A DNA stretch of 63,009 nucleotides, the filler included, from Octopus bimaculoides (lineage: Eukaryota), in NCBI RefSeq assembly GCF_001194135.2. It is 6 parts of 5 records of this genome, joined end to end, with 100 filler letters (N's around TTAATTAATTAA, not from the genome) between each part and the next. Parts side by side here need not be neighbours in the genome. Positions count along the whole stretch, not along the records: positions 55,818 to 63,009 come from NC_068983.1; 5 more parts are not named here. One strand, 5' to 3'. Under the pieces are notes generated by a model. The model was not told where the DNA came from and searched no databases. It saw nothing but the letters and a program-made list of their open reading frames with translations. Numbering within the stretch: position 1 is the stretch's first letter; each line of letters starts with the position of its first letter. Shown one piece after another: positions 1-63,009 of the stretch. The translations under genes and the position numbers were made by a program.

Positions 1-1485
1 TATATATAACAACCATATATATAAGGTTGATTTGTATTCTATCAAATTCTTCCACATATATAAGGTTGATTTCAGTATAACCAACACCTAAATTCATGAC
101 CTAACGATGGAGCTTCTAGGTGGTTGCTTGGCCTATCAGAAATAGTTGTAAATTTTTCTATCAAATCATAACCTGCTGCCTTGAAAAAGATTTAGAGCTC
201 AAACAATGCTGTGGTGGTCGCACTATGCTTAAAAATAAAAAAAGGAGATAGTTACCGCTAGAAAATATTTCATCACAGTATGTTGTATTAGGCTGACCTG
301 GAGCTGTACAATAACAAAAGAAAAATAATAAAGAACAACACCTACATTTTAAGTGCTATTAACAAGAAACTCTCCCCCTCGTATACAAACATGTGTCATT
401 GTAACTTTGTTGACTCAACATCAGGAGAAGAAGTACATATTTATTTTGTATTGAGGGTCTTCTACACAAGAATGTGGAGAGAGGATTTCATTTCTAATTG
501 TTATATTTTACTTTCTTTCATATAATACTTTTCCTTTTGCTTCAGTCAACATTTTCCGATTATGTTTTGCTGTAAGCGTGTATTACATTTAATGTTTGTC
601 TTTAGGTAAACTTTTTATCCTTTCTTGACCAATTTTATATATCTTATTAACAGAGTGGTGTTATACTGGTAATTGAAGGAATCTTTATTATATATAAAAT
701 AAACATATGTACTTAAGCATTTCATGTACTATCACAATATTGGATTTTTAAAGATAGAAATGAGATATTGTGGTGTATATTTCGTTTTTATAAAATTACA
801 TGAAATGATTTAGCCCAGTTAAACATTAAAATAATCTTTTAAGACAACAGTGCAAATTCTGGGGATGTGTTGGGATGCTGTAGGTTTAATCAAGTACAGA
901 ACTTAAATGAAAGATTTCTTCGCGTACGAATGGTTGCAAAACAAAAGTTGAAAGAATTTTAATCCAGAACCTAAATAGCAAGTAATAATAACAACAATTT
1001 GCTTAAAAGTTAGAAAGTTTAAAATAGTTTAAAACATACAAAGTTATAGATAGTACAGATACATTTGCTAATTAAACAAAATGTCTTGAAAAGACAAAGA
1101 CAATAATTTTAGTAATTACAATTCTTATGATTCTTGAAAGAAAATAGACCTGCATGCAGCATTTTAGTGTGAAATTTAACGTTAAGCACGAGACTCCAAG
1201 TACCTTGCTTAACGTTAAATTCCACAGTTGTGTTTTTACTATCAATTTTGCCTTTCTTTTCCTTCTTTAAACTAGGTGCTTGTAAGTGTTATCACACACA
1301 CGCATATACACACATTCACTAGCATTCATGCATACACTCATACATAGACAGACATACATATATATACCTACATACATATGTGTATGTGTGTTGTGTGTGT
1401 GCTTGTATATATATATATATATATATATATATGCATGTGTGTATGCATTTGCATGCATATATACATATATATACGTCCGTAAAGT

Positions 1486-1725
1486 GAAGGCGTGTGGCTT
1501 AGTGGTAAAGTTGTTAGAATCATGAACGTAAGATTGTAGTTTCGATTCCTGGTCTGGGCGATGCGTTGTGTTCTTGAGCAAATCACTTCCTTTCACGTTA
1601 CACCAACCCACTCAGCTGGCATAACTGAGTAATTGTGCGAGAGACCGGCGGCCTGTCTAATGCGGAAATGTATACGCCACAGAATCAGGCATTGTGAACT
1701 TTAGACTCGGAAGGGACCTTTGACC
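1486..1725 (+). mobile_element. tRNA-type SINE family C
   Basis: gtgaaggcgtgtggcttagtggt...gtttcgattcc...gcgttgtgttcttgagcaa. Related copies occur at about 3775-3990 (+) and 56570-56707 (-). Confidence 0.7.
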
Positions 1726-1793
1726 CTTGTTTTTATTCTTCATACATTTATATATGCCGTATATGTTTATACATGTGTGTATATTTGTGTATG

Positions 1794-1918
<125 letters not shown>

Positions 1919-2332
1919 GAAATTCCAGTCAAACAGTCCTTCTCAGTAATCAGTAAAAGGTATATTTGAATCATCGTTTCTTCAAAAAATTATTTACTTT
2001 GAGAAAATAATGGTTAAAACTTTTTGACCATTATGTATGAAAACATAATTATGCAGAGAGATTTAAATTTATATTGCACAAAATATAACCAGCGTTTAGA
2101 AATGTGTGTATGTTTCCAAATATACAGAGAAATTAGTGCAAAGTGAACTTTATACAAGTTTCATTCCGCAAGTCTCTACAGTGAGTAAATATTAAATATC
2201 AAATACTAAATAATGCAAAGCTGAAGAATTTGTTCATAAAGAAACTCTTCAGTTTTTTCATATATATATGTGTGGGGATGCGTGTGTGCGCTGTGTATGT
2301 GTGTAGCTTACTTTCACGTTAAAGTAAGATCA

Positions 2333-3036
2333 ATAAAAACGTACTCCATCTGGTGAGAGATGAATATTGTTCAATGCAGACAGTATATAGTTTTGAGATA
2401 CTAATTAATAGTTTCATACATTGAAGATATTCTCTAGGAAGATTTCAAAGCACGCCTAGTGTCTGCAAGTAATCTTCAGGTCACGCTACATACAATCAAG
2501 TGGAAAATCGTAGAAAACTCCATGCCATGTGCTAATGGATCCAAAAAGTGCAAGTTATGCGTAGCTAAAAGATTGTATATCCTTTTTAATTCCCAAAAGT
2601 CTACCTTACTGCTGAATTCCCGATCAGAAATTTTCAGCAAATACAAACATATGGACAAGTTTCTTTTGGCGAACTGAAGAATACCACCCCCTCTGTATTG
2701 AGTAGTTGCATCGCAGACTTTAGACCCCTTATGTTGATTCTACACCATCTAGCTTGCGATTCTATGGTCAGAGGAGACATAACTATAATTTTCCTTCTCG
2801 TTTGTTCTTTTTCCTTTCTTTTTCCATTTTTTGCACCACTCCACTTTTTGAACGCACCTTCATCTCGCTTTTCCTCGTGAATTCTTGTGTTCTATTTTCC
2901 TGATTTGTAATTTCTACAGACCATGTGCCCAGAGTCTAAAGATTACTTGAAGATACTAAGCCTGTTTTAAAACAGGCCTAGTGTCTCCAAGTAATCTTTA
3001 AGCTCTGGGCACATGGCCTGTACAAATAACAAATCA
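2333..3036 (+). mobile_element. Penelope-like element (Naiad-type) 3' remnant with inverted ends
   Basis: 2486-2677 encodes the GIY-YIG C-terminus IKWKIVE..PCANGSKKCKLC...LLNSRSEIFSK.KH.DKFLLAN. 2333-2485 is an inverted copy of the element 3' tail (revcomp atctctcaccagatggagtac matches the tails near 47060 and 50400). 2901-3036 is a loopless palindrome. Confidence 0.85.
2395..2480 (-). ncRNA. Hammerhead ribozyme-like motif in PLE tail
   Basis: The - strand reads CTGAAGA (2479-2473), then about 57 nt, then GAAA (2415-2412), stem III ACTA/TAGT with a TTAAT loop, and a GUA cleavage triplet. Stem I is disrupted at the inversion junction. Confidence 0.45.
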
Positions 3037-3067
3037 AGACTATACACACACACACACACACACACCT

Positions 3068-3109
<42 letters not shown>

Positions 3110-3124
3110 TATATATATATAATA

Positions 3125-3455
3125 GCGACGGAAGCGGTATTAATACTACAAAGCAATCTTTATATCCAACTTAACGTGGATGCTAGAATATCGAGTCTTG
3201 CGTTAATTACCCTGCAAGGACATTTCCTATGGCCGTAGAGCCCGAGCAGGATGAAATCACGTGATCTGGCAGTTTGCTGCCCGTAGAAGACGATTTTCGC
3301 TTATCGGCGATATAAATAAGCGTGCTTTTATGCACCATGCGTTCACATAAGAGGTCCTCTAAAGGTACATAACACAGTATTCGATGTTCTAACACAACGT
3401 CTACGTTAAGTTGGATATACAAATTGCTTATTGGTATCAATACTGCTTCTGTCGT
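3125..3455. mobile_element. MITE with about 55-bp imperfect terminal inverted repeats
   Basis: gcgacggaagcggtattaatac...tatccaacttaacgtgga (3125-3180) is the near reverse complement of tctacgttaagttggatata...aatactgcttctgtcgt (3401-3455). The interior is non-coding. Confidence 0.75.
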
Positions 3456-3536
3456 AATTAATTTGTGGTTATTGTGTGACATCAATACCTGAAAAAAAAA
3501 ACTGAAATTCTATATGTCGTTGATAGTGACATTCAC

Positions 3537-3592
<56 letters not shown>

Positions 3593-4031
3593 ACATACAT
3601 ACATACATACATACATACATACATACATACATACATACATACTTGCATGCATGCATACATGTATATGTATGTGTGTGTGTTTGTGTGTGTATGTATGTTT
3701 GTGTGTGCGCACGTATATATATATATGTGTATGTATGTATATATGTAAGTATGTATGCATGCAGTGACGCTTTTGTGAAGGCGCATGGCCTAATCATTAA
3801 GGTGTTGGACTCACGATTGTGAGATTGTAATTTCAATTCCTGGACCAGTTGATGCGTTGTGTTTTTCAGCAAAACACTTCCTCTCCAGTTGCTCACTTTG
3901 ACACGTGACGTGTGGTACACCTTACAACTTTTCGGGCAAAGTCAATGTGATGAAGGTAGTGAGTTGACGTCCTGCACAAACATATTTGTGCAGGTTGTTA
4001 TGTGGTATATAACTATATATATGCAGACACA

Positions 4032-4126
<95 letters not shown>

Positions 4127-4379
4127 NNNNNNNNNNNNNNNNNNNNNNNNNNNNNNNNNNNNNNNNNNNNNNNNNNNNNNNNNNNNNNNNNNNNNNNNNN
4201 NNNNNNNNNNNNNNNNNNNNNNNNNNNNNNNNNNNNNNNNNNNNNNNNNNNNNNNNNNNNNNNNNNNNNNNNNNNNNNNNNNNNNNNNNNNNNNNNNNNN
4301 NNNNNNNNNNNNNNNNNNNNNNNNNNNNNNNNNNNNNNNNNNNNNNNNNNNNNNNNNNNNNNNNNNNNNNNNNNNNNNN

Positions 4380-4428
<49 letters not shown>

Positions 4429-4648
4429 CTGTGTGTGTGTGTGTGTGAGTGTGTGTGTGTGTATCTTCCTTGATGATATAAGTTTATAAGAATATAGTTT
4501 CGTCACAATATTATATATGCAAAGTTTTCATATTTTAACGCGTCTTTTCGCCTACATCAAAGACATACACCGGGGTTGATGTCATCTACTTGCCCTCACC
4601 TCCGAAAATGCTGGGCTTGTGCCAAAATTTCAATCCATTATTATAACT

Positions 4649-4707
<59 letters not shown>

Positions 4708-6293
4708 TATCATTATCATCATTATTAAGTTATATTGCTTATCCTAAATTCATTAGTTTTTATTGAGCACTGTGTTAGAGCTTTGCATGAAGAAATATTT
4801 TCCTTATATCTGTTTGGTATGGCTTCGAAATCATATTTGCTATACACATCCATACAAACACAAAGAAATATACAAGTAAGCACATATACACATGTGTACA
4901 GATTCACACAGACTTAGAGAAATATACATGTATGTATGCATGTACGTATTTATATATATAAATATATATATTTATATATAATATATTATATATATGCACT
5001 TATGTATATATCTATGCATCTACACACACGACACACACACACACACATACACACACACACACACACAAACACACGCATATATATACAGTCATAGATTATA
5101 CGCGTATGTGTGTATGTATGCACATAAAATCCACACGCTTTATGATACAATTTCTCAGTCTCCAATCTGCTTATACATATACACCCACACAAACACCGAG
5201 ACGTAGATATTGACAAATGTAAGCGCACGCAAATCATATACTGATATACACTGTGTGTGCTCATTTATAATTAATAAGTAATATCTATACTAAATCTTCG
5301 CCAACAATTCAATGAATATGAATTATATAAATATGATTTCCAATAAACAACCGCATTAAATAACAGCCATCGATCCATTACGCTTTCATAAACAGAACCT
5401 ATTCACAAAGTGAATATTGTATTGCATCGATTCATCTATACTATTGCCGTTTCGAGTTGAGAGTTGCAATGATCAAATCGAGAGGCAGAATATTTGAACT
5501 GGGTTCATTAAATGGAATTACACAGCAGCAAGGAGGCGTTGCCGTTATGAAATTGAACAAGGCACTTAATTCTTAATTCTTACTTTATGTTTGCCATAAT
5601 AATGAAAGAAAAAAGACAATGGGATATAAACATTAAAACAGAATTTGTTTAATGCGTTAGACTTCGATTCACAGTTGGAATCAGTTCACTTCACTTTGTT
5701 TTCCTGTCGCTAAAGCTTCCCAGAAAATTATGAAAATCACAAAATCACTTTGCAACCCACCACTCCATTCGACACCAAATTCGTCATGTTGTGCATAAGA
5801 GAGAGTTATTTGCCACAAGGGCAAAAATATCACAAAGTGAAAAAATAAATGAAATGAAAGTTGCCTCAAGCGAAAAATATTTAATGCAAAATCTGATTAT
5901 GTGAATAGCAATAATGATAGTAATCCTTCCGCTATAATCAAAAGACCCGAAATTCTGTAGGAAGAGGTTAGTTGATTACATCGATCCCAGTGCATAGCTG
6001 GTACTTTTTTCATCAGCCTTGAAAGGGTTAAAGGCAAAAGAAAACCTTGGTGGAATTTAAATTCAGAATGTAAAGACGGATTAAAGGCCACAAGCATTTT
6101 GTCCTGTGTTCTAACGAATCGTTATAATTGTTGTATCGACGCCCCCAGGCGAAAAAGTAGGATCTCCAAAGACATATAAATAGAGGTAGTCTGGCCGTGG
6201 TAGGATTGTTGAGTAGCAGTCGAGTAGCAGTTGTGTGGCGGTTGAGTAGAGATCATCTGAAGGTGCTAGATAGCAGTAGCGTTGAGACATAAC

Positions 6294-6325
<32 letters not shown>

Positions 6326-8061
6326 TAATAACAACGACAGCAACAGCAACACAACAGTAACTGAGAACTCAAATCTACAGTGTCGACCTGACGAAAAGAG
6401 TAATCCTGTATTCTGTAAGAATTCTGAGGAAGATTCTTGAGACACGAAGAGACTTGTTACAAAACCTCAAGACAGCATCCTTAGAATGCAATAATTTTAA
6501 TAATAACACTATGAATATTATAATATAATATTATATTCCCTTTAAGGTGGATAACCACGTAAGATACCTTAATAATCACGATTTCATTCGCAACGCACGT
6601 TGGTGCTATAAGTGGGAAGCAGTACCAAAGCAAATGTTGCTAAAATTTATCCAGGATATTCAGATTGGAAATTCTACAGACGAGTTCCAAAACCTTTATG
6701 TATTCGACATTCTAGTTCTGAAGTTGCATTAAGTTGGTGATGGTGTGCTTTGAGCATCTGATTGCTAAATCCCAGGCGACGTGCCCATAATCAAAGTCTG
6801 ATCTAAGAATATGACTCTATCAAAAATACAAGCTGATTGAAACCATTTCAACGAAAGAATACTTTATTGTGTTTTCTTCGAAAAATATCTAGATTAAGTG
6901 AATATGTGTGTATTAAAACGAATGCACTCCTCAACTCCTATCAAGTGCTTTCAGGTGAATGTTTTGATGTATGGGTTCTATTAAAATCGGAAGAGCAAGC
7001 ATTCCAGTTTGTTTAGAGATCTTTCGGAGCAGGGCACGGCCGCCATGTACAGAAGCGATGCAAACATACCTTCAGAGGTTAGGATTAGGGTTAGGTTAAC
7101 AGTGAAATCATTGTACAAAATAATATAATTGTGAAAGTATCATGAAAAGTCATTTCAATGCAAAGCCGTCCTGATCAAAATCGATTCGATAAAAAGGCGT
7201 GGTACCTACATTAGTCAGGTTGTTTGAACACTTTAATACTGAGTGATAAATTTAGCTACGAATTCTAAATAACACCGGTTGTTTTTGCACATGATCAATT
7301 TCGAAGAGACTAAATGAAACCTCAGACAACTTACCATAGATTCAGTACCAAATATTTTGAAATAGTTGTCTTCTCAACTAACAGAGAAGCAAACCATTAG
7401 TTTCATTCTAGTTTATCTTCTGTTTTTTTTTCCCCCTTATTTGCTCACAATTCATCATTTCTGTTTAATATGCACCCGCTTGATGTAAGGGGTATTTGCA
7501 CGGGTAGATATAGCTCTGATCTGTACTCTGTATTGCAATCGTTTCTTTCCTAATGGTTCAAGAGTCAATATATACAAAAGCATCATTAGTAAATATTCTT
7601 TCCGAAGCGAGCGTTGGCAGATGCTATTCTAGATCTACATTAGTAATAACAAGTAGAAATAATAATAATAGTAACTATTTCCAATATAGGTACTGACACT
7701 TTATTTTATCGACCCAAGAAAAATGGACGGCGAAGTTCATTTCTTCAGTATTTGAACTAAGAAGAGTTGTAACAAACCAAACTATTCAAATAGCAACATG
7801 CAACACCAACAATGCTTTCTGTTATGAACTAGCAAGGTGACCTTTATATGGTCGCTGAGAATGCTAAAAATAGCAGCTAAATATTCCTTAAATCATACCA
7901 TATCATTAAATAAGGAAGATATGAGTTAACAGACGCCAAGATATGCCTACAAATATTAGGATGGTCATGGCTGGAATGCATTTGATCAAAGGTCTGCTTG
8001 AGAGTGAGTGACTCGGCGTTAAACAACAACATCGTCAGTCGAATGCAATATTTTCAACAGT

Positions 8062-8282
8062 AATAATAGTTTCGAATTTTGGCACAAGGCTAGCAATTTC
8101 GGGTGAGGGGATAAGTCGATTACATCAACCCCCAGTGCTCAGCTCGTACTTATTTCATCAACCTCGAAAGGATGAAATGTGATGTTGACCAATGAGGCAT
8201 TTAAACTTAGAACGTAAAGACGGACGAAATGCCGCTAAGCATTATTCCCGGCGTGCAAACGATTCTGCTAGCTCGCCGCCTT
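8062..8282 (-). mobile_element. tRNA-type SINE family A
   Basis: Shared body ggcgagctggcagaa...gttctgagttcaaattccgccgaggtcgactttgcctttcatcc...ctggggtcgatgtaatcgac. Partial related copies occur at about 5910-6110 and 7690-7770. Confidence 0.8.
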
Positions 8283-9665
8283 CCACCAATGTAACAATAA
8301 TAATTATTGCAAATACACCTCAGTCATACATTTAGTTATGAAGGGGAGGGAGAGGAGGCAATGTATTACATCGATCTGAGTATTTCGTTGTTGCTTATTT
8401 TTTTTATTTTCAGCTACGAAAGGACACAAGACAAAAATAGGCCTTGGTGAGATTTGAACTGCACATGCATTTTGTGTGGCTTCCGTCACCTACCAAACAA
8501 CAGCAGCATCAAGCCCAACGACAACAGCAACCATAACAACACTTGAATACAAGAGACAGCCCCGACGTGATCGCTCGACCTACCAAATATGGCGGCCAGT
8601 TCTCCTTCAACTTAATTCTACCGCCTTAGAAAACAACGTGTTGCCCATATACTTAGTAATAACATGGGAATACTTCAAATCATATGCCTGTTCCATCAAA
8701 GTTAATGAAACAAGCATTGGCAACAGTAAAAAAGGCGCTGTAGCAACAGCATTGTGAAGAAGCTCCCCAAACTGCTAGAATTGGCAGGTCGCATTCATTA
8801 ATGTGTTCTTGGGTTCTCGACACATCATAAAAATATAAAGGAAGATTGTCACGGTTGGGTTGCTTTCGATCATACTCCTTCTGTAATAGAGCTGACCTAG
8901 GGTCAAACAACAACTAAAAGCCCCCCCCCCCAAAAAAAAATAGCAACAACACTATGAAAGATAATTCCTTTAACAATTGCAGCAATAACACTATCGGCAA
9001 CAACAAACACAATCTACAACATCAATTGCAACAACGACAGAAAGCATTGACAAAATTACTACACCCACCTTAACAACACCGACAGCGCCACCACTACCAC
9101 TACCACTACCACTACCACTACTACCACTACCACCATCACAGCTACTACCTATGATAACAATAAACAGGTTAACAAGCATGACAATTATAAAGAGTCAGAC
9201 ATCAATAAGGGGACAGAATCAATGCGACACGGTTATAATTACGCTGACAATGGCGGACTGTCTTCAACATTACAGCCATATTGCAAAGTATATTGTTCAG
9301 AGTCGACAAAATTGAAAACAGCTTCATCATCATCATCATGATCGACGTCATTGTAATTATTAATTAACAGCAGCAGTTGCTAAAGTAATGATATGACATC
9401 AACAAAAAAAAAATAGATAAAAAATATGAAGTTTAAAAAAAAAATCACTCAATCGCAATGTAACTGTTATTCTCATTATATTTCTGTCACTCCGCACACA
9501 CGCACACATACACACACACACACACACATAAATACATACACACATATAAAACACATGCACACACATAAACATATACACACACATAAACACATACACACAC
9601 ATAAATTCATGCACATTCACACATGTATAAGCAATGAAAGAGAGATAGATTATTTATTGATAGAC

Positions 9666-9739
<74 letters not shown>

Positions 9740-9762
9740 CTTGATTGATTGATTGATTGACT

Positions 9763-9794
<32 letters not shown>

Positions 9795-10155
9795 TATAGA
9801 TAGATAGACAGACAGATAGGTTGATTGGTAGGTAGGTGCGTACGTACGTAGATATATAGAAACACAGAGACAGGTAGACAGGTAGACAGATAGATAGATA
9901 GATAAAGTGAAAGGGAAGCAAAACTGAGAGAGTGAGAGTGAGAGGGAGGGGGAGAGAAATAGAAAGGGGAGGGAGAGAGGAATTGAAAGACAAAGGGAGA
10001 GGGAGGGGAGAAAAAAGACTTATCCACATATATTATAAAACTAACACGCACACACACACACACACATGCACGCGCACACACACATATCTACACAATTACA
10101 AACGTGTACATGTATGTATGCGTGTGTGTGCTATGTGTGTGCGTGCGTGTGCGTG

Positions 10156-10193
<38 letters not shown>

Positions 10194-10441
10194 GTTACCT
10201 CCTGTTTGTTTTCTCTATGTGTCTTCTGTATGGCTTTGTGTAGACGTACACATGCGTATATTTGATTGTGAAGTGTATAACTGGTTTTTCAAGTCGTATA
10301 AAAACTATCTTCATGTTTAGTTTACATTCCAACCATTTTATACTTGTTATTTTATTGTTGTTATTGTTGTTTTCTTACTTTATCTTTTTGTTTTGTTTAA
10401 TCGCATTGTTGTTGTTGCATTTTTTTTTGCTACTGCTACTA

Positions 10442-10472
<31 letters not shown>

Positions 10473-10637
10473 TGTTGTTGTTGTTGTTGTTGTTGTTGCT
10501 GGTGCGGTTTTATTGTTGTTACTATTCTACCTCCTGTTCTTTGTGTACGTGCGTGTATGTTTGTAAGTGCATAAGTGCGTATTTGTGTACGCGTGTGTGT
10601 GTATTTGCTTATGCATGTATTTCTGAGCGTGTGTGCT

Positions 10638-10685
<48 letters not shown>

Positions 10686-10745
10686 CTATTATTTCAATCA
10701 CTACTACCTCTACTATAATCTGCAGCTGCTACTGCAACCACTGCA

Positions 10746-10794
<49 letters not shown>

Positions 10795-11517
10795 ATTTTA
10801 TTGTTGCTTTGTTGCAACTGTTTGCCATTGTTATTATCATCGGTTGTTGCAGTTTTCGAGCAACTAAGCATTTTATTCTATCGTTTTTGTTCTGTTACTG
10901 ACAAATATATATATATATATATATATATGTATGCTGTACAAACATATTGGTATCTATACTTCACTCAACGATTCTCTTTTATTTCCAGATAGCACGCCCC
11001 CGTGCAAATGCACACATGCATACGCAATATATAAGTTAACAGTTTATGTTCAATAATGTTTTCCATTGAAAGTTTCGTTTCTATTGTTGTGTGGCGAGAG
11101 CAAGTTCGTTCAACAGTGCCTATCCTTGTCAAATGCCTACATATTGCCCATCCACTGTGAACGAATAGATCGTGACGGCCACTACCATAGGTACTTTCAC
11201 ACGGAGGGTACCGAGAGCAGGTTTACTCATCTGAACCTATCCCTTCTTTGGTTATAGTTTTGCGAAGTGAGGAATGTTCAAAGTATTCGTTGCATATTGA
11301 ATCAGTGTCGTCGAGTTGCTTCACTAAATTCTCAATTTCCTTGAAATTACCAGCTCAAATAGAAACGCGAGTGTCATTACAGGTTCACTCAATATGATAA
11401 AACTAGCTGATAGTCCTTACCCAAATATCATACTATATTGTTTCAAAAACGAAAATCGCAACTGTTATAGATATAGACATACTATATTCTTTTTGTAAAA
11501 TATTAGTGATACTCTCT

Positions 11518-12020
11518 CTCTCTCTCTTTTACTCCTTGTTTCAGTCATTTGACTGTGGCCATGCTGGAGCACCGCCTTTATTCTCTCGGTCTGTTTTGCT
11601 GAACCGCTAAGTTACGGGGACGTAAACACACCAGCATCGGTTGTCAAGCGATGTTGGTGGGACAAACACAGACACACAAACATATACACACACACATACA
11701 TACATACATACATATATATATATATATANNNNNNNNNNNNNNNNNNNNNNNNNNNNNNNNNNNNNNNNNNNNNNNNNNNNNNNNNNNNNNNNNNNNNNNN
11801 NNNNNNNNNNNNNNNNNNNNNNNNNNNNNNNNNNNNNNNNNNNNNNNNNNNNNATATATACGACGGGATTCTTTCAGTTTACATCTACCAAATCCACTCA
11901 CAAGGCTTTGGTCGGCCCGAGGCTATAGTAGAAGACACTTGCCCAAGGTGGCACGCAGTGGGACTGAACCCGAAACCATGTGGTTCGTAAGCAAGCTACT
12001 TACCACACAGCCACTCCTAC
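11518..12020 (-). mobile_element. tRNA-type SINE family B (internal microsatellite, spans a gap)
   Basis: Revcomp of ggagtggctgtgtggtaagtagcttgc...ggttcagtcccactgcgtg...ccgaccaaagccttgtgagtggattt...(TG)n...gcggtgctccagcatggccacagtcaaatgactgaaacaag. Confidence 0.8.
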
Positions 12021-12294
12021 GCCTATTGTGTATTGTTTGCAATATCTGCATACGTTACGAGCTAGAAGTTTTCTCTGAACGAATAGAATCGTTGAATGTG
12101 GGAAAGAGTAAAAGATAACAAAATAGACGAAGAGATGTTGTATGGAAACGTTAAGAGAATGCTCGTAGAAAACTATTCTACTTGACGCATGAAACAAGAT
12201 GTTAGGATTATGAATGATACACACAAAAATATAGAGTGACGATATATTGAAGATCGGCATTGTATTCATTAGAGAGAGAGAGAGAGTGAGTGAG

Positions 12295-12327
<33 letters not shown>

Positions 12328-12999
12328 TAGAGAGAAAGAGAGAGAGATCAGGAAGTTTAAATAACGAGAAAAAAAATCAAGCTAGATAGAAAAGATGAAG
12401 CTTTCGTTTGTGGGATGAATGGAAGTACTCTAGTATATAGTGAAAAAGAAACTACAAACACTTAGTCAATATAACTTTAAAGAGCAGAAAGTTTGTAAAA
12501 AAATAAAAGAAGTGCGTAGCTATTATACGGATGGCTGAACATAAACTTCAGGAAATCTTAAAGCATCATCAATGTACAAACATAAGTGGCAAATTCTAGA
12601 TCACTTGAGTGAAGAATGAAAATAACATCAAATATGTCGTTGCTATACTGAAATATGGCAAGAAAATGGAGTCAGCCCAACTTATGTCGCTTGATTTTAT
12701 ATAGTTGTAAATATAAGTAGATACAATATGGATGTCATGCTTTCGGACACAAGGTCACGCCTACTACCACTCAACACCCACATAGAAGCACACACACATT
12801 CACACCTACCCATACCCACACCCACACCCACACCCACCCACGCACACCTCACACTCAAACATATATATATATATATATATTGAAATAAGAATTTCTAACT
12901 TCCGGTCAGTCATTGTTATGATCGGCCATTATTATGATTGACCGTTGACTGAACACTATTCAATTTTTTTTCTCCGTGTTTTTCTCCTTGTCTCCGTAT

Positions 13000-13036
13000 T
13001 CTTTCTGTTGAAGAGCGTAGCTCGAAACGTCAAAGA
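13000..13036 (+). ncRNA. Minimal type I hammerhead-like motif (core variant) in a PLE-type 3' repeat
   Basis: TCTTT-CTGTTGA-A-GAGC(GTA)GCTC-GAAAC-GTC-AAAGA. Stem I TCTTT/AAAGA, stem II GAGC/GCTC, loopless palindromic stem III (ACGT), GUC triplet. Core position A6 is T. Confidence 0.5.
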
Positions 13037-13379
13037 CTTTCCGTATTCCCGAGCGTCATACTAATATATGCTTTTGTTATTTACANNNNNNNNNNNNNNN
13101 NNNNNNNNNNNNNNNNNNNNNNNNNNNNNNNNNNNNNNNNNNNNNNNNNNNNNNNNNNNNNNNNNNNNNNNNNNNNNNNNNNNNNNNNNNNNNNNNNNNN
13201 NNNNNNNNNNNNNNNNNNNNNNNNNNNNNNNNNNNNNNNNNNNNNNNNNNNNNNNNNNNNNNNNNNNNNNNNNNNNNNNNNNNNNNNNNNNNNNNNNNNN
13301 NNNNNNNNNNNNNNNNNNNNNNNNATATATATATATATATTCGCACACACACACGTATGTATATATCTATACATATATA

Positions 13380-14030
13380 TATAGGCTATACAGGGGTGCT
13401 AGAAAGAAGTTAGCAATATATGTAATGCAGCCAGTGGTTCCTGCCCTAGATAAGGAGTAAAGATGGAATAGCATACAGGGAGTTTGTGACAAAGTAAAGA
13501 GGGTGAACACATGGTACAAGGCGGACGAATATCAAGGAGTGATGTTTGTAGAGGCCACAGCCAATGGAGAACTAGCCCGAAAATTTAGGAAAGTTCTGAA
13601 GGAGAACAAACACAGCATTAAAATTGTTGAAAAGCCAGGGAACTCCATCAGATCACAGTTATGTAGAACGTAGTAAAGATTAACCCTTGCTTTAACTGTA
13701 GAACTAAAGATGTAGTCTACAGCATAGGGTGCATAGAAGGTGCTTGTAAGGACAAGAACATGACATACATTATTGAGACACCTAGAAGCATTGCAGAGAG
13801 ATTAAATGAACATTTGAGACAACATGACGACAAAAAAAGTCCTCCATATCCTACCAACATGCCAAGGCCAACATAGAGGCATAATGAGTTGACTTGACTT
13901 CCGCATTTTATCCAAGCACCTGAAAGACTCAACACTCAAACAAATACAGGAGTACGTCCTCATAAACGGAATATCTCCTGTACTAAATAGGAGATACACA
14001 TAGAAGGTAGTGATATCCCAATACCCACAG
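13380..14030 (+). mobile_element. Penelope-like element remnant, GIY-YIG endonuclease region, frameshifted
   Basis: Conceptual translation WYKADEYQGVMFVEATANGELARKFRKVL...KIVEKPG, then CFNCRTKDVVYSIGC...C...TYIIETPRSIAERLNEH (GIY-YIG VVY/YIG-ET/R/H pattern). Confidence 0.75.
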
Positions 14031-14379
14031 TTTATACATACAAGGGTAGATTTGTTAGTAGGCTGTTATGTAGGCGAATATATATATAGGTAGGTAGATG
14101 GATACGTAGAGAAACAAATAGATAAGTAGATAGATAGGTACATGGGTAATATGGACAGACAAGCACACACACACGCATACATACACAAAAGGATTGAATT
14201 TTGGTAAAATTAAAAGAAAAGTTTTTAAAAGAATATTTATATAGTATTCAAATACAAGGGGCATTTTCCTTGTTTCTGCCTGTCTCTATTGTTTACTCTT
14301 GTGGGTCTTCTTCTTCTTCTTCTTTTTCTTCTTCTTCTTCTTCTTCTTCTTGGCTAATGTTTCTGGGATCATGTTGTTG

Positions 14380-14441
<62 letters not shown>

Positions 14442-14451
14442 GTTGTTGTTG

Positions 14452-14504
<53 letters not shown>

Positions 14505-14514
14505 GTTGTTGTTG

Positions 14515-14569
<55 letters not shown>

Positions 14570-15089
14570 TATTATTATTATTATTTCTTTTTATCAGAAA
14601 AAGTCTGTAAAAACATGAATGATGCATATAACTATCGAAAATATAGCACTTATGTCACTTCTCCATTTTCCGCATATTTTGGTTCACTTCATAACGCGCT
14701 GATGGTTTTTAAGAGACATGCGTTTATTTGTCTTTGATTTCTGACGATTTCCTAAGAAGTATTCTCTTTCACATTTGTGTTTATCTCTCAAGTCACAAAG
14801 CCAGAGGGCTTGCTGGGAAGTTTATTTCACTTGTTCCATCCACTTTATACAACGAAATAGATAAATCCACACTCAATAAATCTTCTTTCGTTTATAACCG
14901 TCTCTTTCTTTTTTGTTTTTCTTCTGGTCGTAAGATGTCTGTATGCATGTAAGAATACAGGCATGTTATATATGTCCTTCTCTTTTTAATTATCTAAATT
15001 TTTCCTCTGCGGAAGGAGTTGGCTTCTAACAAAGATGCAAAGATCCATCATTGGAATGCAGATAGCGGAAACAATGCCACATTTTAAAC

Positions 15090-15900
15090 CTGACATATTT
15101 TTACTTTCTATATACAGATTGTATTCGTAATGTGTGAGTTGGTAGATATCTTTTTCTGAAAATCCAAGCTTGTACAGACTGTCAGTTAGGCTTTACTCAC
15201 AAAACCAAGTGCACCAATTATCATTGGTATAAATATAATTTTATAATCTGTATATAGAAGCTGGGGGTTTCGAAGCAGTTGTCCGTGGTTATCCTCTTTC
15301 TTACTGATTTTGAAAGAGATATTCACATCAGCCGAGCAGCTGACCTCAATGACAGTATGTACTTTTCCTCTTATGTCCGAAACAATAATATCCGGTCTTT
15401 TATGCTTACACTTGACAGATCTTTCGGTGGGAATGTTCTACCATTATTTGTGTTGATGTTTGCGTACGTATTCAATAACAGTGGGGTTCTGAATATTTTT
15501 CCCAGGACAGTTTTTTTCCTGGATGATATTGTATATTGTTTTTGCGACAACATCGTGTCGCATAAGGAAGTATTACCTTGACATTTTGGACTGCTGCAAT
15601 TCATATGTGGGATATTTTCCGCAGAAATATAACATAATCTACATTTTCGATTGCATCTTGGAACTCTAAGGGTTTTACTCTCTCTTATTTATCGAGTATT
15701 TAATAGGAATCTCCTGTTCTTTCATTGCAAATGAATAACCTTCATAGTGTGATGTGGTTTAGGGGTCACGAATGCAGGAGAGGCTCCGCTTCATATCTAT
15801 GGAGTGGATTTCTTTCACAGACCGGCAAGATATTTCGAATGTTGGAATCAGCACTGGTACAGCAAATGCATTGCGGAATAATCTTTTAAAGGGAGCGTTC
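15090..15900 (-). mobile_element. Non-LTR retrotransposon remnant with restriction-like endonuclease (R4/NeSL-type), degenerate
   Basis: - strand fragments: SHYEGYSFAMKEQEI, zinc knuckle KCRLCYISAENIPHMNCS, RHDVVAKTIYNII, HKRPDIIVSD, VIEVSCSADVNI, FIPMIIGALGFV. This is the CCHC-RH-PD-(D/E) order of RLE elements, with several frameshifts. Confidence 0.85.
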
Positions 15901-16004
15901 CGACTGATTATATGTTAGCATATTTATGTGTGAGTGTGTTTTCTAAGTACGCATGCATGTGTGTGCTTATACATATGTGTGAGTGTGTGTGCTTATATAT
16001 ATAT

Positions 16005-16083
<79 letters not shown>

Positions 16084-16478
16084 CTTGTAATCTGTTTCCG
16101 ATAAAATACTGGGTACCAATTATTAATCTCATTTTCCTGAGTAATTGTGTGAGGTTGTTATTTATGCAGCACTCCGTATAGCGTAGGTTAAGTATATAAA
16201 TAACGAGAAATTTCTAGGATGGAAACTTTTATATTTTATTAATGCAGTGAGGCATATGTTTCTGTATGACACTGTTTGTTTATGACTAAATTCTCACATC
16301 CATAGAGTACTGTTAAATATTATTTATGATATCTCTGGGTCTTAAGAGAGTGCATTATTACACACGTATATTTCTTCAGGCATTCTGCTTTATCAATAAC
16401 ATTTTTATGGTATCCTATAGATGAGAAAAATATAGTCACAAACAAACACATGTCATGCAGAAACATATGTAGTAAGTC

Positions 16479-16709
16479 GGCGAGCTGGCAGAAACGTTAG
16501 CATACCGGGTGAAATGCTTAGCGGTATTTCGTCTGTTTTTACGTTCTGAGTTCAAATTCCGCCGAGGTTGACTTTGCCTTTCATCCTTTCGGGGTCGATA
16601 AATTAAGTACCAGTCACGCACTGGGGTCGATGTAATCGACTTAGTACCTTTGTCTGTCCTTGTTTGTCCCCTCTATGTTTAGCCCCTTGAGGGCAATAAA
16701 GAAATAAGT
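16479..16709 (+). mobile_element. tRNA-type SINE family A (alternative tail)
   Basis: Family A head and body with B-box-like GTTCAAATTCC. Tail tttgtcccctctatgtttagcccc...aataaagaaataag. Confidence 0.85.
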
Positions 16710-17772
16710 AACATTTGTAGTAATGCATTAATAAAATTTTCATCCCGAAACTTTATCATTATGATTATATATATATATATATATNNNNNNNNNNNNNNNN
16801 NNNNNNNNNNNNNNNNNNNNNNNNNNNNNNNNNNNNNNNNNNNNNNNNNNNNNNNNNNNNNNNNNNNNNNNNNNNNNNNNNNNNNNNNNNNNNNNNNNNN
16901 NNNNNNNNNNNNNNNNNNNNNNNNNNNNNNNNNNNNNNNNNNNNNNNNNNNNNNNNNNNNNNNNNNNNNNNNNNNNNNNNNNNNNNNNNNNNNNNNNNNN
17001 NNNNNNNNNNNNNNNNNNNNNNNNNNNNNNNNNNNNNNNNNNNNNNNNNNNNNNNNNNNNNNNNNNNNNNNNNNNNNNNNNNNNNNNNNNNNNNNNNNNN
17101 NNNNNNNNNNNNNNNNNNNNNNNNNNNNNNNNNNNNNNNNNNNNNNNNNNNNNNNNNNNNNNNNNNNNNNNNNNNNNNNNNNNNNNNNNNNNNNNNNNNN
17201 NNNNNNNNNNNNNNNNNNNNNNNNNNNNNNNNNNNNNNNNNNNNNNNNNNNNNNNNNNNNNNNNNNNNNNNNNNNNNNNNNNNNNNNNNNNNNNNNNNNN
17301 NNNNNNNNNNNNNNNNNNNNNNNNNNNNNNNNNNNNNNNNNNNNNNNNNNNNNNNNNNNNNNNNNNNNNNNNNNNNNNNNNNNNNNNNNNNNNNNNNNNN
17401 NNNNNNNNNNNNNNNNNNNNNNNNNNNNNNNNNNNNNNNNNNNNNNNNNNNNNNNNNNNNNNNNNNNNNNNNNNNNNNNNNNNNNNNNNNNNNNNNNNNN
17501 NNNNNNNNNNNNNNNNNNNNNNNNNNNNNNNNNNNNNNNNNNNNNNNNNNNNNNNNNNNNNNNNNNNNNNNNNNNNNNNNNNNNNNNNNNNNNNNNNNNC
17601 ATACATATATACTGCTATACGCATTTCAATAATTGAAATGCGGTAGATGTGGTACATATATGGTACACATTATATCGGTCGCTATCAGATAGCTACTTTA
17701 ATTTTTGACATAAATAGATGCAATTCTACACACCGTTTAACAACAGCGCAAGCAAACACATGAACATATATA

Positions 17773-17805
<33 letters not shown>

Positions 17806-18276
17806 GCGCGCTCGTGCACACACATTGGTTGCGTATTTAGATTTGAAGAGGTTTGTGCATATAGATTGAGTGTGCTAACATGTACGTTTTGGATGTGAGA
17901 TTTAGTAATCGTCGTCATCATCTTCATTATCCTCGTCATCACCATGATCGTCGTCGATGCGAACACCTTGTCCATCCTCATCCTACTCATACTCCTCTCC
18001 GTCATCATCATCATCATCATCATCATCATCAACAACAACAACTACAGCAACATCATTCTCTATGTCTCTTTCTCATTGTACACCACAAACTATATAAAAA
18101 CATGCGCCACCGCCGCCGCTGCCGCCACCATCACCAAAACCACCACCGCCACAGTCATTATAATCATTATTATGAAGTGATGTCAATGATTTCTCAAATA
18201 TAAGACATGCATTATTGAAGCAAATACGATGTTAACGATGATCAAAACTGATAGTGAAGATGATGAAGGTGATAAC

Positions 18277-18345
<69 letters not shown>

Positions 18346-18368
18346 ATTTGGTAATGGTGTTGTTATTG

Positions 18369-18399
<31 letters not shown>

Positions 18400-18698
18400 A
18401 GATGGTGGTGGTAGTGGTGGTGGTGGTTGGGTGCTGGTGGTGGCAGCAATGGTTATATGGCGGTGGTTGGTGAGGAGAATGATAATAATGGATGAGGCTG
18501 ATGATGATGCCGATGCCGAAGAAGCTGACGACACCAACGACGACGACGACGACAATAATGTTCATGATGTTGATGACGACGACGATGATGATGATGATGA
18601 TGACGACGACGACGACGGTGAAGACGGTGACGATGGCAGTGATGATAATGATGATACGCAGTGCATATGGAAGCAATCATCTTGCTTGGTTGTCCCCC

Positions 18699-18798
18699 NN
18701 NNNNNNNNNNNNNNNNNNNNNNNNNNNNNNNNNNNNNNNNNNTTAATTAATTAANNNNNNNNNNNNNNNNNNNNNNNNNNNNNNNNNNNNNNNNNNNN
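18699..18798. other. Artificial scaffold linker 44N-TTAATTAATTAA-44N
   Basis: The identical 100-bp structure recurs at 29262-29361, 40357-40456, 47537-47636 and 55718-55817. The 12-mer has stops in all six frames. Confidence 0.95.
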
Positions 18799-19323
18799 TA
18801 TATATATATATATATGTATGTATGTATATATGTATATGCATGTATGTATGTATGTATGTATGTACTTGTATGTATGTATATGTATGCGTATATATTTATT
18901 TGTTAATCCATATGTTTATATTAAATCTATCTTTCTATCTGTCGACCTCTCCATTTCTCTGTGCCTTTCTCTATCAAGCTCTCTCCCTCTCTGTCTATTT
19001 ATCGAAATATCTATGTGTCTACCTACGTACCTGCCTGTCTATCTGTCTGTTTTTTTTTTTTTTAGCAATCTATCAGTCGTTTATCCGTCCTCTCTTGCAA
19101 TCTGCATGTTTATACAAGCATGGAATGGCACTATTGCAATATATTTTCTCTTAGAGAAACATAAAAAACAACAAAAAACAACCCCCGCCCGCGTCTTCTT
19201 TGTAAAAAATCTCTTTCGGAGATTTCTTAGCAAGAAACTATTACAGCTGGTGCCGTTCTCCGTTTCTATGTAGAACTTGACAAAGTTTTGCAAAGAGCAG
19301 AGAATGTTTTATTACCTGTTTAA

Positions 19324-19758
19324 CCCATTAACATTTCAACTAACCATATCAAGCCCAAATATTCTACCTGTTTTAAGTTGAGTTTGGCCAGATATGGCCT
19401 ATCACACCTACCCTACAATGTTATTCTAAAAATAAACAATCAGATTATCGAAATCTCAAAGCTCTGAGATGGTACATGATAAATTCAAAACAATGTGAAT
19501 GAGTAAGCATTGCACTTGACAATAATCTGAATGCTAAAACGTTAAACCAGTCAGATCCAGCTCAGATATTTTACCTGTTTTATGTTCAAGCTGGCCAGAT
19601 CCAGTCTCTCACATCTACCCTAAAATGTCATGCTAGAAACAAGCAATCACGCAATCACATCATTGAGTTTTTGAAGCTGTAAAATAATGCATCATTAATT
19701 CAAAATAACGTGAATAAATGAGGATTGTATTTGACAGCGTAATGTGAATGCTAAAGGG
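19324..19758. mobile_element. piggyBac-type MITE, head-to-tail dimer
   Basis: First unit ttaa|CCCATTAACATTTC...GAATGCTAAAACG|ttaa (19324-19541, TTAA on both sides). A second diverged unit 19546-19758 ends GAATGCTAAAGGG. Confidence 0.6.
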
Positions 19759-19878
19759 ACAGATATGTTAACAACGGATTCGATGTCCGTGATTGATGAT
19801 GTGTAACAATGCAGAAATACATGTTCTTCACACACACACATACACGCGTTCACGCACGCAAGCACGCACGTACACACC

Positions 19879-19958
<80 letters not shown>

Positions 19959-20920
19959 ATCGATACACGGTGCTTTCGAATAAAAATAGCTTGAGGTGTT
20001 ATGTTCCGTTCGAAGCTGCATAAACAATAATTTGTAACTATTACTCAAGATGTCATTCAGCTGAATAAACCGTTCTGATCTTTCCTCGCCTTGCAAGCAA
20101 CAACTGCACATTTTCCTTAGATCACGTCCACACTGTTTTAAGAAGACGGTACGGATGTGGTTATGATCGTTCGGGAACAACATGTATTGAACGACAACAA
20201 CAACAACAACAGCATGTGGAGGCTTGTGACAAATTACCGAGATACTAATATTCAGAGATAGCAACTATGTACGTCACAATTAATTTATCAATATATTACC
20301 ATCTTGATCCTGTTAGTTTCATTTAATTTTCCTCTCCAAAGCTTTTAAAATAATCAAAAAAAATCCGTCTTCATTTTAAACGAGAGAAGTTTAAAACAGA
20401 TATGTCTATCTGATTGTAAGAGTTTATTTTTTATTATTATTATTTCTTGTTTATTTCTTATGAAAAGTAGATACGAACTCGTGAAAAATATCGTAAACTC
20501 TAATGAAAGTTCATTCTATTTAAGACAGAACGATAAATAATTGAAGAAAAAAAAGCATAGCCTTTAGTAAGTTGTGTATAGAAAACGGAAAACAGAAAAT
20601 AGTAATAATAATACTAATAATATTAACACAGTACTAATGATGATGACGATGATGATGATGATGAAAGAGTTACATGAAGATCTACACGGCAAAAAATTGA
20701 AAGAAAAAATCTGTATCTCAATGTCTCACAATATATTAAAGAAAAGTACACACCAACCACACCCACACATACACACACACCCACTCACACTCGTACATAC
20801 ATGTATGTATGTATATATATATCATACATATATATTTATATATATATGTGTGTGTGTATACATGTATATATATGTATCTTTCTTTATATATACGTGATCT
20901 GAATAATAAGTATCCGCACT

Positions 20921-21021
20921 GTTGCTATAGTAACGAAGTTAAAGCATGGACAGCAAAGCCGCTGGGCCCAGATTGACCTTCACCTCTGTTGTGCATGCGC
21001 ACTAAGTTCTAGCTCACTTCC
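20921..21021. promoter_or_regulatory. Promoter-like module: RFX X-box, NRF1-like site and ETS-like site
   Basis: GTTGCTATAGTAAC at 20921-20934 (14-bp X-box form), TGTGCATGCGCA at 20990-21001 (one mismatch to the NRF1 palindrome TGCGCATGCGCA), and CACTTCC at 21015-21021 (GGAAGTG on -), all in a locally GC-richer non-repetitive patch. Confidence 0.45.
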
Positions 21022-21399
21022 TCTGCTTACAACACTACTTGGAAGGAACAAATGGAATTAAATAACCACATACGTTAACAAAATTAAATTAAATACAAAA
21101 ATAAATAAAAACAAATTAAACGAACATGTATAAACAGGGGATACAGATACTACAAGCACTCCCCCCCCCACACATGCACTTACTAAACATAGACACACAC
21201 AGAGGGATACGCATGCGCAAATATAGACACATACAATAGGAATACAAAATACAAAATGGGTGATCGTTAGTAAGGTGGGACACACAAATAAGAAAGAAGA
21301 AAGCAAAGGACCACTGATGAGGTTACAGTAGTGTGACGAAAGAACACTGGCCGAAATACGAATAATGTAATTTTTTTCATTTTTAAAATTTGTTTGTTG

Positions 21400-21433
<34 letters not shown>

Positions 21434-22413
21434 CATNNNNNNNNNNNNNNNNNNNNNNNNNNNNNNNNNNNNNNNNNNNNNNNNNNNNNNNNNNNNNNNN
21501 NNNNNNNNNNNNNNNNNNNNNNNNNNNNNNNNNNNNNNNNNNNNNNNNNNNNNNNNNNNNNNNNNNNNNNNNNNNNNNNNNNNNNNNNNNNNNNNNNNNN
21601 NNNNNNNNNNNNNNNNNNNNNNNNNNNNNNNNNNNNNNNNNNNNNNNNNNNNNNNNNNNNNNNNNNNNNNNNNNNNNNNNNNNNNNNNNNNNNNNNNNNN
21701 NNNNNNNNNNNNNNNNNNNNNNNNNNNNNNNNNNNNNNNNNNNNNNNNNNNNNNNNNNNNNNNNNNNNNNNNNNNNNNNNNNNNNNNNNNNNNNNNNNNN
21801 NNNNNNNNNNNNNNNNNNNNNNNNNNNNNNNNNNNNNNNNNNNNNNNNNNNNNNNNNNNNNNNNNNNNNNNNNNNNNNNNNNNNNNNNNNNNNNNNNNNN
21901 NNNNNNNNNNNNNNNNNNNNNNNNNNNNNNNNNNNNNNNNNNNNNNNNNNNNNNNNNNNNNNNNNNNNNNNNNNNNNNNNNNNNNNNNNNNNNNNNNNNN
22001 NNNNNNNNNNNNNNNNNNNNNNNNNNNNNNNNNNNNNNNNNNNNNNNNNNNNNNNNNNNNNNNNNNNNNNNNNNNNNNNNNNNNNNNNNNNNNNNNNNNN
22101 NNNNNNNNNNNNNNNNNNNNNNNNNNNNNNNNNNNNNNNNNNNNNNNNNNNNNNNNNNNNNNNNNNNNNNNNNNNNNNNNNNNNNNNNNNNNNNNNNNNN
22201 NNNNNNNNNNNNNNNNNNNNNNNNNNNNNNNNNNNNNNNNNNNNNNNNNNNNNNNNNNNNNNNNNNNNNNNNNNNNNNNNNNNNNNNNNNNNNNNNNNNN
22301 NNNNNNNNNNNNNNNNNNNNNNNNNNNNNNNNNNNNNNNNNNNNNNNNNNNNNNNNNNNNNNNNNNNNNNNNNNNNNNNNNNNNNNNNNNNNNNNNNNNN
22401 NNNNNNNNNNNNN

Positions 22414-22476
<63 letters not shown>

Positions 22477-22503
22477 TAATATATATACAGAAACAAAAAC
22501 ATG

Positions 22504-24848
22504 AATGATCATGCACACAATTATTGGCATCCCTTGTCAAAACTGAGTTTTTATTGAATTTCTCGCGAAATAAGTTTCTCGCGAAATAAGTTTCAGTCGG
22601 TGTAGGCAACATTGCGTAAGGAATACAAAACGGAACACGAAACAAAATTTAAATTTCCAAACTAATCTATTTTAACGAGCAAAACAGAAAAACAAATTGA
22701 TTAGATTGTTCAAACTTATTGGCACCTCTACAACATTGGATGATTAACAATCAATAGTGTCTCCTTTATGCTTAATAACTTCTAGTCTGCGAGGTAAATT
22801 TCGTGTTAGCTTCAGGTAATCGACCAGAAGGAATTTTAACCAATTCTTCAATTGCATATAATTCCACTGGCTTCAAATTAGATGGCTTTCTTTCTTTCAC
22901 TCTTTTCTTCAGATTTCACCACAAATTTTCTACCAGGTTTAAGTCAGGACTTTGGTCCGGCCATAGGAGTACATCTACCTTGATTTCTTTCAACCAATTT
23001 TAGATTAAAAGTGAGGTATGCTTCGTTGAGGACTACATTGAGATGATTCTCTTTTTTCATCGTCCCTTCAATTCGAATCGATTTTCCAGTGCCGCCAGCA
23101 GAAAAGCAGCTCCACAGCATTATACTGCTTCCGTCATATTTGATGATAGTGTAGCAAACTCATAAGAGGCGGAGAGAGAACATAGGTTCGTTTGCCCGAA
23201 CAGGAGAAATTGATGATTTCTCATTGGTTACAAATTACTGCCCATATACGAATTCTGAACTTTCATTAAAGAAATCTTTCACGAAGTACAGTTCTTAGAA
23301 TTTGTGTATGAGCAGTTATAAAAACCCTGATTTTTGGGAAATTCTCCAGTGATCGTTGGGTTTTCAATCAAATCCACGACACCCACTCTCAAGTGATCGA
23401 TGATTGTCATTCAAATCCACGACACTCACCTTTTGAGAATCGGCTAATCTTTGTGCCATGTTATTACTCAAATCCAACGAGATTGAATTGTTGTGAACTC
23501 TAGTAGTTAGTATGAAAGATTAGGTAGTGTTAATTTTAAGTCGTAATTCTCTATGACAAAATGACTTTACTTTCCAATTGTACTATAAATGCCAAATGTA
23601 CATAAATAAACTAATGTAGAAATTATTTTCTTTCACGTTCTTTCAACTTGTTAAATTTATTTCTGTATTTATGAAACTGTATTTTTGTTTATGCAACGGT
23701 CCAAAGAATGCGAATCCATATCTTCAACATACATGCACGCATTAAACGCACGTTCAGTGTTTTGTTATGTATAATTCATCATAACATTTACGCAGCCTGA
23801 ATTAAGAGTTATGCATGGTGATGAATACTTATAAGTGATGAGTTTACCATCATAGCTTCTTACTTAAGAAATAATAATATTTGTTATAACTTACCATCAA
23901 AAGCATTGTAAACAAGATACAGTATTCGCCCCCCGGCTGTCACAATAGGAATGGTATTCTTCGGATTGCAGGCTTCTCCTATTTTCCTTCAAATGATAAT
24001 TCTATCGCTGTTATTGAATAACTAAAGTTCCGTCTCGTTAGACCACAGTACAGAGTGCCAAAAACGTTCAAGCTTCTACGGAAAGTCTCTCGCAAACAGC
24101 AAACTTCAAACGAGCAGTTAAGTGCTTCTTCTTTAACAATGACGTTTTGGAGGGACGGCACGTCTTCAAGTCACCTCTATTGAAACATGAATTCTGATAA
24201 CTCTCAAACTGACTATCACCGCGAAAGTTGTTATCTCGGGATCATTGTTGACCTTTTTAATTAACAACATTCTATCTCCTTCTGAAAAGAATTCTTTCTA
24301 CTTTATTCACTCTTGTTCTCCAATAGACCGGTATCTCGATGTTTCACGACTGTGTTGCGAACAGTTGATCTAGCCATATTGAAATTCTTAGATATTGTCT
24401 CATACCCATCATCAGCAACCTGAGAATTCAAAATCTTCTTCCTTAACTCAGAACTGTGCTCCTGTACCTTTACCATGACGCCGCAGATAGAATAGTTTGT
24501 TGGCCAAAGGAAGTGGCAAAAAAAAATTTGCAAATGTTCTAGAACTTTTTGTATTTTAGAACTTTCTCAGGGTGACGTAACCTCTATTATTCGACACGTA
24601 TTTTTATATTGTAGCCAAATATAATGAATTTGTTATGTCGGTGAAAAAGATTTTGAACTGTACTTGAAGATTTTATCGGCTGAGATTATCATATTAAACA
24701 TCGCCAGATCACCTCCGTTGGCAAAATCCGTGCTTTAGTTGTTAACATTGTTGTGACATTACAGTCTTGCTTAGACATCTAATTTTAGCGAGAAATTCAA
24801 TAAAAATCGTTTTGAGAAAAGATGTCAATAATTGTGTGAGTGAATGTG
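22504..24848 (-). mobile_element. Tc1-family DNA transposon, degenerate and composite
   Basis: TIRs cacacaattattggcatc...ttttattgaatttctcgc (from about 22504) and the reverse complement ending gtgtgagtgaatgtg|TA (24848). An internal repeat ttattggcacc lies near 22716. Transposase motifs on -: MVKVQEHSSELRKKI...GYETISKNF (from 24476), KKKHLTARLKFA, VLWSNET, NPKNTIP, GSSIMLWSCFSAGGTG, WPDQSPDLNLVENLW. Confidence 0.9.
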
Positions 24849-24929
24849 TATGCATATATTCTTTTATTCTTTTACTTGTTTCAGTTATTTGACTGCGGCC
24901 ATACTATAGCACCGCCTTAAGATATATAT

Positions 24930-26215
24930 ATAGGTGAGAGAGTTGGTATGTGAAAGCACGTGGTTGGATGTATAAAAGACAAAAAAGAGTGAAAAACTAC
25001 AGAAGGCTTGTGTTATATGGTTAAAGAATATATTTAAATCGTTATGTTAGAAAAATGTTATAAAAGTTTGAGTATAGTAACATTTTTTGTGGAGAAATAA
25101 CCGGTTTCGTATTTTGTTTTCAAATTTCTCAAATTTCTTTACCTATATCGTATCATGTCTTCGCTATGGTGTAAAACATGGAGTTCCAGATAGGGGAAGG
25201 TAATCAAGGATTCTTTCCGGTATAAGGGAGGTAATCAAAAATGTTGGGGATGACTAGGTTTGATTAATTTAACATGATTTGGTTTAGACGGAATAGAATG
25301 TTACAAGTGGTTAGGTTTTGCTTTATATTTTTTTCAATGAGGTGAGCCTCCTTATTTAAAAATGTTAGAAATGGTCCAGTTTTGGCTTATATTTTTCAAT
25401 GAAGAAGGTTTCTTTATTTAATCTAGCTTGTGCTGGTGTTCCAATGGCACATTGATAGAATGGAAAATTTACAAATTGTAGTAGCATTTGTTTTGCGCAT
25501 TTCTCATTATGTTCACTAAAGGGTATCATTCTGTATTCTGGGAATGCAATCTGCTAACCCCAGAAACAAAGAAGCCTTCATCATTATTAACCAAAATTTA
25601 CCAATGCTACATAAGGACCCAAAATTAAAGGAAATTTTACACATACATAAAGTCATTAAAAGCTACAAACAAGCGAAATTACTAAAAAAGATCCTCACAA
25701 AGCCAAAATTATTTTTTAAAGTAAAGGATGCAAAAGTGAAAAAATGTGGTCGACCAAATTACGCAACATACCCAAACCTTCTAGAAGGATCAGAGTTCCT
25801 TTTCAAAGAGGAACAAAAATTCAAAATCAAATCTGACTTTACTTGTTCTTCAGAAAACCCGATTTATGTCATAAGATGCTCGGGCTGCCACCAAAACTAC
25901 ATAGAGTCCACAGGATTATCGCTCAGACGCAGATGCACTCTGCATCGACAGCAGATTGCATTCCCAGAATACAGAAAGATACCCTTTAGTGAACATATTG
26001 AGAAATGTGCAAAACAAATGCTACCACGATATAGGTAAAGAAATTTGAGAAATTTGAAAAGAAAATACAAAACCGGTTATTTCTCCAAAAACAATGTTAG
26101 TATACTCAAAATTTTATAACATTTTTCTAATATAACAATTTAAATATATACTTTGACCATATAACACAAGCCTTCTGTAGTTTTTTCACTCTTTTTCGTC
26201 TTTTATATATACATA
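24930..26215 (+). mobile_element. Penelope-like element (Neptune-type GIY-YIG) with inverted 3' duplication
   Basis: ORF 25544-26038 contains KKCGRPN...FTCSSENPIYVIRCSGCHQNYIESTGLSLRRRCTLHRQQI. 25484-25554 is the reverse complement of 25953-26022, and about 24960-25151 is the reverse complement of about 26028-26215. The direct copy lacks about 330 bp present in the inverted copy. Confidence 0.85.
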
Positions 26216-26349
26216 TATACATAATCTGCATCCACTAAATTTGCTCAGCAGATGTACTAGAAAGCAATTGTCCAAGGTTCCATGCAGCAAGATTGAACCC
26301 GAAATCGCATGGTTTTGTATCCATGCCTGCTTCTCCACACTGCCTTGCC

Positions 26350-26404
<55 letters not shown>

Positions 26405-26844
26405 GAACATCGGTTCTCGAGGTATATAATATATAATATGAAGATATTAATAACATTTATAAATAATATGAATAACATATATAAATAACAGCATGTTTAT
26501 ATCGGGTTTGAAGAATCCCTTTCTATAGAAAAAGGTGAACGATGTCTACCTCAAAGGGATTTTTAATCCGTTATTTACACACTGTTATTTATAGCATTAT
26601 ATGATGTGCCTCGCGATCCAATATTCTCAAAAAGAATTATTTCACGTTCCCTCTAAAGGTTATAAACATTTTATGACGTCAAGAAGATAAATTTTTATAG
26701 ATATTTATTTAATGAATATATTTCCATCGTATCCTGTTTCAGCTTTAATATATACATTCACACAGATGCGCGCACAAATACAGACACACAAGCACACACA
26801 CATACACGCACTAACACACACGTATTCGCATGCACGTACGCGCG

Positions 26845-26883
<39 letters not shown>

Positions 26884-27334
26884 AAAAAATTTATANNNNN
26901 NNNNNNNNNNNNNNNNNNNNNNNNNNNNNNNNNNNNNNNNNNNNNNNNNNNNNNNNNNNNNNNNNNNNNNNNNNNNNNNNNNNNNNNNNNNNNNNNNNNN
27001 NNNNNNNNNNNNNNNNNNNNNNNNNNNNNNNNNNNNNNNNNNNNNNNNNNNNNNNNNNNNNNNNNNNNNNNNNNNNNNNNNNNNNNNNNNNNNNNNNNNN
27101 NNNNNNNNNNNNNNNNNNNNNNNNNNNNNNNNNNNNNNNNNNNNNNNNNNNNNNNNNNNNNNNNNNNNNNNNNNNNNNNNNNNNNNNNNNNNNCCCATAA
27201 AATTTAGGGCCTTGTGCCTATATTAGAAAGGATTATTATTATTATTGTTGTTGTTGTTGTTGTTATTTTTGTTTTTATTGTTATTGTTATTATTATTATT
27301 ATCATTATTATTATTATTATTATTNNNNNNNNNN

Positions 27335-27369
<35 letters not shown>

Positions 27370-27414
27370 TATTATTATTATAATATTATTATTATTATTA
27401 TTAATCAGGTCGCT

Positions 27415-53216: not shown

Positions 53217-53375
53217 NNNNNNNNNNNNNNNNNNNNNNNNNNNNNNNNNNNNNNNNNNNNNNNNNNNNNNNNNNNNNNNNNNNNNNNNNNNNNNNNNNNN
53301 NNNNNNNNNNNNNNNNNNNNNNNNNNNNNNNNNNNNNNNNNNNNNNNNNNNNNNNNNNNNNNNNNNNNNNNNNNN

Positions 53376-53420
<45 letters not shown>

Positions 53421-53634
53421 GTAGTATTTTTTTAGACTAATGGGTATATGTCAATTAGTGTGTTGAGCAAAGTACATTCACAGTTTGGGCTACCTAGTGT
53501 CATCCATGGTTGAGGTATACTGCCACTGGATCTATATCAGGAATTCCATAGTGTTAGTTAAGATAATAATAATTGATGAAGGAAATGGAAGGCAAATTTG
53601 GTACAAGTTTTTGTTCAGTACAACAACTGCTTCA

Positions 53635-53938
53635 ACTAATCCTGCAACTGTCCATTTTGGTTAGGATTTTGTACATCTAATTGTATTGCATCAATCTGCA
53701 CAGTCTGCACCACATCAGGTACATGCATAAAGAAGGGGATGTCCTGCTAAACCTATTGACCTGTTTTAGGCAAGTTGTTTGTGCCTGCTGTATCATGTTT
53801 ATGACTAGCTAACAGTTGTCTGTGGGTATATAACATAAAAATTTAAGTGATAAAATATAGGGAATACAACTTAAGAAAGACAAATTAGATTTAGGTTAAT
53901 GGGGAGGAGTGTGCACTCCCAGTCATAAGCACACTCCC

Positions 53939-53976
<38 letters not shown>

Positions 53977-54478
53977 TAAATTAAAGACACAGAATCATAG
54001 AAGAAAGAGAGTAAAACTGTCAAAAAATGCCTATATATGTGTCTATGCCCGATGAACATAGAATCCTGCGCCTTAATGTAATCTTTTTTTTTAACAGTTT
54101 TACTCTCCTTCTTCTATGGTTCTGTATCTTTAATTTATAGTGTGTGTGTGTGTAAGTGTCTGTACACTTGTGGTGAGTGTGTGTTCATGACTGGGAGTGT
54201 ACACTCCTCTCCAGTAACCTAAATGTAATCTTTCTTTATTAGGCTATATTCCCAATATTTTATCACGTTAATTTTTAAATTATATACCCACAGACAACTG
54301 TTAGCTGGTCATAGACAAGATACAGCAGGCACAAACAACATGCGTAGGACAGGTCAGCATATCTCGCCCGACATCCCCTTCTTTATGCCTGTACTTGATG
54401 TGACACAAACTGCACAGATTGATACAACGCAATTAGATGCACAAAATCCTACTCATAACAGAGAGTTGCAGGATTAGT
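53635..54478. repeat. Foldback: about 390-bp imperfect inverted arms with a spacer of about 60 bp
   Basis: Left arm 53635 to about 54027 (actaatcctgcaac...gagtaaaactgt) is the reverse complement of right arm about 54087-54478 (acagttttactc...gttgcaggattagt), including the internal (CA)n/(TG)n tract. Confidence 0.9.
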
Positions 54479-54539
54479 CGAAATGATCATCATACTGAAT
54501 AAAGACTAGCACCAAATCTATCTTCTGTTTCCTTTGTTT

Positions 54540-54601
<62 letters not shown>

Positions 54602-54714
54602 NNNNNNNNNNNNNNNNNNNNNNNNNNNNNNNNNNNNNNNNNNNNNNNNNNNNNNNNNNNNNNNNNNNNNNNNNNNNNNNNNNNNNNNNNNNNNNNNNNN
54701 NNNNNNNNNNNNNN

Positions 54715-54749
<35 letters not shown>

Positions 54750-55455
54750 CATATGATAGTTCATCCTCAAATTTGATCCAAACAACTACCAAAAATATAA
54801 ATAAAAGAAGAAAGAGCAAAAGAAATAAAAAAGAAAACAGAAGTATATACCTAAAGTTATCATGTTCATCCATTGGTGATTAATGAAGACAAAAGCTTCA
54901 ACTATACAGCACCTCAACAGAAGATACATCCATGCAAGGGACCAGTGACTCACAACTGCTCCCACCAATGTTACACCTTACATGCCTCAAGCCACAGAAG
55001 TAGTGGTATTTCATTATCACAATGTGTGATAACAACACAGCTGCCATAAAGGATCTGCCATTTATGACTTGAAAAAGATTTAGCCATCAGCAATCAATGA
55101 AGCCTATGACACACAAGGTGCACAGTCATGTGGAGTGGGGCAGAAAGTAATGACAGCTCCATATCCGTATATATATAAAAGCTGAGATGTGTGTGTGTGT
55201 ATGTGTGTACGTGAATATAATTTATGCACGTTCACAAATTAGCACGCATGTCGCTCCAATTTTAGGAGGACATTCGTCATGACCCTATCTGCATTTTCGT
55301 CAGCTTTTTCAATCAGAGGCACCCGCACGATAAACTTTTACCAATTCTGAAGTTTGTTTACATGGCGAAGTCAAGTCTGTGCATACGCAAGTGAAGGAGA
55401 GAGAGAGAACGAAAGAGAGGGAGAGAGAGAGAGAGAAAGAGAAAGAGAGAAAGAG

Positions 55456-55518
<63 letters not shown>

Positions 55519-55522
55519 AATA

Positions 55523-55717
55523 GTGATGTTTCATTGGCTTTCAAACTCCATACATGACTTGCCAACTTAGTAGCTTTGCTTTTGTCCTTATGATGGAAGG
55601 AGGCTATGTGATTGGCATAACAATTTTTAAATTCTCCTTCACATAATCCAATATAGGTCTTCTCCTCAGTTGTATTATTATTTAGTATTTCAGTAACTTC
55701 TGCCTCATATATGGCAG
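55523..55717 (-). mobile_element. Inverted near-identical copy of PLE GIY-YIG segment 49774-49968
   Basis: 195 bp with a single mismatch (gccaat vs gctaat) by eye. Bounded by a (GAAA)n tract and a linker gap. Confidence 0.85.
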
Positions 55718-55817
55718 NNNNNNNNNNNNNNNNNNNNNNNNNNNNNNNNNNNNNNNNNNNNTTAATTAATTAANNNNNNNNNNNNNNNNNNNNNNNNNNN
55801 NNNNNNNNNNNNNNNNN

Positions 55818-56141
55818 CTGCTCGTGAAATTAACGTGCAAGTGGCTGAGCACTCCACAGACACGTGTACCCTTAACGTAGTTCTCGGGGATATTCAGCGT
55901 GACACGGTGTGACAAGGCTGACCCTTTGAATTACAGGCACAACAGAAACAGGAAGTAAGAGTGAGAGAAAGTTGTGGTGAAAGAGTACAGCAGGGTTCGC
56001 CACCATCCCCTGCCGGAGCCTCGTGGAGCTTTAGGTGTTTTCGGTCAATAAATACTCTCACAACGCCCGGTCTGGGAATCGAAACCGCGATCCTATGACC
56101 GCGAGTCCGCTGCCCTAACCACTGGGCCATTGCGCCTCCAC
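55818..56141 (-). mobile_element. tRNA-type SINE family D
   Basis: Revcomp head gtggaggcgcaatggcccagtggttagggcagcggactcgcggtc...gtttcgattccc (A and B box-like). Other copies: 37948-38060 (+, head only) and about 56400-56575 (-, tail). Confidence 0.85.
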
Positions 56142-57198
56142 TTATGTGCAATAAATTGGCTATAATTCGACAATAAACAAAATATTTTAGCAATTTTTTA
56201 TACAGTTCTTAATAATATATAATTATAAATATATAATGGGATATTTTAAACAGAGTGGCTAAGGATGGGTCTCTGTAGAGTAATGTAAGAATTAAGGGGG
56301 TCCATAAGTTAAAATTGGTTGCGTACCACTGCTTTACACGGAAGAAGCAGTTGATTATATTGATTTAAGTACTCGAATAAATATCATATCTGACACTCTA
56401 TCAGTTACGACGACGAACGTTCCAGTTGATCCAACCAACGGAACAACCTGCACGTGAAATTAACGTGCAAGTGGCTGAGCACTCCACAGACACGTGTACC
56501 CTTAACGTAGTTCTCTGGAAGATTCGGCGTGACACAGAATGTAACAAGGCTGGCCTTTTGAAATACAGGCACTACTCATTTTTGCCAGCTGAGTGGACTG
56601 GAGCATAGTGAAATAAAGTGTCTTGCTCAAGGACACAGCGCGTCGCCAAGAATCGAACTCATGGTCATGAGCCGAATACTCCTAACCACTAAGCCACGCG
56701 CCTTCACAGAACTTGAATAATAATTTATTCTATTGATCTTAGATGGAGGGAAGTGGATTTCAACGGAATTTGAATACAGAATTTTTTATTTCTGGTAGGA
56801 ATTTAGTACTTAGCGTTTCCTTCACCCAACCAATGCTGAGAGAGAGTGGGAGGGAAAGAGAGAGGGGAAAGAGAGAGTGTGCGGAGAAAGAGAGGAATTG
56901 ATCCCAGTACTTAGATGTTGTTTTGTTTATCGATTCTAGAAGTANNNNNNNNNNNNNNNNNNNNNNNNNNNNNNNNNNNNNNNNNNNNNNNNNNNNNNNN
57001 NNNNNNNNNNNNNNNNNNNNNNNNNNNNNNNNNNNNNNNNNNNNNNNNNNNNNNNNNNNNNNNNNNNNNNNNNNNNNNNNNNNNNNNNNNNNNNNNNNNN
57101 NNNNNNNNNNNNNNNNNNNNNNNNNNNNNNNNNNNNNNNNNNNNAACCAGCCTCTTCGTGGGAGTGTTAGGAATTATTGTTATTATTGTACCAGCAGA

Positions 57199-57414
57199 TT
57201 CTTTTCTACTCTAGGCACAAGGCCCGAAATTTTGGGGGAGGGGAACAGCCGATTAGATCGACCCCAGTGCGCAACTGGTACTTAATTCATCGACCCCGAA
57301 AGGATGAAAGGCAAAGTCGACCTCGGCGGAATTTGAACTCAGAACGTAAAGACAGACGAAATACTGCTAAGCATTTTGCCCGGCGTGCTAACGTTTCTGC
57401 CAGTCGTCGCCTTA
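57199..57414 (-). mobile_element. tRNA-type SINE family A
   Basis: Reverse complement of the family A consensus seen at 29410. Confidence 0.85.
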
Positions 57415-57504
57415 CTGTACCAGCAAATTGAAAGTGATGTAATCGGGTCAGTGGTTCCAGGTAAATGATAGATATGTGGTTCGGGTTCCGTCAATGGGTT
57501 TAAT

Positions 57505-57925
57505 TTCATTGAAGGCTGTGTGGTTAAGCTCACTTTGTAACCCCATGGTTTCGAGTTCAGTCCCACCGTGCGATACCTTGGGTAAATGTCTTCTACTATT
57601 GTTCAGGTCGACCAATGCCTTGTGAGGAAATTTGATTGACGAAAACTGTTCAGAAGACTGTGGCATGTATGTGTGTGAATGTGCGTGTGTGTGCGTATGG
57701 GTGTATGTCTTTGTGCCTGTTTCCCACCACCACCACCGCTTGACAACTAGTGTTGGTTTGTTTAAATACCATAAAATAGCGGGTCAGCTAAAGATCCTCA
57801 TAGAATAAATAGCAGACTTTGGCAATAATAAGTTTTGGGGTCGATATGTTCGAGTAAAACCCTTCAAGGTGGTCTTCAGCATGGCCGTAGTCCAATGACT
57901 GAAACAAGCAAAAAGGTAAAAGATA
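57505..57925 (+). mobile_element. tRNA-type SINE family B, diverged
   Basis: Head ggctgtgtggttaag...gagttcagtcccaccgtg, central (TG)n, tail catggccgtagtccaatgactgaaacaag. Confidence 0.75.
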
Positions 57926-59546
57926 GTATAAAGGTAGCACATTTACTCGACATTTAAGGAAAGTATCATTGATTCCTAAGATCAATGACAAGCCTAAGAT
58001 CAACAACGTTCTATCAGTGACCATCCCATCTTTAATGAGGTGTGAACGACCACGTAAAAAGTCCATCGTTGTTTCGCGTAGAGACTCACTATTGACGTGA
58101 AGTTCGGCAGACTTGGTGCAGAGCCAGATAAAATTCTTGTGCTCTGATTACAAATCCTGTTCTCTTCGACTATAATTTTCGTTCCTTTAATGTCTATAAA
58201 ATACCTATCATTTAAGTATTAGGCTCGATTTAATGGATTTCTGAATTTCCGCAAAATCTTTTGTTCTTCTGTAGATGTTAAAAATCCCTGTTATGAAGCA
58301 AGTGGTCGATTAGTGGATTAGCAGGACCAATACAATGCCATACTAAAAGAACAGCTGAGCATACTTATTGGAAAGAACATTAAATATCTTAATTAGAAAC
58401 AATTATACGCAGTTGAAAAAAAACAATATTAGTCATTGAAAATATTTCTTTTTAAAGTTTTTGGCGAGTACCGATGCATATTTCAGTCTTACGCGACCTC
58501 GTCGGAAAAGCAAACACTTCATCGTACTTGCCATATAGAATACTTTGCGACATTTAGTTATGTCATATTCTGCAAATGGTGACTATAGGACTGTTTTGAT
58601 TTAGTTTTACTAAGTGATTATGCGAAGTAAAATCCTTATATACTGATTTTCTTCCATAAATTCTAGGTGCCACCAATACTTTTAGGCAAAAGCAAGAGTG
58701 GAAAAATGCGTCATGCGTCATGGATTTTAGTGGCTTTATGCAACAAGAGAGTGAGAGTTAATCTTTGCTTGCAGATCTAGTTTCATTCGTCCAGGTGTTT
58801 GTCAGTAAAGCAACAAATAAATTTAATTCAACTGAAGAAAGTGTAAACCATTCACTTGACTTTAGCAACCTCATGTTTAGAAACCTGTTGCTAGTATTCT
58901 GACGTTAGTAACACGATACTGGTAATTTGACACCGACAACATGATACCAAAAACCTGGTGATAGCGTTAAGATGTGAACAACTTAAATACTGCTGCTACT
59001 GTTGTTGTTGTTGTTGTTGTTATTGTCCTTATATTTGTTTACCTCCAGATCAACCCAGACATGGCATACTTATGATTAAGGACATTCAAGTCATTACCAA
59101 CTTGTCTTGTTTTTATATATCAGAGTCTATATTGTGCAATATGCCCTTTCTTTTTTAAAGAGTGCATTTTGAAGGAGACTTACATGCTATTTCTAACAGC
59201 GGAAGCTCTCTCGTTATCTCGTATTACAACTAGATGCTGTAGTTATTGTTGCTTAGTCCTATTTCAGCTCTGATCAAGCAGACCTTGGAATAAAAACATC
59301 CGAACCATGGCCCTTAAGTCTTTTCAGACAATTTATCTCAGATTACGTTATCCAATATGTCCATTTTTAAGCTGAGGACGTGTTTTCCAAGGAAATTTAG
59401 CTGTTATTTCTAACAGGTTGAACTGTTAGGTAGAAACTCCTAGCCTGAGCTCTTAAGGTCTGTACTTCGGTGCTAACCTGCTGATGAAGATGAAAGCCAA
59501 TAACCTTACTGTAATATTTTTTCAAGATATAGTGTAGCTAGAACTA

Positions 59547-59745
59547 CGCGGGGGTGCTGAAAAGTTTCTGGCTTTAGGTAACAGAAAATACAAGATCAGT
59601 TAATTATAATTTTATTCAACATATTCCCCTCTCAGCAGTTCTTCAGTTTTCCTAAGCCCTGTAAAAGAGCTCGGAAGGTTAGGCCTCCAACCAGGCCTTT
59701 CAGCAATCCCTCATATATTATCCAATGTGTTAATCTTTTTCTAGA
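59547..59745 (-). mobile_element. mariner-type transposon end
   Basis: TA|CGCGGGGGGTGCTGAAAAGTTTCTGGCT TIR-like end. The - strand encodes a degenerate mariner C-terminus ending GEYVE-stop. Confidence 0.55.
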
Positions 59746-60448
59746 CGGTAAGGTGAGATAAAGGTGGGGAGCTTTAACCGCTAGTTCCAGGTGTTCGATA
59801 CACAACGTAAAGGCTTCCTCATTGGCTTTTCTTCTTTTATGAATCAGCATTACATCAACAGTTAATAAGCGACACGCCATCAACAAGACTTGAGAATTAA
59901 TCTGTTTGTTCATACTAAGTTAGCTATTAGTAACCTACTGCAGTGTAAGTTTTAATGACATAGTGTTTCTTTCCTATATCTAACTTTACTGCTCGAAAAC
60001 CGATATAGGATTTTTTTTTTCGGGAAAAATATAATTCACACTCACACATAGGCACGCAAACACGTGCGTGCACAGTTACTAACTATGTCTATTTTTCGCA
60101 GCGAGGCTAAAACTAAGCTTATTGAACGAATTATTGTGACTTTAAAATAATCATCTATGTATCCTGCTTAACGTAAATAAATCGTTGAAAGACAATTTAC
60201 AGTGGTATTCGTCCAGAGATGGCGTCTCCTGTGGCCATGCTATACTTAAAATCCTAATATATATGTGTGTGTGTGTGTGTTTATATATAACGATGACCAC
60301 TAAGTGGACATCGTTATATATAAACATATACATTAATCCTCTAAGATCTCAGATATTTTTTATGAATCTCTCTGATTCTTTCAATGTGCTAGCTTCCTGG
60401 TAATAAATCGATATTAATATATGATTTTTTACCCTATGCTTTAATTTG

Positions 60449-60479
<31 letters not shown>

Positions 60480-60482
<3 letters not shown>

Positions 60483-60635
60483 GGGCTTCTTTCAGTTTCC
60501 GTCTACCAAATCCACTCACAAGGCTTTGCTTGGCTCGAGACTATAGTAGAAGACACTTGCCCAAGATACCACGCAGTGGAATTGAACCGAAACCATGTGG
60601 TGAGGAAGCAAGCTTCTTACCGCAGTCATGCCAGC
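60480..60635 (-). mobile_element. SINE family B 5' half in otopetrin intron
   Basis: gggcttctttcagtttccgtctaccaaatccactcacaaggctttg...gacacttgcccaag is the reverse complement of the family B head. Confidence 0.8.
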
Positions 60636-60804
60636 ACTGATATGTGGGAGGGGGGTGTATCTGTACTCATACATACATACATACATACATACATACATGC
60701 ATAAATACATATAAGTATATTTCTCCGACTTGATTTGTTCTTCAGTTTTTCCGACATTCCAGAATGATATCCAGTCAATTATTTATATCCTTGTATTTCA
60801 CTAG

Positions 60805-60968
60805 GTTTTGGTATCGGTGGTATGATCCACAGTGGTCTACAACTGGGACAGCATTTGCAACTTATCGGTGGATCGAATGACTGTGATGGTCTAATGCAAA
60901 TTGTAAAGCCATTATTTCATCTGGTTTTTACTTTTGTCCAACTCTACTTTGTATTTCTCAACCCTAAG
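60805..60968 (+). CDS. OTOP: Otopetrin-family proton channel, internal exon (end of TM3, TM3-4 loop, TM4)
   Basis: Acceptor ttgtatttcactag|GT at 60804/60805 and donor AAG|gtaaac at 60968/60969. Translates (x)FGIGGMIHSGLQLGQHLQLIGGSNDCDGLMQIVKPLFHLVFTFVQLYFVFLNPK, matching the otopetrin motifs FG.G.MI.SGL..G and P....F.F.Q.YF.FLN. Ends in phase 0, compatible with the next exon. Symbol is family-level only. Confidence 0.9.
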
Positions 60969-61655
60969 GTAAACTATTTAAATTTACAGATTTTTCTTTT
61001 TTCGTTTTTAATTTGGTCTACAAGATTTTTTATGGGACACCGTGTGTTGAAACAGATTTTGATTGATCCCGGGAAGGTCATTATGCCAATAATAAACACA
61101 CGCACTTATTCAATTTTACTTCTTTATTATTAGTCAATAACATTCCCGCTCTACTCCAGGGTAGCTTGAACATGCCATTGAAGGGGTAGTGAATGGCAAC
61201 GAAAGTACTTTGACAAAGAACTGGTTGAGTGATTAACCAAAAGAGAAAGCAAACAATCGTTTACTGAGCTGGTTAAATGACTAACCAGCTGATTAATAAT
61301 GAAAAAGTGCAACTTAACCAATGTGTGTGCTTATCAACGATATAATGATCTTCCCAAGTTACAGGTTCTTATCATTCGGGCTACAGCTTTTAAGAATTTT
61401 TTTTTTATGTTTTACATTAACGAATTATATGATCATATATATAACTATTAGTGCTCTGATTTTTAATGTTGTGTAACCATCAAGGTTAGCTTTGTGATAG
61501 CAAAGCTATGATCAAGTCATTTCCAACCATATCTTATTTTAAAACATAGTATATCTAGGACTACACTATCCGATGTATCTTTCCATTTCTTAAAATGATA
61601 GGATATGATTTGATACAGCGGTGACTGTTCATTCTAGTAGGTCAACCATTCACAT

Positions 61656-62015
61656 GTTGTGGCACTCCGTCGCTTACGACGTCGAGGGTTCCAGTTGATC
61701 CGATCAACGGAACAGCCTGCTCGTGAAATTAACGTGCAAGTGGCTGAGCACTCCACAGACACGTGTACCCTTAACGTAGTTCTCGGGGATATTCAGCGTG
61801 ACAAGGCTGACCCTTTGAATTACAGGCACAACAGAAACAGGAAGTAAGAGTGAGAGAAAGTTGTGGTGAAAGAGTACAGCAAGGTTCGCCACCATCTCCT
61901 GCCGGAACCTCGTGGAGCTTTAGGTGTTTTCGCTCAATAAACACTCACAACGCCCGATCTGGGAATCGAAACCGCGATCCTATGACCGCGAGTCCGCTGC
62001 CCTAACCACTGGGCA
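61656..62015 (-). mobile_element. tRNA-type SINE family D in otopetrin intron
   Basis: Highly similar to 55818-56141 over its length, plus the 3' tail ggaaccctcgacgtcgtaagcgacggagtgccacaac. Confidence 0.85.
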
Positions 62016-62160
62016 CCTTCACTGAGAGTAGCCCTGAGATAATCTATAATTTTAAGTAAATCATCAGTTGAAGATATTTCATTCCACATACGTCATAAAC
62101 ATCTTTGAAAATGCATGAACAAATTACTCTCCTCTAATTGTTTATTTTTGTTTACCACAG

Positions 62161-62488
62161 GTTTGCATCCATCGCTACAAGACATTGGCTCGTTTCGGAT
62201 TAATGCATATGTGCGGCACAAATATTTGTGTCTGGTTTCGTAATATTGTAGTGGAAACACTGCATGAGATGCATTCTGGGATTGCTCACTCTTCGAACGG
62301 TCATGGCAGTCACGGTCACGATCATCCTCTCGTTGAACATCACCAAAACAATCACACTACACATCCAAGTATTCATATGCATACCGTTCATCACGTTAAA
62401 GATACACATCATATAGAACATTCTCACAACTCGTCTCTTCAGCTCCATTCTCACCACAATGGAAATGTTTCTTCCACGCTAATTGCAG
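62161..62488 (+). CDS. OTOP: Otopetrin-family proton channel, internal exon (TM5 plus His-rich TM5-TM6 loop)
   Basis: Acceptor ttatttttgtttaccacag|GTT and donor GCAG|gtaatt at 62488/62489. Phase-0 start gives VCIHRYKTLARFGLMHMCGTNICVWFRNIVVETLHE, the otopetrin TM5 signature ARFGLMH...TN..VW, followed by a His-rich loop. Downstream exons (TM6-TM12) lie beyond the window or are not recognisable. Confidence 0.9.
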
Positions 62489-62544
62489 GTAATTGCGGAC
62501 ATTCTTTACCTTTTATTTTCCGTAAAAGAAGCACAGGCATGGTT

Positions 62545-62780
62545 GTGTGTTTAAGAAACTCACCACGGCGTCTTGGGCATGTGACATCCGCTACAACCCT
62601 AGCCGGCCAAACCTATGTGAATCAGTTTGGTAGAAGGAAAGCGCGCGTATGTGTGTATGTGACAACTGTTGTCGGTTTGTTCAGGTCCCCGTAACTAAAG
62701 GTTTGACAAAAAAAAGCCGACAGAATAATTACCAGAGTTTAAAAATGAGTACTGGGGTCGATCTGCCCGACTAAAGTCTT
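62545..62780 (+). mobile_element. Old, diverged SINE family B copy in otopetrin intron
   Basis: gtcttgggcatgtg...tttggtagaaggaaa...tgacaactgttgtcggtttg...ccccgtaactaaag...gtactggggtcga align to the family B body. Confidence 0.6.
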
Positions 62781-63009
62781 CAAATTTTCTTGTATCAAAA
62801 CTCAAGGAAACATGTCTTATGTCTATTCCCTATGAGTTCCTCCAAAATTCCTTTCGAACGAATTTTTGTGAGCATTTATTTATTCATTTATTTTCTGCAA
62901 TGCGTGTGCGTGCGTGTGTGTGTGTGTGTGTGCATTTACTTATGCTTATATAATATTTATAGATATATACAGCGATTTTCTTTTAAAAATCCTGTCTGCA
63001 TGAGCATTA

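What the first reader, a model, noticed from the sequence alone, without database searches (positions are those of the whole stretch)
62161..62488. Otopetrin proton channel with a massively His-expanded extracellular TM5-TM6 loop
Seen: after the TM5 signature the exon encodes HEMHSGIAHSSNGHGSHGHDHPLVEHHQNNHTTHPSIHMHTVHHVKDTHHIEHSHNSSLQLHSHH, 22 His in about 75 residues. These use mixed codons rather than a microsatellite, which suggests selection at protein level. Established: with a cytosolic N-terminus and 12 TMs the 5-6 linker is extracellular; extracellular loops and their histidines are implicated in pH gating and Zn2+ modulation of vertebrate OTOP channels. The pore Gln (FVQLY) and Asn (GTNIC) equivalents are retained. 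Inference: a lineage-specific proton or metal (Zn/Cu/Ni) sensing or buffering antenna, possibly in sucker chemosensation, statocyst biomineralisation or acid-base regulation.
Basis: partly seen in the sequence, partly recalled or inferred. Interest (0 to 1): 0.8.

Follow-up and report, generated by a model that had tools for sequence, protein, structure and literature searches.

The report
Histidine-rich outer loop in an octopus-like otopetrin
Two exons of an unannotated mollusc (octopus-like) otopetrin proton-channel gene encode an outward-facing loop with 22 histidines in 65 residues; the tract is real and looks selected, but it is the extreme case of a feature shared with sea-slug, snail, shrimp and tardigrade relatives rather than a one-off invention.

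Summary
Exon 62161-62488 (+) has canonical AG/GT borders and joins exon 60805-60968 in phase. It encodes TM5 of an otopetrin (Pfam PF03189, E 2e-34), then 22 His in 65 residues. The His codons are mixed (13 CAT, 9 CAC), there is no DNA repeat, and the enrichment is specific to this reading frame.

- The tract lies in the TM5-TM6 linker, which is extracellular and unresolved in cryo-EM structures.
- Published mutagenesis links this linker to pH sensing and Zn2+ activation.
- The Gln and Asn of the N-domain QNY triad are retained.

"Lineage-specific" is not supported. Among 70 near relatives with a complete loop, 11 have at least 10 His per 65 residues:
- gastropods: Aplysia OtopLc 17, Babylonia 17, Nucella 14, Elysia 12;
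- crustaceans: 10-14;
- a beetle: 11.

Fragments with incomplete loops from Biomphalaria (15) and a tardigrade (11) add to these. Loop length and exon structure match the gastropod genes. The window is the top of this range (22 against a maximum of 17).

Interspersed repeats indicate octopod DNA. The annotated Octopus OtopLc is a different, His-poor paralogue, and no annotated protein contains this exon.

The most likely role is a titratable, metal-binding modulator of gating. This is inferred, not tested. Moderate interest.

The parts
60805..60968 (+). Upstream coding exon (164 nt). It encodes (G)FGIGGMIHSGLQLGQHLQLIGGSNDCDGLMQIVKPLFHLVFTFVQLYFVFLNPK, the helix carrying the Gln (FVQLY) of the N-domain QNY triad.
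   Evidence: Translation. AG at 60803-4 and donor AAG|GTAAAC scoring 7.1 bits. tblastn hits from 11 OTOP proteins. Q aligns to zfOtop1 Q174. Same acceptor and donor positions in contig L003.
60969..62160 (+). Phase-0 intron (1192 nt) between the two exons. It contains a SINE-like repeat at about 61660-62014.
   Evidence: GT at 60969 and AG at 62159-60. Repeat families D1, D3, D4 and D5. The repeat matches Octopus sinensis DNA.
62161..62488 (+). Coding exon (328 nt; starts in phase 0, ends in phase 1). It encodes TM5 plus the first ~78 residues of the TM5-TM6 linker.
   Evidence: Donor CAG|GTAATT scores 8.6 bits; within the exon body every other GT scores 2.9 bits or less. Same exon start and same phase-1 end in contigs L001, L002 and L005.
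62188..62256 (+). TM5 core ARFGLMHMCGTNICVWFRNIVVE, with the Asn (GTN) of the QNY triad.
   Evidence: Ungapped alignment to zfOtop1, mouse OTOP2 and CeOTOP8 chains. N aligns to zfOtop1 N204.
62263..62265 (+). First His of the run (ETLHE). This post-TM5 His aligns with a His in zfOtop1 and mouse OTOP2.
   Evidence: Alignment (zf SETEHFMH, mOTOP2 DESVHQAH). PMC10101688 states that a His at the mOTOP3-H234 position is conserved in all mouse OTOPs. Equivalence to hOTOP1 H229 is inferred.
62263..62457 (+). His-rich tract: 22 His in 65 residues (13 CAT, 9 CAC). Also rich in Ser, Asn, Thr and Gly, with few acidic residues.
   Evidence: No tandem repeat.
62350..62358 (+). N-glycosylation sequon NHT within the tract.
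   Evidence: Consistent with a luminal/extracellular loop (inference).
62428..62436 (+). N-glycosylation sequon NSS.
62464..62472 (+). N-glycosylation sequon NVS just before the exon end. It sits where gastropod relatives have NLT or NVS before GRKL.

Best explanation
These are two internal exons of an otopetrin (OtopLc-like) proton-channel gene in octopod-like DNA. No annotated protein in the searched collections carries this exon. Exon B encodes TM5 and the start of the extracellular TM5-TM6 linker.

The linker begins with the family-conserved post-TM5 histidine and continues as a compositionally selected, probably disordered His/Ser/Asn-rich tract with three glycosylation sequons.

The tract belongs to a class of His-rich TM5-TM6 linkers found in a subset of protostome OtopLc-like channels (gastropods, crustaceans, a tardigrade, a beetle), and is the most His-dense example found here.

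Inferred mechanism. The linker lies over the pore mouths, next to the TM11-12 linker, as in vertebrate OTOPs. It would act as a titratable, metal-binding modulator of gating. With an assumed His pKa of about 6.3, its net charge swings from about -5 at seawater pH to about +14 at pH 5.5 per subunit. This swing, or Zn2+/Cu2+/Ni2+ coordination by its many HxH, HH and HxxH motifs, would shift channel opening or conductance in the near-neutral pH range.

Shown: gene identity, position of the tract, frame-specific His enrichment, conserved exon structure, recurrence in relatives. Inferred: extracellular exposure, disorder, and any effect on gating or metals.
For: Identity and position:
- Pfam Otopetrin, E 2.1e-34.
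- Solved OTOP1, OTOP2, OTOP3 and CeOTOP8 chains align without gaps through TM5.
- The Q and N of the QNY triad are retained.
- The tract starts where the zfOtop1 model stops (residues 222-247 unresolved).

Selection on composition:
- 22 in-frame CAY against 2 and 1 in the other frames; 0 of 20,000 shuffles reach 22; no DNA repeat.
- In His-rich relatives the loop is 12-18% His against 2-4% in the rest of the protein. The tract sequences themselves are not alignable.

Recurrence:
- 11 of 70 complete loops have at least 10 His per 65 residues. Taxa were identified.

Exon structure:
- The same TM5-plus-tract exon, with the same phases, occurs in L001, L002 and L005.

Functional precedent:
- hOTOP1 linker 5-6 is essential, and H229 in it is critical for proton sensing (PMC9585144).
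- mOTOP3 H234/E238 in the 5-6 linker, together with H531/E535 in the 11-12 linker, form the proposed Zn2+ activation site (PMC10101688).
- CeOTOP8 post-TM5 residues switch between helix and disorder with pH and press on the TM11-12 loop (PMC11343839).

Charge curve.
Against: - No functional, expression or structural data exist for this protein or for any His-rich OtopLc relative. A full-text search for 'otopetrin' with 'histidine-rich' found no relevant paper.
- Only TM4-TM5 lie in the piece, so the intactness of the gene is unknown.
- No annotated Octopus protein contains the exon, so expression is unproven.
- hOTOP1 H229R and H229K retain proton sensitivity, so even the conserved His may not act by simple protonation.
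- Mouse OTOP2 has a mildly His-rich linker (HQAHSYSGSHGNTSHT) yet is not Zn2+-potentiated.
- Many close relatives, including the Octopus OtopLc paralogue, do without the tract.
Confidence: 0.5

Rival explanations
1. Proton-collecting or proton-releasing antenna. The clustered imidazoles act as a local mobile buffer at the pore mouth. They would raise the rate at which protons are captured from, or released to, alkaline seawater or haemolymph. The effect would be on permeation rather than gating, for example to support acid extrusion in calcifying or acid-base regulating cells.
For: - There are 22 titratable groups with pKa near neutrality next to the pore entrances.
- Taxa with such loops are mostly marine calcifiers: gastropods, decapods and an amphipod.
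- An otopetrin drives acid efflux in sea-urchin biomineralisation (Chang et al. 2021, seen only as an entry in the reference list of PMC11343839).
Against: - A tardigrade and a beetle also have His-rich loops.
- Other mollusc OTOP paralogues lack them.
- No measurement exists.
- A full-text search for otopetrin with mantle and shell returned no papers.
Confidence: 0.2
2. Tolerated low-complexity drift. The TM5-TM6 linker is a variable, unstructured spacer, and the His richness has no specific function.
For: - Post-TM5 length and sequence vary widely among OTOPs (PMC11343839). Loops range from 38 to 274 aa with 0-21 His.
- Tract sequences are not alignable between species.
- The phylogeny of the 93 alignable residues cannot show that the feature was inherited (bootstrap 11/200 and 12/200).
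Against: - The enrichment is frame-specific, with mixed codons and no slippage signature.
- The same composition is kept in the same loop across at least seven gastropod genera despite sequence turnover. It recurs in arthropods and a tardigrade.
- In most relatives the His enrichment is confined to this loop.
- The loop is a known gating element.
Confidence: 0.2
3. Unexpressed relic. The exons belong to a decaying or silent paralogue, which is why no annotated protein contains them.
For: - No protein in the 5.8-billion-cluster collection or the 1.84-billion representative library carries the exon, although three Octopus proteomes are present.
- A SINE-like repeat lies about 145 nt upstream of the exon B acceptor.
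Against: - Both exons are open.
- Splice sites are canonical, strong, and conserved in position and phase.
- Key pore residues are retained.
- The fragment is 62-68% identical to gastropod relatives across TM4-TM5.
Confidence: 0.1

Closest known systems
Gastropod OtopLc / OtopLc-like proteins: Aplysia californica XP_012937048.1, Babylonia areolata XP_076437542.1, Nucella lapillus KAL8576899.1, Elysia marginata GFS20326.1, Biomphalaria glabrata A0A2C9LNV5
   Same: - Highest identity over TM4-TM5 (62-68%).
- His-rich TM5-TM6 linker of about 100-125 aa.
- A glycosylation sequon before the exon end.
- The same exon, holding TM5 plus the tract and ending in phase 1 (seen in unnamed gastropod-like contigs L001, L002 and L005).
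   Different: - The window has 22 His per 65 residues against 12-17.
- It has far fewer acidic residues: 6 D/E in the exon-B part of the loop against 12-15 in the complete gastropod loops. The calculated charge at pH 5.5 is about +14 against +4 to +12.
- It lacks the GRKL motif.
- Orthology is unresolved by bootstrap.
Vertebrate OTOP1, OTOP2 and OTOP3 (solved structures 6NF4, 6NF6, 6O84, 8UG6)
   Same: - Same family and fold.
- Q and N of the N-domain QNY triad are retained.
- The post-TM5 His is conserved.
- The TM5-TM6 linker is extracellular, flexible, and part of the pH/Zn2+ gating apparatus.
   Different: The vertebrate linker is about 26-30 residues with two His tested in hOTOP1. Here exon B alone contributes about 78 residues with 22 His. 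Mouse OTOP2 is mildly His-rich (5 His in 17 residues).
C. elegans OTOP8 (8UG4)
   Same: It has a long post-TM5 segment (residues 244-270). This segment is helical at high pH and disordered at low pH, and leans on the TM11-12 loop. This is a precedent for a pH-switchable post-TM5 element.
   Different: The authors regard that helix as unique to CeOTOP8. Only its first ten residues (244-253) were seen aligned here, and they contain no His; the composition of 254-270 was not examined. The sequence after TM5 is unrelated.
Octopus OtopLc (LOC106867546; XP_014767932.1 and isoforms) and the Sepia pharaonis homologue CAE1316989.1
   Same: An OTOP of the same animal group. The repeats in the window match Octopus sinensis DNA.
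   Different: - Only 58% identical over TM4-TM5.
- It never groups with the window (0 of 200 bootstraps).
- Its 88-aa linker has 3 His, plus an alternatively included 9-aa segment.
His-rich loops of ZIP and CDF/ZnT metal transporters and plant IRT1
   Same: Disordered His-rich loops that bind and sense Zn2+ and related metals. This is a working analogy only (titles and abstracts seen; otherwise general knowledge).
   Different: Unrelated folds. Several of those loops (for example IRT1's) are cytosolic. No ZIP or CDF domain is present here.

Membership tests
Otopetrin proton channels (Pfam PF03189) | Significant match to the Otopetrin domain profile | tested here: met
   119.6 bits against a curated cut-off of 27.8, E 2.1e-34, profile positions 9-157 of 434.
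Otopetrin proton channels (Pfam PF03189) | N-domain Gln-Asn-Tyr triad | tested here: inconclusive
   Gln (FVQLY) and Asn (GTNIC) align to zfOtop1 Q174 and N204. The Tyr lies in TM6, which is outside the piece.
Otopetrin proton channels (Pfam PF03189) | Twelve TM helices in two six-helix barrels; TM6 Glu and TM12 His proton-transfer pair | not testable with these tools
   tblastn with 11 OTOP proteins finds only the two exons (TM4-TM5) in 55818-63009.
Otopetrin proton channels (Pfam PF03189) | Proton-selective conductance | not testable with these tools
   Needs electrophysiology.
Protostome OtopLc-like channels with a His-rich TM5-TM6 linker (a grouping defined here, not in the literature) | At least 10 His in a 65-residue window of the TM5-TM6 linker, with low His content elsewhere | tested here: met
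   The window has 22. Relatives have 10-17 (11 of 70 complete loops), with 2-4% His in the rest of the protein.
Protostome OtopLc-like channels with a His-rich TM5-TM6 linker (a grouping defined here, not in the literature) | TM5 plus tract on one exon that starts at [VM]CIHRYK and ends in phase 1 after ...L[LHI][AT] | tested here: met
   Window 62161-62488. The same structure is seen in L001, L002 and L005.
Protostome OtopLc-like channels with a His-rich TM5-TM6 linker (a grouping defined here, not in the literature) | Common descent with the gastropod His-rich clade | tested here: inconclusive
   NJ bootstrap on about 93 residues: window with the His-rich clade 11/200, with the His-poor clade 12/200, with Octopus/Sepia OtopLc 0/200.
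Microsatellite or slippage-generated homopolymer tract | Tandem DNA repeat, or a single codon used throughout | tested here: not met
   No TRF array in the exon. One 12-nt pair only. Codons are 13 CAT and 9 CAC.
ZIP / CDF metal transporters | ZIP or cation-efflux domain | tested here: not met
   Only PF03189 is found at E up to 1.

The most novel reading that the evidence does not exclude
His-rich TM5-TM6 linkers define a functionally distinct, so far undescribed subclass of protostome otopetrins. In this subclass a disordered polyhistidine-like extracellular loop sets the channel's operating range near neutral pH, or makes it a sensor of Zn2+/Cu2+. The octopod gene would be its most extreme natural variant, and a currently unannotated second OTOP lineage in cephalopods.
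Probability: 0.25. Interest if true: 0.6.

Novelty: new variant of a known kind. Interest (0 to 1): 0.4.

Why it matters
The gating mechanism of otopetrin channels is still open, and the TM5-TM6 and TM11-12 linkers are the current candidates for the pH/Zn2+ sensor.

A natural series of linkers carrying 0 to 22 histidines in otherwise similar channels offers ready-made material for chimeras and deletions. This includes paired His-rich and His-poor paralogues in both Aplysia and octopus.

Such experiments could test whether linker protonation or metal binding controls opening. They could also test whether marine invertebrates tune proton channels to seawater or haemolymph pH.

The finding also flags a probable gap in cephalopod gene annotation. 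It is not a new kind of system.

Tried and rejected
- Exact look-up of the window ORF 62185-62691 in 153 billion gene positions found nothing.
- The word-indexed homologue search returned only 9 fragments.
- ARAGORN found no tRNA. Rfam gave only sub-threshold hits on microsatellites.
- The look-up of Octopus isoform P0027 was not on record. The O. bimaculoides gene spans 184 kb, so no DNA was returned. The partial O. sinensis gene gave L004 instead.
- SRA run numbers of the Logan contigs cannot be turned into species names here.
- The first bootstrap script timed out. A lighter version ran, but the 93 alignable residues do not resolve the tree.
- The alignment of the window fragment with the eligible fragments (A1) is too shallow and partly misaligned. 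No structure prediction was run, because a TM4-TM5 fragment would not give a meaningful model and topology is already set by the cryo-EM homologues.
- A microsatellite origin was rejected.
- An internal in-frame donor that removes the tract is considered unlikely. The three phase-1 GTs within or just before the tract score about 1 bit against 8.6 for the real donor, using a crude PWM.
- Literature searches for otopetrin with histidine-rich, with cephalopod, and with mantle plus shell gave nothing relevant.

Full report
**What is in the sequence**

The piece 55818-63009 is AT-rich (39% G+C) and full of microsatellites and SINE-like repeats. It has a 200-N gap at 56945-57144.

tblastn with eleven otopetrin proteins finds exactly two coding exons, both on the + strand.
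- Exon A, 60805-60968, follows an AG at 60803-4 and ends AAG|GTAAAC. It encodes (G)FGIGGMIHSGLQLGQHLQLIGGSNDCDGLMQIVKPLFHLVFTFVQLYFVFLNPK.
- Exon B, 62161-62488, follows an AG at 62159-60 and ends CAG|GTAATT. It encodes VCIHRYKTLARFGLMHMCGTNICVWFRNIVVETLHEMHSGIAHSSNGHGSHGHDHPLVEHHQNNHTTHPSIHMHTVHHVKDTHHIEHSHNSSLQLHSHHNGNVSSTLIA plus one base.
- The other two frames of exon B are closed.

**Is the histidine run real and non-random?**

- The tract 62263-62457 has 22 His in 65 residues, encoded by 13 CAT and 9 CAC.
- CAY triplets number 22 in frame against 2 and 1 in the other frames.
- No shuffle out of 20,000 of the same nucleotides reached 22 (maximum 13).
- TRF finds no array in the exon. The only internal direct repeat is one 12-nt pair.

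The enrichment is therefore at the protein level and not a slippage product.

**What the protein is and where the tract sits**

The joined peptide matches Pfam Otopetrin (E 2.1e-34; 119.6 bits against a cut-off of 27.8). It aligns without gaps to solved mouse OTOP2, CeOTOP8 and zebrafish Otop1, and also matches Xenopus and chicken OTOP3.

With the residue numbers of the zebrafish structure paper (QNY triad Q174/N204/Y268), FVQLY carries the Gln and GTNIC the Asn.

The zebrafish model stops at residue 221 and resumes at 248. In the alignment, residue 221 corresponds to the H of ...ETLHEMH. The His tract is therefore the start of the TM5-TM6 linker, which is unresolved in every cryo-EM structure.

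The literature describes this linker as extracellular, about 30 residues long in human OTOP1, and functionally important:
- H229 in it is critical for proton sensing (PMC9585144).
- In mouse OTOP3, H234 and E238 of the 5-6 linker, with H531 and E535 of the 11-12 linker, form the proposed Zn2+ activation site. A His at the 234 position is conserved in all mouse OTOPs (PMC10101688).
- In CeOTOP8 the 27 residues after TM5 are helical at high pH and disordered at low pH, and push on the TM11-12 loop (PMC11343839).

The first His of the window's run (ETLHE, 62263-62265) aligns with a His in zebrafish Otop1 and mouse OTOP2. It is probably that conserved residue. Three N-x-S/T sequons in the tract fit an extracellular or luminal loop.

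**Is it lineage-specific?**

To avoid bias I searched 1.84 billion cluster representatives with only the TM4-TM5 part of the peptide, leaving out the tract. This gave 849 hits, the best at 67% identity. I then delimited the TM5-TM6 loop in the best 150 with the TN..W and YP..IEY motifs.

Of 70 representatives with a complete loop:
- the median maximum is 4.5 His per 65 residues;
- 11 have at least 10, seven at least 12, and two at least 15;
- the maximum is 17.

Cluster look-ups name the taxa.

| Group | His-rich relatives (max His per 65 residues) |
|---|---|
| Gastropods | Aplysia californica OtopLc (17), Babylonia areolata (17), Nucella lapillus (14), Elysia marginata (12), a Biomphalaria fragment (15); Arion vulgaris (incomplete loop, at least 8 His) and Batillaria attramentaria (short 54-aa loop, 6 His) fall in the same clade |
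| Decapods | Panulirus, Penaeus, Palaemon (13-14) |
| Amphipod | Hyalella (10) |
| Tardigrade | Paramacrobiotus (11) |
| Beetle | Callosobruchus (11) |

His-poor relatives include a second Aplysia paralogue, Littorina, Lottia, a Biomphalaria OtopLc-like protein, a scallop, an annelid, and the Octopus and Sepia OtopLc proteins.

In the His-rich proteins the loop is 12-18% His against 2-4% elsewhere. Their loops are 100-149 residues long. The window's exon B alone gives 78 residues, and the next exon would add about 35-40 if it resembles the gastropod genes. The loop is therefore not unusually long for its clade.

The gastropod-like contigs L001, L002 and L005 show the same exon. It starts at [VM]CIHRYK, contains TM5 plus the tract, and ends in phase 1. 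L005 also has the following exon, which begins the TM6 region (C.W..MMGK..PYLYPCTIEYS).

So the feature is a recurrent, compositionally conserved class. The window is its extreme: 22 His, and fewer acidic residues (6 against 12-15 in the gastropod loops). This gives a calculated net charge of about -5 at pH 8.1 and about +14 at pH 5.5.

Whether the octopod and gastropod tracts share an origin is unresolved. With about 93 alignable residues, the window joins the His-rich gastropod clade in 11 of 200 bootstraps and the His-poor clade in 12 of 200. It never joins Octopus/Sepia OtopLc (0 of 200).

**Source organism and annotation**

The interspersed repeats of the piece match a 30-kb stretch of Octopus sinensis (L004) at 84-92% identity over 142-323 bp, at several places. 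The gastropod contigs match only the exons. The DNA is therefore octopod-like.

No protein in either large collection carries this exon, although O. bimaculoides, O. sinensis and O. vulgaris proteomes are present. The annotated Octopus OtopLc is only 58% identical over TM4-TM5 and has 3 His in its 88-residue loop. The gene is thus either unannotated in those genomes or comes from another octopod.

**Mechanism**

Nothing here measures function. The best-supported reading is that the tract is an enlarged version of a known gating element: a flexible extracellular loop next to the TM11-12 linker whose protonation state or metal occupancy biases opening. I give this reading about 0.5, counting identity and position as near-certain and the mechanism as inference.

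Rivals are a proton-collecting or proton-releasing antenna that affects flux (0.2), tolerated low-complexity drift (0.2), and an unexpressed relic (0.1).

A crude donor-site scan finds no credible internal donor. Within the exon body every other GT scores 2.9 bits or less, against 8.6 for the real donor. Only transcript data can settle this.

**Novelty**

Full-text searches found no description of His-rich otopetrin loops. They found nothing on cephalopod or molluscan shell-related otopetrins. The Drosophila namesake OtopLc has no known role and is not needed for acid taste.

The sequences of the gastropod and crustacean examples are already public. This is a new variant of a known kind, of moderate interest mainly as experimental material for the OTOP gating question. 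It is not a categorically new system.

Noticed in passing
window 55818-56141, 56391-56708, 61660-62014 (one family); also 57198-57414, 57514-57926, 60449-60624: SINE-like interspersed repeats. Copies 1 and 3 are 96-99% identical to each other. Several families match a 30-kb Octopus sinensis stretch (L004) at 84-92% identity, which points to an octopod source. One copy lies in the intron about 145 nt upstream of exon B.
   Followed up: partly
window 60805-60968 and 62161-62488: No annotated protein in the searched collections contains these exons, although three Octopus proteomes are present. This is probably an unannotated OTOP paralogue, or the source is an unsampled octopod species.
   Followed up: partly
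related proteins P0185 vs P0191/P0194 (Octopus bimaculoides OtopLc isoforms): Isoforms differ by a 9-residue insert (DLS[IV]IISST) inside their own TM5-TM6 linker. Alternative splicing therefore acts on this loop in the His-poor paralogue.
   Followed up: no
L005 1-3143 (Logan SRR34434959): A compact gastropod-like OTOP gene with short introns. It shows the full exon pattern around the His tract: TM4 exon, TM5-plus-tract exon, TM6 exon, then the rest in one exon.
   Followed up: partly
window 56945-57144: A run of exactly 200 N, which is an assembly gap. An upstream OTOP exon could be hidden there.
   Followed up: no
window 60263-60336 and 60658-60714: Rfam mir-297 and mir-4012 hits far below the gathering score. 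They fall on (TG)n and (CATA)n microsatellites and are not credible miRNA genes.
   Followed up: yes
window 60780-60794: In frame with exon A, the polypyrimidine tract upstream of the acceptor reads YLYPC, mimicking the TM6 hallmark PYLYPC. A stop codon lies at 60765-60767. Probably chance.
   Followed up: no
related protein P0035 (Palaemon carinicauda): It has a second His-rich stretch (21 His in 65 residues) outside the TM5-TM6 linker, unlike most other relatives examined (a JGI metagenome protein, P0024, reaches 13).
   Followed up: no
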